Assembly (NCBI GenBank): GCA_964562105.1 | Contig: CAZLRP010000001.1 | Span: forward strand, 2,949 to 66,948 | DNA: 64,000 bases | DNA from: an uncultured Candidatus Saccharibacteria bacterium | GTDB taxonomy: Bacteria; Patescibacteriota; Minisyncoccia; Phycocordibacterales; GWA1-40-21 | Reading direction: 5' to 3' | Shown: positions 1-64,000 of the stretch, piece after piece | How the letters are laid out: every line of letters begins with the position of its first letter | Numbering within the stretch: position 1 is the stretch's first letter | Notes under the pieces: generated by a model | The model's database searches: none | What the model was told of the DNA's origin: nothing | What the model saw: the letters and a program-made list of their open reading frames with translations, nothing else | Program-made: the position numbers and the translations under genes

Positions 1-379
1 ATAAAAATCCGTCGATTTAGCTTTATTAACAAAGATAGAGGTTTGAACATAAATTAAATTATAAATTTTATTAAATGTTAACAAAGGAAATTATATCATA
101 GCCAAGAGATAAAAAAACATTTATGTCCATAATAAAAAATAGGTGAAAGAAAAATGAGCGACAACCTTTCGGTTGTCGCTCATTTACTTTTTTGTTTCGT
201 TTTCCTTGATTTTCCTTACTTTTCGGCTTTAGCCCCCAACACTATTTTAAATGAATTGATTATCTTTTTATAAAGATAGTTATGTTTTTATTATTTGTTA
301 TTTTATATTTTATGTTAGTGAAATAGTGACGGGACTCCGGCTGAAAAATAGTTTAAAAACCGCTTTCGCGGTTTTTAAA

Positions 380-1231
380 CTATTTTTCAGCCTTCGCTTT
401 TCCAACCTTTCTTCTTGAAACAACTAAATGATTTGAGTATTTTTTAGGCGTTCTGGTTTTTTGTCCTTTTCCGACATGCTGACCCCAGAGAGTTTTGGCA
501 AATCTCAATCCTCTGCCTTGTCTTCCTTCTCCTCCTCCGTAAGGGTGATCAACTGGGTTCATAGCTGAACCTCTGACTGTTGGTCTAATCCCGAGCCATC
601 TTGATCTTCCAGCCTTTCCAATATTTACAAGCCACTGTTCATCGTTTGAAACATTTCCGATACATGCCCATGCATTTTCTGGAACTTTTCTTATCTCAGT
701 TGATGGAAGCTTGATATGAACATATCCTGCATCATTTGCAACTATTTGGCCAAAGTTTCCGGCAGATCTCACAAGTTTTGCTCCTCCACCAACTTTGACC
801 TCAACATTATAAACAAATGTGCCTACTGGAATTTTCTTAAGTGGCATTCTATTTCCAGGTTTTAATTCCGCAGTTTCTGAAACAACAAATGTATCTCCAA
901 CTTTCATGCCTTTCGGCAAAAGAGTGTATCTTTTTTCTCCATCTTTATAATATACAAGACCGATAAATCCAGTTCTATATGGATCATACTCAACTGTTTT
1001 TATGGTAGCAGGAATATCTTTTTTATCATAAATAAAATCTACATTTCTAAACAGTTTCTTATTACCAGCTCCTTGATGCCTTACTGTGATTCTTCCTCTG
1101 TTGTTTCTACCCCCTTTGCTTTTATATCCTTTTACAAGAGATTTTTCTGGTGAACTAGCAGTAATAACTCCCCTGTAAGTAACAGTGGACATATTTCTTC
1201 TAGCTGGTGATGTTGGCTTATAGAATTTCAT
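380..1231 (-). CDS. rplB: 50S ribosomal protein L2
   Basis: Translation matches L2 throughout (KPTSPARR..., GRNNRGRITVRHQGAG, VHIKLPSTE); position in S10 cluster after L23. Confidence 0.95.
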   Translation of the reverse strand: MKFYKPTSPARRNMSTVTYRGVITASSPEKSLVKGYKSKGGRNNRGRITVRHQGAGNKKLFRNVDFIYDKKDIPATIKTVEYDPYRTGFIGLVYYKDGEKRYTLLPKGMKVGDTFVVSETAELKPGNRMPLKKIPVGTFVYNVEVKVGGGAKLVRSAGNFGQIVANDAGYVHIKLPSTEIRKVPENAWACIGNVSNDEQWLVNIGKAGRSRWLGIRPTVRGSAMNPVDHPYGGGEGRQGRGLRFAKTLWGQHVGKGQKTRTPKKYSNHLVVSRRKVGKAKAEK

Positions 1232-1249
1232 ATTATTATTTTATGATGA

Positions 1250-1549
1250 TTATATGAAAGCTATCTTATCTCCCTTTTTTAAGAATACAAGAGCTTTTTT
1301 TACAGCTTGTTTGACTCCTTTTCTGCCTCTGGCTGTAACATTTTTTGCTGGTAAATTTACTATGTTAATTTTTATTGGAGTAACTTTGTATATCATTTGG
1401 ATTGCTTCTCCAATAGTTTTCTTTGTTGCATCTTTTGTAACTTCAAAAGTATAAACGTTTTGGGATTCAGATTTGATTCCCGCCTTTTCAGTGATTCTTG
1501 GCTTCTTTACGATGGACAAAATATGATTTTTTTCTTGTGTGTTTTTCAT
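1250..1549 (-). CDS. rplW: 50S ribosomal protein L23
   Basis: 99 aa, L23-like sequence (ILSIVKKPRITEKA...); located between L4 and L2. Confidence 0.88.
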   Translation of the reverse strand: MKNTQEKNHILSIVKKPRITEKAGIKSESQNVYTFEVTKDATKKTIGEAIQMIYKVTPIKINIVNLPAKNVTARGRKGVKQAVKKALVFLKKGDKIAFI

Positions 1550-1554
1550 AATGA

Positions 1555-1670
1555 TTTTACGAATTAACGAATTATACTAATGATACGAATGTTTACGAAT
1601 GAATGCATTTGAATTTTTGAGTTATTTGTAGCCATTTGTATCATTCGTTCCATTCGTATATTTGTATGTT
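1555..1670. repeat. ATTCGTA/TACGAAT degenerate heptamer array in the rplD-rplW spacer
   Basis: about 10 units at 8-10-bp spacing (CGAATTAACGAATTA...GATACGAATG...CATTCGTTCCATTCGTATATTTGTATG). Confidence 0.7.
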
Positions 1671-2434
1671 TACCTTGCCATTTTAGCCTCCATAAATTTA
1701 ATTGAATCTGCAGGATTCTCAATTACGAGATACTTCATATTCAATAAATCTACTGGGTTTATATTTCTAACTTCATCGACTTCTACATTTCCGATATTGG
1801 CAAAGCTCTTTTCAAAAGCTGGTTTTTTACCCGAAATGGCAATGATTGCGCTGTTATTTTTCTTGCTGAATATATCCGAAGCTGTTTTTATTTTGCTTAA
1901 AGAATTCAAAATTCCAATTGCTTCTGCTGTTTTTGGTTTTGCTATTTCAAATTTATCTACAAAAAGTATTTCTCCGTCTTTTAGTTTTCTGGAAAGAATA
2001 GTGTAAAGTGCTTTTATTTTCATTTTTTTGTTTATCTTCCTGTCATAGTTTTTCAATCCGTTTGGACCATGAGCAATACCTCCATGTACCCAAATAGGTG
2101 ATCTTGTAGAACCATGTCTTGCGCGCCCTGTTCCTTTTTGTTGCCAAGGTTTCTTACCACCTCCCGAAACTTGCCCTCTTGTTTTTGTATGAGCATAAAT
2201 AACCCTGCTGTCTGAAAGCATTGAAGTCACAACTTGATGAACAAGGTCAGCATTCCAAGAAAGTCCAAAAACATTTGCAGGCAAACTTATTTCTCCGACC
2301 TCTTTCCCACTTTGATTGTAGATTTTTGCAGGAGATATTTCAGGAATTGTTTTTGTTTCTTTTGGAGTAGCTACTTTTTTTATTTTAGTTACAGCTTTTT
2401 TAACAATATTCTTTTTTGTTGTAGTTTTTTCCAT
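1670..2434 (-). CDS. rplD: 50S ribosomal protein L4
   Basis: GTGRARHGSTRSPIWVHGGIAHGP motif typical of L4; operon context. Confidence 0.9.
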   Translation of the reverse strand: MEKTTTKKNIVKKAVTKIKKVATPKETKTIPEISPAKIYNQSGKEVGEISLPANVFGLSWNADLVHQVVTSMLSDSRVIYAHTKTRGQVSGGGKKPWQQKGTGRARHGSTRSPIWVHGGIAHGPNGLKNYDRKINKKMKIKALYTILSRKLKDGEILFVDKFEIAKPKTAEAIGILNSLSKIKTASDIFSKKNNSAIIAISGKKPAFEKSFANIGNVEVDEVRNINPVDLLNMKYLVIENPADSIKFMEAKMAR

Positions 2435-2438
2435 AGTT

Positions 2439-3101
2439 TTATCCTCTGATTTCTACGAGAGTGCCTCTTCTTCCAGGTACTGCGCCGCTAATCAAAAGCT
2501 GATTATTTTCCTGATCGACTCCTAGGACTTTAAGATTTTTTACTGTGATTCTATCTCCCCCGGTTCTTCCTGCCATTCTCATATTCTTTGGAACTTTATT
2601 TCTCAATCCTCCCCCGATAGAACCAGGTGCGTTTTCACAATGTTTCTGTCCGTGGCTTCTTGGCTGTCCTTTGAAACCATGTCTTTTGATAACGCTTTGA
2701 TATCCTTTTCCTTTTGAAATAGCTGATACTTCAATTACATCTCCCGCTGAAAAAGACGAAAGATCTATCTTATCTCCAACTTTATAGGCCGATACGTCTG
2801 GAACGCAAAATTCTTTCAAATATCTCGCGTTCACGCCGTTCATATGACCTTTCATAGGCTTATTTATATTTTTCTCTCTTTTTTCTCCACATCCGATCTG
2901 AACGGCACAATAGCCGTCATTCTCCTTGGTCTTTACTTGAGTAATAGGAGAAGGTCCCGCTGTCAAAATAGTGGCAGGATGAACTTTTCCGCTCTCATCA
3001 AAGACTTGAGTCATATTCTGTTTTATTCCTAGTATGAATTTCATTCTGTTTTGATTATAGATAGAGGACCACAAACCAAAATTAAAATGGTCTGCGGTCA
3101 T
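2439..3101 (-). CDS. rplC: 50S ribosomal protein L3
   Basis: L3-like sequence (KFILGIKQNMTQVFDESGKVHPATIL, GKGYQSVIKRHGFKGQP); operon context. Confidence 0.9.
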   Translation of the reverse strand: MTADHFNFGLWSSIYNQNRMKFILGIKQNMTQVFDESGKVHPATILTAGPSPITQVKTKENDGYCAVQIGCGEKREKNINKPMKGHMNGVNARYLKEFCVPDVSAYKVGDKIDLSSFSAGDVIEVSAISKGKGYQSVIKRHGFKGQPRSHGQKHCENAPGSIGGGLRNKVPKNMRMAGRTGGDRITVKNLKVLGVDQENNQLLISGAVPGRRGTLVEIRG

Positions 3102-3125
3102 ATCCCCTGTAAATATTTAGATTTA

Positions 3126-3512
3126 TTAGATCATCTTAACATCAATATTCACCCCTGAAGGCAAACTGATATTCGTGAGAGCTTCAATAACTTTAGCGTT
3201 TGGATTTATTATATCTATAAGTCTCCTATGTATCCTCATCTCAAATTGTTCTCGCGCATTTTTGTAGACAAAAGATGCCCTGTTGACTGTATATTTTTTA
3301 ATATCCGTAGGCAAAGGTACTGGACCTACAATTTTTGCATCATGCCTTAAAGCTGTTTCAATTATTTGCTTGACTGAGGAATCCAATATTTTGCTGTCAT
3401 AGGCCCTAACCCTTATTCTTAAAATAGAAGACGCCTCTCCTTTAACAGCTACTTTTGCCGCTTTTGTTTTTGATACTTTTTTCGTATTCCTTTTTACTGC
3501 TGTTTTTTCCAT
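3126..3512 (-). CDS. rpsJ: 30S ribosomal protein S10
   Basis: LRIRVRAYDSKILDSS...PLPTDIKKYTVNRASFVYKNAREQFEMRIHRRLIDI is canonical S10. Confidence 0.95.
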   Translation of the reverse strand: MEKTAVKRNTKKVSKTKAAKVAVKGEASSILRIRVRAYDSKILDSSVKQIIETALRHDAKIVGPVPLPTDIKKYTVNRASFVYKNAREQFEMRIHRRLIDIINPNAKVIEALTNISLPSGVNIDVKMI

Positions 3513-3547
3513 TGATTTTTAATGAACGAATGTGAGTATAAAAATCA

Positions 3548-3580
3548 TGGCCCCGTCAAATGCATTTTTATTTGACTGGG
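3548..3580. repeat. P1-related palindromic element, intergenic variant (rpsJ-tuf spacer)
   Basis: GGCCCCGTCAAATGCATTTTTATTTGACTGGGC, same arms with a variant loop. Confidence 0.7.
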
Positions 3581-3583
3581 CTG

Positions 3584-3646
3584 CCCCAGTGAAATATTTT
3601 GCATTAGCAAAATAAAATTTATTAAAATTTTATTTCACAGGGCGTA
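3584..3646. repeat. CCCAGTGAAATA...TATTTCACAGGG palindromic repeat (copy 1)
   Basis: arms CCCAGTGAAATA / TATTTCACAGGG around an AT-rich loop. Confidence 0.6.
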
Positions 3647-3676
3647 GAAAATATAGTCGCTACGCTCGTTATTTTC

Positions 3677-4879
3677 TTACGCAATTATTTTCGTTATAAC
3701 TCCAGAACCAACTGTCTTTCCTCCCTCTCTAATAGCAAACTTCTGTTTATTTTCCATAGCAACTGGAGCAACAAGTTTTACTTTGAAAGTAACTGTGTCT
3801 CCCGGCATAACCATTTCTACTCCTGTAGCAAGCGTAACGTCTCCCGTTACGTCAGTCGTTTTCATATAGAATTGTGGCTTGTAACCTGTAAAGAACGGCG
3901 TATGTCTTCCACCTTCCTCTTTCTTTAATACGTATACTTCAGCTTCAAATTCTGTATGCGGAGTAATGGAACCAGTTTTTGCCAACACTTGTCCTCTGTG
4001 CACATCTTCTTTCTTTGTACCACGAAGAAGAACTCCGGCATTATCTCCAGCTTGTCCTTCTTTGAGCTGTTTATTAAACATTTCTATACCGGTGATAGTT
4101 GTTTTTGATGTTGGTTTGATACCGACAATTTCAACTTCTTCTCCGATTTTTATTATTCCTCTTTCAATTCTTCCGGTAACAACTGTTCCTCTTCCTTCAA
4201 TTGAGAAAATGTCTTCAATAGGCATAAGGAATGGCTTGTCAACATCTCTTACTGGGATTGGTATATATGTATCAAGCGCGGTCATAAGGTCAGTAATACA
4301 TTTTGCACCTGCATCATCTGCTGTTTTTGCCTTTAGAGCTTCCGTAGCTGAACCCCTTATGATAGGAGCTTTTTCTCCATCAAAATTATATTTGGTCAAA
4401 AGTTCTCTAACTTCTGCTTCAACAAGATCCAAAAGTTCTGCATCCGGAACTAGGTCAACTTTGTTTAAGAATACTACTATCTTTGGAACCCCAACTTGGT
4501 TTGCCAAAAGAATGTGTTCTCTTGTTTGTGGCATAGGACCATCAACTGCTGAGACAACAAGAATAGCACCGTCCATTTGAGCGGCTCCTGTAATCATGTT
4601 CTTGATGTAGTCAGCGTGACCCGGACAGTCTACGTGAGCATAGTGTCTTGAGTCTGATGAATATTCAACGTGAGAAATAGCGATGGTAATGATTTTTGTC
4701 GCATCTCTTCTTCCAGCTGATTCTGAAGCTTTTGCGATTTGATCGTAAGCTTTTTCATTAGCCAAACCTTTGAGCGATTGCACGTGAGTAATCGCTGCAG
4801 TCAAAGTTGTCTTACCGTGGTCAATGTGACCAATTGTACCGACATTTACATGCGGTTTATCTCTTAAAAAATCTGCCAT
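3677..4879 (-). CDS. tuf: elongation factor Tu
   Basis: [28 protein letters not shown]-motifs; 400 aa. Confidence 0.97.
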
Positions 4880-5100
4880 ATTTTTGTTATTTTAAAAACA
4901 GGATGCGCGAAAACTTTTACCCTATTTTTAAAACAGTTTTGATTAATTCCCATCATTCACCTACCTGCTCAAGGCTAAGTATGCGAACTGGGAAACTTAT
5001 AAATTACGACTTGCAACTAACGTGGGCTTCCATTACAAAATAAAAACCGCACAGTGCGTACCCGAAATAGTAGCAAAAGAAAAGTAAAGAGTCAACCTCA

Positions 5101-5139
5101 AGACGCAGACTGATGCGGACTTAACGCAGAACTACGCGG
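5101..5139. repeat. P2 repeat, intergenic copy (downstream of tuf-adjacent hypothetical gene)
   Basis: GACGCAGACTGATGCGGACTTAACGCAGAACTACGCGGG; same two sub-motifs in swapped order. Confidence 0.65.
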
Positions 5140-5145
5140 GACAAA

Positions 5146-5180
5146 CAAAGAGCCTTCGCAATAAATTGCGAAGGCTCAAA
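5146..5180 (-). terminator. terminator after the tuf-fusA-inserted hypothetical gene
   Basis: GAGCCTTCGCAATAAATTGCGAAGGCTC. Confidence 0.7.
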
Positions 5181-5194
5181 AGAAATAGGTTTTA

Positions 5195-5869
5195 TTACGG
5201 CATCATACCTTCAAAGATATTTTTGTCTATACTTGACTTCTCAAGTTTATACGTGAAACAAAGAAGGTAGTCATTACTGTCCCAATCATGCCTGGAACAA
5301 ATGGGACGGAATTCAAAGTCATTGTTAGTGCGCGGAACCCATAAAGACGGCATGTTTAAATCAACATCAAAACGATTCCATCGATTCTCCTCATCAAGAG
5401 ATGTATACCAGTGACCTTTAGGCAACTCGTCACGTTTTTGTTCAAAGACAAGTGAGACCCCCTGAACACCTAGAAGAATCGCATTCTTACTTTTAAGAAA
5501 CATCAGACGTTCATCTGATGTTGTTCTACCAGAGATAATTTGTTTCAACACGGAAACATGAAGTTTATCGCCCGGCTTCAAAATCTGAGCCGGGTCGTCA
5601 AACCTATCATCATCAGCAATAAAATCGCTATAGAAAAAAAACTTTTCTTTGTTTTTTTCCTTAAATAACTTTAATCTCGTCTTGTGTTCGTAATCTTTAG
5701 GTACAACAATGACGCCGAGATCTTTTAGAAGAACAAATCTTGGTTTTTGCTCATCTATGATTTTTTGAAAAACATCCGCAACCTTTATTGGGTCACGCTT
5801 CCCATTAAGCACTAAATTGTTAATGGAAGCTTCCAACTTCCACAGTCTTGCAAAAGCATCATTACTCAT
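5195..5869 (-). CDS. hypothetical protein inserted between tuf and fusA
   Basis: 224-aa ORF with its own terminator hairpin at 5146-5180; no recognisable motif; repeat elements lie on both sides. Confidence 0.5.
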   Translation of the reverse strand: MSNDAFARLWKLEASINNLVLNGKRDPIKVADVFQKIIDEQKPRFVLLKDLGVIVVPKDYEHKTRLKLFKEKNKEKFFFYSDFIADDDRFDDPAQILKPGDKLHVSVLKQIISGRTTSDERLMFLKSKNAILLGVQGVSLVFEQKRDELPKGHWYTSLDEENRWNRFDVDLNMPSLWVPRTNNDFEFRPICSRHDWDSNDYLLCFTYKLEKSSIDKNIFEGMMP

Positions 5870-6019
5870 GACCTTCCTCCTTTTTATAAAATATGCCCGC
5901 TACTCACAGGCATTTACTGAATCTAAAGAAATCAAAGCATAATTTAAAATAAATGGCAATCAAAATGCGGGGCAGCCTTCGGCTGCCCCGCATTTTGTAT
6001 TTGTTATTTTCTTATTACT

Positions 6020-6060
6020 TCGTCGCCGGTCACAGGTATTTTTCTGCTGAAAAATCCCGC
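6020..6060. repeat. partial copy of the tRNA-linked module core (TTTTTCTGCTGAAAAA) downstream of fusA
   Basis: shares TCGTCG...TTTTCTGCTGAAAAA...CCGC with the two tRNA-linked copies. Confidence 0.4.
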
Positions 6061-6105
6061 GACCCCGACTCGCGCCGTCGCGCTCCGTCTCACACAAAGC
6101 AAAAG

Positions 6106-6137
6106 AAAAACACCCCATAAATCATAGGGTGTTTTTC
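6106..6137 (-). terminator. terminator after fusA
   Basis: AAAAACACCCCATAAATCATAGGGTGTTTTTC. Confidence 0.7.
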
Positions 6138-6139
6138 AA

Positions 6140-8296
6140 TTATTTGCTTTGTGTGCCCCTCACTTCAATAATTTCTTTGGCTACATTAGGAGGTACTATT
6201 TCATAGCTTCCGAATTCCATTGTGGACGAAGCTCTTCCCTCTGAAATTGACCTCAAGGTGGTAACATAACCGAACATTTCAGCAAGAGGAACATTAGCTC
6301 TGATAACTTTATTCATTCCTCTGTCAAACATTTCAGTTATTTGTCCTCTCCTTGAATTGATGCTTCCCGAAACATCTCCCATGAATTTTTCTGGAGTAAC
6401 AACTTCAACTTTCATTACAGGCTCAAGGAGAACCGGTCTTGCTCTTTTTGCCGCATCTTGAAATGCCATGGACGCTGCAATTTTGTAAGCGATTTCTGAC
6501 GAGTCAACATCGTGATATGAACCGTAAGTAAGTTCGCAAGAAATATTTACCATTCTATATCCGGCAATTACTCCTCTTTCCATGCTCTCTTTTACTCCTT
6601 TTTCAACTGCTGGAATAAATTCTTGCGGAATAACTCCTCCTTTAATAGAATCTATAAATTCAAAGTCATCGTATCTGCTAACATTCTTAGGAATTTTCTT
6701 GCCTTCCTCAAGTTTTTGCATCGGCTTAATTTTAATGAGAACGTGACCATATTGTCCTTTTCCTCCAGACTGTTTTATGTATTTTTCTTCTTTTTCAGCT
6801 TCTCCGGTAATTGTTTCTTTGTAAGCAACTTGTGGTTTTCCAACATTTGCTTCAACTCCGAATTCTCTTTTCATTCTGTCTACAAGAATTTCGAGGTGAA
6901 GTTCTCCCATACCTGCCATAACAGTCTCTCCCGTTTCTTGATCCGACTTGATTTTAAATGTTGGGTCTTCATCCGAAAGTTTCTTCAAAGCAAATCCCAT
7001 TTTTTCTTGGTCAGCTTTTGTCTTTGGTTCAATTCTAAGAGTAATAACCGGTTCTGGAAATACAATTTGGTCAAGAATTATCGGATTGGCTTCATCGCAA
7101 AGAGTGTGAGAAGTTTTCGCGTTTTTCAAACCGACAGCCGCCGCAATTTCTCCGGCAAAAACAGTCTCCACTTCTTCTCTGTCATTTGCGTGCATTCTGA
7201 CAATTCTTCCCAATCTTTCCTTTTCTCCGGTTGTTGAATTGTAAATATAAGTTCCCGAAGAAATACTTCCGGAATAAACTCTGAAATATGTAAGCTGTCC
7301 TACAAAAGGATCATTTTGCAATTTAAATGCCAGAGCGCAAAATGGATCTTCATCAGTTGCATGTCTTAAAACTTCTTCTCCATTGTTTGGATTTATTCCT
7401 TTTACTGGTGGAATATCAAGCGGGGAAGGAAGATAGTCAACAACTGCATCAAGTGTGAGTTGAATACCTTTATTTTTCAAAGCCGAACCTGTAAATACAG
7501 GAACAATCGTATTTGCAATGGTTGCTTTTCGGAGAACTGCTTTGAGCTCATCGATGGGAATCTCTTTTCCTTCAAGATAATCGTTCATAAGCTTTTCATC
7601 ATTTTCAGAAATTTTTTCTACAAGCTCAAGCCTGTATTTTTTTGCATTTTCCAAAAGTTCGGCAGGAATTTCTGCTTCTCTGACAACTTCTCCCATTTCG
7701 CCTTCAAAGTAATAGGCCTTCATTTTTAAAAGATCTACTATTCCTGAAAAATCAGATTCTGAACCAATGGGAAGCTGCATTCTTACAGCATGTTTTGTAA
7801 GTCTTTCCAAAATTGATTGAAATGATCTTTCAAAATTTCCTCCTGTTCTATCAAGTTTGTTTATCAAACAAATTCTTGGAACATTTCCTTCGTCAGCATA
7901 TCTCCAGTTTGTTTCTGATTGAGGTTCCACTCCTGCGACTCCGTCAAAAACAACTACGGCTCCGTCAAGAACTCTGAGTGAACGCTTAACCTCTGCGGTA
8001 AAATCAATGTGGCCGGGAGTATCAATGATATTGAATCTTACTTTCTTACTAAAATCGGTTTTTGGCATGTACGAAGGATTCCAAAAACAAGTAATAGCAG
8101 CTGACGTAATGGTAATACCTCTTTCTCTTTCCTGTTCCATCCAGTCGGTCGTAGTTTCTCCTTCGTGAACCTCACCGATATCGTGCTGAGATCCAGTGTA
8201 ATAGAGAATTCTTTCCGATGTGGTTGTTTTTCCGGCATCAATGTGAGCAATGATTCCAAAATTTCTTACTTTTTCTAATGGATAATCTCGTTTCAT
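6140..8296 (-). CDS. fusA: elongation factor G
   Basis: [28 protein letters not shown]; 718 aa EF-G architecture. Confidence 0.97.
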
Positions 8297-8299
8297 GTA

Positions 8300-8345
8300 T
8301 TTAATATGCGAATATACGAATTATGCGAATGATACGAATGGCTAC
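8300..8345. repeat. heptamer array upstream of fusA
   Basis: ATGCGAATATACGAATTATGCGAATGATACGAATGGCTAC. Confidence 0.65.
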
Positions 8346-8581
8346 AAATAAATACGATGAATTTTTATCATATCTATAATAGTTTTCGTAAGATTATTAT
8401 ACTATATTCATATTTAATTAATTGTTGATAAAATAATTTAAGTAATTTTAATTTACTTTTTTCTTTTTATTTTTAGTGAGATGCGAGGCGCTGAAAAAAT
8501 TTGTGACTAAAATGTACGTTGGTACATTGCAGAAACAAATTTTTTTAGCAACGAAGCAGATTGCAAAAATTAAAAGGAAAT

Positions 8582-9052
8582 TTACCAGGCGAAGTGAGCA
8601 AAGGCTTTATTGGCTTCTGCCATCTTATGAGTATTCTCTCTCTTCCTTACCGCATCTCCTTCATTTTTTGAAGCAGAAATTATTTCCGCAGACAATCTTT
8701 CCGCGAGCGGTGAACCTTTCTTGCTTCTCGCCGCTTCTATAATCCATTTCATGGAAAGTGTTGCTCTTCTTTCAGGTCTTACTTCCACTGGAACTTGGTA
8801 GTTTGCCCCTCCAACTCTTTTTGATCTGATTTCCATATTTGGAGCCGTATTTGAGAGCGCAAGCTCAAGAATTTCAATAGGATTTTTAACTTTCGCTTTT
8901 TCCTTAATTATTTCAAGAGTATCGTAAATAATAGTTTCGGCTGTACTTTTCTTACCACTGTACATAACATAGTTTATAAGTTTTGAAACTTTTGCAGATT
9001 GATATTTATAATCTGGCTTTAACGCTTTCTTTGTTTTTAATTTTCTTCTCAT
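8582..9052 (-). CDS. rpsG: 30S ribosomal protein S7
   Basis: S7-like sequence; probable start at MRRKLKTKK, because the upstream in-frame ATG lies inside a spacer hairpin. Confidence 0.88.
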
Positions 9053-9106
9053 GCGATTGATTTTATTATGAGCGTAGCGAATTTTAAAATCATCGTCCAG
9101 CCCCAC

Positions 9107-9180
9107 TTTTAATCATTAGAATATTCTAAAAAATAAAAGTGGGGCTGGATTAATAAAATATAGTCGCTTCGCTCCTTATT
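9107..9180 (-). promoter_or_regulatory. structured rpsL-rpsG intercistronic spacer (candidate S7 translational operator)
   Basis: 16-bp stem TCCAGCCCCACTTTTA/TAAAAGTGGGGCTGGA overlapping the rpsG start region; GAGCGAAGCGAC motif. Confidence 0.35.
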
Positions 9181-9594
9181 TTATTTAACTTTCGGTTTTT
9201 TTGCACCATATTGGCTGCGACCTTTCTTTCTTCCTTCTACTGCAGTAGCATCGAGAACTCCTCTTACTATCGTGTATCTGATACCAAGGTCTTTAACTCT
9301 TCCGCCTCTTAAAAGAACGACTGAGTGTTCTTGAAGTGTATGTCCCATTCCCGGGATATAAGCGGTGACTTCCATTCCATTCGAAAGTCTGACTCTTGCG
9401 ATCTTTCTGATAGCTGAGTTTGGTTTTTTCGGCGTCTTTGTCGTAACTTTCACGCAAACTCCCCTTTTAAAAGGAGAACAAAGTTTCGTCGGTCTGTTTT
9501 CCAGAGTGTTAAAACCCCTCATCAAAGCCACGGCTTTCGGCTTTCTTGGAGCAGTTTTCCTGTTTTTCTTAATTAATTGGTTTATTGTGGGCAT
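9181..9594 (-). CDS. rpsL: 30S ribosomal protein S12
   Basis: [10 protein letters not shown]...[10 protein letters not shown]...canonical S12; start taken at MPTINQ. Confidence 0.93.
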
Positions 9595-9849
9595 ATTTGT
9601 TAATAATTCAAGCCTAGTAATAAAATAAAAAGCTACAGAAATATTTCGCTTCCTTAGTGCAAAATACCTCCGCAACTCATTTGTAATTCAACTCTAGTCT
9701 TCTAAAAGCAAGCTTTTATTAGACGGAACACTTGCATACAGCCAAGTAGCTAATGTGAAAAGATAATATAATAAAATACCAAAAAAAGCAACCTTCGACT
9801 GAATCTAGAATGTAAAAGTTAGAACATAGAAATTAAAGTAAAAAATATA

Positions 9850-9886
9850 AGAGGAGAATTTTCGCTTTGCGAAAATTCTCCTCTTA
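9850..9886 (-). terminator. terminator after the M50 protease gene
   Basis: AAGAGGAGAATTTTCGCTTTGCGAAAATTCTCCTCTT. Confidence 0.75.
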
Positions 9887-9922
9887 TATTTTTACCAAAT
9901 CCTATATTCTGTCTTCTGTATT

Positions 9923-10537
9923 CTAGCTAATTCCCGTTATCAACTTAAATAGAAAAAATATAATTGGAGATATAATATTCGGCAAAAGCATAACCATAAG
10001 CAAAATAATTAATATTCCGTATTTTTCTGATAAATTATAAAATGTATATTTTGCCTGTGTCGGAAGAAAAGCAAAAAGGATTTTTGATCCATCAAGAGGA
10101 GGAATTGGCAGTAAATTAAAAACGGCAAGACTCACGTTTATAAGCACGACTAAAAGAAATATGCCAATAAGAGGTGACGAAGAATAGTCAGAATATAATA
10201 ATCCCCTGATTATTAGCCCGAAAACAACTGCTACAAAAATATTGGAAGCTGGTCCGGCAAAAGATACAAGGGGTTCGGCTATATTTCTATTTTTTAAATT
10301 ATAAGGATTATACGGCACAGGTTTTGCCCAGCCAATCATAAAAGGTGCATTTAGTAAAAATAAGCTTAATGGCAAAATAACAGAACCTAACCAATCCAAA
10401 TGTTTAATCGGGTTAAGGGTAAGCCTTCCTTCATACTGTGCAGTTTTATCGCCAAAAAAAAGGGCCATGTATCCATGCGATATTTCATGAATTATTACGG
10501 AAAATATAAGTATTAAAATTTGTAAGACTACATCCAT
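9923..10537 (-). CDS. M50 family (site-2 protease-like) membrane metalloprotease
   Basis: HEISHG zinc motif, polytopic membrane protein. Confidence 0.75.
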   Translation of the reverse strand: MDVVLQILILIFSVIIHEISHGYMALFFGDKTAQYEGRLTLNPIKHLDWLGSVILPLSLFLLNAPFMIGWAKPVPYNPYNLKNRNIAEPLVSFAGPASNIFVAVVFGLIIRGLLYSDYSSSPLIGIFLLVVLINVSLAVFNLLPIPPLDGSKILFAFLPTQAKYTFYNLSEKYGILIILLMVMLLPNIISPIIFFLFKLITGIS

Positions 10538-10590
10538 ATATTGCGTTTTTGCAGGATTATGATAGCATGAGAGACCATAAAACTAAAATC

Positions 10591-10836
10591 ATGGCAAAAA
10601 TCTGTCCAATAACAAAAAAGACTTCAATAATGTGCGGTGGCTACAGCAACGCAACTCGTGCTACACAATTTAACCCTACAGGAAAAGTAAGGAAGCAAGT
10701 CAATTTCCAAAAGAAAAGAATCTACGTTCCTGAACTTAAAAAAACCTTTGTTTTGGATATTTCAACAAAAGGCATAAAAACCATACAGAAAAATGGGGCA
10801 TTTGCTACCCTGAAAAAGGCGGGAATAATTAAATAG
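10591..10836 (+). CDS. rpmB: 50S ribosomal protein L28
   Basis: MAKICPITKKTSIMCGGYSNATRATQFNPTGKVRKQ matches the L28 pattern; start taken at MAKIC. Confidence 0.8.
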   Translation: MAKICPITKKTSIMCGGYSNATRATQFNPTGKVRKQVNFQKKRIYVPELKKTFVLDISTKGIKTIQKNGAFATLKKAGIIK

Positions 10837-10958
10837 GTTTTAGTTTTTAGCTTTTAGGTGTCAGTAAATTCAAATACATAATACAAAAGAGCGGCGCCTA
10901 CGGCGCCGCTCTTTTGTATTTCCTAAAACCTAGAAACTAGAACCTAAAACCTAATTTA
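10837..10958. repeat. GGTTTTAG 9-mer arrays in inverted orientation flanking a terminator hairpin
   Basis: GGTTTTAGTTTTTAGCTTTTAGG ... [terminator 10875-10906] ... CCTAAAACCTAGAAACTAGAACCTAAAACCTAA. Confidence 0.6.
10875..10906 (+). terminator. rho-independent terminator after rpmB
   Basis: AAAAGAGCGGCGCCTACGGCGCCGCTCTTTTG. Confidence 0.8.
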
Positions 10959-11435
10959 CTATTTCTTTGCAGTAGTAGTCGTAGCCTGATCTTCCACATA
11001 TATTGGACCGACATTTACTATAATATTCCTTTCTGGTGAATATAATATAGCCTTGAGAGCTTTTTGATAAACAAGGATAACATCTCCATTTTGTGCGCCT
11101 TTATAAAATACTTGGTCTTTTATCAAAGCAGCCGCATCATTTATTACATTGACCACTGGATCTTCACCCGTCGGGAGAACTATGAGCTTACCTACTTTTG
11201 CAACAAGTTCTTTTACTTGGGCTTGTTCCATTTGGCTTGCTACATCAACCGAACTTTTTACTACATATTTATTCCATGAATAAAATGTTCCGGCTCCTAC
11301 CAACATTCCTATTACAAACCATGCGACAATTGGCATTAGTTTCTTTTTACCAATTTTGATATTTTCTACCATTTCCATAAATTTTATTTTGTCTATTATT
11401 TTATTAAAACAGGACACAAAAACTAACAAAAGCAT
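10959..11435 (-). CDS. hypothetical membrane-anchored protein
   Basis: single N-terminal TM helix, no motif. Confidence 0.4.
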   Translation of the reverse strand: MLLLVFVSCFNKIIDKIKFMEMVENIKIGKKKLMPIVAWFVIGMLVGAGTFYSWNKYVVKSSVDVASQMEQAQVKELVAKVGKLIVLPTGEDPVVNVINDAAALIKDQVFYKGAQNGDVILVYQKALKAILYSPERNIIVNVGPIYVEDQATTTTAKK

Positions 11436-11489
11436 TATACAGCATAATAAAAATAAATAAAACTTGACATTAAGTTGGCAATCTAAAAA

Positions 11490-12365
11490 CTATTTTTCTT
11501 CAATGATAGCCAAACCGCCAGAAATAAAAGAAATGTCTCCTAAATCATAAGTGATTAGCACTTTGCTTTTAATATCATTTAAAAAATCCAATATTTCTTT
11601 GTGTGGATGGCCATAACTATTATTTACTCCCGCAGAAATAACGGAGTATTCTGAATTAACGGCCGATAAAAATTCGGGAGAAAGAGAATTTTTTGACCCA
11701 TGGTGTGCAATTTTCAGCACATCGCTTTTTAATTCTGCTCCATCTGTTTTTGCCAGATATTCTAAAACATCAGTCGGCGCATCCCCAGTGAACATAAAAG
11801 TTGAATCCCCATAATAAAGCTCCGCCACGATAGAATATTTGTTTGTATCAGTTCCTTTTGGATTATTATTCGGATACAAAATTTTTAAATAAGCCCCGCC
11901 GCCAAGATCAAAAATTTTTCCCGTTCTCGCAATTTCTGTTTTTATATTCTTCTCCAAAATTTGATGCTCCAGTTCTTTGAAAGTTCCCGTGCTAGAAGTC
12001 GCTCCACTGCTTATGTATTTTCGAACGGAATAATTTTTAAAAACTTCGGGAATTCCTCCAATATGGTCTTGATCCGGATGAGTCACAAGAATCGCGTCTA
12101 TAGTCTTATCGTAAAAAGGCATTACCCTGCCCAGAGCATTTAAAATATTTTTATCCGGTCCCCCATCTATAAGAAGCTGATTGCCAATTGGCGATTCTAT
12201 AAAAATAGCATCGCCTTGGCCAACATCCAAAAATGAAACTTTTAAAACATTATTCCTGGTTTCGGCTACGACAGTATAAAAAATCATTCCGTTCACAAAA
12301 AGAAGCAGAGCCAAGAAATATATTTTTATTTTATTAAATTTAAACATTTTTTTGTATTGTGTCAT
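11490..12365 (-). CDS. ComEC-related metallo-beta-lactamase-fold domain protein (C-terminal module of ComEC as a separate ORF)
   Basis: LDVGQGDAIFIE...HPDQDHIGG MBL motifs after an N-terminal TM helix; the first ATG lies inside the GIY-YIG element's inverted repeat. Confidence 0.72.
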   Translation of the reverse strand: MTQYKKMFKFNKIKIYFLALLLFVNGMIFYTVVAETRNNVLKVSFLDVGQGDAIFIESPIGNQLLIDGGPDKNILNALGRVMPFYDKTIDAILVTHPDQDHIGGIPEVFKNYSVRKYISSGATSSTGTFKELEHQILEKNIKTEIARTGKIFDLGGGAYLKILYPNNNPKGTDTNKYSIVAELYYGDSTFMFTGDAPTDVLEYLAKTDGAELKSDVLKIAHHGSKNSLSPEFLSAVNSEYSVISAGVNNSYGHPHKEILDFLNDIKSKVLITYDLGDISFISGGLAIIEEK

Positions 12366-12718
12366 TCCCGCGCAGGCGGGAATCCAGTGTTAAATTATAA
12401 TTCTGAACTCAAATCTTTCCATTCTGGATTTTCTTTTTCAATCAACCTTCTTTTCCATAGCCTATTCCATCTTTTTATGCATTTTTCTCTTAATATCGCA
12501 CTTTCTATATCTGTTGTCTGTTCATAATATACAAGAGTTTTAACATTGTATTTTTTAGTAAAACCTTCAACTAAACAATTTTTGTGCTCATATACTCTTC
12601 TCAATAAATCGTTTGTAACTCCGATATACAATGTCCCATCACGCTTACTCGCTAAAATGTAAACATAATAATATTTCATGAAAAGATTATACTGGATTCC
12701 CGCCTTCGCGGGAATGAC
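12361..12718 (-). mobile_element. GIY-YIG family-1 element: 28-bp palindromic hairpins (GTCATTCCCGCGCAGGCGGGAATCCAGT) in inverted orientation flanking a GIY-YIG gene
   Basis: left hairpin 12361-12388, right hairpin 12691-12718; located between the two comEC ORFs. Confidence 0.7.
12395..12679 (-). CDS. GIY-YIG nuclease family protein (URI domain, YhbQ-like)
   Basis: YYVYILASKRDGTLYIGVTNDLLRRVYEH = GIY-YIG motifs; 94 aa; flanked by 28-bp inverted hairpins. Confidence 0.85.
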   Translation of the reverse strand: MKYYYVYILASKRDGTLYIGVTNDLLRRVYEHKNCLVEGFTKKYNVKTLVYYEQTTDIESAILREKCIKRWNRLWKRRLIEKENPEWKDLSSEL

Positions 12719-12723
12719 AAATA

Positions 12724-14247
12724 CTAAAGAGCTACCGGATAACTTTTTCTATTTTGATAAATAATCCAAATTCCAATGAAAAAATAATACGCGACCATTA
12801 TAGCAAATGAAAAAAACGTTATATTCGCAGTGGAAAATGGCAGATTCGCGAAAAATTCTGAAACATTAATCATATATGCAAGTAATATCCAAGAAATCCA
12901 TGCGAAAGGAAGCGCAAGTGGAAGCCAAATAAAGCCAAGTGTCCCAGTGATAAAACCAAAAAGCATTGTTGCAGGTATAAAAGCAATAACAAAAATATTT
13001 GCAGGCAACGCGACAAGCGATAGCAAGCCCATTTTATAAAGTATTAAAGGCAAGACTAATATTTGTGCCGAGATTGTTGATGCGATTATATCTCGCAAGC
13101 CGAATTTTTCTGTTATGAAACTAAATTTATTTTTAATAATTGGTGAAACATAAATTATTGCAACAGTCGCGAGAAAAGAAAGCTGAAAAGAAATATCAAA
13201 AACTAAAATTTTCGGATTTATAATTATCATTAATAATCCGGCCAGAACAAGAGCCCTGCCCGCTTGATAATTTCTATGAGTAACAGAAGCTAAGATAACG
13301 ATAAGCGCCATTATTCCCGCTCTTACAGCGGTTGAAGATGCACCCGACATAATTATAAAAAGAATTATACCAGTCACACCTCCAAAAAATCCGGCATTTC
13401 GCGGAAGAAAAGAAAGTATTTTCATTATTGCATTTGCTACGATTGTAATATTGTACCCGGAAAGCGCCACAATATGCGAAAGTCCGGCTTTGCGGAAAAT
13501 TTCGGTCGTGTTTACATCCATTGAACTTTTTGCGCCAAGCAATATACCGGAAAGCAACGGGGCTTCCGGCGCGCTAATAGTTTTATTTATATTGCCAATA
13601 AAAGAATTTTTAAAATTAAATAATAAATTTTTAATTACATTTCCATGCCTGCTAGAAATCAATTCGGTTTTTGCAAAATCAACTTTGTAATAAATATCAT
13701 CCTTTGCTAAATATGAAATATAATCAAACGTTGTAGATGAAATATTGTTTGAATTAGAAAAATTTTCTGGTTTTTCAAGTTTCCCTGAAATTTTTATTAG
13801 ATCTCCATATTTTAGTTCCGGATATAAGTCCGTACTCACAACTCCTTTGCCAGAAACATCAATACTGGAGTTTGCAATAACAATATTTTTAAAATCAACT
13901 ACCAGTATCGCCTGCTTATCTTTTCTTGTAGGTTCATCTGAAATTACACCCGCCAGAGAAATTTTATTACCAATATTGTTTTCCAAATTGAAGTCAAGCA
14001 TTTCTAAATCTTTTAATTCGTATCTGAATATTCCCAGAGCGAAAGAAAAAATAAAAATGGTTATCAGAAAAATTTTTTGACCACTTTCAATATCAACGAC
14101 AAAAAATTTTCTGAACAAAAATAAAATTATTGAAAGAAAAATCAAAAAAATAGAAAAAGTAACTCCGAATTTAAAAAATGAGCATAAAAAAATCGCCAAA
14201 ACAAAACCGATGATTGCTATTGCCAGTAAAGAATCCTTTTTCACCAA
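12724..14247 (-). CDS. comEC: ComEC/Rec2 competence membrane protein, N-terminal (DUF4131 plus competence) part
   Basis: 507-aa polytopic membrane protein with the ComEC competence-domain pattern; ends 2 bp from the GIY-YIG element's right hairpin. Confidence 0.68.
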   Translation of the reverse strand: MVKKDSLLAIAIIGFVLAIFLCSFFKFGVTFSIFLIFLSIILFLFRKFFVVDIESGQKIFLITIFIFSFALGIFRYELKDLEMLDFNLENNIGNKISLAGVISDEPTRKDKQAILVVDFKNIVIANSSIDVSGKGVVSTDLYPELKYGDLIKISGKLEKPENFSNSNNISSTTFDYISYLAKDDIYYKVDFAKTELISSRHGNVIKNLLFNFKNSFIGNINKTISAPEAPLLSGILLGAKSSMDVNTTEIFRKAGLSHIVALSGYNITIVANAIMKILSFLPRNAGFFGGVTGIILFIIMSGASSTAVRAGIMALIVILASVTHRNYQAGRALVLAGLLMIIINPKILVFDISFQLSFLATVAIIYVSPIIKNKFSFITEKFGLRDIIASTISAQILVLPLILYKMGLLSLVALPANIFVIAFIPATMLFGFITGTLGFIWLPLALPFAWISWILLAYMINVSEFFANLPFSTANITFFSFAIMVAYYFFIGIWIIYQNRKSYPVAL

Positions 14248-14310
14248 AATATTTTAGCATAAATTAAAACCCTAGCAGAATATACTGCTAGGGCTCAACC
14301 AAGAATGTTG

Positions 14311-14688
14311 TTAATTAGAAGTATGCTGATTCTCATAATGTATGAGTAGCCCAGAAATAAGAGTTATTCTGTAGCCATCAGCAACAATAGAAATCGAAAC
14401 AATCTTCTTGTTCGGAAATTGCTTTTCCCACATTCCCTTTTTTTTCATGATTGCTTTAATACGTTCATCAGTTCCACCCCCTGTATCAATCTTAATGTAG
14501 ACTGTACTTTGTTGATCGTCATAGATATCTTGATCTTGAGCCACATTTGCACTTGAATTTTCAAGTAAAGCCTTCTCTGCAAAGGAAATATATCTATTTT
14601 CCAAATTACCACTATTACCACAACATGTCAGGGTAAAACCACAAAACAGTATTGTAATTACTATGTAAGGTACTTTCATCTTCAACAC
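14311..14688 (-). CDS. putative lipoprotein
   Basis: signal peptide followed by LTCCG lipobox-like motif. Confidence 0.45.
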   Translation of the reverse strand: MLKMKVPYIVITILFCGFTLTCCGNSGNLENRYISFAEKALLENSSANVAQDQDIYDDQQSTVYIKIDTGGGTDERIKAIMKKKGMWEKQFPNKKIVSISIVADGYRITLISGLLIHYENQHTSN

Positions 14689-14838
14689 CTCCTTAATAAG
14701 ATTACTGTTCCTTTTGCATCAAAATTATGCAAAAGATCCCAGATCAAAAACTCCTTTTTAAGAAAAGCATATTTATAACTAATCGTCAATATAACATAAT
14801 ATTTCACATATCTAAAAACAAAGGTGGAGCCTTTGTTA

Positions 14839-15546
14839 TTATTTTCCCCAACTTTTTAAAATTTCTTTTTCATCTTCTGCATTCGTCGCTTTTTTAAATT
14901 TTACATCGCCTTTTATTCCCTTCACTCTTTTCTCGCATTCGGACCAAGTTTTATCAATTTTCAAAACTCCGTGCACCAAGCTCAAATATGAATATGCGGG
15001 CTTATTATTTTTGATTTTATGAGCTTTTTTTGTCCCATTCCCTTTTATAGATGACAAATCAACTTCATAATCAGAAAGTTTGCCTTTAAAAAGTTTTATT
15101 TCAACGTCGTCGGCAAAAGTTGTTGCAATTTCATCGCATCTTTCATTTCCGGCAATTCCAACATGCCCGCCGACATAATTCCATTTTATTTTTCTTCCTT
15201 TTGAAGCCGCTATCAGATCTTCCCACAAATCACGATTCTGCACATCATCTTTTGTAGAATTTTTCCATCCATTTTTCTGCCATCCATAAACCCATTTCGT
15301 TATCCCATTTATTACGTATGAAGAATCTGTATTGAGCACAATTTCTCCCAACTTGGAAGCGAAGCTTCCAAGTGAAGATAGCGCATTTATCGCGCCTAAA
15401 AGCTCCATTCTGTTATTTGTTGTGTGATCTTCTCTTCCACCAAGCTCCATTACTTTATCACCCATAACAACAATAGCCCCCCACCCACCTGGGCCAGGGT
15501 TCCCCCTTGAAGAACCGTCGCTAAAAATAACAATGTCTTTTTTCAT
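14839..15546 (-). CDS. rnhA: ribonuclease HI with C-terminal extension
   Basis: MKKDIVIFSDGSSRGNPGPGGWGAIV...NNRMEL...TDSSYV RNase H motifs; the upstream in-frame ATG belongs to an inserted hairpin element. Confidence 0.8.
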   Translation of the reverse strand: MKKDIVIFSDGSSRGNPGPGGWGAIVVMGDKVMELGGREDHTTNNRMELLGAINALSSLGSFASKLGEIVLNTDSSYVINGITKWVYGWQKNGWKNSTKDDVQNRDLWEDLIAASKGRKIKWNYVGGHVGIAGNERCDEIATTFADDVEIKLFKGKLSDYEVDLSSIKGNGTKKAHKIKNNKPAYSYLSLVHGVLKIDKTWSECEKRVKGIKGDVKFKKATNAEDEKEILKSWGK

Positions 15547-15589
15547 TGAAATGATAATACCATACGTTATACAAAATGAAAAAAGCATT

Positions 15590-15660
15590 GTCATCCCCGC
15601 GGAGGCGGGGATCCAGTATTAAATCAATTCATACTGGATTCCCGTTTTCACGGGAATGAC
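15590..15660. mobile_element. gene-less double-hairpin miniature of the GIY-YIG family-1 element
   Basis: GTCATCCCCGCGGAGGCGGGGATCCAGT + 15-nt spacer + ACTGGATTCCCGTTTTCACGGGAATGAC; same left-end spacer ATTAAAT as in the full element. Confidence 0.65.
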
Positions 15661-15670
15661 AATACAAAAA

Positions 15671-16063
15671 CTATCCTTCATACTCGTCTGTTGTGTCTTT
15701 TTCTCCATCAACTTTTGTTTTGTGAACTATTCCATCTTTGTGATGAGGTGGCATATATATTGTATAAAGTTTCAAAGGTTTTTCGCTTGAAGTATTTATT
15801 ACGTTATGCTGCGAGCCAGCAGGAACAACTATCGCAAAACCGTCAGAAAAAATCGCCCCTTCTCCATCAATAACCACTTTTCCTTCCCCACTATCAACTC
15901 TAAAGAATTGGTCAGAAGTTTCATGAACTTCCATCCCTATTTCTTCATTTGGAAGTAAACTCATCACTACTACCTGTCCATGCTTTGAAGTATAAAGTAC
16001 TTTTCTAAAATTCTCATTATTTAATGTTTCGTTTTCAATATTTATTACAAATCCTTTTTTCAT
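15671..16063 (-). CDS. cupin domain protein
   Basis: GMEVHETSDQFFRVDSGEG...VPAGSQHNV two-motif cupin signature. Confidence 0.7.
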   Translation of the reverse strand: MKKGFVINIENETLNNENFRKVLYTSKHGQVVVMSLLPNEEIGMEVHETSDQFFRVDSGEGKVVIDGEGAIFSDGFAIVVPAGSQHNVINTSSEKPLKLYTIYMPPHHKDGIVHKTKVDGEKDTTDEYEG

Positions 16064-16065
16064 AA

Positions 16066-16110
16066 AATTAGTTTTTAGGTTTTAGCTTTTAGGTGTTAGC
16101 TTAAAACCAA
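16066..16110. repeat. GTTTTAG 9-mer array
   Basis: AGTTTTTAGGTTTTAGCTTTTAGGTGTTAGCTTAAAACC. Confidence 0.5.
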
Positions 16111-16132
16111 ATTAATTTAATAAATAACCCAC

Positions 16133-16279
16133 CTAAAAGGTCTTTTTTATTTTTACGTAACATATTTTACACAAGTGAAATTTTTTTACCTTACTGTTTT
16201 TGTCTGGTGGACTTAAAAGAATCGCCCCGAAATCGGTTAATTCTTTTTTACATTTATCGCAAATCGGTTTTATCGCCAT
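16133..16279 (-). CDS. small CxxC...CxxC zinc-ribbon protein (48 aa; below the ORF-track cutoff)
   Basis: My own translation: MAIKPICDKCKKELTDFGAILLSPPDKNSKVKKFHLCKICYVKIKKTF. Confidence 0.3.
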   Translation of the reverse strand: MAIKPICDKCKKELTDFGAILLSPPDKNSKVKKFHLCKICYVKIKKTF

Positions 16280-16339
16280 ACAACTATTGTATCAAATTGA
16301 TGATATAATATCATCTAATAAGATTTATTAAATTAATTT

Positions 16340-16385
16340 GAATTATTCGTAGCCATTCGTAACATTCGAATAATTTTCGTATATT
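16340..16385. repeat. heptamer array
   Basis: ATTCGTAGCCATTCGTAACATTCGAATAATTTTCGTATAT directly before an ATG. Confidence 0.65.
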
Positions 16386-16387
16386 AT

Positions 16388-16594
16388 ATGGAACAAGAAA
16401 CAATAAAAAAGCTCGCAGAGCTTGAAGAAAAAATTAACAATGTTTATGTATCGGTGGAAAAAACCAGAAAATATTTTTTTTGGACAATGATTATCACAAT
16501 AGCCGTAGTTGTTTTGCCTGTAATTGGGCTAATGTTTGCATTACCGTCATTTATGACTAATTATGTTGGCAGTTTACAAGGTTTGGGGATATAG
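16388..16594 (+). CDS. small membrane protein
   Basis: 68 aa, one TM helix; preceded by an ATTCGTA heptamer array. Confidence 0.35.
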   Translation: MEQETIKKLAELEEKINNVYVSVEKTRKYFFWTMIITIAVVVLPVIGLMFALPSFMTNYVGSLQGLGI

Positions 16595-16616
16595 ACATAT
16601 GCTCACAAAAAATCAA

Positions 16617-16756
16617 TCCGGGTAGTAGATTTTGACATTAAAATTGTTTTTTGTTAAAACAAGATTTGATATATCTTAAAACAAACCATTATTTAATACT
16701 AACTGCTGTAATATTTAGCTAAATTTTAAAAAACTATGTCAAAATTCACTACCCGG
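16617..16756. mobile_element. MITE-like miniature (about 140 bp) with family-2-type TIRs CCGGGTAGTAGATTTTGACAT / ATGTCAAAATTCACTACCCGG
   Basis: TIRs flank ~95 bp of AT-rich sequence; the right TIR supplies the ATG of the SpoU methyltransferase ORF. Confidence 0.6.
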
Positions 16757-17488
16757 CAAGCAAAACTTATAAAATCTCTGCATGAAAAGAAAAACCGAGC
16801 TCTACTCGGACTATTTTTAGTCGAAGGAGAAAAAAGTGTTTCGGAATTATTAAATTCTGATTTTGAAATAGATTTGTTACTTACGACAACGGAATTTTTT
16901 GATAAGTTTGGAGAAAAAGTAAGAGAAAAATCAAATTTATTTGAAATAGTCAGCCAAATAGAAATAGAAAAAGTTGGGACATTTGAAACAAATGATTCTG
17001 CGCTCGCGGTGGTAAGACAAAAAATAAATAAATCTTTTGAAATTGGAACAAGTAAAATTGTGTTGGCTCTCGATGAAATAAAAGATCCGGGAAATTTGGG
17101 AACAATTATCAGGATTGCCGACTGGTACGGAATAAAAAATATTGTTGCTTCAAAAGAGACGGTTAATTTTTATAATCCAAAAGTTGTCACTGCGACAAAA
17201 GGTTCTTTTTCCAGAGTAAATATATTTTACACTGACCTGAAAGATTTCCTTTCCAAGCAAAAACTGCCGATTTTTGGAGCATTTTTAAATGGTAAAAATA
17301 TTCACGAAACAAAATTTCCTTCTAGCGGAATACTCCTCTTGGGAAATGAATCACACGGCATTAGCAAAGAAATAGAAGATTTAGTTACTGAAAAAATAAC
17401 AATTCCTAAATATGGAGAAACAGAGTCTTTGAACGTCGCGATAGCCACAGCAATAATTCTGGATAATTGGAAAAGGAATTTCTCTTGA
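16736..17488 (+). CDS. SpoU/TrmH family RNA 2'-O-methyltransferase
   Basis: LDEIKDPGNLGTIIRIADWYG, LLGNESHGIS motifs; the start codon lies inside the right terminal inverted repeat of a miniature element. Confidence 0.8.
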   Translation: MSKFTTRQAKLIKSLHEKKNRALLGLFLVEGEKSVSELLNSDFEIDLLLTTTEFFDKFGEKVREKSNLFEIVSQIEIEKVGTFETNDSALAVVRQKINKSFEIGTSKIVLALDEIKDPGNLGTIIRIADWYGIKNIVASKETVNFYNPKVVTATKGSFSRVNIFYTDLKDFLSKQKLPIFGAFLNGKNIHETKFPSSGILLLGNESHGISKEIEDLVTEKITIPKYGETESLNVAIATAIILDNWKRNFS

Positions 17489-17494
17489 TTTCTA

Positions 17495-17743
17495 TTGTTT
17501 TGTCTAGCTTTAATTTTAAATTTAACTTCAATTGTTACGCTTACTGGTAGTCGTAAATCGTGTATATTTATTAATTTAATTTTTATTAAATTTATGTTAA
17601 CTACAATTGCAGTTATTTTGATTATTCTCTGGCTTCTCGGTTTAGTAACTTCTTTTACAATGGGAGGATTCATTCATATCCTTATTGTCATAGCGATTAT
17701 TATGATTTTAGTTAGATTAATCAAGGGAGAAAGAATAATCTAA
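17495..17743 (+). CDS. small membrane protein
   Basis: 82 aa, two hydrophobic helices. Confidence 0.35.
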   Translation: MFCLALILNLTSIVTLTGSRKSCIFINLIFIKFMLTTIAVILIILWLLGLVTSFTMGGFIHILIVIAIIMILVRLIKGERII

Positions 17744-17852
17744 AAAAAACATTTGGATAAAATATCAGGCATCTGATTAAAAAACAGCCTCAAGCTGTTT
17801 TTTAAATAAAACTAGCCCGAACCTTACGGTTCGGGCTTGTTTGCTGATGAGA

Positions 17853-18200
17853 TCAATCACCAAACGCTTGAAAAAACTGTTTGCATTGCGGGCATTGCGC
17901 CTGCGTCTCACCCTTCTTTTTCTCGTTTAATTTACATTTGCAATCCGGACAAAAATCCAGATGCAGAGTCATGGGGTAACCAACTTTCGTTTCGTTGCAT
18001 ATTGGACAATAATTCGGGTCGCCAGTCCTGCCAACTTCAAACATTTCTCTCCCAGACACCTTGATAAAATTGCTTATTTTTTTCATCCCCTCGGGCGTGC
18101 AAGCAACACGAATCACACCTTTCAAAGGTACCAATTCGTGTTCATCATTACCACAACAAAGAACTTCTTCTGCTTCTCTTAAAACCTCTGTTTTTGGCAT
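17853..18200 (-). CDS. cysteine-rich putative zinc-binding protein
   Basis: CPICNE...CPDCKC...CPQCKQ pairs; two terminator hairpins downstream. Confidence 0.5.
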   Translation of the reverse strand: MPKTEVLREAEEVLCCGNDEHELVPLKGVIRVACTPEGMKKISNFIKVSGREMFEVGRTGDPNYCPICNETKVGYPMTLHLDFCPDCKCKLNEKKKGETQAQCPQCKQFFQAFGD

Positions 18201-18354
18201 TTTGCCACCTCCTAATTTAAAATATAAACATAAATATAATAGAGTAAATAACTAAAATGTCAAGCATATGTAAATTGGAATAAAAAAACGGCGCTGGTTT
18301 TTTAAACCTAACGCCGCTAAACTATTTGCATTCGCCATCTACTATTGGTACTTT

Positions 18355-18894
18355 CTAGTCACAAATAGTAATGTCCGGTGCTTGAAAAAGAGTGTAAGTT
18401 TCACCAAAATATCCCGAGGTAGGACGACGTATTGTTTCTTGCCACAGTAAATGCAAGCTTTTCATAACCTCGATTGGAATTGTATCCAACAAAAGAATCG
18501 GAACTTCCACATTAGGATTTGTTATTTCTCGTAAAAAATTATCATATTCCTTTTTTGAATAGATAGTTTTTTTATCATGATTAACAAGTCTGACACGATA
18601 AATTGTGCCCTTCTTACTTGGCACATAATCATCTGACATGAGAAGTTCTTTTAAATAGGAAGGAATCTCAATCCCATTACGCTCATGATGAGTCACCCAT
18701 TCCTTGCCTTCCCAACCGGGAGATTTAAGCGAAAAAAACATTATAGCACCTTTGTCCAGTCCTGAAACTTTTTTAGTTACTATTGTAACTTCGTCGCGGA
18801 GTATCTTAATAATTCCTGCGTTTCCGCCAACCTTACTTTTAATACCCTTCCATTGTTCATCGTGCGACGGCATACCAATAAATTTCTTTCCCAT
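18355..18894 (-). CDS. hypothetical protein
   Basis: 179-aa ORF, no motif. Confidence 0.45.
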   Translation of the reverse strand: MGKKFIGMPSHDEQWKGIKSKVGGNAGIIKILRDEVTIVTKKVSGLDKGAIMFFSLKSPGWEGKEWVTHHERNGIEIPSYLKELLMSDDYVPSKKGTIYRVRLVNHDKKTIYSKKEYDNFLREITNPNVEVPILLLDTIPIEVMKSLHLLWQETIRRPTSGYFGETYTLFQAPDITICD

Positions 18895-19093
18895 ACTAGA
18901 CCTCCTTTCTCAGCTATTGGCTGAAATTTTATTTTAAAGAACAAAAGAAAAATAACTTCATATCAACGGTATAACTTAAGATAATTTCTGTCAAGCACAA
19001 TTTACTTATAAACCTAATGAGACACTTTACCAAACTTAAGTATTGTGGTAGCTTTACGCGGGCTTGATCATTCCAATTCTATAGGAGGTATTT

Positions 19094-19498
19094 ATGGAAC
19101 CATTTGAAATGGAAGTTTTGGCGGGCAATGCGTTGTTTGTCCTTCTGTGTTTGGTCCCGTTAAATATTGAGGAGATTGTTGATGTTTGGAGTATGTATTC
19201 AAAAGAGTTTGAGGATGCTCTCAATATGAGCAATAGCCATGATTGCGGTAACTATTGGATGACTCCGAAAAAAGAACAGGCGCTTCTGAAAGAGTACTTA
19301 CTAAAAGAAGAAATCGTCGAAGAAATAAATGAAATTTTTAAGGGTAAAAGAATCAAATCTTTAAAAATAACGGTGGAAGGAAAAATCTATCTTCAGAAAT
19401 TAATAAATGACGGCATAAAATTCAAATGTAAAACAAGATTGATCAAAGATAAACACTTAATTATTGACACAAAGTGCAAAAGAAAAAAACATAAGTAA
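19094..19498 (+). CDS. hypothetical protein
   Basis: 134-aa ORF followed by two terminator hairpins. Confidence 0.45.
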   Translation: MEPFEMEVLAGNALFVLLCLVPLNIEEIVDVWSMYSKEFEDALNMSNSHDCGNYWMTPKKEQALLKEYLLKEEIVEEINEIFKGKRIKSLKITVEGKIYLQKLINDGIKFKCKTRLIKDKHLIIDTKCKRKKHK

Positions 19499-19643
19499 TC
19501 ATCTTACTCACAACCAAAACCACCCCTAAAAAGGTGGTTTTTATTATTATAGAAAATAAAAAACACGACATGTGTTTTTTATAAAAATTAAGGAGTGCTT
19601 TGTTTATTACAGTTTAATACTAGTTGTGGATTTTCTTTTGGTT

Positions 19644-20381
19644 TTAATGACCAATAAATTTAACAAGATACATGATAGCAATACCAATAACAAAAACAAA
19701 AAAAGAAATTATTGATGTTTTAAAATTAGATTCTTTTCTGATCTCAGGTATTAGATCCGAAGCAGCAATATAAACAAAGCCACCAGCAGCAAAAGGCATA
19801 AGATAAGGCAATAAGCTCTCAAGCGATGAGAATAAAAAATAGCCGGCTACTCCACCCAAAACCACAGTTAGAGCAACAATATAATTTAAAATTAGAGCCG
19901 TCTTTCTTTTGAAACCGGCATAAATAAGAACACCATAATCTCCTATTTCCTGAGGTATTTCATGAACAGCAATAGCAATAGTAGTAGCAATACCCAATTT
20001 AAAATTAATCATAAAAACGCTAGCGATTACCAAACCATCAATAAAATTATGGACACTGTCTCCTACCAAATTCATATAACCGAAAGTATGCACCGAACAA
20101 TCCGCTTTATGACAGTGTCTCCAGTGCAATATCTTTTCAATTAGGAAAAAGACTACAAAAGATATCAAAAATATTTTAAATAATAGATTGGTCTCTACTA
20201 CTTCCGAGGCTTCTGGCAACAAATGAAGAAAGGCTCCACCCATTAGAGCCCCCGCCGATAACGATACTAGAAAAATCAAAATCTTATCTAAAATATCTTT
20301 CTTAAAAAAAATAAATAAAATCGCAACCCAAACGCATAAGGTTATTAAAAAAGTCGCTAAAATTATGGAAAATAAAGTCAT
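19644..20381 (-). CDS. ZIP family metal cation transporter
   Basis: HEIPQEIGDYGVL and HNFIDGL ZIP signatures, 8 TM helices. Confidence 0.8.
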   Translation of the reverse strand: MTLFSIILATFLITLCVWVAILFIFFKKDILDKILIFLVSLSAGALMGGAFLHLLPEASEVVETNLLFKIFLISFVVFFLIEKILHWRHCHKADCSVHTFGYMNLVGDSVHNFIDGLVIASVFMINFKLGIATTIAIAVHEIPQEIGDYGVLIYAGFKRKTALILNYIVALTVVLGGVAGYFLFSSLESLLPYLMPFAAGGFVYIAASDLIPEIRKESNFKTSIISFFVFVIGIAIMYLVKFIGH

Positions 20382-20391
20382 GATTATTATA

Positions 20392-20679
20392 TTATTTGTG
20401 TTTAGTTATTTGTATTGCCTTGCCGTTTACTAAGGCATCGGCAATTTTCTTATAAACAGAGTAAAGTATTCTCTGATAAGTGCTAGGTGTAGCCCCCATT
20501 TTCTTAGCCGCTTCTATTTGCTCCAAATCATCAATATGACGTAGACGATAAGCTTCTATCTCTTCCAAAGAAATCTCTACTACTTCTAAATTACGTAAAG
20601 GTATTCCTTGCGGTTTAAAATAAACAACATTTGGTTCAAACTTTATTTTTCGGCAAAAACATAAATTTGGTCTTGGCAT
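20392..20679 (-). CDS. DUF134 (UPF0251) predicted DNA-binding protein
   Basis: RKIKFEPNVVYFKPQGIP...EAYRLRHIDDLEQIEAAKKMG pattern. Confidence 0.65.
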   Translation of the reverse strand: MPRPNLCFCRKIKFEPNVVYFKPQGIPLRNLEVVEISLEEIEAYRLRHIDDLEQIEAAKKMGATPSTYQRILYSVYKKIADALVNGKAIQITKHK

Positions 20680-20755
20680 ATGTGTATATTATTATAAAAC
20701 ACATGAAAAAGGAACGAGAAATAAGTATCTCGTACCTTTTTCATTTTGTTTCAGT

Positions 20756-21004
20756 CTACAACTTCTTAAGTTCTTCTTCGATCAGTTTCTTCTCCTCTTC
20801 CAAAATTTGTTTTTTATCCTCTTTGGTAACCGATTGATTATTCCAAAAAGGACAACCTGAACAAAAACGACCAAAACCTTGACCCCGGCCTCGTCCACGA
20901 CCAAGTCCACCTCTGCCTGAACCGCCAGTTCCTGGGCAATTACCCATACTGCGACCGGTTCTTGGGCCTTGTCCTTGCGGACCAGTTCCATCTAATCTAG
21001 GCAT
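20756..21004 (-). CDS. Gly/Arg-rich small protein (DUF5320-like), partner of DUF134
   Basis: MPRLDGTGPQGQGPRTGRSMGNCPGTGG... with a coiled-coil tail. Confidence 0.5.
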   Translation of the reverse strand: MPRLDGTGPQGQGPRTGRSMGNCPGTGGSGRGGLGRGRGRGQGFGRFCSGCPFWNNQSVTKEDKKQILEEEKKLIEEELKKL

Positions 21005-21394
21005 AATATTATTTAATTAATGAGACTTTTAAAAATTTAGCTCGACCAAACCTAACTAACCATATTGAGTATATACCCATAACTATTTTAAGTCAAGTAA
21101 TAAAAAAACGCCTGAGACCTGGACCAATTTTGTAACTCAAGAAAACGATATGTCCATAATTTTTATTAAAGCAACCAAAAAGAGTTGTCCTCAAGCTTTT
21201 TAATTCGCTTTACTCACTTGAGTACCGCCTTCGTCTCTCAATTTTCTATAGTCATAGAAAAAATGTAGTCTGCAAATACGACTTACTTGTTTACTTATTT
21301 TGAGGTGGTGTTGTGAAGGATGCTAGAACTGTGTTTGATATAAAAAATGATACAGATATCTATATTCCCACATTTTATCCTGCTTCTGAATATA

Positions 21395-22042
21395 CTATTT
21401 CTTGATTTCCTCCGACACAGTTTTCTTATCCCAATCTATTTCTGGTTTTTTCTTTAACCAAAAAAAATTTAGAACTCCATCTACCATTAAATGAAAAGAA
21501 AAACCCGCCATACCAAATAATGGTAGCATCAATTTTTTTAGCGTGTCATCTGGCCAAAACAAGGATGAAATAATTAGAAGAAAAATTCCCCACGCAATAA
21601 CTGATGAAAAATTATGAAATGGTCTAGGCTTTATGGTATAAAGCGGATTTGCTCTACCTTTCATAACATAAAATAGAAATATAGGAGTTAAGAAAAGTAA
21701 AAAATATAATTCATACCATAGACTTTCCCTTTCGTTGTCTTGTGGTCTGTTTACTAAAATATCAGCATCTGGTAAGAAGTTGCTGTAGAAAAATACAAGC
21801 AAGGATAAAAAGAGAGAGCCAAGTATATGATTATGAAAAACTATACCCAATATAAAATATAGAGCTATAAGTGGAAGAAGAAAACTTTTCCATAACCAAG
21901 CAAGCAAAGAATAATGTTCCCTTATTTCATCTTCAACTTTATGAAATTGGGCATGTGGTGGAATTTTCTTCAAAACTACAGCATCCCAATATTCTTTTAG
22001 TCTTTCTTTTGTATTCGTCATAGATGAAATATGATTATTCAC
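21395..22042 (-). CDS. hypothetical membrane protein
   Basis: multiple TM helices. Confidence 0.45.
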   Translation of the reverse strand: MNNHISSMTNTKERLKEYWDAVVLKKIPPHAQFHKVEDEIREHYSLLAWLWKSFLLPLIALYFILGIVFHNHILGSLFLSLLVFFYSNFLPDADILVNRPQDNERESLWYELYFLLFLTPIFLFYVMKGRANPLYTIKPRPFHNFSSVIAWGIFLLIISSLFWPDDTLKKLMLPLFGMAGFSFHLMVDGVLNFFWLKKKPEIDWDKKTVSEEIKK

Positions 22043-22274
22043 GAAAAAGCAAAATAAGTCAACGTAAACTAAACCTAATAAGCTACTTAATAATACGATT
22101 TAATTGCTAACAAAAATACGAGTGCATAAGTTAGATTAAATATGAGAAGACATAGGACATCTTGGAATAAGACTTAAAAAAAATACACTGTCAGTTGGTA
22201 TGAAAACAAAAGAAAAAATTATATTGCTTTATTCTCCTTCTGATAAAATTATCCCACACCATTAATTACTATAT

Positions 22275-24944
22275 TTAAGATGATTTAACTACAATAAATG
22301 ATTTTTTCTTAAACCATTCAATAAGAATTATCTCGATGAAACTTATTAAAACTATAATGGTCCAGTCAGCAATGATAAGGGGTTGTGTTGAAAGTAATTT
22401 TTGTAATGGGCTAAAATAAATCGATGAAGTAAGCAGTAGTAATCCAATTATGACTGCCCCAACCAAAATTTTATTTGAAAAGATATCTTTTCGAAACATT
22501 GGACGTTTAAAAGATCGAACACTAAAAGAAAACACCAATGAATCAAGACACATAAGAGCAAACACGATTGACCGTGTCTTATCCAAATCCCCTGTAATTT
22601 TCCAAAGAAGGAAAAATGACATGAAAGCGGACAAACCAGTAATAAAGAAAATCGAAAGTAACCATTTTTTCATCGGTCTGTTCAAAATTGATTCGCTTGG
22701 ATCACGAGGTCTTTCATCCATAACCCCAAATGTTTCCTGTTCAGTAGTTAGAGCAATATCAGGCAGACCATCCTCCACTAGATTAATCCAAAGAATCTGG
22801 GCAGCTAAAAGAGGCAACGGTAGGCCAAAAGCCATTGCCACTAAAAATAAAAACAATTCTGAAAAATCGTCAGCTATCAGATAAATAAAAACTTTACGAA
22901 TATTTTGAAAGATAATACGGCCTTGTTCAATCGCTTTTACAATTGTTTTAAAGTTGTCATCTAATAACACGATATCTGCCACTTCTTTGGCAACGTCTGT
23001 ACCTGAACCAACCGAAATACCAACATCAGCTTTTTTTAAGGCTGGAGCGTCATTAACACCGTCACCAACCATAGCCACTACTTCACCCCTGGCTTGTAAA
23101 GCATTTACGATACGAAGTTTATGACCGGGAGACACACGAGCATAAATAGAAACATGTCTTACTTTTTCTTCAAGTTCTTGATCCGATAAATTATCAATAT
23201 CTTCACCCTCAAGAATCATCTCCGAACTTGCTTCAATACCAACTTCTGTAGCAATTGATTGAGCCGTCAATCGGTGATCACCAGTAATAAGAACTGTGCG
23301 AATACCAGCTCGTTTTGTTAAAGAGATTGAATCTTTGGCATCAGAACGTAATGGGTCTTTTAAAGCAATATAGCCAATAAGAATTAAGTCTTTGGATAGA
23401 TTTTCTATTGAATCCATATCTTTTTCTTTTGGAAATTCACGGTAAGCACAGGCCACAACTCTTAATCCACTCTTGGTTAGAGATTCAAGTTTTTGCAAAA
23501 GTTTATTATGAGCCTCCGAACCTAAGGGTTCTATTTTTCCATCAACATAAAAATCAACGGCCCTTGAAGCAACAACTTCTGGTGCACCAATAACATATAG
23601 AATCTTATTTCCATCTAGTTTTGTATGAAGAGAAGCTGAGTATTTTGCTTCTGAAGTAAAAGCTAGTTTCTCTATGGTGGGGTATTCTGCCTCAAGTTTT
23701 TTCTTAGACAATCCAGCGTGCATTCCGGCCACCAATAAAGCTCGTGAGGTAGGCACGCCACGCACAATCCACTCATGAAATTCATCGTCAGGATTTTCAA
23801 TAAAAGCGTCGTTTGTTAAGACAGCCACCTTTAAGGCAAGAATGTGTGACTCAAGACCGTTTGCTTTATTTATATCAATAATTGGGTCTTTATTATTATT
23901 AAAAAGCTCTTGAGTGCCGGTAAGAATATGACTGACCTGCATTTTTCCTTCAGTAAGTGTTCCGGTTTTGTCTGTACAAATAACGGTGACGCTTCCTAGT
24001 GTCTCGTTAGCAATAAGTTTTCTAACTAAACCATTATGCTTAAGTATCCGACGCATACCGAGAGCGAGAATAACGGTAATAGCAGGCAAAAGACCGGCCG
24101 GAATAGCCGATACAGCTAGAGCCAAAGAAGCAATAAAAATATCATTGAACGATTGGCCATTTTTATACCCAAGAACAATAACAATACCAATAATAAATAG
24201 AACAAAAAGACCGACCCAGCGAGAAAGTGAAGATATTTTTTTCTGTAATGGGGTTGGTCGTTCTTTTGTCTCCCGAAGAAGGGATACTATGCCGCCAATC
24301 TCTGTTTTCAATCCTGTTTCAACCACAATAGCTGTCGCTGTTCCCTCCTCCACGATACTTCCCATAAAAACCATATTGATCTGATCAGCTAGTGGACTTT
24401 TTTCTGGAATTTCATCTACGAACTTTGACACAGCCAGCCACTCGCCAGTCAAACTAGACTCATTTATTTTTAATCCGCTCACTTCAATTAGACGAGCATC
24501 GGCAGGAACTTTATCTCCAGATTTTAGAAAAAAAATATCACCTGGAACCAATGTTATGCTATCTATTTCTTTTAAATTACCGTCTCGTAATACCCGAGTT
24601 GAAATCTTGACTATGTTTCTTAGAGCAACTAGAGAATTATTGGCCTTATTTTCCTGATAAAAACCTACAGTGGTATTTATTAGAAGCACCACAACAATAA
24701 AAACAGCATCGGAATAATGAGCAAGATAAAACGAGACTCCACCAGCTACTAAAAAAATAATAACTAAAGGACTGTTAAACTGACTTAAAAAAAGTTTGAT
24801 TTTTGAATAAGGTTTTTCCTTAGGCAAAATATTCATCCCAAATTTTTCTAACCTATTTTTTGCTTCCAGATCTGATAGGCCTTCTTCGTTTGTTTTTAAA
24901 TCCAGAAATATTTTTTTCAACTTTAGAAAATACCACTTCGTCAT
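22275..24944 (-). CDS. P-type cation-transporting ATPase (type IIA-like)
   Basis: ICTDKTGTLT phosphorylation motif, MVGDGVNDAPALKKADVGI hinge motif; 889 aa. Confidence 0.93.
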   Translation of the reverse strand: MTKWYFLKLKKIFLDLKTNEEGLSDLEAKNRLEKFGMNILPKEKPYSKIKLFLSQFNSPLVIIFLVAGGVSFYLAHYSDAVFIVVVLLINTTVGFYQENKANNSLVALRNIVKISTRVLRDGNLKEIDSITLVPGDIFFLKSGDKVPADARLIEVSGLKINESSLTGEWLAVSKFVDEIPEKSPLADQINMVFMGSIVEEGTATAIVVETGLKTEIGGIVSLLRETKERPTPLQKKISSLSRWVGLFVLFIIGIVIVLGYKNGQSFNDIFIASLALAVSAIPAGLLPAITVILALGMRRILKHNGLVRKLIANETLGSVTVICTDKTGTLTEGKMQVSHILTGTQELFNNNKDPIIDINKANGLESHILALKVAVLTNDAFIENPDDEFHEWIVRGVPTSRALLVAGMHAGLSKKKLEAEYPTIEKLAFTSEAKYSASLHTKLDGNKILYVIGAPEVVASRAVDFYVDGKIEPLGSEAHNKLLQKLESLTKSGLRVVACAYREFPKEKDMDSIENLSKDLILIGYIALKDPLRSDAKDSISLTKRAGIRTVLITGDHRLTAQSIATEVGIEASSEMILEGEDIDNLSDQELEEKVRHVSIYARVSPGHKLRIVNALQARGEVVAMVGDGVNDAPALKKADVGISVGSGTDVAKEVADIVLLDDNFKTIVKAIEQGRIIFQNIRKVFIYLIADDFSELFLFLVAMAFGLPLPLLAAQILWINLVEDGLPDIALTTEQETFGVMDERPRDPSESILNRPMKKWLLSIFFITGLSAFMSFFLLWKITGDLDKTRSIVFALMCLDSLVFSFSVRSFKRPMFRKDIFSNKILVGAVIIGLLLLTSSIYFSPLQKLLSTQPLIIADWTIIVLISFIEIILIEWFKKKSFIVVKSS

Positions 24945-25071
24945 ATTAAAAGAATATCAAAGTATAACTCGAAACACAAAACAAAATAAGAATATATTAC
25001 CCGAAACAAACGGTGGTGGCTATCGGGGATGTTTCCCTCGACTAAAAGCTCGTCGTCACTCGCTTTTGTCT

Positions 25072-25134
25072 GGGCACCAGCTCATTCGTTTTTTCTGCTG
25101 AAAAAACATCATTCCGCTGTTCAACCCCCGAACG
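25072..25134. repeat. tRNA-linked module downstream of tRNA-His
   Basis: GGGCACCAGCTCATTCGTTTTTTCTGCTGAAAAAACATCATTCCGCTGTTC followed by an inverted copy of the tRNA-His T-loop (CAACCCCCGAAC). Confidence 0.7.
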
Positions 25135-25199
25135 CAAGCAAAGCAGTTTGCTTGCTTAGCCACCCACGAAAAAACCCGCTTTCGCGGATCCTTTTTTCG

Positions 25200-25273
25200 T
25201 GGGTGGCTATCGGGGGTTGAACCCGAACAAAGAGTTCCACAAACTCTTGTGCTACCGCTACACCATAGCCACC
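25200..25273 (-). tRNA. tRNA-His (anticodon GTG)
   Basis: cloverleaf with extra 5' G(-1), anticodon loop TTGTGGA, T-loop GGGTTCAACCC. Confidence 0.85.
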
Positions 25274-25319
25274 ATGAACACCATTTATAACAGATTTTTA
25301 ATAGAAAATCTACCCGATT

Positions 25320-25377
25320 TTATATTTATTCGTAGCCATTCGTAGATTTGTATCATTCGTATATTTGTATGTTTATC
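25320..25377. repeat. heptamer array
   Basis: TATTCGTAGCCATTCGTAGATTTGTATCATTCGTATATTTGTATGTTTATC, ending at a gene stop. Confidence 0.65.
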
Positions 25378-25920
25378 TTAATATTTTGGAGACTCTTCAG
25401 TACCACTTTCCAATGCTGAATATCTCGCAAGCGCATACAAAAGACTGGATAAACGATTTAAAAAAACAAGAGTTTCTGAATCAATTTTTGCCATACCCTC
25501 TTCGTTTACTGCAACAACCCTTCTTTCTGCTCTGCGTACCAATGTACGAGCAAAATCAAAATCGGCAGACATTTCATTTGCACCGGAAATAAGAAAAGTT
25601 TTAATTGGCGGTAATTTTTTTTCTATATTATCAATAATATTTTCAAGATATTTTGTTTTTTCTTTTTGTATTTTTTTATCTGCACCAGCAACTTGGGCTT
25701 GAATGATAAAAATATTATTCTGAATTATATGAATAATATTCTGAATTTTTTCTCCATCAACCTTATAACTTTTAACTTTACACTTTATAACTCCTAAGTA
25801 TGAATTTGCTTCATCCAAGCACCCCAAAGCTTCGGTTATCGCCGAACTTTTTGAGATTTTCTGGTCGCAACATCCAAACATATTTGTTTTTCCTTTGTCT
25901 CCCTTTTTTGTGTAAAGCAT
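25378..25920 (-). CDS. cob(I)alamin adenosyltransferase (PduO-type)
   Basis: YTKKGDKGKT...ITEALGCLDEANSYLG pattern of PduO/MMAB. Confidence 0.78.
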   Translation of the reverse strand: MLYTKKGDKGKTNMFGCCDQKISKSSAITEALGCLDEANSYLGVIKCKVKSYKVDGEKIQNIIHIIQNNIFIIQAQVAGADKKIQKEKTKYLENIIDNIEKKLPPIKTFLISGANEMSADFDFARTLVRRAERRVVAVNEEGMAKIDSETLVFLNRLSSLLYALARYSALESGTEESPKY

Positions 25921-25976
25921 AATGCACTTTGATTATAACATTTTCCTTTGCTTCTATAAGCTGGCTGAATGTAAGC

Positions 25977-26708
25977 TTATATTAAACCCATCATATATTG
26001 AGCTCCTCCGAGCCAAAATATTACTGCCAAAAGAACGTAAAAACCGAAATGTATCATATAGCTGTACAAAAATCCTTTTTTTGATTTTGTAATGCAATAA
26101 GAAAATATCAAGCCGGCAAAAAATGAAACGCTAAAAAGTATTTTGCCCATAGATGTCGGTATAAAAAGAACTGGAAAATGTATAAACAGTGCATATAGAC
26201 CAAATAAAATCATGTCTTTATTTTTAGACACGTTATTATTAAAAAGATAATAAATACTTATCATAAAAAATGTCTGCTGAAACATTATTTCAAAAGCTTT
26301 TGTTACCAAAAATTTATTGTCCATTTGCAGTATCGCAGATAAATTGCTTTTCATCGCTCCCATTGGACTTCCCTCCGACAAAAGATTTAAAAAATAATAA
26401 ATTAGTATCACAGCCACCGAAAAAACCATCATGATAAACAAATCTTTGGGAGAAAATTGATCTACATATTCTCCTATTTCTTTTTTGAATATGGAAGTGA
26501 GAGCAACTATTACAAGTAAAAAATAAATACATGTTAGAAGATAGTTGTTTATATAGCTTATCCCTTGAGGTTGCAAATAAAGTATAAATACAGCCCAAAC
26601 TGAAAACCAAATAAACGATAAGCCGAAAATTTTATTGAAAGTTTTCATGATTAAATTATCTGAAATGTGCACAAGGGAGGAATCTTTAAACTTACAGTTT
26701 CTGTACAT
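25977..26708 (-). CDS. hypothetical polytopic membrane protein
   Basis: 6-7 TM helices; weak similarity to CAAX-protease (CPBP) topology only. Confidence 0.45.
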   Translation of the reverse strand: MYRNCKFKDSSLVHISDNLIMKTFNKIFGLSFIWFSVWAVFILYLQPQGISYINNYLLTCIYFLLVIVALTSIFKKEIGEYVDQFSPKDLFIMMVFSVAVILIYYFLNLLSEGSPMGAMKSNLSAILQMDNKFLVTKAFEIMFQQTFFMISIYYLFNNNVSKNKDMILFGLYALFIHFPVLFIPTSMGKILFSVSFFAGLIFSYCITKSKKGFLYSYMIHFGFYVLLAVIFWLGGAQYMMGLI

Positions 26709-26754
26709 CTTTTCTGTTTTTTATTTCGCAAAAACTCATAAAAAACTATCAAAG

Positions 26755-26851
26755 GTTTGCAAGTCCTCACGCAAGCAAAGACTTTTGCTTGCTTCCCGCG
26801 CATCAAAAATCAGCAAAAGCTGATTTTTGTGCACGGGAGAGGACTTGCACC
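26755..26851. ncRNA. about 100-nt multi-hairpin structured element (candidate small RNA or repeat)
   Basis: outer stem GCAAGTCCTC/GAGGACTTGC enclosing hairpins GCAAGCAAAGACTTTTGCTTGC and AAAATCAGCAAAAGCTGATTTT; the first hairpin recurs at 25132 and 51300. Confidence 0.35.
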
Positions 26852-26913
26852 TCCACGCCTTACGGCACAGGAACCTCAATCCTGCTTGGCTACTAATTAC
26901 AACACCCGTGCAT

Positions 26914-27597
26914 TCACTGTCTTCTATATTTTTTTTGCTGCCGTTTTTCCACACTTAATGCTTTCTCTATCTTTATCCTCTTTCTACCTAAGCAAACGAC
27001 TTTTCGATTATAATACATTGCCTTGATAATTTCTATAGCTTCTTTTTTGGCATATTTTAATTGTCCAGTTGACTTTTCTCCATCATTCGTGATGTGCCCA
27101 AAAACATTAATCCTGTTCGTTAACTCCGACCTCAACCAATTAATATGTTTCTTGCTCGCTGAAACAAACTCAACATAAAACATATGGCTTGAACGCCAAC
27201 GCGGATCCCAATACGAATAAAAAGTTCCGTCTCCATCAAAACAACCGCGTAAAAAATCAAAAAAATACTCTGATGGAATATCAACAACTCCTAAGCTTTT
27301 CGATTTTGCCCTGCTAATACCTATGGATTCTAAAAATTTGTAGAAAAAAATATCACTAAATTGCACTACATAATATTTCTTTTCTTTGTTTCCGCCGTTG
27401 CCTTTTTTGCCTACATTACATTTAATCCGTAATGCTTTTTGATAATTATCAATTTGTTCCTTGTCTTTGGAAGTAAAACTCACATGCCTACCATCTGGCG
27501 ATACGTTGCCATCAGTCGCAATCAAACCAATAGCATAAGCAAAATTCGGTGACCATGTTATTTTTACTTTTGCCTTTGGCTTTGGTCCTCTTTTCAT
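26914..27597 (-). CDS. LAGLIDADG homing endonuclease (two-motif, free-standing)
   Basis: YAIGLIATDGN and LRGCFDGDGTF LAGLIDADG motifs. Confidence 0.8.
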   Translation of the reverse strand: MKRGPKPKAKVKITWSPNFAYAIGLIATDGNVSPDGRHVSFTSKDKEQIDNYQKALRIKCNVGKKGNGGNKEKKYYVVQFSDIFFYKFLESIGISRAKSKSLGVVDIPSEYFFDFLRGCFDGDGTFYSYWDPRWRSSHMFYVEFVSASKKHINWLRSELTNRINVFGHITNDGEKSTGQLKYAKKEAIEIIKAMYYNRKVVCLGRKRIKIEKALSVEKRQQKKYRRQ

Positions 27598-27712
27598 ACT
27601 CCTTATTGTATCAAATAATATATTATACTCAAGGAAGTAGCGTCTACCAATTAAAATTCAAGCAAAAATCCGCCAAAGGCGGATTTTTGCTTGAATTAAA
27701 CTTTATAACTTT

Positions 27713-28123
27713 CTACTTTTCACTTTCAACTTTTCTAGTATCCGTATTGCTTTCAAGTCTCGCTCCCAAAAGTTCGCTCTTTAAATGTCTCTTAAGTTCT
27801 TTTGTGGCTTTCTCTCTAATATAATAAAGTTTTGATCTTCTCACTTTTGCTCTCTTCAAAATTTCTATTGAATCTATTACAGGTGAATATAATGGGAAAA
27901 TTCTTTCAACCCCCACTTCATCCACTACCCTTCTCACAGTGAAAGTTCCTCCGTTTTCTTTTCCATGTTTTACAGCCAAAATCATACCTTCAAATGCTTG
28001 GAGTCTAGTCTTGTCACCTTCTTGAATTTTCTGCCAAACACGAACGGTATCGCCTGATCTCATATCAATTTTTTTCCTAGCTTCTATATCTATTGGCGAT
28101 ATTTTAATATTTTTCAATTCCAT
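27713..28123 (-). CDS. rplS: 50S ribosomal protein L19
   Basis: GDTVRVWQKIQEGDKTRLQAFEGMILA...RRSKLYYIRE L19 pattern. Confidence 0.9.
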   Translation of the reverse strand: MELKNIKISPIDIEARKKIDMRSGDTVRVWQKIQEGDKTRLQAFEGMILAVKHGKENGGTFTVRRVVDEVGVERIFPLYSPVIDSIEILKRAKVRRSKLYYIREKATKELKRHLKSELLGARLESNTDTRKVESEK

Positions 28124-28178
28124 AATATCAACAAACTAACATAATAATATGCTTTTTGCAATCGTTTTTTTGTAACGA

Positions 28179-29186
28179 TTAATTAGAAACTGTAACGGTC
28201 ATATTTTGAACTTTTTTTCTCAATTTTTTAGCATTGCCATAAGACAGCAATCCTAGATACGATTGTACTGTTTCCATCTTACCTTCTTTGAGTTCAATAT
28301 TTTTAAACATTCTTCTTTTTGTGACAGTCCTTATCACACAGTGATCGGGAAAATGTACCCAACCGAGAAAATCAATACCTGAAGTCAGTGTTTTCAAAAA
28401 TAATTTATCTGGATGTAATGTAAGCCTCAATTCATTCCAAAGAAACTCATTGATTTTAGGTATTGTATTTTCTAGCCGAGTTTTGTCTTGCGATAAAACT
28501 ACAAAATCATCAGCATATCTTATGTAATATTTTGCTTTTAGTTTGTGCTTTATGAACTGATCAAATTCATTCATATAAATATTCACTAGAAGTTGTGATG
28601 TTAAATTTCCAAGTGGCAAACCCCTCCCTTTCTCGGTAGAGTAAAAACTATGAATAATTTCGGATAGTAAATTGATGATATCCCCATCTGGTATATATTT
28701 ATTTAATATTTTCAATAAAATTTTTTGGTCTATTGAAGCAAAAAATTTCTTTATATCACATTTTAGAACCCAGACTGTTTTTGTGTTATTTTTTGAAACT
28801 TTATTTGAAAAACTTTTAAATCTTCTTATAGCTTTATGGGTTCCTTTTCCTAATCTACAAGAATATGAATCGGCAATAAAAGTCTTATCAAAAAACGGGT
28901 ACAATTTTCTATAAAGAGCGTGGTGCAAAAGTCTATCTCTGATTTTTGCTTTATGTATATTTCTTGGTTTTGGATCAGAAATATTAAATGCTTCATATAA
29001 AGAATGTTTGTAGGTTTTATTTTTTAATTCCATATGAAGTAAAATAATATTTGTCATTAAATGTCTTTGAAATTCCTCCACATCCTTGCGAGACTTTTTA
29101 CCAACAACAAATTCCCTCCACGCCTCTAGCAGGTTTTCCATTTCAATGATATTCTCATAACTGTCAGTAAGTTGGATTTTAGACAT
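28179..29186 (-). CDS. diversity-generating retroelement (DGR) reverse transcriptase
   Basis: RT motifs including YADD (IRYADDFVV); the DGR-specific LGNLTSQ variant of motif 4; adjacent TR/VR pair. Confidence 0.85.
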   Translation of the reverse strand: MSKIQLTDSYENIIEMENLLEAWREFVVGKKSRKDVEEFQRHLMTNIILLHMELKNKTYKHSLYEAFNISDPKPRNIHKAKIRDRLLHHALYRKLYPFFDKTFIADSYSCRLGKGTHKAIRRFKSFSNKVSKNNTKTVWVLKCDIKKFFASIDQKILLKILNKYIPDGDIINLLSEIIHSFYSTEKGRGLPLGNLTSQLLVNIYMNEFDQFIKHKLKAKYYIRYADDFVVLSQDKTRLENTIPKINEFLWNELRLTLHPDKLFLKTLTSGIDFLGWVHFPDHCVIRTVTKRRMFKNIELKEGKMETVQSYLGLLSYGNAKKLRKKVQNMTVTVSN

Positions 29187-29229
29187 AATTATTAGACCAT
29201 AAAAAATTAAACTATGATGCCCCCCCCCC
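29187..29229. promoter_or_regulatory. 27-bp divergent spacer between the RT and avd starts, plus the C10/G10 homopolymeric tract
   Basis: RT ATG at 29186 (minus), avd ATGATG at 29214 (plus), C10 at 29220-29229. Confidence 0.5.
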
Positions 29230-29610
29230 GAACAAAGACAGAAATTATTACCGCTTTTACAAAAAGTAAAAACTGTTTATATTCTTTGGTATGAATATTA
29301 TCAAATATTACCCAAACCACACAGATATTCTCTTGGCAACAGAATTGATACCCTTTTTGTAGAAATAATAGAAGCAATATCCATAGCAAGTTTTTTGCCA
29401 AAAGAAGAAAAAAGAACTTACATATCTATCGCCATCAGAAAACTTGATACGTTAAAAATCCTAATAATGGTTCTTTGGGAAACAAAATCACTGGACAATA
29501 AAAAGTATATCGCCCTATCGCTTCATCTGGATGAAATCGGGAAAATGCTCGGCGGTTGGAACGGGCAAATATTAAAACAAAACTCTCCCGCAAAAGCAGG
29601 AGAGAAATGA
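29214..29610 (+). CDS. avd: Avd-like DGR accessory protein (four-helix bundle), frame interrupted by a C10 tract
   Basis: Translation ...YQILPKPHRYSLGNRIDTLFVEIIEAISIASF...LHLDEIGKMLGGWNGQILKQNSPAKAGEK resembles Bordetella phage bAvd as recalled from memory (no alignment was run), including its C-terminus; the ATGATG start joins this frame only if the C10 run is C9. Confidence 0.6.
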
Positions 29611-29616
29611 AAAGAG

Positions 29617-29745
29617 TTGTGAACGCCAGCAAACCGATAGTTATCGTTCCAGTCTTCATCAAACCAATTCAGGTTCAGCTTACGCCTGCTGTCGTTCTCG
29701 TTGAGGTAAGCCACGTTGCGGTTGCCGTTAAGCTTGCAGACAGAA
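29617..29745 (-). repeat. DGR template repeat (TR)
   Basis: Adenine-rich copy (AAC codons: NGNRN, NEND, NLN, NDN in the target frame), invariant partner of the VR. Confidence 0.85.
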
Positions 29746-29799
29746 ATGTGCAAAATACCGTCTATGCCACCATCCCTTGAATACTCTAAGGATTGAATC

Positions 29800-30039
29800 T
29801 TATTTGACATCGTAATGCCTTAATATATTGCACCAAGTATCTTCATTTTTTGTGAAGAGTCTACATAAGTCCTCTGTTTGAAACCTTAGTCGCAAACGCT
29901 CCCAACTTATGGATACTGGATTCGGCAGTGAGAAACCGTAATCGCTCACATATTCACCTAATACCGATTTTATTTTAGCATAAAAAAACAGCTCGTCTAT
30001 CTTTACTGCTTTCGCAGTTTGGATAAACGAGCCGTTCAA
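29800..30039 (-). CDS. small ORF between VR and TR (hypothetical)
   Basis: 79-aa ORF only; no motif. Confidence 0.2.
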   Translation of the reverse strand: MNGSFIQTAKAVKIDELFFYAKIKSVLGEYVSDYGFSLPNPVSISWERLRLRFQTEDLCRLFTKNEDTWCNILRHYDVK

Positions 30040-30103
30040 ATCGAAAGAACTAAGTTCAAAGTTTCAAAGTGCAAGTACACAGTGACACAAAACTAAGTTC
30101 TAA

Positions 30104-30697
30104 TTACTTGTGAACGCCAGCAAACCGATAGCGAGCGCGCCAGTCTTCAACAAACCAATCCAGGCTCAGCCTACGCCTGCTGCCGCTCTCGCTGAGGTAA
30201 GCCACGCGGCGGCGGCCGCAAAGCTTGCAGACAGAACCGAGAGCAACAATGGGGAATTTTCTCTGAAGGTTCGGCTCTTTGACAGAGAGACCTAAAAGGT
30301 CTTGGATTGTGGCAGGTTTGTAGCCAGCTTTGTCCATCTCGGCGATTGCATCTTTCGAGGAAATGCTTTTATTGAAGTGAAAAATCGCCACTTCCTTGTC
30401 TACTTTTTTGCCATCTTTCAGCTTAGGGAAGGTTTTGGAAGTGATGTCGTCGTTCGCCCAATCAAACTTACCGAGCTTAATCGCCTCTTCCACGGAAATG
30501 GTCTCGTCAACCGGAACCATAAAGGTGTGGGTGATGAAGTTGGTCATTTTCGTGATTTCCACTGGTGGACACAAAGCTTCCTTCAGAGTTTTTTGCAAAC
30601 CCTTGGGATTTTCTATCCATCCCTGCATGAGACTGCTGTCCATTTCGGGCAGATTTTCTGCGATGCTAGCTACCAACTTTGCTGTTTGCTTATCCAT
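30104..30697 (-). CDS. DGR target protein with C-terminal variable repeat
   Basis: C-terminal 39 codons are the VR; good RBS (AGGAGG) upstream; ends ...YRFAGVHK at the VR end. Confidence 0.8.
   Translation of the reverse strand: MDKQTAKLVASIAENLPEMDSSLMQGWIENPKGLQKTLKEALCPPVEITKMTNFITHTFMVPVDETISVEEAIKLGKFDWANDDITSKTFPKLKDGKKVDKEVAIFHFNKSISSKDAIAEMDKAGYKPATIQDLLGLSVKEPNLQRKFPIVALGSVCKLCGRRRVAYLSESGSRRRLSLDWFVEDWRARYRFAGVHK
30109..30225 (-). repeat. DGR variable repeat (VR) at the 3' end of the target gene
   Basis: Differs from TR only where TR has A; runs to the target gene's stop codon. Confidence 0.85.
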
Positions 30698-30699
30698 AG

Positions 30700-30925
30700 T
30701 GTTTTTTCCTCCTTTGATAAGGTTTTCACTATTTGCTTGGCTACTGTGTATATTTAATAGTCATAGCCAGAAGACCTCAATTTTTAAGAGCTTTTGGCTA
30801 TGACTATTTTGCAAGTATTTAAAAGAACCACCGGTAATAGTGTACACTGTTTGATATTTTTTGTCAAGATTTTTGAATTTGAAATTATTTTTTAATTTTA
30901 AACTTTATTTTTACTTTTTTCTCTT
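30700..30925. promoter_or_regulatory. upstream region of the DGR target gene with a 12-bp inverted repeat TAGTCATAGCCA...TGGCTATGACTA
   Basis: hairpin at 30758-30806 on the coding side upstream of the AGGAGG RBS. Confidence 0.35.
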
Positions 30926-31743
30926 TACTTTTTAAGTTTACTTATTGCTTCCTCAAAATCTTTCGGGTAAGGAGCGATAATGGTTAATATTTTTTTTGAA
31001 AGAAGATTTATTTCCAATTCTCTTGCATGAAGCGCCATTCTTTTAAATCCCAATTGTTGTTTTTTGTTCAAATAAAAATTCGTGGCATAAAGTTTATCTT
31101 GCACTATTGGATGATTTATAGCACTAAAATGAACTCTTATCTGATGCGTTCTACCGGTTTTTGGTATCGCTTCCACAAAAGTAATATCGTTTATTTTATT
31201 CAAAACTTTAAAATATGTTACGGCCTCACGCGCTTCGCCTCTAATACCTCTTTGGGCTGTCCATTTACGAAAATCAGTTGAGCTTCTGCCTATCGGCCTG
31301 TTTATCATTCCCCTTTCATCTTTGACGTCGCCATAAACAAAAGCCTGGTAAACTTTGCGAACCTTTCTGTCTTTAAATTGTTTTTTTAGAAATTCAAATG
31401 ATTCTTTGTTTTTTGCAATGATAAGAACACCGCTCGTATCTCTATCAATCCTGTGAACTATTCCCGGCCTCAATATTTTTTTACCCGCTAAAGTTTTGCC
31501 TGACGCATTGGACTTTTTGTCCAATGCACGGAAAATCTTGGATTTTCCATCAGGCAAAATTTTTTCGGGTGAACCATCATCAAGAATAATTGGTTCACCG
31601 ACATTTTTTATGCGAGGATATTTTTTCAAAATCCAATCTACCAAAGTTTTTTCCTTGGTTTTTCCATCAAAATGAACAACTAGACCGGCGGGCTTGTTTA
31701 TAATCACGACATCTTTATTTTCGTAGAGAATAGAGATTTTCAT
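30925..31743 (-). CDS. RluA family pseudouridine synthase
   Basis: HRIDRDTSGVLIIAK catalytic motif. Confidence 0.85.
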   Translation of the reverse strand: MKISILYENKDVVIINKPAGLVVHFDGKTKEKTLVDWILKKYPRIKNVGEPIILDDGSPEKILPDGKSKIFRALDKKSNASGKTLAGKKILRPGIVHRIDRDTSGVLIIAKNKESFEFLKKQFKDRKVRKVYQAFVYGDVKDERGMINRPIGRSSTDFRKWTAQRGIRGEAREAVTYFKVLNKINDITFVEAIPKTGRTHQIRVHFSAINHPIVQDKLYATNFYLNKKQQLGFKRMALHARELEINLLSKKILTIIAPYPKDFEEAISKLKK

Positions 31744-31753
31744 GGATAATAGA

Positions 31754-32671
31754 TTATTGATTTACAACATTTTTCAGCTTATTTTTAGTACAAGCGATAA
31801 TCGTATCTACCCAAACTCTCATATCCTCTTCAAACGCTTCCTTAGTAAACCACGCATTAGGAGGTGTAACCAAAACATTTCCTTTAAAATCTTCTGGATT
31901 TTGTTTTTCTGATTCAAAAGCAATACCAGCTAATTTTCCTTTATTAATTAATTGCAGAGCAGTTTCTAAATCAAATATATCATCGGCTGTAATACTGACA
32001 ATAAAAGAACCGTTTTTCATTTTATTCAGCTTTTGTTTATTGAGCATTCCTTTTGTTTGTTTATTTCTGACTAAACAAGGAAAAATAAAATCTGATTTCT
32101 GAAGAGTTTCGTCAAGAGATTTATAAACAAATCTCTTATCTCTGCTTTTTCTTGACCAATAAATAACATTCATTCCCATAGCTTTCCCCAACTCGGCGAT
32201 TCGTGTCCCAATTGAACCTAATCCGACAATTCCCATTGTTTTATCTTTTATTTCCCAACCTTGTTGTTTGTTATAATCAATCTTCCATTCGTTTTTAACA
32301 ACTAGAGATAATTTTCTAGCCACATTCAACATCAGAGAAATGGCATATTCGGCGACTGATTCAGTTGAATATTTTGGAACATTTGTTAAAACAATTCTTT
32401 TCTTTTTTGCATATTCTCCGTCTAGCCAACTAAAGCTAGTCGTGGGCAAACAAATAGCTTTGAGATTTTGAATACCAGAAATGTCAGTGTTTGAAAACTT
32501 CCAACCTACCACTTCCGGGCCAATAGCTATGATTTTTTCTTCGCTGCCCGTGAAAATCTTATCTTTGTAGTTTGGATTCTTTTCTATAAAAAATACCTCC
32601 CCAACTTTTTTTAGAGCATTAATTTGGTCTTTTGTAAAATCTTTTTTGGAATTGATAATAATTATACGCAT
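31754..32671 (-). CDS. D-isomer-specific 2-hydroxyacid dehydrogenase family protein
   Basis: GIVGLGSIGTRIA NAD-binding motif, 305 aa. Confidence 0.78.
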   Translation of the reverse strand: MRIIIINSKKDFTKDQINALKKVGEVFFIEKNPNYKDKIFTGSEEKIIAIGPEVVGWKFSNTDISGIQNLKAICLPTTSFSWLDGEYAKKKRIVLTNVPKYSTESVAEYAISLMLNVARKLSLVVKNEWKIDYNKQQGWEIKDKTMGIVGLGSIGTRIAELGKAMGMNVIYWSRKSRDKRFVYKSLDETLQKSDFIFPCLVRNKQTKGMLNKQKLNKMKNGSFIVSITADDIFDLETALQLINKGKLAGIAFESEKQNPEDFKGNVLVTPPNAWFTKEAFEEDMRVWVDTIIACTKNKLKNVVNQ

Positions 32672-32740
32672 ATATTTTTATTTTAGTAAGTATGTTCTTA
32701 TTGATAATCTAACATAAATACGTTATTGTATAAAGCGTTC

Positions 32741-32814
32741 GGGCGCTTAGCTCAGTTGGTTAGAGCAATCGCTTTACACGCGAAAGGTCAGGGGTTCGAG
32801 TCCCTTAGCGCCCA
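32741..32814 (+). tRNA. tRNA-Val (anticodon TAC)
   Basis: cloverleaf; anticodon loop TTTACAC; T-loop GGTTCGAGTCC. Confidence 0.85.
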
Positions 32815-32853
32815 CAAATTAGGAAACCGCTTTGAGGCAGTTTTTTATTTTTG

Positions 32854-32925
32854 TGCTCTCGGTTGGAATCGAACCAACATTGACGGCTTAGAAGTCCGCA
32901 GTTCTATCCATTGAACTACGAGAGC
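32854..32925 (-). tRNA. tRNA-Arg (anticodon TCT)
   Basis: cloverleaf; anticodon loop CTTCTAA; T-loop GGTTCGATTCC. Confidence 0.8.
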
Positions 32926-32928
32926 ATA

Positions 32929-33549
32929 CTATATTTTAAAATGTGCCAGCATACCTTTTTTCCATCCAATAATTTTTCTAAATAACTCTTTTGAATTTAT
33001 TACTATGGAGCATGTGCCTTCATAAAGAATATTTTTTCTGCTTTTTAAAGATGTTTTTTTGATATATAACTTGTGAAACTGCCTTTTATCTACGCCAGTA
33101 ATCTTTGACCAATAATCAGTAACTTCTGGAGAAGAATGCAAACTATGGATATGTAACGCTATTCTAAATTTACTTTCTTCTACGAGACAAACTTCTCTAA
33201 ACCATTTCATCATCAACTTAATCATATTGCTGTCAGAATTGGCAAATTTGACTCGCTCTTGTTTTTTATCACCTTCTGCCCAATAAAGCAACAATCCGGA
33301 TAAGAATAACTTATTATTTATAAGTTTTTTGAATTCTATTTCAGCTTTATCTATTATTATTTTTGTCCTATTAATCCTATCCGTCTTTCTTGACAAGGCG
33401 GCAAAATACCTTGATTTCTCTCTTCCTTTTAATATTTTGTCTAGATTTTTTTTACTGACTTCAATATCCCTTAACCAAAGACTTAGGGTGCTTTTTGAAA
33501 CATTGACAACTTTAAGGATATTGCCGTAGGATTTACCAGATTTTCTCAT
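32929..33549 (-). CDS. HTH-containing protein with single LAGLIDADG-like motif (possible homing endonuclease relative)
   Basis: N-terminal HTH (SYGNILKVVNVSKSTLSLWLRD) and GLLLYWAEGDK motif; immediately downstream of tRNA-Arg. Confidence 0.4.
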   Translation of the reverse strand: MRKSGKSYGNILKVVNVSKSTLSLWLRDIEVSKKNLDKILKGREKSRYFAALSRKTDRINRTKIIIDKAEIEFKKLINNKLFLSGLLLYWAEGDKKQERVKFANSDSNMIKLMMKWFREVCLVEESKFRIALHIHSLHSSPEVTDYWSKITGVDKRQFHKLYIKKTSLKSRKNILYEGTCSIVINSKELFRKIIGWKKGMLAHFKI

Positions 33550-33627
33550 TTTTATCGCCAAAATTTTCTCGTCGTATTTCACGCATATAATTATAGAATA
33601 ATGTATTAGAAAATACAACAATCTATT

Positions 33628-33957
33628 TTATATAGAAGGGTCAATTAAATTTTCCAATTTTAAATTAGCAACTACAGATTTTTTTGCTTTAAAATTATTC
33701 AGTATTTTTTCTAAATCATCGGATTTTAATTTTTCAATAGTAAGCTCCGTTTTGTCTACGCTTATATACATATCTTCTTTCACAAGAGTTTTATACATAT
33801 GAATATCAAAAAAAACAGAGGTCGCCACTAAGATAGCGAGAAAAATTATTAAAATATTCCAATCTCTTTTTGGATTTACTATGTCTCTTGACAAAAGTGC
33901 AGGCTTTGACAAAGAATCTGTGGTGGGTAATTTAATTTTGTTGATATTATTATTCAT
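33628..33957 (-). CDS. small membrane protein
   Basis: 109 aa, one TM helix. Confidence 0.4.
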   Translation of the reverse strand: MNNNINKIKLPTTDSLSKPALLSRDIVNPKRDWNILIIFLAILVATSVFFDIHMYKTLVKEDMYISVDKTELTIEKLKSDDLEKILNNFKAKKSVVANLKLENLIDPSI

Positions 33958-33974
33958 ATTTATAAAAAATTATT

Positions 33975-34035
33975 AATTGTATTTATTCGTTGCCATTCGT
34001 ATCATTTGTATAATTCGTATATTCGTATGTTTATC
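33975..34035. repeat. heptamer array
   Basis: TATTCGTTGCCATTCGTATCATTTGTATAATTCGTATATTCGTATGTTTATC. Confidence 0.65.
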
Positions 34036-34593
34036 TTATTTATCTTTCATCTTTACTACAGTAAAATCCAAATTTAAAGACCATTCCGGAACTTTTCTGC
34101 CTTTTATTATTGAATCGGAAAATTTATTTAGCGACATTTTGGTTATATTTATTTTCAAAGGATAATTTTCCAAAGATTTTAAAAATAGTTGGATATTTTG
34201 CCATGCCCCTGTGGCATTAATGTTTATTTTTAATAATTCTTCCCCCATTTTGTCTCCTTTGTCATAAGTTGCGCTTGAAACGGTGTTTATATTGTATTTG
34301 AGCCCGGTATTTGAAATCAGCTGTTCTAATGTTTTTAGGAAATCAACGGTACCTCCTTTCGCTATAATATATTCTTCCAATTTTTTCTGATACATTTCAC
34401 CCAAAATCAAATCATCTTTCATCAAAGTTTCGGCACCTTCTTTTTTTAATTCCGTTTTTATATCGTTTGATTTATTTACAGATTCAGCAATCAAATTCTT
34501 CGTAAAAGAAAACAGAAATACAAAAGCGCCCATAGACGCAATGCCCAGAAGCAGAAAAACGGCTAATAATATTTTTGTTTCTTTTTTAGGCAT
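34036..34593 (-). CDS. type IV pilus assembly protein PilO-like
   Basis: N-terminal TM plus coiled coil; position after pilN. Confidence 0.5.
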   Translation of the reverse strand: MPKKETKILLAVFLLLGIASMGAFVFLFSFTKNLIAESVNKSNDIKTELKKEGAETLMKDDLILGEMYQKKLEEYIIAKGGTVDFLKTLEQLISNTGLKYNINTVSSATYDKGDKMGEELLKININATGAWQNIQLFLKSLENYPLKINITKMSLNKFSDSIIKGRKVPEWSLNLDFTVVKMKDK

Positions 34594-34609
34594 TTTTATT
34601 TTTTATTAA

Positions 34610-34690
34610 TTATTTGCAGCCATTCGTTCACCCTGTTAAATTTGAATTCTATTTAATAGGGTAAATTCGTATAATTTGTTAATTCGTAAT
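34610..34690. repeat. heptamer array
   Basis: GCAGCCATTCGTTCACC...AATTCGTATAATTTGTTAATTCGTAATTAT. Confidence 0.55.
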
Positions 34691-35223
34691 TATATGATTA
34701 AAGTTGCAGAAAACTGTGAATCAGAACTTTTTATGAAATCCGATACCGGGAATACTACGCTTTCAAATGAACCATCGGCGGTAATATTTTTATTAAATAA
34801 AGTTAGGCTGTCTCTCGTATTTGCAATACCATTTATTATAATTTTTTTACCGACTGGATTACTTTTTTCAATTATGAACGATAGAATTTTAATATCTTTA
34901 TTTTTTAAGGATATGATTTTCTTTATGATTTCGCTGTAGGACAATTTAGCATCTGCATCATCCGAAAGAGCCCCGACTAGTCCGTTTACTTTCTTTATAA
35001 ACAAAACTGGGTCTTCGCCATTATAAGCATTTTTTTGTTTGATTGATTCTAATTGATTGCTCGTTGTATCATTTTTGTATTTAGCAAAAAAAACTGACGG
35101 AAAAAACAGAGAAATTAATATTATGCTTGATATAAAAATAAATGTCATCAGAAATATGGCTATTCTGAATAAGTATTCAAGAATAATTTGTTTTTTATTT
35201 TTTTGTGGCAAAAAGTTAAGCAT
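34690..35223 (-). CDS. type IV pilus assembly protein PilN-like
   Basis: LNFLPQKNKKQ...TM helix; follows pilM. Confidence 0.6.
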   Translation of the reverse strand: MLNFLPQKNKKQIILEYLFRIAIFLMTFIFISSIILISLFFPSVFFAKYKNDTTSNQLESIKQKNAYNGEDPVLFIKKVNGLVGALSDDADAKLSYSEIIKKIISLKNKDIKILSFIIEKSNPVGKKIIINGIANTRDSLTLFNKNITADGSFESVVFPVSDFIKSSDSQFSATLII

Positions 35224-36343
35224 TTATTTGTTTGTAAGATGAAACCACTAAACCTATCGGCGTTGCAAAACTCAAAGAGTCCTGAAACTTCATGTCGGAT
35301 ACATTTTCTTTAATATCAAGAATATTTGATAACGTGCTAGCTAATACCACTTCAGTATTTATATTTTGATTTATATGCTTAGCCAAACCCGGCAATGTTG
35401 AACTCCTGCCGCATAAAATTATTGTATTTATTTTTTTCGTTTGATAATTTTTTGAATCTATAAATTTATTAATAATATATTCGTTAAATTTTTCTACTTC
35501 GTCTTTTAACACGGAAAAAATATTGGCGAGCGATAAATATGACTCCTTTGAATATGTCGTTTCAAAGGAGAAATCGTTTTCAAAAAATTTACCTACGACC
35601 AATTCATCAGAAAACAAACCTGTTTTTAAAAGGCTTCCCCTTATTACGCCCTCTCCTATTGGCACTAAAGAAGTAGTTCTGACAAAACCATCTATAACAG
35701 CTATAAGTACAGTGGAATCATCTTTTATATTGATTATAATCGAATTTCCCTTGTCTCCTTTGGAAATAACAGAATCGGCAACCATTTTTGATTCTATTTC
35801 ATACGATAACGGGTAAATCCTCGCCTGATCAAATACGTCAGTGTAATCAGATATTACTCTTTTTGGTATAACAGAAACGTTAAGCATCATATCTCTCTCC
35901 AATTTATTATCATTGATAATTTCATACTCAAAAGAAGCTTCTTCTAATTTTATCGGAACATTTTCTTCCATTTTAAATTCTATTGCTTCCCTGATATTAC
36001 TTTTGGCTTCTTTAGGTATTTGAGAATCAAAAATATAAGTTTTTTCTTCCGGTATGGAAACTTTTACAAAATCGGTTGAAATATTTTTCTTTACTTCAGC
36101 AAGAGTTTTTGCCAAAGCATCTTTATTTAATATTTCACCGTCTTTTATAATATTTGGTGCAAGTAAAACTTCGCCGAATTTTTTGACAGAAAATATCCCT
36201 TTTTTATTAAAAAATTCAATATATCTTATAGATTTATTGCATATCTCTATACCAGAAACAGGCATTGAAAGATAATTCGGTAATGAGAAAAGTTTTTTAA
36301 AAAAAATGGAAAGCATAACCTTCAGTATTATATAACGAAACAA
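35216..36343 (-). CDS. pilM: type IV pilus assembly ATPase-fold protein PilM
   Basis: actin-like fold pattern; 375 aa; pilMNO gene order. Confidence 0.78.
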   Translation of the reverse strand: MFRYIILKVMLSIFFKKLFSLPNYLSMPVSGIEICNKSIRYIEFFNKKGIFSVKKFGEVLLAPNIIKDGEILNKDALAKTLAEVKKNISTDFVKVSIPEEKTYIFDSQIPKEAKSNIREAIEFKMEENVPIKLEEASFEYEIINDNKLERDMMLNVSVIPKRVISDYTDVFDQARIYPLSYEIESKMVADSVISKGDKGNSIIINIKDDSTVLIAVIDGFVRTTSLVPIGEGVIRGSLLKTGLFSDELVVGKFFENDFSFETTYSKESYLSLANIFSVLKDEVEKFNEYIINKFIDSKNYQTKKINTIILCGRSSTLPGLAKHINQNINTEVVLASTLSNILDIKENVSDMKFQDSLSFATPIGLVVSSYKQINA

Positions 36344-36358
36344 AGATCTTTCAAAACA

Positions 36359-36958
36359 CTAGAATAAAATTTTGTACAAAATAAACAAAATGATCACGAT
36401 AGCTAAAATAACACTTCCCAAATTGAAGTATTTGAAGACAACCCCACCTATCTTTTGGCCAAAAATTTTCATAATATATGCAACGATAAAAAATCTAATC
36501 CCCCTACCTAATATTGAGGCGAACACAAAAACAATTAAATTTAAGTTGAAAAGTCCAGCCGCAATAGTAAATACTTTGTAAGGTATTGGCGTAAAAGCCG
36601 CAGTAAATATAGACAAAAAAGCATTTTTATTAAAAAAACTACCAACAAGCACAAGCTCATCTTGTAAGCCATACAAAGAAACCAAAGCTTTACCTGCAGT
36701 TTCAAAAAATGCCCAGCCAATAAAATATCCAAATAATCCACCGAGAACAGAAGAAACAGTTGTAATTAGAGCATAATACCACCACTTCTCCCTATTCTTT
36801 ATTACAATCGGCATCAAATATAGATCTGGAGGTATAGGAAAAAATGATGACTCGGCAAAGGAAAGACCACAAAGCCATTTTGTAGCATTAGGACCACTTA
36901 CATTTTTATTAAGTATACTTCTTATGCCCTCAGATTTATTTTTTAAATATTTAAACAT
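36359..36958 (-). CDS. DedA/YqaA family membrane protein
   Basis: FFPIPPD motif. Confidence 0.65.
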   Translation of the reverse strand: MFKYLKNKSEGIRSILNKNVSGPNATKWLCGLSFAESSFFPIPPDLYLMPIVIKNREKWWYYALITTVSSVLGGLFGYFIGWAFFETAGKALVSLYGLQDELVLVGSFFNKNAFLSIFTAAFTPIPYKVFTIAAGLFNLNLIVFVFASILGRGIRFFIVAYIMKIFGQKIGGVVFKYFNLGSVILAIVIILFILYKILF

Positions 36959-37749
36959 TAATTTAATTCTGTTCCCTCTTCTATAAAATCTGGCAATTCC
37001 ATAATTGCGAGATTTTCACCCGTCTTTGCAGCAAGAATCATTCCGTTACTTTCAAAACCCATCATTTTCCTTGGTTCAAGATTAGTTACAAAAGCGACTT
37101 TCTTACCAATAAGCTTAGTGGATTCTGGAAAATACGCGGCTATACCAGAAAGAATCTGTCTTAGACCACTCTCTTCTTTGAAATCTACAGACAATTTTAG
37201 TAATTTGTCTGAGTTTGCTACAGGTTCCGCAGAAAGTATTTTCCCGACTTTCATTTCCACTTTTTTAAAATCATCGTAACTGATTTTGTTGCTGGTTTGC
37301 TCGTCCGGATGAACATCTGTTCGGGCGGGCTTCGCTTCGCTCGCAATGACATTCTTTTTATCCTGCCTGTTTTTTTCTTTATCCATAAATGTCTGCAATA
37401 TTATTGAGGCAGCAGAAGCATCAAGCATTTCGTTTTTACCAAAAGTTTTTTCCACTTGCATAGAAGACATGAATTCTGGTTCAAGAAAAATAGGAAGTTT
37501 GACAGTTAAAGCTAATTCTCTTTTAAAAGAAATTATTTCTGGGTTTATTTTGTTATCCTCTCCTTTATAATCTTTTGATTCTCCGACAACAACAGAGCCA
37601 ATCTCAGACTCTTTACACAAATCCGATATTTTTTGTAACAATTCATTATTATTTTCCAATACCATTTTAGGAAAAGCTACTTTTCCTTCTGCATCAGAAA
37701 TAGCTATTCCAACCCTTTTTTCACCATAATCTATGCCTAAATATTTCAT
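36958..37749 (-). CDS. Holliday-junction resolvase-like RuvX/YqgF fused to a C-terminal tRNA-binding (CsaA/Trbp111-like OB) domain
   Basis: YLGIDYGEKRVGIAISD N-terminus (YqgF); C-terminus KVGKILSAEPVANSDKLLKLSVDF...GMILA matches the tRNA-binding domain. Confidence 0.75.
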   Translation of the reverse strand: MKYLGIDYGEKRVGIAISDAEGKVAFPKMVLENNNELLQKISDLCKESEIGSVVVGESKDYKGEDNKINPEIISFKRELALTVKLPIFLEPEFMSSMQVEKTFGKNEMLDASAASIILQTFMDKEKNRQDKKNVIASEAKPARTDVHPDEQTSNKISYDDFKKVEMKVGKILSAEPVANSDKLLKLSVDFKEESGLRQILSGIAAYFPESTKLIGKKVAFVTNLEPRKMMGFESNGMILAAKTGENLAIMELPDFIEEGTELN

Positions 37750-37825
37750 GCATCTATAATACATTAATAAACTCGATATTAAAACTACAGATTGAACCTT
37801 GAGATTTTTTTGATATAATATATGT

Positions 37826-38068
37826 ATGGATACACAAACATTAAATGGGGCATTTGTCTCATATATGGGTTCTCACCCATGGATAATTTTATTAGTAGTT
37901 TGGTCTGCTATTTGGAAACTTATCGCATTATGGAAAGCCGCCAAGCATAATCAGCTGACTATTTTTATAATTCTTGGTGTTTTAAATACAGCAGGTATAG
38001 CAGAGATAATCTACATCGCTTATCTTTACTTCAAAGACAAAAAAGGAGTAACGATCCCAACAGCATAA
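37826..38068 (+). CDS. small membrane protein
   Basis: 80 aa, two TM helices. Confidence 0.35.
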   Translation: MDTQTLNGAFVSYMGSHPWIILLVVWSAIWKLIALWKAAKHNQLTIFIILGVLNTAGIAEIIYIAYLYFKDKKGVTIPTA

Positions 38069-38082
38069 TTTAGCAAAATAAT

Positions 38083-38118
38083 AAAAAGGGTTTTCGCTCC
38101 GCGAAAACCCTTTTTATT
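38083..38118. terminator. terminator hairpin with conserved TTTTCGC-YYY-GCGAAAA core
   Basis: AAAAAGGGTTTTCGCTCCGCGAAAACCCTTTTT. Confidence 0.75.
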
Positions 38119-38464
38119 ATTATTTATTTTTCTTTGGCTTCTTTTTCTCTTTTCTTGAATTGTTCCTATCATTTCCCATAATTTTATTCTATCCGCACAC
38201 TAACTCTATCATTAACAAAAACGAGATGACAGAATTAGTGAGTAGATTAATTAAATTTGCTAATAACAGATTTATTGTACCATAAAAATATGCCCCTTTG
38301 CTATATTATATTTTTATTATAAAATTGTAGCAGAAGTTCATCATATTATTAGAAGAGAGAGGTGATCCGTCCACATCGTTTTTTATGCTATGCAAAAATG
38401 GGGGTGGTAAAAGAAAGGTAATAAAAAGTAGCCAACAAATCCGGTTTTTACCTAAGAGGTAATT

Positions 38465-38653
38465 ATGGCACAAGAAAGGTGCTATGAATGCAATTCTGTA
38501 ATAAAAGAAGTGGAACCATTGGATGCTCCGAATCTCGTTACCTATGGAGGTCCATGCAAAGCATGTGAGAAAAAAAAAGAAGCAGAAAGACAAAATAGCC
38601 AAACGATCTACAATGTTAAAACTGGCACATTATCAACGGTACCTTCTCTATAA
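38465..38653 (+). CDS. small Cys4 zinc-ribbon protein
   Basis: CYECNS...CKACEKKK. Confidence 0.35.
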   Translation: MAQERCYECNSVIKEVEPLDAPNLVTYGGPCKACEKKKEAERQNSQTIYNVKTGTLSTVPSL

Positions 38654-38723
38654 AAAAGTAAGACACCCCATGTTATATGTGGGGTGTTCTTATTTTAACA
38701 TGATAAAAAATAGCGATGGTTTC

Positions 38724-39311
38724 TTACGAAGGAATTACAAGGGTTACATAATCCAGCTTGCTAAGATCAATTTTTTCATCAAAATTATTTACAACTCCAC
38801 GCGCTTTTCTTGGAGATACGCCAAGCTCCGTACAGAAGTAGTAGTGAAGATTGATAATATTTCCTTCAATTGCATTTCTCTCAACAGATGGTAACTTTAT
38901 TTTTATTTCTGCCGGATAGCTATAATAACGTTCGGGGAAAACCGGCTCCATGACGAAAGCATGAATTCTTTTATACCCTTTGGCAGACGAAACTTTAATT
39001 TTTAAATTCGGATCACCTTTTTCAATTGATATTTGTAAACTATCAGGCAAGAAAATATAACCATGGACAGGATTGAATGCCGATAAGCTATCATTTTTTA
39101 TATAAAGACTGAAAGAAATTTCATACCCTCCATCGGAAGCTTTCGCCAAAAACAATTCTGTTTTCCTATTGGATTGAAAAAATAATTTCAATTTCGGCCT
39201 TTTTAAAAATCGGAGCCATGGCGGTACCAATAAAGAAAAAATTAACGCAACCAAAAACATTGATAAAAAAATAGTTCCAAAAGAATTTCCAAAAATTGTG
39301 CTTATACTCAT
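38724..39311 (-). CDS. hypothetical membrane-anchored protein
   Basis: N-terminal TM helix; 195 aa. Confidence 0.45.
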   Translation of the reverse strand: MSISTIFGNSFGTIFLSMFLVALIFSLLVPPWLRFLKRPKLKLFFQSNRKTELFLAKASDGGYEISFSLYIKNDSLSAFNPVHGYIFLPDSLQISIEKGDPNLKIKVSSAKGYKRIHAFVMEPVFPERYYSYPAEIKIKLPSVERNAIEGNIINLHYYFCTELGVSPRKARGVVNNFDEKIDLSKLDYVTLVIPS

Positions 39312-39435
39312 ATCAAATATTCTATCATTTTTATTAAATTGTTAAAACCCAAATAAAAAACACCGGATTTGCTATTTAAAGTAGTTTTGCTAGCATTAAT
39401 GTCAGAAGTAAAATCTTAAAAAACAGGGGGTAAAT

Positions 39436-39873
39436 ATGATTAGTTATCAATTACTCGGTCCAAAACAGCTTTTGGAAGAAGACGTTTCGGATATCAATTT
39501 CCTTCTTCACCAACTCACCAGCAGTTCCCCAATATGGCTGGATTTTGAAAGAATCAAAGACATTGCGAAAAATTCTCATTTTGCAGTCGCTCGTGATGAG
39601 AAAAAACGAATTATCGGGATGAGCACTTTAACCATCTCGCATATTCCAACAGGAATAGTCGGACATCTTGATGATGTAGTTGTCGCCATATCCTCACGGA
39701 GGCGTGGTGTTGGTGAAGGACTTATAGAGTTTTTGATTTGCGAGGCAAAAATGAAATATTCGATAGATCGAATTAATTTGACTTGCAAGCCAAGCAGGGT
39801 GAAAGCAAACAAACTTTATCAAAAGCTTGGGTTTCGAAAACGCGAAACTAATTGCTATGTACTAAAATTTTAG
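39436..39873 (+). CDS. GNAT family N-acetyltransferase
   Basis: VVAISSRRRGVGEGLI acetyl-CoA-binding motif. Confidence 0.8.
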   Translation: MISYQLLGPKQLLEEDVSDINFLLHQLTSSSPIWLDFERIKDIAKNSHFAVARDEKKRIIGMSTLTISHIPTGIVGHLDDVVVAISSRRRGVGEGLIEFLICEAKMKYSIDRINLTCKPSRVKANKLYQKLGFRKRETNCYVLKF

Positions 39874-39994
39874 TACCAAAAACGGTGACTTCATATGATG
39901 TCACCGTTTTTATTGTTATTAATAAAAAATAATCATTAAAACTTGCCTCAAAGCAAAAAATAGGTTAAATTAATGCTTGTTCGACCAAATACAT

Positions 39995-40081
39995 GGAGAG
40001 GTGGCTGAGCGGTTGAAAGCGTCAGTCTTGAAAACTGAAAGGCTCGCAAGGGTCTCGCGAGTTCGAATCTCGCCCTCTCCG
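39995..40081 (+). tRNA. tRNA-Ser (anticodon TGA)
   Basis: type II tRNA with long variable arm; anticodon loop CTTGAAA; T-loop GAGTTCGAATCTC. Confidence 0.8.
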
Positions 40082-40109
40082 CTGTGATATTAATAACTAA
40101 AAGCATCGA

Positions 40110-40679
40110 GTGATGATTCATAACCATAAAAAATATCTGCTCATTGATTTTTTTGGAGTAATAGCAAAAGAAGTTGCTCCTTTTTGGTTTAATAAATATT
40201 TTTCAGAAGAGTGCGCTTTAAAATTACAAGAAGAAATATTTTCAGATAACATTGACATAAAAGTTAATTCCGAATATGAAATGTATGATATCTTGTCTAA
40301 ATTAATTAATAAAACGCCGAAAGAAATAGAACATGAGATGTTGGCGCTTGTTTTTATAGATGACAAAGTAATCTCGATCCTAAGAAGTTTAAAGAAAAAG
40401 TATATTATCGTACTATGTTCAAATGCTTGTTCTGGTTTCGTAAGAAAAATTATCAAAGATCACGATTTAAGTGATATTTTTAGCGAGATGTACATATCCA
40501 GTGAAATGGGAGTTGCCAAACCAAATGTTCAGTTTTTCCAAAAAGTACTTAATCAATCTAAAATTTTAGAAAAAGAAGCCTTCTTTATTGATGATAATCA
40601 GAAAAATATAGATGTTGCAGAATCTTTAGGAATTGAATCAATTTTGTTTAAAAACACAAGCACACTTCAAAATCTTTAG
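40110..40679 (+). CDS. HAD superfamily hydrolase
   Basis: LIDFFGV motif I region; 189 aa. Confidence 0.65.
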   Translation: MMIHNHKKYLLIDFFGVIAKEVAPFWFNKYFSEECALKLQEEIFSDNIDIKVNSEYEMYDILSKLINKTPKEIEHEMLALVFIDDKVISILRSLKKKYIIVLCSNACSGFVRKIIKDHDLSDIFSEMYISSEMGVAKPNVQFFQKVLNQSKILEKEAFFIDDNQKNIDVAESLGIESILFKNTSTLQNL

Positions 40680-42472
40680 ACTACGTCAACAATCCTCAAT
40701 CTCAACTCTTCCCTACCTCCAAAAAAACTTTTCTCCAGATTCGCAAGTAAATCTATTTTTTCTCCTTTTTCTATTTTCACGGGAAAATCTTCCATCTTAA
40801 CAAAAAAACCAATCGCAGAAATAATTTGCCCTTTCTTATTTTTAAAATTTAGTTTCAAATGTTCATTTTTCTTTCCAAAAATTTTTACATCAGAAATTTC
40901 AATATTATGAAATGCAAAAATCGGTTTTGGATTATCCATTCCAAAAGGTGCAAGCAAACTGATTTCTTTTTCTAAATTATTATTTACATTATCAATATTT
41001 AAGAGAGCGTCCGCAATCAATTCTTTGTCTTCATTTTCGGACACGCTCAATTTCTGATATGCAACCTCAAGCCCATCGGCAAGCAAATCAACTTTTTCCA
41101 AACTCACAGAAAATCCGCCGGAAGAAAAATGTCCACCATACTCGTCAAATAGATGCGCTGATTTTCTCATCATCTCTACAATATTTACACATCCGTCAGA
41201 CCTGCATGAACCTTTCAGGGTTTTTCCTTCTTCTCTTCCCCAGAGAAAAACGGGGCCATTGTGCTCATCCATAAGCGAGTTTGCAACAAGCCCAAGAAGC
41301 GAAGGTTTCCAATCAGGGTTTCCCGCGACAAGAACTTTTCTTTTTTTGTTGGGATCAAATTCATACCAATGTTTTCTGATTTCTTTTACCATTGAAGCTA
41401 CGATCCCTTTTCTCTCATCATTTATTTTATTTAGATGAAGCGCATATTTGATGGCCTCGTTCTCATCTTTTGTCGTGAGTAAATTAAAAGCGTCTTCCGG
41501 AATTCCCATCCTTGAAGCCGCATTTATGCGAGGAGAAATCATAAAACCAATATCATCCTCGGTAATATTTTTTTGATCTGTTTTTATAATAGAAAGCAAT
41601 CTTTGGAGCCCTGATCTTGGAGATTTTCTCAAAACTTTCAAGCCATAGTAAGCAAAAAGTCTGTTTTCTCCGATAAGCGGAACCATATCGGAAATAGTGC
41701 CGATTGCCACCATATCTAGGAGCCACTTTTCCCAACCTGCCGTAAGACAGGTTGCTCCGAGAAATGTCGAGGAGTTTTCTCGTATTTTTTTTATCAAAGC
41801 CTGCACAAGCTTGAAAGCCACACCTGCTCCACAAAGATTTTTATCTGGATATTTACAATTTTTTTGTTTTGGATTGAGTATTGCGAGTGCATGAGGCAAT
41901 TCTTCCCTTGCCCCGTCAAATTGGCTTTTTATTTGACTGGGGTTTTCATCCAGCGAAATTCTTGGCAAGTGGTGGTCCGTGATTATCAAATCTATTTTGT
42001 GTTTTTTTATTTTTTCCGCTTCTTCAACATCGGCAATTCCGCAATCTACAGTAATAATCAAATCCACTTTATTTTTTGCAAATTCGTCCACTGCTTCATC
42101 ATTCAAACCGAAACCTTCAAGAACTCTGTGTGGAATATAATTTTTAAAGTTGTCATAACCGATTTTTTTGAAAAAGTCGTGCAAAATTACAGCACCGGGA
42201 ATTCCATCTGCATCATAATCGCTGTATATAACAATCTTTTCTTTCTTTTCAACAGCCGCCAAGATTCTTTCTACGGCTTTTTCCATTCCGAGCATTAAAA
42301 ACGGGTTATTATTTTCTTCAAAAATAGGGTTTAAAAGGGTTTCGGCTTCTTTTTCTGTTTTGATTCCTCTGTAATACAAGAGTTTGCGTAAAATTTCCGG
42401 AAATTTTCCCAATTCCTCATTAATTTTTTCTGGAATCTCATCTTTTACTAAATATTTTTGCATAAATAACAT
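40676..42472 (-). CDS. recJ: single-stranded-DNA-specific exonuclease RecJ (carries an in-frame palindromic-element insertion)
   Basis: DHH motifs (LIITVDCG, LIITDHH); 598 aa; contains the PSQIKSQFDG insertion. Confidence 0.9.
   Translation of the reverse strand: MLFMQKYLVKDEIPEKINEELGKFPEILRKLLYYRGIKTEKEAETLLNPIFEENNNPFLMLGMEKAVERILAAVEKKEKIVIYSDYDADGIPGAVILHDFFKKIGYDNFKNYIPHRVLEGFGLNDEAVDEFAKNKVDLIITVDCGIADVEEAEKIKKHKIDLIITDHHLPRISLDENPSQIKSQFDGAREELPHALAILNPKQKNCKYPDKNLCGAGVAFKLVQALIKKIRENSSTFLGATCLTAGWEKWLLDMVAIGTISDMVPLIGENRLFAYYGLKVLRKSPRSGLQRLLSIIKTDQKNITEDDIGFMISPRINAASRMGIPEDAFNLLTTKDENEAIKYALHLNKINDERKGIVASMVKEIRKHWYEFDPNKKRKVLVAGNPDWKPSLLGLVANSLMDEHNGPVFLWGREEGKTLKGSCRSDGCVNIVEMMRKSAHLFDEYGGHFSSGGFSVSLEKVDLLADGLEVAYQKLSVSENEDKELIADALLNIDNVNNNLEKEISLLAPFGMDNPKPIFAFHNIEISDVKIFGKKNEHLKLNFKNKKGQIISAIGFFVKMEDFPVKIEKGEKIDLLANLEKSFFGGREELRLRIVDVV
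41911..41942. repeat. P1 palindromic element (CCCCGTCAAATTGGCTTTTTATTTGACTGGGG) inserted in frame in recJ
   Basis: imperfect inverted repeat CCCCGTCAAAT/ATTTGACTGGGG around loop TGGCTTTTT; encodes PSQIKSQFDG on the gene strand. Confidence 0.85.
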
Positions 42473-42487
42473 TATACCAGAGAAACA

Positions 42488-42528
42488 AAAAAGGCGGGTT
42501 TTGCCTTTGGCAAAACCCGCCTTTTTTG
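42488..42528. terminator. bidirectional terminator between recJ and tpiA
   Basis: AAAAAAGGCGGGTTTTGCCTTTGGCAAAACCCGCCTTTTTT. Confidence 0.8.
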
Positions 42529-42536
42529 TTTTGCAT

Positions 42537-43298
42537 TTACTTTATTTCTCTTATCAATTCCACAAAATTATCAATTTTTAAGCTCTCTCTTCCAATCAAA
42601 AGCCCGTCAACATTTCCCTTCTCAATTATTTCCTTGAAATTATTCTTTGTCACTGAACCTCCATAAAGTATTTTTACTTTTTTTACAGCTTCGGCACCTA
42701 AAGTATCGCTTATCAATCTTTTTATAAAAATGCTTATTTCATGAAGCTGATCTGGTTTTATTGCTTCGTTTTCCGGTTTTCCGATGGCCCAGACGGGCTC
42801 ATATGCGATTATCAGATTCTTAATCAATTTTCTTGGTAATTTTGTGATTGCATCTTCAATCTGCTTTTTGATTTCATGGTAATGGTCGCCGTGTTCATTT
42901 CTTTCCTTTTCCCCCGCGCATAGTATTACTTTAAAACCCTCTTTCAAAGACCCCCACATTTTCTCTTTTACGACTTCGTCGCTATCAAGAGTCGCTCTGC
43001 GTTCGGAATGACCCACTAAAATATACTTCACACCAGCTTTTTTTAGTAATTCTACTCCGACTTCCCCAGTATGAGATACCCCAAGCCCCACAAATACGTC
43101 TTGAGCTCCCAAAAGAATTTTTTTTGATGAAGAAATAGCGTTTGAGACCTCATTTAAAAATATAAAAGGCGGACAAACCACCAAACGAACATCACCAAAA
43201 CCTTTTGATTTGTTTTTTATCTCGGTTATTATCTGCCCCGCGTCCTCTGCCGATTTCGGATTCATTTTCCAATTCGCCACGATTAATTTTTTATTCAT
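42537..43298 (-). CDS. tpiA: triosephosphate isomerase
   Basis: AYEPVWAIGKPE, VANWKMN motifs. Confidence 0.93.
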   Translation of the reverse strand: MNKKLIVANWKMNPKSAEDAGQIITEIKNKSKGFGDVRLVVCPPFIFLNEVSNAISSSKKILLGAQDVFVGLGVSHTGEVGVELLKKAGVKYILVGHSERRATLDSDEVVKEKMWGSLKEGFKVILCAGEKERNEHGDHYHEIKKQIEDAITKLPRKLIKNLIIAYEPVWAIGKPENEAIKPDQLHEISIFIKRLISDTLGAEAVKKVKILYGGSVTKNNFKEIIEKGNVDGLLIGRESLKIDNFVELIREIK

Positions 43299-43339
43299 AC
43301 GGTAAGATTATACCATTTTAAAAATATTTGGTATAATTG

Positions 43340-43450
43340 AGATACGAATATACAAATAATACTAATGATACGAATGGCAACGAATAAGAAATTAATTTGA
43401 TTCATTTGTAGCCATTTGTAACATTCGCATAATTCGTTAATTCGTATATC
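43340..43450. repeat. heptamer array (long)
   Basis: GATACGAATATACAAATAATACTAATGATACGAATGGCAACGAATAAG...TTGTAGCCATTTGTAACATTCGCATAATTCGTTAATTCGTATATC before an ATG. Confidence 0.7.
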
Positions 43451-43452
43451 AT

Positions 43453-43914
43453 ATGGAAAACAAAATCTCTTGGGTGGCGTTTGAATATAAAAGAAAAGAA
43501 AAAACCGCAGACTGGTATTGGGCAGTAATTCTTATATCTTTGGTCATAGTGGTAGCATCCATCATCATGCACAATGTTCTTTTTGCAATATTGATAATTA
43601 TCTCCACTGTAATTCTTATGTCATTTTCCGTAGTCGCCCCAAAAACAGTTGAGATAAGTGTAAATCAAAAGGGTGTTACCGTAGGAAAAGAAATGTATCC
43701 CTTTGCAACTCTTGAACATTTTTGGATAGAAAGTACAGACGAAGAAAACCAAAAGATTTTATTAAAATCCAAGAAATTAATTATGCCACTTATAGTTATC
43801 CCCCTTGAAGAACACCATCATCTGGATGTAAGAGAATTTTTACTGCAATATCTTAAAGAAGTAGAAATGCATGAGCCTTTGTCACAGAAAATAATGGAGC
43901 GATTAGGTTTTTAG
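43453..43914 (+). CDS. hypothetical membrane protein
   Basis: two TM helices, 153 aa. Confidence 0.45.
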   Translation: MENKISWVAFEYKRKEKTADWYWAVILISLVIVVASIIMHNVLFAILIIISTVILMSFSVVAPKTVEISVNQKGVTVGKEMYPFATLEHFWIESTDEENQKILLKSKKLIMPLIVIPLEEHHHLDVREFLLQYLKEVEMHEPLSQKIMERLGF

Positions 43915-43935
43915 CTTGTAGCTTTTTAGCTTCTT
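43903..43935. repeat. GTTTTAG-type 9-mer array
   Basis: GGTTTTTAGCTTGTAGCTTTTTAGCTTCTTAG overlapping a gene end. Confidence 0.45.
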
Positions 43936-43985
43936 AGATGATAAATTAAAGCCGATGGAAAATAAATTTTCATCGGCTTTAAAAT

Positions 43986-44057
43986 CCTCTCGTCGTTCAA
44001 TGGATAGGACACAAGCTTGCGAAGTTTGTAATGTTGGTTCGATTCCAACCGAGGGGA
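43986..44057 (+). tRNA. tRNA-Arg (anticodon GCG)
   Basis: cloverleaf; anticodon loop TTGCGAA; D and T arms nearly identical to tRNA-Arg(TCT). Confidence 0.65.
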
Positions 44058-44080
44058 CAATATGAAAAAGTTGCAAGCGA

Positions 44081-44132
44081 AAAAATAGCAAATTAAAAAC
44101 GACCAAACAGGTCGTTTTTAATTTGCTATTTT
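44081..44132. terminator. bidirectional terminator between tRNA-Arg(GCG) and rpsT
   Basis: AAAAAATAGCAAATTAAAAACGACC AAACAG GGTCGTTTTTAATTTGCTATTTTTT. Confidence 0.7.
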
Positions 44133-44398
44133 TTCGCTTTCGTTTTATTCAGAAATAAAGTAATTCTTGATTTATATCTTGCACCTGCGTTTTTCTTTAT
44201 AAATTTTGTTTTTACAGCTTTGTCTATCGCCGTATAAACTTCCGGTAGCATTTTTTCCGCTTCTTTTATTTTATTTCCAACAATAAGTTTCTTGATGCCT
44301 TTCAAAGCTCTCTCCATGGCATTGCTTCTTCGTGTATTGAACACTTCTTTCTTTTTTGCAACTCTTAAGGCTTTTTTAGCTGATGATGTTATAGGCAT
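44126..44398 (-). CDS. rpsT: 30S ribosomal protein S20
   Basis: SAKKALRVAKKKEVFN...S20 pattern. Confidence 0.85.
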   Translation of the reverse strand: MPITSSAKKALRVAKKKEVFNTRRSNAMERALKGIKKLIVGNKIKEAEKMLPEVYTAIDKAVKTKFIKKNAGARYKSRITLFLNKTKAKK

Positions 44399-44544
44399 TT
44401 TTTTATTTAAGTTATTTAATCAAATACTAATCGAGACACGATTTTTTTGACAGGTCTATACATTAACATTTTTTTATAAAAATGCAAATATGTATTTTGT
44501 GTTATACTTAATTTTGTTTAATAAGAGCAAGTGAGAAAAATTAG

Positions 44545-44608
44545 CCAGACCCCAGTGAAATAAAATCTTTAAGGATTTTATCCGCTAGACGCGGATATTT
44601 CACAGGGT
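44545..44608. repeat. CCCAGTGAAATA...TATTTCACAGGG palindromic repeat (copy 2)
   Basis: same arms, different internal sequence; upstream of ruvA. Confidence 0.6.
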
Positions 44609-44649
44609 GATGATTTTGTACATTCGCTTTGCTCATAACAAAATCAATC

Positions 44650-45219
44650 ATGATAGCAAAAATAGAAGGTATAGTTTGGGATACTAATAATAAATTTTTA
44701 ACTGTTGGAGTTGGTGGTATTGGATTTAAAATTTTTACAACTGCAGAAACAAAAGATATTGCGCAAAAAGAAGAAAAAATTTCTTTATTTACTCATTTGG
44801 TAGTCAGAGAAGATGCGCTCGATCTTTATGGATTTCTTACGGAAGAAGAATTAAAATTTTTTGAAATGATAATTTCTATTTCAGGTATTGGTCCAAAAAC
44901 TGGCTTGAATGTTTTAAATATCAGTTCGGTCTCCGCACTGAAACGTGCAATCTCAAGTGGCGACACTTCACACCTCACAAAAGTTTCCGGCATCGGAAAA
45001 AAGATTGCAGAAAAAATGGTTCTTGAACTAAAAGATAAAGTTATGATTACGGAAGAAGAAAATGATTTAAGTTTGAGAGATGAAATAGATGCTATAGAAG
45101 GTTTGAAATCTCTCGGTTACAATCCAAAAGATGCGCGTGATGCATTACGCGAGGTTGATAAGAAAATTTTAAAAACCGGAGACAGAATAAAAGCTGCGTT
45201 GAAAATTTTAGGTAGATAG
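44650..45219 (+). CDS. ruvA: Holliday junction branch migration protein RuvA
   Basis: MIAKIEG...GIGF...SISGIGPKTG HhH motifs. Confidence 0.88.
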   Translation: MIAKIEGIVWDTNNKFLTVGVGGIGFKIFTTAETKDIAQKEEKISLFTHLVVREDALDLYGFLTEEELKFFEMIISISGIGPKTGLNVLNISSVSALKRAISSGDTSHLTKVSGIGKKIAEKMVLELKDKVMITEEENDLSLRDEIDAIEGLKSLGYNPKDARDALREVDKKILKTGDRIKAALKILGR

Positions 45220-45345
45220 GTTTTAGTTTTTAGTTGCTAGGTTTTAGGAAACACAAACTAGGGATTTTTCGCTTTGCGAAAAATCCCTAGTTTGTGTTTG
45301 AATTTTCTAATAGCTAAAAACTAGAACCTAAAACCTAACTTGGTG
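45216..45345. repeat. GGTTTTAG 9-mer arrays flanking a terminator between ruvA and fpg
   Basis: GGTTTTAGTTTTTAGTTGCTAGGTTTTAGG ... [terminator 45249-45299] ... CTAAAAACTAGAACCTAAAACCTAA; the arrays supply the TAG stop codons of both convergent genes. Confidence 0.6.
45249..45299. terminator. bidirectional terminator between ruvA and fpg
   Basis: AAACACAAACTAGGGATTTTTCGCTTTGCGAAAAATCCCTAGTTTGTGTTT. Confidence 0.8.
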
Positions 45346-46254
45346 AACATCGCAATAGTGCGCGCTTCTTCCGCCAATTTTTATTCTTCTGATAATTCCA
45401 TTGCAGTTTTTCTTCTGGCATTTTTCTCCCGTTCTTCTGTAAACTTTGTGAATTTTTTGATACCCGCCTTTTTCTCCAAATGGATTCCTATAATCAGACA
45501 TGGAATCTCCGCCAACTTTTATGGATTGATTTAAAACTTTAATAATATTTTTAAAAAGTTCTTTCAATTTTACCCCTTCAATATCTTTCACTTTTGACAA
45601 AGGATGAATGGAAGACATCCACAAAACTTCATCGGAATAAATATTCCCGATTCCGGAAATAATTGTCTGGTCCATGAGAACAGTTTTTATTTTTCCGTTC
45701 GATTTTTTATTAATTCTTTCCCTGAAAATTTTGTATGTAAATTTTTTTTGCAATGGTTCGGGCCCAAGCTTTTCAAGATCGGTTATTTTATTAATTTCAT
45801 CAGTATTGAAAACAAAAACTTTAGCAAACTTTCTTGCATCGGACAGAACTAAATTATTTTTATCCGATAAGCTAAACGCAAGATGGATGAAACGATTGTA
45901 TGGATCAGAGAGCGGTCCATCCCCGAGAGGGAACCATTTTCTACCTGCCTGCGCAGGCAGGTTCTCAAACTTATATTTTCCATATAAAAGATGCCCTGTC
46001 ATTTTTAAATGAATTAGAATAGTTTTGCCATCTGAAACATCGATTAACACGTTTTTCGCTTTGCGCTCAACGTTTAAGATTTTTTTATTCAAAATTTCTT
46101 TTCTGAAAAATGGAAAATAGTTTTTGTCTTTGATATTATTTTTACCCTTATGAAATGAAGAATCGTAGTCTGTCCACACATCCAAAATAGTAAGTCCTTT
46201 GACTTTTTTATTTAAAATATTTACTGTCGTTTGCACTTCTGGCAACTCTGGCAT
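45328..46254 (-). CDS. formamidopyrimidine-DNA glycosylase (Fpg/Nei family)
   Basis: MPELPEV N-terminus; C-terminal zinc finger C..C...C..C. Confidence 0.88.
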   Translation of the reverse strand: MPELPEVQTTVNILNKKVKGLTILDVWTDYDSSFHKGKNNIKDKNYFPFFRKEILNKKILNVERKAKNVLIDVSDGKTILIHLKMTGHLLYGKYKFENLPAQAGRKWFPLGDGPLSDPYNRFIHLAFSLSDKNNLVLSDARKFAKVFVFNTDEINKITDLEKLGPEPLQKKFTYKIFRERINKKSNGKIKTVLMDQTIISGIGNIYSDEVLWMSSIHPLSKVKDIEGVKLKELFKNIIKVLNQSIKVGGDSMSDYRNPFGEKGGYQKIHKVYRRTGEKCQKKNCNGIIRRIKIGGRSAHYCDVHQVRF

Positions 46255-46381
46255 AATTTGAAGTGTAAGGCTAAAAAAGTAAAAAGTAAAATGTGTTTTT
46301 TAGAGGCAAGGTCTCCTCATGCATTTGAGGCCTTGCCTCTAAAACTTCATATAGTTGTATTAATTAATTTAATAACTTAAA

Positions 46382-47257
46382 ATGCTAATTATGAGCAAAA
46401 GTATCACATCAAAGATTCTAATATCTGTAGCCGTACTTGCCATCGGTATTACTGCTTTTATATTTTTTACACAAAAAATAGAAATAAAAAATAAACAATC
46501 TGAAAAGATAAAAATTTTGATAGTTCCCGGACATGAGCCGAATGCCGGTGGCGCTGATGAATTTAAAGCTATAAAAGAAAGAGATTTGAATCTCCAATTA
46601 TCTATTGTATTAAAAAATAATCTCACACAAAATAAAAATCTTGAGGTGATTTTGGCCCGTGATGAAAATGGCTGGAACAGTGATTTAAAAAATTATGTTG
46701 AAACAAGTTCAACAACAATCATGAGTTGGGTTCTAGATATGAAGAAAAAAATGTTGGCTAAGATTGATGTTGGAGAAATGAAATTGATAGATCCAAATAT
46801 GAAACACAACGACGCAACATCAGATGCTGTTTTATATTTATATGGAACAAATAAATGGATTGGAGAAAATAATATTGATCTGGTTCTACATGTCCATTTT
46901 AATAGTAACCCAAAAATAAATGGCAAACCAAACTACAGTGGATACTGCATGTATGTCCCCGAAAGACAATATGGAAACGCTGCGAGAAGCTTGATTTTTG
47001 CAAACTATCTTAACGAAGAAATTTCTAAAATAGAAAAAGCTAGCAACATGCCTCAAGAAAAAGAAACTATTATTGAGGATCAGGCGCTCATAGCGACCGG
47101 CAATTATGACACATTAAAAATTCCCAGCGTCGTAGTTGAATACGCATATATTTATGAACCGATGATGACAAGTTCAAGTACAAGAAATATTTTTATAAAT
47201 AAAGCTGCGTCATCTACAGCAGAAGCGATTAACAAATATATTGAGAATCAATTTTGA
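46382..47257 (+). CDS. N-acetylmuramoyl-L-alanine amidase (Amidase_3 family)
   Basis: ILIVPGHEPNAGG and IDLVLHVHFNS motifs; N-terminal TM helix. Confidence 0.72.
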   Translation: MLIMSKSITSKILISVAVLAIGITAFIFFTQKIEIKNKQSEKIKILIVPGHEPNAGGADEFKAIKERDLNLQLSIVLKNNLTQNKNLEVILARDENGWNSDLKNYVETSSTTIMSWVLDMKKKMLAKIDVGEMKLIDPNMKHNDATSDAVLYLYGTNKWIGENNIDLVLHVHFNSNPKINGKPNYSGYCMYVPERQYGNAARSLIFANYLNEEISKIEKASNMPQEKETIIEDQALIATGNYDTLKIPSVVVEYAYIYEPMMTSSSTRNIFINKAASSTAEAINKYIENQF

Positions 47258-47754
47258 AATAATTGGTATCCAACTATTCCAAACGCTACGGAAACATTCA
47301 AAGATTCCTTCTTCCCCATCATTGGTATTTCCACAATCACATCACAAAGTACCAAAGTTTTTTTATTTATTCCGTTTACCTCATTCCCCATCACAACCGC
47401 CACTGGATATTTAATTTTTACTTTTTTAAAATCCACGGATTTTTTATCTTGTTCAACTGCAATTATCTGAAATTTTTCTTTTTTTAATTTTTTAATTATT
47501 TCTTTTGTATCTTTAAAATATTCCCATGCGATATCTTTTTCGGCTCCCAGTGCCACTTTGGCCAAATCGTTTCTTGCCCTTCCAAATCTATCTAGCGGAG
47601 TTGGAGTGCATCCACACAAAAATATTTTATCAACCCCCAAAGCATCGGAGGTACGGAAAATTGAACCGACATTATAGACGCTTCTTATATTGTCCAAGAT
47701 TACGGCTTTCTTTATTTTTGATTCCTTTTTCATAACAATTGAAATATACACCAA
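47248..47754 (-). CDS. SpoU family tRNA/rRNA methyltransferase (TrmL-like)
   Basis: SVYNVGSIFRTSDALGV, MGNEVNGI motifs. Confidence 0.8.
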   Translation of the reverse strand: MVYISIVMKKESKIKKAVILDNIRSVYNVGSIFRTSDALGVDKIFLCGCTPTPLDRFGRARNDLAKVALGAEKDIAWEYFKDTKEIIKKLKKEKFQIIAVEQDKKSVDFKKVKIKYPVAVVMGNEVNGINKKTLVLCDVIVEIPMMGKKESLNVSVAFGIVGYQLFQN

Positions 47755-47764
47755 AACCTTATTT

Positions 47765-47810
47765 TGTCATTTCCATAATATATTGCTATTCCCGCGCAGG
47801 TAGAAATGAC
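47765..47810. mobile_element. degenerate solo copy of the family-1 hairpin
   Basis: GTCATTTCC...ATTCCCGCGCAGGTAGAAATGAC. Confidence 0.4.
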
Positions 47811-47870
47811 AAGACTTTCAACTTTATAACTTTTAACTTGAAACTATCATTTTATCTTCTTTGTGATAAA

Positions 47871-48287
47871 ATGACCTACATGATATTAAACACATTTCCA
47901 GATCTGTTAACGTTTAGCATACTCTCTCCTTTTATATTGAGAATTGTTTTGGGTGTTATCGCTATGAATCTCGGCTATCTCAAACTAACTAAAGAAAAAA
48001 TAGATTGGCAGGAACTTTTTGAAACAATAAACATACACCCTGCCAATTTTTTTGTAAAAGTTTTAGCACTTATAGAAATTACAGGAGGACTAATGCTTGT
48101 AATCGGAGCTTATACTCAAATAACCGCAATAATATTCGCTGTGTTATTCTTCTGCGAAGCCGTATTGGAATACAGAGAATCAGACCTAGAAAAAAGAAAT
48201 CTTACTTTTTACATACTGATGTTTACGATTTCCCTTTCGCTCGTCTTCCTCGGAGCCGGAGCTTTTGCGATTGATTTGCCGCTTTAA
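47871..48287 (+). CDS. DoxX family membrane protein
   Basis: DoxX-like TM pattern; start taken at MTYMILN. Confidence 0.65.
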   Translation: MTYMILNTFPDLLTFSILSPFILRIVLGVIAMNLGYLKLTKEKIDWQELFETINIHPANFFVKVLALIEITGGLMLVIGAYTQITAIIFAVLFFCEAVLEYRESDLEKRNLTFYILMFTISLSLVFLGAGAFAIDLPL

Positions 48288-48312
48288 TCGGACCTGCTTT
48301 TTATTTTGTAAT

Positions 48313-48347
48313 AAAAAAGTCTCGAGTTTGCATTACTCGAGACTTTT
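48313..48347. terminator. terminator hairpin downstream of 48366-48698
   Basis: AAAAAGTCTCGAGTTTGCATTACTCGAGACTTTT. Confidence 0.7.
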
Positions 48348-48365
48348 ATTAAACTTAAATTAATG

Positions 48366-48698
48366 CTACGACGGCTTTGGCGTCGGAAGGCCTGTGCCAC
48401 CGTGGGTATTTTTTCCACCCGTCTTACAATAATCCTCAATAACAGCACACGCTTTGTTAAAAACCTCAACATCAAAATCAGGATATTTTTTAGCCATATC
48501 TCGTGCTAAATCCCAAGTTTTCACTTGGCCATCCTTCAAAAGACAATTGAGTACCTCGATTTTATAGACACTATCCACATGAATCTGACTGCGATAATGC
48601 TTGGCTCGATTCTCATACTCTTTGAGTTTTTCTTGGAGCTGATTCCTCCTTTCTGCGTTGTCTGGAAAAAAAATTACTGGTGATTCTTCGTTGGGCAT
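48366..48698 (-). CDS. hypothetical protein (possible winged-helix), visibly higher GC
   Basis: 110-aa ORF; terminator hairpin at 48313-48347. Confidence 0.4.
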   Translation of the reverse strand: MPNEESPVIFFPDNAERRNQLQEKLKEYENRAKHYRSQIHVDSVYKIEVLNCLLKDGQVKTWDLARDMAKKYPDFDVEVFNKACAVIEDYCKTGGKNTHGGTGLPTPKPS

Positions 48699-48740
48699 AA
48701 TGTCCTCCTTTTTATCGTGCGAAATTGAATAACAAAATAA

Positions 48741-49523
48741 TCACGTGCAAGAATCTTTTCGGATCAGATCCTGAAGTTTTGCCAAGCCAACAAGCAATGT
48801 GAGTTGTTGCAATGATGTGTCGGTATTATGTGGACCCAAAGAATATCCACGATCAAGTGATGTATCGTAATAACCATCTGGATCAAGACCGCAGGCATTG
48901 CCTGGGACAGTGAAGTTTATCCATTTTGGTTGTCTACATAACGCTTGAAAGTAATGAAAATACGAGGAAGATTTCCTCTCGGGCCACATATGAGCATCCG
49001 CTCTAATCATTGCTTTTTCAACATCAGTTAGGCAAAAGTTATTGGGTATTTTTGAAAGATATGCGATAACAGTAGGTGTTAGCGTTACATTCAAAGCTCC
49101 GCCCCAAAGATAACCGCCAACTACAAAATTATCCACGACCATAAGTTGCGGTCTTTTACAATCCGTGCTTTCTTCAAAAAGCCACAGAGTTGTAAAAAGC
49201 ATAGCTAATGTTGAACGGAGACCAAGGATATTTGTTTTATCAGATCTAAGTACCGGCAATATACATTCGTACGCCAACCAATCTTTATGATCTGATTTAC
49301 AAGAAATAAGAACTTCTCCAAATCCCCAAGACTTCCCTATTTTAAACTCGGTAAAAGAATCGGTAGATAATTTTTCATAGTCCGTGACAATCGGCAAATT
49401 TTTCTTTATTTTTTCCAAACGATCCATCGCGGCAACGTGAATTCTTATCAACAAAGTTTTTTCATCTTTCACACTAAGTTCATACCACGCCGGAATAATT
49501 TCCCTTTCTGGGCATCGTGTCAT
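48741..49523 (-). CDS. hypothetical protein, visibly higher GC
   Basis: 260-aa ORF with no recognised motif; co-oriented with 48366-48698. Confidence 0.45.
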   Translation of the reverse strand: MTRCPEREIIPAWYELSVKDEKTLLIRIHVAAMDRLEKIKKNLPIVTDYEKLSTDSFTEFKIGKSWGFGEVLISCKSDHKDWLAYECILPVLRSDKTNILGLRSTLAMLFTTLWLFEESTDCKRPQLMVVDNFVVGGYLWGGALNVTLTPTVIAYLSKIPNNFCLTDVEKAMIRADAHMWPERKSSSYFHYFQALCRQPKWINFTVPGNACGLDPDGYYDTSLDRGYSLGPHNTDTSLQQLTLLVGLAKLQDLIRKDSCT

Positions 49524-49747
49524 TGTTTTCTCCTTTTAAGACAAATTTTGAAAATCAAACAACTTTTCTATTTATACCTTATATAGTAAGAATGATTTTG
49601 TCAACGATTATATTTGGTAATAAAAAAGAGCGTAATCGCCATTTTTCTTGTGGTCACAGATAATTTCCTCTTAAATTAAGTATTTTCATGAAATGCTTTT
49701 TTATATACTATATTTATAGAAAATATAACACGTGATATGATTGTTTT

Positions 49748-50812
49748 ATGGAAAAGATAAAAAACGAAGACTTAGGTTATGATACTTTTTTTGAATTAAA
49801 CAGATTAAAATTGGGTGAATTTTCTGTTGGACGAGTTATTGCTGAATATAAAGAAGTTTATAAAATCAAAAATTCAACTAGTGAATATTTGGCTAAAGTA
49901 ACTGGAAAAAGAATATTTAACGCTTCATCAAGAGAAGATTATCCTGCTGTCGGAGATTGGGTAACAATTACTGAACTTAATTCTGAACAAGCTGTAATTC
50001 ATGAGATATTACCAAGAAAAACCGTAATAAAAAGAAAAAGCAATAACAAAAATGAGGTACAAGTAATCGCAACAAATATCGATATTGCGCTTATTGTCGA
50101 ATCAATTGATAGAGATTTTAACTTAAACCGCTTTGAAAGATATTTTACTATTGCAAATGATGGTGGAATAAAATCTACTATTATATTAAATAAGATAGAT
50201 TTAATTTCCAAAGAAGATTTAGCTGCAAAATTAATAAAAATAAAAAATAGATTTAATAATATCGATATTATCTTAACCAGTGTTATAACAAGCGAAGGGT
50301 TAGATGAATTAAACAAATATATCTTACCTAAAAAAACTTATTGTTTCCTAGGTTCATCAGGTGTTGGAAAATCATCTTTAATTAATAAATTACTTGGCGA
50401 AAATTCAATTGAAACAAAAGATATAAGTTTTCAAACCGGCAGAGGAAAACATACTACTACAAGCAGAGAAATGTACTTTTTAAAAAATGGGGGTATTGTT
50501 ATAGATAACCCAGGGATGAGGGAGGTTGGAATGACAAATACAACCCTTGGTATTGATAATTTCTTTGATGAGATAACGGCGCTGTCTAAAGAATGCAGAT
50601 ATTCTGACTGCTCCCACACTTCTGAACCAGGGTGTAAAGTTTTATCTGAATTGAAATCTGGCAGATTAGATGAAAGTAAATATTCAAATTATATTAATTT
50701 AAAAAAAGAAACTGAATATTATGATATGACTGATTTTGAAAAAAGAAAAAAAGATCACAAATTTGGAAAATTTATTAAAAAAGCAAAAGAAGAGATAGAA
50801 AAATATAAATAA
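49748..50812 (+). CDS. rsgA: ribosome small-subunit-dependent GTPase A
   Basis: LGSSGVGKSSLIN P-loop; C-terminal CRYSDCSHTSEPGC zinc knuckle. Confidence 0.88.
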   Translation: MEKIKNEDLGYDTFFELNRLKLGEFSVGRVIAEYKEVYKIKNSTSEYLAKVTGKRIFNASSREDYPAVGDWVTITELNSEQAVIHEILPRKTVIKRKSNNKNEVQVIATNIDIALIVESIDRDFNLNRFERYFTIANDGGIKSTIILNKIDLISKEDLAAKLIKIKNRFNNIDIILTSVITSEGLDELNKYILPKKTYCFLGSSGVGKSSLINKLLGENSIETKDISFQTGRGKHTTTSREMYFLKNGGIVIDNPGMREVGMTNTTLGIDNFFDEITALSKECRYSDCSHTSEPGCKVLSELKSGRLDESKYSNYINLKKETEYYDMTDFEKRKKDHKFGKFIKKAKEEIEKYK

Positions 50813-50930
50813 TATTTAAATTAATTATTGACTTAAGCACACAAATTGGTGTGGCTATAACTTTTACTTTTTGGGAGCTCAAATAGTTCATCGCCCGCAC
50901 CTCTCACCTCGTCGACACTCGGTTCGGGTT

Positions 50931-50990
50931 GGGCACCAGCTCATTCGTTTTTTCTGCTGAAAAAACATCATTCCGCTGTTCGATTCCAAC
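50931..50990. repeat. tRNA-linked module downstream of tRNA-Lys
   Basis: identical 51-nt core followed by an inverted copy of the tRNA-Lys T-loop (GATTCCAAC). Confidence 0.7.
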
Positions 50991-51061
50991 ACGTGAGCCA
51001 AGCAGTTGGCTCACTTAAGCGCACAAAATAAAATCAGCCCCTTCAGGCTGATTTTATTTTG

Positions 51062-51134
51062 TGCGCTTAGTTGGAATCGAACCAACGACCGTCTCCTTAA
51101 AAGGGAGCTGCTCTACCGACTGAGCTATAAGCGC
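51062..51134 (-). tRNA. tRNA-Lys (anticodon TTT)
   Basis: cloverleaf; anticodon loop CTTTTAA; T-loop GGTTCGATTCC. Confidence 0.85.
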
Positions 51135-51195
51135 ATGCAATAACCGAGAAAATATAACAAGAAATTAACAAAAAGTCTATAGATAAACCTATGTT

Positions 51196-51346
51196 GTCGT
51201 TCCCGCGCAGGCGGGAATCTAGGTTGAGTTCAATTAATTCTGGATTCCCTTCTTACAGAAGCTGTACACCTTTCACATTTTGATTACAAAACGTTCAAGG
51301 TCTTGCGGAAGCAAAAACTTTTGCTTCCTCACCTCCGCGGGAATGA
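51196..51346. mobile_element. family-1 double-hairpin element with ~95-bp internal insert
   Basis: GTCGTTCCCGCGCAGGCGGGAATCTAGG ... CCGCGGGAATGACAG; internal hairpin GGAAGCAAAAACTTTTGCTTCC is related to hairpins at 25132 and 26768. Confidence 0.55.
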
Positions 51347-51362
51347 CAGACTCACTGCCCTT

Positions 51363-52106
51363 CTACAATTCCAAAATAAATTTCTCTAACGCTACAAAAA
51401 AATCTATATTTCCTCTGTGAGCTTCATGATACATTGAAACAAGCTTAGAAGAAAAATTTTCCAATTCTTTATCTTTATAATTTTTTGAATACTCGTGAGC
51501 TTTTTGAAATGGAAACGATTTCATATTCGCTTCTTCGGCAGTTTTGCATAATTTACCAAGCAACATACTTTTTACTTGCCAGAAAAATATTCCGTGTACC
51601 TCCTCCGCAGGCACTTGTTCAGCAAGTGCATCTTGATATAGCACCCACAATCCCCTTTTATCGCGCCTGCCTAGAGCATCGGCAAACTCAAAAAAATCTA
51701 TTTTCTCGCCAATCAAAGCAAGTTTTTCTTTTTTATTCAGGGCCTTTTCCGGTTTTACAAACTCCTGCATTTTTTCAGCATTTTTTTCTATCTTTGCAAG
51801 GCTTATTTTATCCATCTTACCTTCCGCAAAGATAAAAATATTGTCCGAACCTGCAAATTCTTTAAGATTTTTTAAAATTAATTCTTTATTATCTTTATTA
51901 TCAAAAGTTTTGTATAAAAATATAATATATTTGCTGGAAAAAAGCGCCTGGCTTCCGGCAAGTTCCATTATCTTCCCAGCCGACAAATCTTCATCTCCTA
52001 TTTTTATCAAAGTTGCATCGGGTTTTTTTGAAAGCAAAGAATCAACGGTTATTTTTGCTTTTTTTCTTGAAGATTCAGTATCCGTACCATAGTAAAAGTA
52101 AATCAT
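51363..52106 (-). CDS. holA: DNA polymerase III delta subunit
   Basis: MIYFYYGTDTESSRKK N-terminus typical of holA; 247 aa. Confidence 0.65.
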   Translation of the reverse strand: MIYFYYGTDTESSRKKAKITVDSLLSKKPDATLIKIGDEDLSAGKIMELAGSQALFSSKYIIFLYKTFDNKDNKELILKNLKEFAGSDNIFIFAEGKMDKISLAKIEKNAEKMQEFVKPEKALNKKEKLALIGEKIDFFEFADALGRRDKRGLWVLYQDALAEQVPAEEVHGIFFWQVKSMLLGKLCKTAEEANMKSFPFQKAHEYSKNYKDKELENFSSKLVSMYHEAHRGNIDFFVALEKFILEL

Positions 52107-52259
52107 AATAAACAGTTTAGCGTAAAGTCGAGTAGGAAGCAAAAACCTAGTAATTTAATTATTATGAATTTAAAATAAAAAAGTGGCGCAGGTTTGGGGA
52201 AACTGCGCCACTCTTGGACTTTGTCTGAGAAGACGATAGACAAACAAAGCCCGGGGAAC

Positions 52260-52838
52260 TTACGAAACATGAACAAACCCACAATTAGGAAGCCATTCTT
52301 TGGGAGGTTTGTTTAATTTCAATGCATTCACCCAACGAGTGCCTTGAATGTACGAGAAACCTGACTCTTCATGCATAGATACAATCCTCGAAAATCCCAT
52401 TTTTTCTGTTCCATCTTCCTTGAGAATTTTCCAGATATGGCATGTTGTTTCTAGATTTGAAATGCCAAAATCACTTTTGTCATCCAAGACTTCAGCGATT
52501 TTAGCATTGTAAAACCTTCCTTTCGGACCAGGTTTATAATCACGAGACAACAGTGCTTGTCTTGCAAGGGGTCCTATTAGAATATCGTTGAGATCAAAGT
52601 ATGTAACCCATGCTTCGCCCGACCAACCATTTAATTTATCTGCGACATGAACTATACCACTTTCTCTATGCCACTTGCTCTCATGAACAAGCCCGGGAAA
52701 CTTTCCTTGAAGCGCAAGCTTGAGAAACTTTTCCAAAATATTCGGATCATAAGGGTAATCACGGTGCACGACTTGATCTCTGAGCTCCATTATGTATGCC
52801 TCGAGCTCTCTTTTTTGGATATCTGGAATATTGCTCAT
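52260..52838 (-). CDS. hypothetical protein
   Basis: 192 aa from MSNIPD; no motif. Confidence 0.45.
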   Translation of the reverse strand: MSNIPDIQKRELEAYIMELRDQVVHRDYPYDPNILEKFLKLALQGKFPGLVHESKWHRESGIVHVADKLNGWSGEAWVTYFDLNDILIGPLARQALLSRDYKPGPKGRFYNAKIAEVLDDKSDFGISNLETTCHIWKILKEDGTEKMGFSRIVSMHEESGFSYIQGTRWVNALKLNKPPKEWLPNCGFVHVS

Positions 52839-52974
52839 AATAATACTCCTTTCGTAAGTTTTTATTAAAGAAATTCTGTATTCATTGTACACCCGTAACA
52901 TCTGCGTGCAAGAATAGACAAAACCCTCGAAAAGCTACGAAATAGATAGATTTTTTAGATTTTTATGATCAAAT

Positions 52975-53775
52975 TTATTTAAACAATATCAAAGCACTCG
53001 CGACAATAGATGCTGTTTCAGCGCGAAGTATTTGCGGACCAAAAGAAACGCTTTTTATTCCCTTCTGCTTAAACAACCCTCTTTCCTTTTCTGTCCAACC
53101 ACCTTCGGGCCCGATAAGTATTCCTATTTTTCTTGCCCCGTCAAATTGGCTTTTTATTTGACTGGGGTTATCTGAATTACCACACTTCGCTCGCAAAGAC
53201 GAACTAAAATTTTCTCCATCAAAATCAAGAACAAATAATTCTCCATCGAAACCTAAAATAGCTTTTTCTAACAATTCTGGATTAAAAATCTTCGGTAATG
53301 CGGTTTTTCCTGATTGTTCTGCTGATTCTTTTGCAATTTTGTTCAATCTTTCTAGATTTAAATTTTTTTTCTCGCTTCTTTCAGAAATTATTGGATGAAA
53401 AGCAGAAACCCCAATTTCTGTGCATTTTTCCACGACAAATTCAAAATTATCTTTTTTTATAATTGATTGGAAAATGTGCAACTCCACAGACGCGGAACTA
53501 CGCGGATTTGACGCAGACTGATGCGGATTTTTAATTTCTTTATCGACAATTAAAATCGCTTCTTGTTTTGAAAGGATTTTAAAATATGCTTCGTATTCGG
53601 AATTTCCACCATTAAAAATTATTATGCGGCTTACCCCGTCAAATTGGCTTTTTATTTGACTGGGGTCGCTAGCTTTCAGTCTGAAAACTTTTATCCACTG
53701 ATGTAAAAGCTCCTTATCGTCAACGTGAACTTCTTTTTTTATTTCTTTGTTTATATAAAATCTGTGCAGTCTCAT
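52975..53775 (-). CDS. rsmE: 16S rRNA (uracil1498-N3)-methyltransferase RsmE with three in-frame repeat insertions
   Basis: MRLHRFYI start and GILIGPEGGWTEKE C-terminal motif; carries two PSQIKSQFDG insertions and one P2 (SASNPRSSASV) insertion. Confidence 0.8.
   Translation of the reverse strand: MRLHRFYINKEIKKEVHVDDKELLHQWIKVFRLKASDPSQIKSQFDGVSRIIIFNGGNSEYEAYFKILSKQEAILIVDKEIKNPHQSASNPRSSASVELHIFQSIIKKDNFEFVVEKCTEIGVSAFHPIISERSEKKNLNLERLNKIAKESAEQSGKTALPKIFNPELLEKAILGFDGELFVLDFDGENFSSSLRAKCGNSDNPSQIKSQFDGARKIGILIGPEGGWTEKERGLFKQKGIKSVSFGPQILRAETASIVASALILFK
53146..53167. repeat. P1 palindromic element copy in rsmE (first)
   Basis: identical 30-nt core, in frame (SQIKSQFDG). Confidence 0.85.
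53491..53530. repeat. P2 repeat (CGCGGAACTACGCGG...GACGCAGACTGATGCGGA) inserted in frame in rsmE
   Basis: encodes SASNPRSSASV within rsmE. Confidence 0.7.
53634..53665. repeat. P1 palindromic element copy in rsmE (second)
   Basis: identical core, in frame (NPSQIKSQFDG). Confidence 0.85.
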
Positions 53776-53832
53776 AATTAATGTGATATTTAGTATACAG
53801 TTATAGCATAAGAAAATCAAAAACAAAAAATT

Positions 53833-53903
53833 GTCATTCCCGCGGAGGCGGGAATCCAGTATTAATTCAATTCAACACTAGATTCCCGCCTCCGCGGGAA
53901 TGA
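53833..53903. mobile_element. gene-less double-hairpin miniature of the GIY-YIG family-1 element
   Basis: GTCATTCCCGCGGAGGCGGGAATCCAGT + 18-nt spacer + TAGATTCCCGCCTCCGCGGGAATGAC, between rsmE and clpP. Confidence 0.65.
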
Positions 53904-53974
53904 CACGATAAGATGGTTGCTTTCAATTAATTTTTGATATATCCTTGAATTGTCTTTAATAATTTAATTGGTTA

Positions 53975-54008
53975 TTAATCTAAAATCTAGAAACTATAAC
54001 CTAATCCA
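53975..54008. repeat. CTAAAAC-type 9-mer array upstream of clpP
   Basis: AATCTAAAATCTAGAAACTATAACCTAATCC. Confidence 0.45.
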
Positions 54009-54581
54009 ATGAACTTAATACCAACAGTCATAGAAAAATCACAATTTGGCGAACGCGCTTTTGATATTTATTCAAGACTTCTCAAAGAAGGAATAATTTT
54101 CCTAGGTGGTCCAATAGATGATGATTCCGCAAATATAGTTATTGCCCAACTTCTTTTTTTGCAATCAGAAGATTCAAAAAAAGATGTAAAGCTTTATATA
54201 AATTCTCCTGGAGGATCTGTTACGGCCGCACTTGCAATACTTGATACAATGAACCATATAAAAAATGATGTTTCCACTGTATGCGTTGGCGTAGCGGCCT
54301 CGGCTGCGGCTCTACTTCTTTCTGCCGGGGAAAAAGGAAAAAGGCTTTCTTTGCCAAATTCGGAAATAATGATTCATCAGCCAATGGGAGGCGCACAAGG
54401 CCAAGCTTCGGACATTGAAATCAATGCGAAACAGATTTTGAAAATTAAAGCGAAATTGAATAAAATAATGGCAGATAATACGGGAAAAACTGTCGCCCAG
54501 ATAGAAAAAGACGCCGATAGAGATTATTATATGTCAGCAGAAGAGGCAAAAAAGTATGGGATTATTGATAAGATAATATAA
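54009..54581 (+). CDS. clpP: ATP-dependent Clp protease proteolytic subunit
   Basis: [10 protein letters not shown]...[14 protein letters not shown]...MIHQP catalytic-triad context. Confidence 0.93.
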
Positions 54582-54592
54582 AAAGAACTGGA

Positions 54593-54630
54593 AAAAGCAC
54601 GGGTTTGCTTCGCAAACCCGTGCTTTTTCG
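54593..54630 (+). terminator. terminator after clpP
   Basis: AAAAAGCACGGGTTTGCTTCGCAAACCCGTGCTTTTTCG. Confidence 0.8.
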
Positions 54631-55046
54631 TTGTTTTCCTAAATTTTAGAAAGAAAATGAAGATGGACAATATCATAAAAATATTATACTATTGAGTAGT
54701 TAATAATTTAATTTCGAAAGATTCCGTTTTTTGTCAGATTTTTAAAAGGAGTCTGTGAAGAATCTAATGTCTGACTAAAACGTTTAAATTTTGAGTGAAA
54801 ATAATGAAGTCCAACGAAATATATCGAGATATGTTGAGGAGGAATAAGTTATTTGCAACCAAAATTTAAGCGTTTTGGTAGACAAGCTATATTTATTTTT
54901 ATTTAGCGATTAGATTCTGAATAGACTCTGCAAGCAGTATGTTTTTATTTCAATCGAAAAAAGTCCTAATCATAAAATTGATTGGGCAACAAACTACATA
55001 AGGCTAGGAAGAAGTCTAAAAAAGACGAAGTCTTTTTTATAATAGT

Positions 55047-56576
55047 ATGTCATTAAAAATAGTCGCTCTTATCGCAAGTTTCGTTGGTCTTGTTGGCATT
55101 GCGATAGGATATTTCTTGCGTATCATCATATCACTTGGGAAAAAAGGTTCTGTGGAACTTGAAGTCAGGCAGATGATGCTAAGCGCGGAAGAAAAAGCGA
55201 AAAAAGTCATTATTGATGCAGAAACAAAATCTGTTGAAATAATGAGCGAAGCCAAAAAAGACGTAAGAGAAAAAGAGGAAAAATTTAAAATCACAGAAGA
55301 TCGTTTGATCAAAAAAGACAGTCTTCTTGATCAAAGGCAGATAGATTTAGACAAGGAAACAGAAAATCTCAAAGCAAAACTGGTTGAGATTAAGGATATG
55401 AAAGAAAAAGTGGAAAAAATAGAGGCGCAAAAAAACGTTGAGCTTTTGTCTATTGCAAAAATGTCAGAAGAAGAGGCAAAAAACAATCTTTTCTCGTCTA
55501 TAGAAAAAAAATATTCGGAAGATATTTTAGGAAGAATGAAAAAATTGGAAGAATCTGGAGAGGAACAATTGGAACATAGAGCAAAAGAAATTCTTGCAAC
55601 TTCAATACAGAGATTATCCACTTCGGTTGCTCCAGATATTATGTCCACGATTTTGAGTATCCCCTCAGACGAGATGAAAGGAAAAATTATCGGCAAGGAG
55701 GGAAAAAATATCAAAGCTTTTGAAAGAGTTACTGGTGTTGAGGTTATCGTAGACGATACTCCGGGTATCATTACAATATCCTCGTTTGATCCTATCAGAA
55801 GACAAGTTGCCCGAGTCGCTCTTGAGAATTTACTTCTTGATGGAAGAATCCAGCCGGCAAAAATTGAAAAAATTGTAGAAAAAGCTCAGCAAGATATAAA
55901 TAAAATCATTAAAGAAAAAGGAGAGCAAGCCGCTTATGAATGCGGGGTCATAAATCTAGATTCTAGGGTTATCGCCATTTTAGGAAGATTACATTTTAGA
56001 ACAAGTTATGGACAAAACGTTCTTCAACATTCAATAGAAATGTCTTTGCTTGCCGGAATGATTGCCGAAGAGCTTGGTGCAAATGTACAAGTAGCAAAAA
56101 CTGCGGCTTTGGTACACGATATTGGTAAAGCGCTTGACCACGAGGTTTCAGGAACTCACGTAGAAATCGGTAAAAGAATTCTTCAAAAATTTGGAGTTAG
56201 TGAAAATGTCGTAAAAGCTATGCAATCTCATCATGAAGAGTATCCTTACGAAAGCCTTGAAGCTGTAATAGTTCAAGTGGCTGATACGATTTCGGGTGGA
56301 AGACCTGGCGCTAGAAGCGATAGCATAGAAAATTATTTAAAGAGATTGCAAGAGCTTGAAGCTACAGCAAATTCGTTCAAGGGCGTAGAAAAATCTTACG
56401 CTTTGCAAGCAGGACGAGAAATAAGGGTTTTTGTAACACCGGAACAGATTTCGGATATTGAAGCAAAGGAATTGGCAAGAGATATAGCTGATAAAATTGA
56501 GCAAGATCTAAAATATCCGGGAGAAATAAAAGTTACTCTGATTAGAGAGTCAAGAATCATAGAATATGCCCGGTAG
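55047..56576 (+). CDS. rny: ribonuclease Y
   Basis: N-terminal TM helix, KH domain (IIGKEGKNIKAFE), HD domain (HDIGKA); stop codon lies inside the GIY-YIG element's inverted repeat. Confidence 0.9.
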   Translation: MSLKIVALIASFVGLVGIAIGYFLRIIISLGKKGSVELEVRQMMLSAEEKAKKVIIDAETKSVEIMSEAKKDVREKEEKFKITEDRLIKKDSLLDQRQIDLDKETENLKAKLVEIKDMKEKVEKIEAQKNVELLSIAKMSEEEAKNNLFSSIEKKYSEDILGRMKKLEESGEEQLEHRAKEILATSIQRLSTSVAPDIMSTILSIPSDEMKGKIIGKEGKNIKAFERVTGVEVIVDDTPGIITISSFDPIRRQVARVALENLLLDGRIQPAKIEKIVEKAQQDINKIIKEKGEQAAYECGVINLDSRVIAILGRLHFRTSYGQNVLQHSIEMSLLAGMIAEELGANVQVAKTAALVHDIGKALDHEVSGTHVEIGKRILQKFGVSENVVKAMQSHHEEYPYESLEAVIVQVADTISGGRPGARSDSIENYLKRLQELEATANSFKGVEKSYALQAGREIRVFVTPEQISDIEAKELARDIADKIEQDLKYPGEIKVTLIRESRIIEYAR

Positions 56577-56885
56577 TGAATTTTCAACTCAATTATGTTT
56601 TATGTCTATATTTTACAAAGTAAGGTTAAATTTGACCAATTATATATAGGTTTTACTACAGATCTCAAAAATAGACTAATAAAACATAATCAGAAGTTAA
56701 ATTTTTCTACTAAGACATATGCGCCATACGAGCTTATATATTATGAAGCCTGCAAAGAAGAGTCTGATGCAAGGCGAAGAGAAAATTATCTAAAGACATC
56801 TCAAGGTAGAAGATTGATTAAAAGGCGTATAAAAGACTGGCTGTATATAAGGAAAAATTTAACAAGTTGAAAATCTACTACCGGG
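56569..56885 (+). mobile_element. GIY-YIG family-2 element with 21-bp terminal inverted repeats CCCGGTAGTGAATTTTCAACT / AGTTGAAAATCTACTACCGGG
   Basis: the left TIR contains the rny TAG stop; the right TIR contains the GIY-YIG gene's TGA stop. Confidence 0.7.
56595..56870 (+). CDS. GIY-YIG nuclease family protein
   Basis: FYVYILQSKVKFDQLYIGFTTDLKNRLIKHN GIY-YIG motifs; flanked by 21-bp terminal inverted repeats. Confidence 0.85.
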   Translation: MFYVYILQSKVKFDQLYIGFTTDLKNRLIKHNQKLNFSTKTYAPYELIYYEACKEESDARRRENYLKTSQGRRLIKRRIKDWLYIRKNLTS

Positions 56886-56928
56886 TATGCGAGATAATTA
56901 TTGAAAAAACATAAAATAATAAATAAAA

Positions 56929-56961
56929 TAAGGGTTTTCGCTTCGCGAAAACCCTTATTTT
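56929..56961 (+). terminator. terminator after the GIY-YIG family-2 element; same conserved core
   Basis: AAGGGTTTTCGCTTCGCGAAAACCCTTATTTT. Confidence 0.75.
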
Positions 56962-57140
56962 ATTTATTATTACACACCACATTCTAAATAGCGTCTACTG
57001 ATTCCCTCTATTGCGCTTTAATAGCAAGGTATTATAATACTGAACAGGTCACCAAATCTTTTATGTGTAGGGAAAGCACAGAAAAGTTTTAAAAGCTTCG
57101 CGTGTCCGGACCTGATATGCGAAATAATTTGCAAATTATT

Positions 57141-57413
57141 ATGAATAAAATGGGTATTGTTGAAGCCGTACAAGGAGTTCTTGGAGGAACAAAAGTACAA
57201 GCTGAACAAGTCGTGGATATGGTTTTTGATACGGTAGTAAAAAGTTTGAAGAAAGGAGATGAAGTATCAATCGCAGGAATTGGTATATTCTCAGTCAAAC
57301 AAAGAGCCGCGAGACAAGCTAGAAATCCAAGAACTGGAGAATCTATCTCGGTCGCAGCTATGAAGGTTCCAAAATTCAGAGCAGCTAAGGCTTTGAAGGA
57401 AGCAGTAAAATAG
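57141..57413 (+). CDS. hup: HU family DNA-binding protein
   Basis: GIGIFSVKQRAARQARNPRTGESI arm motif. Confidence 0.88.
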   Translation: MNKMGIVEAVQGVLGGTKVQAEQVVDMVFDTVVKSLKKGDEVSIAGIGIFSVKQRAARQARNPRTGESISVAAMKVPKFRAAKALKEAVK

Positions 57414-57438
57414 CTTCAGTATTCTACGTAGAATAACA

Positions 57439-57466
57439 AAAAAATCGCCGAGAGGCGATTTTTTGT
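57439..57466 (+). terminator. terminator after hup
   Basis: AAAAAATCGCCGAGAGGCGATTTTTTG. Confidence 0.8.
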
Positions 57467-57523
57467 TTATAAAAAAAGGACTCTATTTAACCGCAACTTT
57501 CGTTGAGGTTAATAGAAATCCTT

Positions 57524-57736
57524 TTATTTTGAAGTGACACAGAAAGTGTCATTAAATTCATAAAACATAATTGAATGATCTTCTTCTCGTTCTTTGCAAG
57601 CTTCGCTTCCCATCTTTACAAGAACAAGACCATCAGAATCAGGTATTTCCATAAAATCCTTATCTCCCATCTGATTTATTACTTCTGCGATATTGGCAAT
57701 TATTTCCGAACTTAAGGTTGTTTTCATATTTTCCAT
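57524..57736 (-). CDS. hypothetical small protein
   Basis: 70-aa ORF. Confidence 0.3.
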   Translation of the reverse strand: MENMKTTLSSEIIANIAEVINQMGDKDFMEIPDSDGLVLVKMGSEACKEREEDHSIMFYEFNDTFCVTSK

Positions 57737-57781
57737 CCTTTTTATTTTATTTTTTCTGCGTTGATAATAACAAATTATTAA

Positions 57782-58471
57782 CTATTTGTCAAATTCATCA
57801 CGATAATTTCTAATTAAATTGCACACCTCTGTGAGTTTATTTTCGTCGCTTGTATAAATTTTAGTATCTATAGCCAATACCTGCTTATATGGATCTTCAT
57901 CGCCGAAAGATTTAGTTGATGCACCGAAATCTATCACATATAGATCTCCCGTTTCATTGTCTATCATGATATTTCCACCATGCAAATCCCTGTGATAGAT
58001 ATTTTTTTCATGCATTTTCTCCAAAAAAGCAGATATCTTTTTTCTAAAATCCTTGAGATCAAATTCTAAAGGTAATTTTCCTGTTCCCTCCAAAACATCT
58101 TTAATACTGACCGCATTTAATCTTTCCATCAATAAAAACTTAATTGCAGTATCGTCTTCATTTCCGCTATAATCAGCAGTAAGATAAGGCTTTGGGACTC
58201 TTACTTCCTCATCTAAATCCTGCAATTCTGACATAAAACCCATCTCTTTTTCCAAAGGAATATAAAAAGGCAAATCATCAGCAGATTTCAATATTTTTAA
58301 ACAAACTTCTTCATTTGAATCTAAAAAATGAACTTCGGCCGTCATTCCTTCGCCAAGCTTGTTTTTTTCTTCTTCAAGAAGTTTTTCTATGACTTTTTTA
58401 TTTCTCTCGTAGAAAATTTTTATTTTTTCATTTTTTTCAAAATCTGGAGTGATTTTTTCATTCTTGAACAT
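57782..58471 (-). CDS. small protein-kinase-like (ePK fold) domain protein
   Basis: VCLKIL (VAIK-like), YHRDLHGGNIM catalytic loop, IDFG (DFG) motif. Confidence 0.6.
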   Translation of the reverse strand: MFKNEKITPDFEKNEKIKIFYERNKKVIEKLLEEEKNKLGEGMTAEVHFLDSNEEVCLKILKSADDLPFYIPLEKEMGFMSELQDLDEEVRVPKPYLTADYSGNEDDTAIKFLLMERLNAVSIKDVLEGTGKLPLEFDLKDFRKKISAFLEKMHEKNIYHRDLHGGNIMIDNETGDLYVIDFGASTKSFGDEDPYKQVLAIDTKIYTSDENKLTEVCNLIRNYRDEFDK

Positions 58472-58684
58472 ATTTGGATGATATCATAAAATTCGTAAAA
58501 ATTCATTTGAGTAAATACTTTCAATTAACACTTTCCATCGCAGGGGCAGAAATTTTCTTGCTACGCCCGCACAAATTTAAAAAACTCAAGATTTCTCTTG
58601 AGCTTTTTAAATTTGTGCGGGCAGGGTGAATCGGACACCCGACCGAAGTTTGGAAAACTTCTGTTTTACCACTAAACTATGCCC

Positions 58685-58814
58685 GCCCGGTAGTAGATTT
58701 TGACATCAAAAAATATTTTTAATCAAAATATACCTACTAAGTTCGTTGCTTTAAGGGTCAAATAGTTTTATATGTGAGACTAGCCAAAAGCTAATGTCAA
58801 AATTCACTACCGGG
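58685..58814. mobile_element. MITE-like miniature with family-2-type TIRs
   Basis: CCCGGTAGTAGATTTTGACAT ... ATGTCAAAATTCACTACCGGG with an ~88-bp internal segment. Confidence 0.6.
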
Positions 58815-58864
58815 CCCGCATTAGAAAAGAACGCTGTAATACTAGCAAAAATATCAAATAGAGG

Positions 58865-59014
58865 CAATTTATCCGCACACTAACATTGTCATTATTGCCT
58901 GTGTTTTTTAGATATAATTAATTAAGCAACTTGTATTCTGAAAAAATCAGATTTGTTAATATAATTTTGACAAGCAATAAAAACACAATGACAATGTTAG
59001 TGTGCGGATTTATT
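58865..59014. repeat. long inverted repeat (about 30-bp arms AATTTATCCGCACACTAACATTGTCATTATTGC) around ~75 bp
   Basis: arms at 58865-58897 and 58974-59014; a partial copy ATCCGCACACTAAC at 38190-38203. Confidence 0.6.
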
Positions 59015-59324
59015 TCGTGCTTTTTTTGACTATAGCTATAATTGCATCAAAATTATCATTTTTTTCTACACCTTTTCTTTTTTTCGCACCGCATTTAATA
59101 CATTTATGATTTATGAAATATTTCCCTTTTTCAAAGTCAATTTTTATCGGCTCCATCATTCCTTGGCAACTCTCTGCTCTGTCTCCCGGATTTATATCTA
59201 CGTGCTTGCTCCAAAGACAGCTTGAGCAGTGATTTGTAAAACCATTGCCGATATTTTTCGTTCCGCATTTTTCACAAATAAAATTCTCAACTTTTTTTTG
59301 GAATTTTCTAGCTTGATTTGTCAT
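59010..59324 (-). CDS. RNHCP domain protein
   Basis: TNHCSSCLWSKHVD matches the RNHCP signature; additional Cys pairs. Confidence 0.55.
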   Translation of the reverse strand: MTNQARKFQKKVENFICEKCGTKNIGNGFTNHCSSCLWSKHVDINPGDRAESCQGMMEPIKIDFEKGKYFINHKCIKCGAKKRKGVEKNDNFDAIIAIVKKSTK

Positions 59325-59359
59325 TTTTTTGTATTGTCATTGCGAGCGGAGTGAAGCAA

Positions 59360-59430
59360 CCCAGGTTAAATTGTATTTATTCGTAGCCATTCGTATCATT
59401 CGCATAATTCGTTGATTCGTATGTTTATCT
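59360..59430. repeat. heptamer array
   Basis: TATTCGTAGCCATTCGTATCATTCGCATAATTCGTTGATTCGTATGTTTATC. Confidence 0.65.
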
Positions 59431-60140
59431 TAAAATTTAACTATCTTCGCTTTATTTTTATACTTTTTTATTAAAACCTGATCTCCATTATCAAGAATTA
59501 TTTCTTCATCGTTGTTATCCGCATAAACGATTGCTTTACCTCGAGTTATTTTTACGACGATTTCGGAATCTTCTTTTAAAACCATGTGGTCCGATTGTTC
59601 TATACTATTATTGAAAGCTACTCCGATGCCAACTTCAAAAAAACTATCGGTAATAGATCTATAATATCCGGTTGAGCCATAAGGTGTAGAAACAGCAACA
59701 CCATCACCTATTATTTCCTCGCCCACCTTTTTATCGTTTATAAAAATTTCATATCGTATAGCACACCTTGGATCAATATTGTGAACGATAATTTCGTTTA
59801 GCCCAACAATTTTTCTTGTCCCGTCAAATTGGCTTTTTATTTGACTGGGATTACCGCAAGAAGTAGCTTCAATTTTAATTTCATCTTCAACCCTGTATTC
59901 CTTCTTTGTAATTTTTTTTAAAATTTCTTCTGGTGATAAATCATGTCCTTTTTTTGAAGTTTTACTTTTCTTCAAAATAAACTTCGGAATTTCAGGATAA
60001 TCTTTTTCTGATTTCATAAGTGTTCCGTCCCCACCGACGACTGCCACCATGTCTGGAGTCTCAGTAACTATTTTAAAACCGGTCTTTTCTACAAGTTTTA
60101 TTATTTCTTCAGTTTTGTGACCGTAGATTAGGAGGTTCAT
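59430..60140 (-). CDS. ppnK: NAD kinase (with in-frame palindromic-element insertion)
   Basis: VVGGDGTLM motif, GSTGY motif; contains PSQIKSQFDG insertion; start uncertain (an alternative ATG lies 42 nt upstream). Confidence 0.8.
   Translation of the reverse strand: MNLLIYGHKTEEIIKLVEKTGFKIVTETPDMVAVVGGDGTLMKSEKDYPEIPKFILKKSKTSKKGHDLSPEEILKKITKKEYRVEDEIKIEATSCGNPSQIKSQFDGTRKIVGLNEIIVHNIDPRCAIRYEIFINDKKVGEEIIGDGVAVSTPYGSTGYYRSITDSFFEVGIGVAFNNSIEQSDHMVLKEDSEIVVKITRGKAIVYADNNDEEIILDNGDQVLIKKYKNKAKIVKF
59820..59849. repeat. P1 palindromic element copy in the NAD kinase gene
   Basis: identical core, in frame (NPSQIKSQFDG). Confidence 0.85.
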
Positions 60141-60303
60141 ATTTATATTTGTGCCAATTATTCTCTTTATGGTACACACCATTCTATTCCAAATTTTCTC
60201 AAAAAGAAAGAGGTTTTTAATTACAATTTAATCCCTTGATTAACATTTTTAAAGTGCTAGATTTAAAGCAGAAGATCTTAAACGAACTATTCTGGAGGCA
60301 GAG

Positions 60304-60663
60304 ATGAAAAAATTACTGAAATACGAAAAGCAACTTTCGTTTGAAGAAAAATCGGATAAACCACAAATGTATCGTTGTAAGGAAAAAAATGAAACTCGCT
60401 ATTTTAGTGCGGGTGATGAATTTTTTACGTTCGAAGGTGTTGTACCAAAAATTTTTCTAAGTATCAACCAAATGATTAGTAAAAATGAGAAGACGGGTAC
60501 ATTAAAAAGATGGAAACTAAAGATTAAACCCGGAGAAGGATTATGTCATTGCTGCTCAAAGACAAATGCACTATTTATGGTTGAGAAAAAGAAAAATGGC
60601 CACGACGGAGAGGAAAGACAGCTTCCGTTTTCATGGCCATACGCGATCTACCTCGAACGCTAA
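60304..60663 (+). CDS. hypothetical protein
   Basis: 119-aa ORF with terminator at 60671-60702. Confidence 0.4.
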   Translation: MKKLLKYEKQLSFEEKSDKPQMYRCKEKNETRYFSAGDEFFTFEGVVPKIFLSINQMISKNEKTGTLKRWKLKIKPGEGLCHCCSKTNALFMVEKKKNGHDGEERQLPFSWPYAIYLER

Positions 60664-60710
60664 TCATTTAAAAATACCGCAATTTTATTTGCGGTATTTT
60701 TTTAATTTAT

Positions 60711-61031
60711 TTAATATATTCTTTTATTGATTTTCTCAATTTTCCCCTCAAGTGCTTTTTCAAAATCAACGTCCATTATCTCGGCAAGAAGTAAGGTTGT
60801 TATCAAAACGTCCGCAAATTCTTCGGATAAATTATTAATATCATGTTTATCAAGTTTTTCTTTCCGTTGTAAAGAGTTGTAACTTAAAACTTCATCGCAC
60901 AATTCGCCCAACTCTTCAGTAAGCTTTACAGTTCTAGCTAAAATAAGTTTTTCTTCATCCTTATAACCAAAGTGTTTTCTTAACCTTTGGTCTTCTTTTT
61001 TTATAAAATTATTCAAATCTTTTAATTGCAT
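60711..61031 (-). CDS. MazG-like nucleotide pyrophosphohydrolase
   Basis: LTEELGELCDEV and EFADVLITTLLLAE motifs. Confidence 0.72.
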   Translation of the reverse strand: MQLKDLNNFIKKEDQRLRKHFGYKDEEKLILARTVKLTEELGELCDEVLSYNSLQRKEKLDKHDINNLSEEFADVLITTLLLAEIMDVDFEKALEGKIEKINKRIY

Positions 61032-61043
61032 GTTTTTAAAAAA

Positions 61044-61310
61044 TTATTCAAGAGAAATAATTTGTATCCCCTTTTTTCTGATTTCTTCTTCTGACCAAAA
61101 CAATTTATCTATTCTAAATTTTCCAACATAAGTTACTTTCTTTTTGGTTTTTCTTCCAGTATATTTTTTTGTTTTTGGATTCCATTCTTCAAGAAGCAAA
61201 ATATCGCCTTCCCCAACGTCAAAATCATCCAAACGAAGCTCATACTTTTTCTTGCTGGAGGCGACAGCATCAAAATATTCAGGCCAAATTTTTTTCTTAA
61301 TTATTACCAT
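61044..61310 (-). CDS. DUF3850 / ASCH-like small protein
   Basis: 88 aa; KIWPEYFDAV...GDILLL pattern. Confidence 0.5.
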   Translation of the reverse strand: MVIIKKKIWPEYFDAVASSKKKYELRLDDFDVGEGDILLLEEWNPKTKKYTGRKTKKKVTYVGKFRIDKLFWSEEEIRKKGIQIISLE

Positions 61311-61363
61311 ACGCAGTATTTTACCTTATTTTAAATGTAAAATATACTTAATTCAGTGCCGGG

Positions 61364-61379
61364 AATTTCTTGCTTGAAT
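61364..61379. repeat. partial copy of the tRNA-Pro 3' end
   Basis: CAGTGCCGGGAATTTC compared with the tRNA's GAGTGCCGGGATTCGAA. Confidence 0.5.
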
Positions 61380-61640
61380 AAAACTTTTCGTAAAAAATAA
61401 TAGCGCCTTGCGGGTTGATTCGTTTATCACGAATTCCGCAAGGCGCGAAACAAAAGAGACACAGCTCCTTGTCCTTTCGGCTCTTGAGACTTTTGGGCAT
61501 TCTCTGTGTAGATTATAATTCCCTTGGTCTCTAGTAAAACGAGAGTCGAGTTTTACTATATGAGTTTAACACAAATGATTCTATAAGTCAAGGATATGTA
61601 GTGTAAAAAATTTACTTATTATCCTTGAAAATAACCGCTT

Positions 61641-61663
61641 GGGAGTGCCGGGAATTTCGACCC
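61641..61663. repeat. partial copy of the tRNA-Pro 3' end
   Basis: GGGAGTGCCGGGAATTTCGACCC. Confidence 0.55.
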
Positions 61664-61813
61664 TTACAGGGTCAGTACAGGTTTCCCATTTTCTCGCAAT
61701 ATTAATTGCTCAAAAATATGGGAGAACCTTTTCGAATCCCGGACATAAGCGAGTAATCTCGCTTATTCACTCCGACAAAATGAAAAATGGCCCTAAAGCC
61801 ATTTTTCATTTTG

Positions 61814-61884
61814 TCGGAGTGCCGGGATTCGAACCCGGATCGCATGCTCCCAAAGCACGAATGCTACCGTTACACTACACTCCG
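61814..61884 (-). tRNA. tRNA-Pro (anticodon TGG)
   Basis: cloverleaf; anticodon loop TTTGGGA; T-loop GGGTTCGAATCCC. Confidence 0.8.
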
Positions 61885-61957
61885 ATATTACAAAAAGATG
61901 ATAACACAAAAGCCAATTTTTGCGAAACAAAAATTGGCTTTTGTGTTTACTTTATAA

Positions 61958-63466
61958 CTAAGATACTTTGTGACTTTTTCTAATCTCTTTCACTTCCTCG
62001 TCATTTTCTTCTTCCTTTTTTTTCTTTCCTTCCTCCCCCATCGCGCGCAAATCTTTTTCCGGAAGCTTTATAAGTTCAAACGCCCGTTCATTTAAATATT
62101 CTTCAGTATTTCTTTTTGGGTCATCAAGAACTTCTTCAAGAAGCGCATGCAAAACAAAGCCGATTTTCGGACCGGGAATTTCTTTTGTCACTTCCATAAT
62201 TTTCTTTCCATCAATGTTTAGCATCCCAACAGAAATCGGATCTCTCGTCGCTTCTTCTATCATCGCATGATATTTTCGGAGTCGATATGGATCTTCTTTC
62301 GGTCTTCCCATTCCTATCCTGTCGCATGCGCGCAAATCCATAAGGTCCCAAATATTTTCTTTTCCAACTCTTGCAACAATTCTTCGAACGGCAGACAAAC
62401 TTATTTGTTCGGTATCCGCAAAAAACATATGTATCCTTACAAGCTTTGTAACTTTTTCAATAATTTTTGTAGGAAATTTTAAATCTTGCAAAATTTTTTC
62501 TGTCATTCTTGCACCGACAACTTCATGCCCGTAAAAAGTTGGTTTATTTTCGCCTTCTCTTTTTGATTTTGGTTTTCCAATATCGTGAAGAAGCGCGGCA
62601 AGTCTGACTTCCAAAGATAATTTTTTATCTGCCGAGTGCTGTAAAGCCCTTAAAGAATGCTCCCAAACATCATATTTATGAGCTCCACCTTGATCTATAC
62701 CGATTGTTTTTTCCAATTCTGAAATTATATATTTAAGAATTCCAAATTTTTGACAAGATTTAATTCCATGCATCGGTTCTGGCGACATAATAATTTTTAC
62801 AAATTCATCACGAATTCTTTCTTTTGCAATTTTTGAAAGCAAACCAGATTCTTCTGCAAGTGCTTTTTCCGTCGCGTTGTCAATTTCAAATCCTACATAG
62901 TTCCCTATTCTCACAGCTCTCAAAATCCTTAGTCCATCTTCACGAAATCTTTCATGCGGATTGCCAACAGTTCTAAGAATTTTATTTTTCAAATCTTCTT
63001 GTCCTTTAAACAAATCAACTACTTGTCCTTTATAATAATTTTCTTTATCTCCTTTTCCTTCAATATTTAAAGCAATTGCATTTATAGTAAAATCTCTTCT
63101 TTCAAGATCGTCTTCCAATTTATCGCTAAAAATAACGCTATCTGGCCTTCTATTATCGGAATATTCTGCTTCAAGCCTATAAGGCGTTACTTCAATAACT
63201 TTGAGAGTTTCGTCTGAAACGGTTTCATTTACAACACCAACTGTTCCGTAAACATTTTCATAAAATGTATCAGGAAATATTTTTATTATGTCTTCTGGCT
63301 TGGCATTTGTTGTAATATCCCAATCTACAGGCTTCACTTTCAAAAGAATATCCCGAACACATCCACCGATAAGATAGGCTTCAAAATTGGCCTTTTTTAA
63401 CTTTTCGGATGCTTCAAAAATTTCTTTTGGTATTGGTCCGTATTCTTCTGTATTTTTTTTCATCAT
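61958..63466 (-). CDS. cca: CCA-adding tRNA nucleotidyltransferase with HD domain
   Basis: GGCVRDILL...DWDI nucleotidyltransferase motif; HD motif LHDIGK. Confidence 0.88.
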   Translation of the reverse strand: MMKKNTEEYGPIPKEIFEASEKLKKANFEAYLIGGCVRDILLKVKPVDWDITTNAKPEDIIKIFPDTFYENVYGTVGVVNETVSDETLKVIEVTPYRLEAEYSDNRRPDSVIFSDKLEDDLERRDFTINAIALNIEGKGDKENYYKGQVVDLFKGQEDLKNKILRTVGNPHERFREDGLRILRAVRIGNYVGFEIDNATEKALAEESGLLSKIAKERIRDEFVKIIMSPEPMHGIKSCQKFGILKYIISELEKTIGIDQGGAHKYDVWEHSLRALQHSADKKLSLEVRLAALLHDIGKPKSKREGENKPTFYGHEVVGARMTEKILQDLKFPTKIIEKVTKLVRIHMFFADTEQISLSAVRRIVARVGKENIWDLMDLRACDRIGMGRPKEDPYRLRKYHAMIEEATRDPISVGMLNIDGKKIMEVTKEIPGPKIGFVLHALLEEVLDDPKRNTEEYLNERAFELIKLPEKDLRAMGEEGKKKKEEENDEEVKEIRKSHKVS

Positions 63467-63532
63467 AACAATTTTATTATATTTTTTGATTTTTAGCTAG
63501 TTTAAAGGTATTATTCAGTTGTTCCCCCATCT

Positions 63533-63590
63533 GCGCTCGTGGTGAAATGGGTCACAATATTTCTGAGGATTAGGGGGTTATTTAACGCGC
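63533..63590 (+). repeat. pseudo-tRNA: duplicate of the 5' half of tRNA-Arg(TCG)
   Basis: GCGCTCGTGGTGAAATGGGTCACAA matches the first 25 nt of the tRNA at 63586 and then diverges. Confidence 0.55.
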
Positions 63591-63657
63591 TCGTGGTGAA
63601 ATGGATATCACAACGGTCTTCGGAACCGTTGTTGTGGGTTCGATTCCTGCCGAGCGC
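63586..63657 (+). tRNA. tRNA-Arg (anticodon TCG)
   Basis: cloverleaf; anticodon loop CTTCGGA; T-loop GGGTTCGATTCC. Confidence 0.7.
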
Positions 63658-63780
63658 ACAATATAAAAAACACCATAGGGATATGGTGTTTTTTATATTG
63701 TGCGCTCGAGCAAGCAAATCTACTTTACTTTCCCTACATACAACAAAAATAGCCTCAAATGAGGCTATTTTTGTTGTATG

Positions 63781-63851
63781 TGCGGACGCCGGGAATCGAA
63801 CCCGGACCCAATCCTTGGCAAGGACTAGTTCTACCATTAAACCACGCCCGC
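63781..63851 (-). tRNA. tRNA-Gly (anticodon GCC)
   Basis: cloverleaf; anticodon loop TTGCCAA; T-loop CGGGTTCGATTCCCG. Confidence 0.85.
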
Positions 63852-64000
63852 ATTTGACTACAGATTATTATACACAAAAAATTGAAAAAGAAAATAAATT
63901 TTAATACCAAAAAAATTATTTTAAATAATAAATAACAAAAAAAATATAAAAATGATATTTTATTAAATTTTTAATTCAAAGACACTTCTCTTTTTTTAAT

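Follow-up and report, generated by a model that had tools for sequence, protein, structure and literature searches.

A GIY-YIG nuclease gene between inverted repeats at the end of rny, and two gene-less elements with the same repeats, in a Candidatus Saccharibacteria genome

The Ssn family consists of GIY-YIG single-strand-specific endonucleases with flanking NTS/SRM hairpin repeats (Chenal et al., Nat Commun 2025, PMC11893778). A hallmark of the family is site-specific cutting of single-stranded DNA only, adjacent to the repeat. In the NTS-ssnA-NTS architecture described in that paper the nuclease binds its repeats in vitro, and in Neisseria SsnA/NTS was proposed to modulate transformation or recombination. 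The authors noted that the layout resembles an insertion sequence. Membership of the family was defined by CDD cd10448, or by a BLASTP match to N. meningitidis SsnA at E<1e-10 with 75% coverage, and the repeat by the SRM pattern HGTCWYN(0-2)YYVSBRHN(0-5)WNVSBRGN(0-2)RNCYNB, each copy of which is a hairpin (PMC11893778). A search of the literature for GIY-YIG transposons, target duplications and Patescibacteria MITEs returned only this paper.

Two GIY-YIG units in one window

The window, the whole 64,000-nucleotide stretch of an uncultured Candidatus Saccharibacteria contig analysed here, contains a canonical Ssn unit, a GIY-YIG gene at 12404-12679 with the SRM pattern matching on both flanks. 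It also holds element B (56569-56885, 317 bp), whose sole gene encodes a 91-residue GIY-YIG nuclease and lies between inverted repeats. The left terminal repeat (56569-56589, CCCGGTAGTGAATTTTCAACT) is a GTGAA-type arm and the right (56865-56885, AGTTGAAAATCTACTACCGGG) a GTAGA-type arm, and the two are complementary at 19/21 positions. The nuclease gene (56595-56870, forward strand) starts with an ATG 26 nt from the left end of the element and finishes with a TGA (56868-56870) within the right repeat.

The protein is a single-domain nuclease, matching Pfam PF01541 over residues 1-71 (E 1.2e-14) with no further domain. Its 526 identified homologues are 88-91 residues long, and Y5, Y17, R27, H31 and E63, which are residues of catalytic type, are invariant. 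NCBIfam contains no family for the protein, and the PDB no close solved relative, the only matches being marginal ones to UPF0213 and SLX1. These marginal matches were equal for both GIY-YIG proteins of the window. The element B nuclease is 38% identical over its full length to the SRM-flanked protein encoded at 12404-12679 (E 3e-11), and a profile built from its clade scored that protein at 56 bits, versus 27 bits for UPF0213 (1zg2) and 24 bits for SLX1.

The resemblance to Ssn extends to the layout, as element B encodes a single-domain GIY-YIG protein of around 90 residues, inverted copies of a repeat stand on either side of its gene, and the same repeat is scattered through the genome without the gene. 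The view in the original prediction that this is a different GIY-YIG element held, but its architecture parallels the published units of Ssn genes with flanking repeats and is not new in kind. The repeats themselves are unrelated to SRM. The SRM pattern matched none of 75 elements of the element B family (0/75), and the two arms of the family pair with each other across the gene, in contrast to the single hairpins of SRM. The hosts also differ, being candidate-phyla-radiation bacteria, which are absent from the main text of the Ssn paper. Finally, approximately 4-bp duplications, empty sites, a preference for gene boundaries and codon-supplying ends, all seen in the element B family, are not clearly present in that paper.

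Insertion at the end of rny

Element B lies within the coding sequence of rny (RNase Y, 509 residues; 55047-56576, forward strand), with the insertion point 7 nt before the stop codon. The left repeat holds the last 8 nt of the gene (CC CGG TAG, with the TAG at 56574-56576), so the end of the element rebuilds the final Ala-Arg-stop and the protein terminates in IEYAR, unchanged; all rny orthologues are 508-509 residues long. The claim that the rny TAG lies inside the left repeat and the nuclease TGA inside the right one was therefore upheld. A target-site duplication, TATG, flanks the element, with the left copy at 56565-56568. The right copy opens a fossil of the original rny end (56886-56897, forward strand), TATG CG AGA TAA, which would encode Tyr-Ala-Arg-stop and is no longer translated. 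In the syntenic relatives L117, L119 and L121, whose rny genes are 88-92% identical, the 3' end of rny is uninterrupted and the empty site contains one copy of the duplicated tetranucleotide (TACG); the empty target reads ATAGAATAYGCNAGATAA. A hairpin resembling an intrinsic terminator lies downstream of the element (56922-56964, forward strand), so that the nuclease gene appears to sit inside the rny transcription unit; an equivalent hairpin is located directly 3' of rny in L117.

Occupation of this site is patchy. The rny site is filled in nine lineages in which rny is only 51-84% identical, while it is empty in the relatives at 88-92%. In two loci (L079 and L088) tandem re-insertions have occurred at the regenerated rny target, and the fossil rny ends, although untranslated, still carry synonymous differences only, which argues for recent, repeated insertion.

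Occupation of the same rny end in many diverged genomes might suggest a free-standing homing endonuclease gene that cuts the empty rny allele and is copied in by double-strand-break repair. Homing endonucleases do belong to the GIY-YIG superfamily (PMC11893778 introduction; Pfam). This explanation is, however, very unlikely. Target duplications, which homing does not generate, are the rule in the repeat family, and dozens of different insertion sites are used across it. The nuclease consists of a 91-residue catalytic domain only, with no separate DNA-binding domain, and gene-less copies with the same ends exist.

Gene-less elements A and C and the start of TrmH

Two gene-less elements in the window share the ends of element B. 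Element A (16618-16756, 139 bp) has an AT-rich interior between a GTAGA-type arm (16618-16638) and a GTGAA-type arm (16736-16756). Element C (58686-58814, 129 bp) is flanked by CCCG at 58682-58685 and 58815-58818 and abuts the 5' end of tRNA-Gly(tcc) (58615-58686, reverse strand), which coincides with the left junction of the element and leaves the tRNA gene intact; the site is empty in the syntenic relatives L117 and L119. All three elements share the terminal repeat CCSGGTAGT(AGA/GAA)TTTT…, each has one GTAGA arm and one GTGAA arm, and each has a target-site duplication of 3-4 bp: TATG for B, CCCG for C and CAA(T/G) for A. Empty sites were found in close relatives at all three positions. A search of the window with the 16-nt core pattern, allowing up to two mismatches, retrieved exactly the six arms of A, B and C, compared with a mean of 0.46 arms in shuffled sequence, in which 0/100 shuffles reached six. 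The original prediction of a GIY-YIG element accompanied by two MITE-like units therefore held with small corrections: its miniature starts, 16617 and 58685, lie one base to the left of the true starts (16618 and 58686), and the element C repeat begins CCCGG, not CCGGG. The repeat similarity, for which careful alignment had been asked, was confirmed by the 19/21 complementary positions, the duplications at all three elements and the empty sites in relatives.

Inside the conserved ends the elements diverge. The inner part of the repeat is GACAT in A and C versus CAACT in B, and the interiors of A and C have no mutual similarity beyond chance. When these interiors were compared with the nuclease gene, blastn-short and tblastx produced nothing beyond short matches of AT-rich words (E 0.003 or worse). 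The MITE-like status of A and C is upheld, but as their interiors have no detectable similarity to the nuclease gene, descent by internal deletion from a gene-carrying form is not shown.

Element A is positioned at the start of a gene for a TrmH/SpoU-family RNA methyltransferase (16736-17488, forward strand), for which the right repeat of the element provides the first seven codons (MSKFTTR). The original TrmH start, ATG CTC ACA AAA AAT CAA (MLTKNQ), survives to the left of element A at 16599-16616, as part of a stump (16599-16625, forward strand; ATG CTC ACA AAA AAT CAA TCC GGG TAG, MLTKNQSG-stop) that ends at the TAG of the left repeat. Among 118 full-length TrmH orthologues, 116 begin with M(F/L)TKNQAKLIKSL or a close variant, while the MSKFTTRQAKLIKSL start (MSKFTTRQ) is confined to the window protein and one relative that is 83% identical (P0122). 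In the syntenic relative L116 the 5' end of the gene is uninterrupted. Insertion of element A very likely cut off the first six TrmH codons, the sixth of which (CAA) was duplicated, and provided a repeat-encoded start, as inferred from sequence.

It had been claimed that the ATG at 16736 is the start of the methyltransferase and that no other in-frame ATG, GTG or TTG exists for about 100 codons. The first part held: this ATG is the first in-frame start following a stop, and the comparison of the 5' end among relatives, which had been set beforehand as a test, came out in favour of the repeat-supplied start. The second part failed, as codons 47 and 92 are an in-frame TTG and GTG, respectively. 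With either as the start, the protein would lose most of its conserved N-terminal substrate-binding domain (PF22435, residues 9-91), and the assignment of the start to ATG 16736 therefore stands. Gene starts inside repeats, such as that of TrmH, are real and should not be 'corrected' in annotation, and N-termini can differ between close relatives where a repeat supplies the start. There is no support for the possibility that element A also carries a promoter for TrmH, since a promoter scan around the element found nothing beyond the shuffled expectation.

The repeat family, its mobility and its place among known systems

Around 90 related nuclease genes were collected from Paceibacterota-type metagenome loci, of which 69 lie between both repeats, mostly in elements of 303-320 bp. 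The label Paceibacterota is taken from the source names given for the nearest relatives. The outer 16 nt of the repeats are near-perfectly conserved from groups labelled Saccharibacteria to those labelled Paceibacterota, while the interiors vary freely. Direct repeats of at least 3 bp were present at the junctions of 58/75 elements, with a mode of exactly 4 bp (41 elements), compared with 7/300 displaced controls. Two copies in locus L018 have interiors that are 87% identical, and they occupy different sites with different duplications. Viral contigs yielded one isolated repeat match and no sign of a phage-borne family.

The family very likely survives almost only at gene boundaries, and its target preferences are, with similar confidence, strong: one subtype prefers TAYG|C in the last rny codons, another A|TGRA in start codons. 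In 31 elements the host start codon is formed by the final base of the repeat and the TG of the duplication. A long host ORF begins at an ATG within the repeat in seven gene-less elements, and in around 12 elements a long ORF that runs into the element terminates at the repeat TAG. With a TAG and an ATG in the element ends (or, in place of the ATG, a final A/G with which ATG/GTG is completed), translation of the upstream gene still terminates and that of the downstream gene can still begin. For the T-type, the more parsimonious reading, which is supported by the covariation of pair 1:56, is that the A of the ATG comes from the element; this is not proven, and the A could instead belong to the duplication. 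In a compact genome with almost no spare DNA, these elements are thus located on start and stop codons with ends that keep both neighbours working. The arrangement of the nuclease gene is similarly regular, with its ATG 26 nt from the element end in 32/52 elements, and in 14 elements a seven-codon mini-ORF ends 6-7 nt before that ATG.

Single arms form no hairpin of their own; pairing is between the left and the right arm, on opposite sides of the gene. In the arm-arm stem 92.5% of cells pair and 15/21 pairs display compensatory change. Position 10:47 is A·C and position 11:46 is G·T in 65/65 sequences each. The two mismatched arm positions are a constant feature of the family and not noise. 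The short forms fold as this stem plus two hairpins, generating a three-way junction, with z-scores of -7 to -14. Alignment of these forms with MAFFT/RNAalifold recovered the outer stem only, and the inner hairpins, which were missed because they differ in length, derive from single-sequence folds only.

The covariation of the stem, together with the UUCG- or GNRA-like loops capping internal hairpins in some short forms, could be taken to indicate that the family is a structured RNA (a small non-coding RNA, or an mRNA-processing or terminator element) rather than mobile DNA. We consider this very unlikely. At gathering thresholds, Rfam matched only tRNAs in the window and in 13 loci with short forms, and no family fits the elements. 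Target duplications and empty sites indicate insertion of DNA, the elements lie either way round with respect to adjacent genes and overlap the ends of coding sequences, and the internal loops are not strand-consistent. An RNA-level side effect of the elements, such as altered processing or stability, remains possible and is not excluded.

That these sequences insert with an approximately 4-bp duplication, have target preferences, survive at boundaries and supply codons from their ends is, taken alone, very likely. The fuller interpretation that we prefer, and hold to be somewhat more likely than not, is that element B is a mobile, or until recently mobile, element of minimal size that is related to Ssn, that A and C are its gene-less kin, and that the nuclease drives their mobility. 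In this model the two arms would pair in single-stranded DNA into the stem with the invariant A·C/G·T step, and the element's own nuclease, which may be expressed through read-through and translational coupling from the host gene upstream, would recognize that stem, by analogy with Ssn and its flanking hairpin repeats. Cleavage by the nuclease would then drive the movement of both gene-carrying and gene-less copies.

The last component of the model, self-mobilization by the element's own nuclease, is inferred, as is the activity of the nuclease, and here the arguments on the two sides carry comparable weight. The repeats do not fit the published Ssn motif. The AGA/GAA asymmetry of the arms flips relative to the gene between lineages, which simple recognition of one strand does not predict. 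To our knowledge, no strand-joining activity has been described for a hydrolytic GIY-YIG enzyme of 91 residues, and none of the characterized GIY-YIG enzymes is known to cut with a 4-nt stagger. Should the nuclease nevertheless drive movement, the chemistry of transposition would be new and the element the smallest that is both mobile and self-contained. A bolder reading, which is no more than possible, is that the unit of ∼315 bp is an autonomous transposon that uses the 91-residue GIY-YIG hydrolase as its transposase and a folded single strand as intermediate. If true, it would be much smaller than any other autonomous DNA transposon and would define a new transposase class. It would also be a compact-genome specialist that homes to gene boundaries (the last rny codons, ATGRA starts and a tRNA 5' end), re-encodes the stop or start codon it displaces and borrows host translation signals through coupled mini-ORFs.

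An alternative origin of the mobility is that the elements are ordinary MITEs, one form of which has acquired a GIY-YIG gene as a passenger, and that a DDE-type insertion sequence elsewhere moves them in trans. Terminal inverted repeats with a duplication of fixed length are the classic signature of DDE transposition, and the ends and ∼4-bp duplications of this family match it. In addition, the repeat-only genome scan found more gene-less than gene-carrying copies. Several observations nevertheless render this explanation unlikely. The scan, which covered 185,579 species genomes, revealed only small elements (65-317 bp), all in candidate-phyla-radiation genomes, and no larger partner with the same ends. 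Within the candidate-phyla-radiation loci, where the search for a partner was limited to the DNA of each locus (8 kb around the matches), all elements were 320 bp or less, no arm pair was more than ∼320 bp apart and no DDE-type partner shared the ends. Across the species-genome scan and the 8-kb loci, the sole coding form of the repeat family is the one carrying the GIY-YIG gene. In dozens of diverged lineages this gene exactly occupies the element, down to a stop codon that lies within the repeat, and the C-terminus of the protein co-varies with the repeat. The nuclease is under purifying selection (dN/dS about 0.08-0.27), and ORFs are intact in 46/52 gene-sized elements. Finally, the sister Ssn family has the same layout with unrelated repeats, which its nuclease binds in vitro (PMC11893778).

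The strength of the purifying selection could also reflect a domesticated host system. In that case the host would retain the nuclease and repeats, perhaps to modulate transformation or recombination by cutting single-stranded DNA that enters the cell or is being replicated, as proposed for SsnA/NTS in Neisseria, and the elements would be old insertions that have ceased to move. The conservation of the outer 16 nt across groups while interiors are free, and the function shown for SsnA (PMC11893778), are in its favour. Against this view, which appears unlikely, are the patchy presence and absence among relatives with rny genes 88-92% identical, the near-identical L018 copies at different sites, the tandem re-insertions at the regenerated rny target and the fossil rny ends with only synonymous differences. 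Domestication and mobility are, however, not mutually exclusive.

The preferred model, a small Ssn-related mobile element, can be set beside several known systems. As in REP/BIME-RAYT and IS200/IS605, a small nuclease-type gene lies between inverted copies of a dispersed palindromic repeat, and folded single-stranded DNA is presumed to be recognized. Those systems use an HUH/Y1 transposase with a covalent intermediate, whereas a GIY-YIG hydrolase is the only ORF here. IS200/IS605 makes no target duplication, in contrast to the element B family. The Correia elements of Neisseria and the Rickettsia palindromic elements are comparable in size (65-140 bp), terminal inverted repeats, short duplications and long hairpin folds, and in their insertion in or beside genes, altering gene ends. 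The family differs from bacterial MITEs in that its sole coding member is a GIY-YIG nuclease and not a DDE transposase, the interiors of its copies, those of the L018 pair excepted, appear largely unrelated to one another, and in-frame stop and start codons in its ends are used repeatedly. Like Tn7 at attTn7 behind glmS, and like integrative elements that rebuild tRNA genes, the family targets the conserved end of an essential gene (rny) or of a tRNA and leaves the gene product intact. Element B, unlike these, lies within the coding sequence, where its end re-encodes Ala-Arg-stop, and consists of only ∼317 bp with one 91-residue protein. The pairing of a new repeat with a nuclease, marked by an invariant mismatch signature, could widen the set of sequence-specific single-strand DNA cutters with potential as tools. 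The closest relatives of the element B clade are likely the Ssn nucleases, from which its own repeat, duplications, miniatures and codon-supplying ends set it apart, and the insertion of an Ssn-type unit, only an analogy in PMC11893778, is here supported by duplications, empty sites and near-identical copies at separate sites.

A nuclease gene bounded by its own repeats

Element B (56569-56885), at the 3' end of the RNase Y gene rny (55047-56576, plus strand), is bounded by two 21-nt terminal inverted repeats (arms), CCCGGTAGTGAATTTTCAACT and AGTTGAAAATCTACTACCGGG. The left arm contains the rny TAG (56574-56576), and the 91-codon ORF within the element (56595-56870), which encodes only a GIY-YIG catalytic domain (PF01541, E 1.2e-14), has its TGA inside the right arm. 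Arms of this type also bound two gene-less elements, A (16618-16756) and C (58686-58814). A 16-nt core pattern, allowing up to two mismatches, retrieved the six arms of these elements and no others in the 64 kb (34% G+C), the mean in shuffled sequence being 0.46 matches, and each element has one GTAGA (AGA) arm and one GTGAA (GAA) arm. The original prediction, that a GIY-YIG element is accompanied by two gene-less units with related ends, held in the sequence; the observation is genuine, and there is support for the way it was interpreted. The sources of the window's nearest relatives are named Paceibacterota, Minisyncoccia or Patescibacteria.

The degenerate 21-nt repeat alone, used to scan one genome per species, returned 34 loci, 19 of which contained 20 paired arms of the element B family; the source titles of these 19 include Paceibacterota, Parcubacteria, Saccharibacteria, Vogelbacteria, Zambryskibacteria and Taylorbacteria. 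Single-arm matches were mostly in non-CPR genomes and about as numerous as expected by chance. The elements measured 65-141 bp without the gene and 317 bp with it, and in this one-genome-per-species scan no arm pair surrounded anything larger than 317 bp. A classical transposase acting in trans on the elements is not excluded.

A protein search with the element B nuclease identified 526 homologues (60-84% identity, nearly all 88-91 aa), and more than 580 nuclease-encoding stretches were found in metagenome contigs. Both arms flank 69 of the approximately 90 nuclease gene copies in 80 fetched loci, where gene-carrying elements are mostly 303-320 bp long. In 32 of 52 elements 26 nt separate the left end from the nuclease ATG. 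The stop codon in gene-sized elements lies 15-25 nt before the right end, in most cases within the arm, which encodes the C-terminus (…KNLTS, …KNLTN or read-through …NQKFTTG). The ORF is intact in 46 of 52 gene-sized elements, pairwise dN/dS is ∼0.08-0.27, and the GIY-YIG-type residues Y5, Y17, R27, H31 and E63 are invariant among homologues. The nuclease gene thus belongs to the repeats, within a large family, and is conserved under purifying selection. A domesticated host function, similar to that of the SsnA-type GIY-YIG single-strand DNA nucleases (Ssn), is not excluded. Gene-sized elements at L055, L056, L058, L082, L085 and L110 (loci from other genomes or metagenomes) have intact arms and a nuclease ORF in fragments of 11-31 codons, and are decaying copies whose ends have been kept.

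Insertion at gene boundaries and the codons supplied

Junction repeats were scored on 75 non-redundant elements, with displaced right flanks as controls. Exact direct repeats of at least 3 bp were present in 58 elements (exactly 4 bp in 41), compared with 7 of 300 controls. Uninterrupted B and C sites occur in relatives sharing the gene order ClpP-rny-HU-…-kinase-tRNA-Gly-RNHCP-NAD kinase. At the 3' end of rny the empty sites of loci L117, L119 and L121, in which rny is 88-92% identical to that of the window, read GAATACGCAAGATAA, GAATACGCGCGTTAA and GAATACGCAAGGTAA, respectively, and the occupied site reads TATG-element B-TATGCGAGATAA. At the tRNA-Gly 5' end L117 and L119 read …CTAYGCCCGC followed by ATAYGAAAGAACGCTGT, and the window …CCCG-element C-CCCGCATTAGAAAAGAACGCTGT. 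The uninterrupted element A site is in L116, a TrmH orthologue locus, which reads ATG TTC ACG AAA AAC CAA GCA AAA; the window has ATG CTC ACA AAA AAT CAA T-element A-CAA GCA AAA. These data show an insertion-competent family with ∼4-bp duplications, target preferences, survival at gene boundaries and ends that supply codons. In another locus, L018, two gene-less copies 2.4 kb apart (5173-5296 and 7651-7775) have interiors that are 87% identical and different duplications, the appearance expected of transposed copies and the best sign of recent transposition.

T-type elements have arms starting TCCCG or TCCTG and a TGAA or TGGA duplication preceded by A; in 31 of them the downstream host start codon consists of the element's last base and the TG of the duplication. 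Several occupy ATGA stop/start overlaps (L053, L055), and therefore leave both neighbouring genes intact. In 14 T-type elements the left copy of the host ATG opens a 7-codon mini-ORF ending 6-7 nt before the nuclease ATG, a geometry from which coupled translation of the nuclease, then the host gene, may be inferred. The arm of gene-less GACAT-type elements reads outward ATG TCA AAA TTC ACT ACC SGG. In seven cases, the window's TrmH among them, a long host ORF starts at this ATG, and in about 12 cases a long ORF that enters the element ends at the arm TAG.

In TrmH, a SpoU-family RNA methyltransferase gene (16736-17488, plus strand), the first start codon in frame downstream of a stop is the ATG at 16736. 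The N-terminus is M(F/L)TKNQAKLIKSL, or a close variant, in 116 of the 118 full-length orthologues listed, among which only the window protein and P0122 (83% identical) begin MSKFTTRQAKLIKSL. A stump encoding MLTKNQ, followed by SG and a stop, persists at 16599-16625; in conjunction with the orthologue N-termini it therefore indicates that element A split TrmH after codon 6. The claim that the repeat supplies the start codon held, as the orthologue N-termini differ and the arm ATG is now the only start from which the protein retains its conserved N-terminal domain (PF22435, residues 9-91). The accompanying claim that no other in-frame start exists for about 100 codons failed, with TTG at codon 47 and GTG at codon 92.

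The rny site is occupied in the window and eight other lineages (rny 51-84% identical to the window's), and is empty in the closest relatives. Every occupied junction (marked by a slash) reads GAR TWY G/CC CGG TAG, and therefore RNase Y still ends …(E)(Y/F)AR. The old rny end is kept untranslated to the right, as TAYGCNAGATAA, in six of the nine occupied lineages; these display only synonymous differences, which argues for repeated recent insertion and against one ancient event. Classical homing was weighed as a rival explanation. Downstream of element B is a terminator-like hairpin with a 20-bp stem (56922-56964), the equivalent of which directly follows rny in relatives; insertion therefore placed the nuclease gene after the stop codon of rny and ahead of its terminator. 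At two rny 3' ends (L079 3070-3400 and L088 3977-4310) a second arm of the same family directly follows the first element, resembling tandem or nested re-insertion into the target regenerated by the first insertion.

A probable stem between the two arms

In an alignment of the arms of 65 distinct elements, standard pairs fill 92.5% of cells and two-sided changes occur at 15 of the 21 arm pairs; no shuffle or slid register came close. Stem position 10:47 is A·C, and 11:46 G·T, in 65/65, and in 73 of 75 elements one arm is AGA and the other GAA. Covariation around an invariant non-Watson-Crick step is expected where a protein reads a folded single strand, although it does not strictly rule out two double-stranded binding sites that evolve together and are distinct at the left and right ends. 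The shortest forms (65-77 nt) fold into the arm stem and two small GC-rich hairpins, the sequences of which vary between copies, with DNA folding z-scores of -7 to -14. A structured RNA was weighed as a further rival explanation.

Under the protein-read single-strand model, the nuclease would recognize the arm-arm stem in single-stranded DNA, its cuts would drive movement of gene-carrying and gene-less copies alike, and strand joining would be left to host functions. Each step is inferred, and we consider the combined scheme no more likely to be right than wrong. Nuclease-driven movement is difficult to reconcile with a 91-aa hydrolase that lacks joining activity, and to our knowledge no hydrolase of this kind and size generates a 4-nt stagger. 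A further difficulty is that lineages differ in which way the AGA/GAA asymmetry runs relative to the gene, and the gene is always oriented as the host target.

Relationship to Ssn units

A second GIY-YIG gene (12404-12679, minus strand) lies between inverted copies of TGTCATTCCCGCGCAGGCGGGAATCCAG, the NTS/SRM repeat of Chenal et al. 2025 (PMC11893778); the canonical Ssn-type unit spans 12360-12719, with the gene between inverted hairpin repeats TGTCATTCCCGCG…GCGGGAATCCAG. SsnA-type proteins act as site-specific endonucleases beside the NTS/SRM hairpin and cut single-stranded DNA exclusively; most family members have NTS/SRM-like flanking repeats, a layout likened to insertion sequences and REP/RAYT (PMC11893778). 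The published SRM search pattern matches both flanks of this gene and none of the 75 element B-family elements. The element B nuclease is 38% identical to the SRM-flanked protein (E 3e-11), which scores 56 bits against the element B clade profile, with UPF0213 BH0048 at 27 bits and SLX1 at 24 bits. In the 65-77-nt forms (for example, L034 2586-2653 and L035 7250-7317) each half is GACATT followed by a small GC-rich hairpin, resembling the NTS layout of GTCATT then hairpin; it is possible that this links the two repeat families.

Gene-less NTS/SRM-type hairpins at 15586-15663, 53832-53905 and 51199-51218 comprise two inverted pairs of ∼70 bp and one single copy, at which no clear target duplication was seen. 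Sites resembling ATTCCCGC-N4-GCGGGAAT number seven in the window, where 0.01 would be expected. Between tRNA-Gly and the RNHCP gene (58873-59007) lies a miniature of a third, unrelated kind, the 21-bp inverted repeats of which match perfectly (CCGCACACTAACATTGTCATT); it has a shorter relative near 38191-38250 and is absent from the equivalent spacer in L117 and L119.

The main text of PMC11893778 is silent on target duplications, MITEs and candidate-phyla-radiation hosts, and no later paper on these for Ssn units was found in the literature searched. The element B family is a variation on a recently described kind, an Ssn nuclease with flanking repeats. Several of its features appear undescribed: the repeat is a different one, whose two copies pair with each other over the intervening gene; target duplications are clear and empty sites exist; the miniatures include three-way-junction and AT-rich forms; start and stop codons serve as safe-harbour insertion sites; and one host gene now depends on a start encoded by the repeat.
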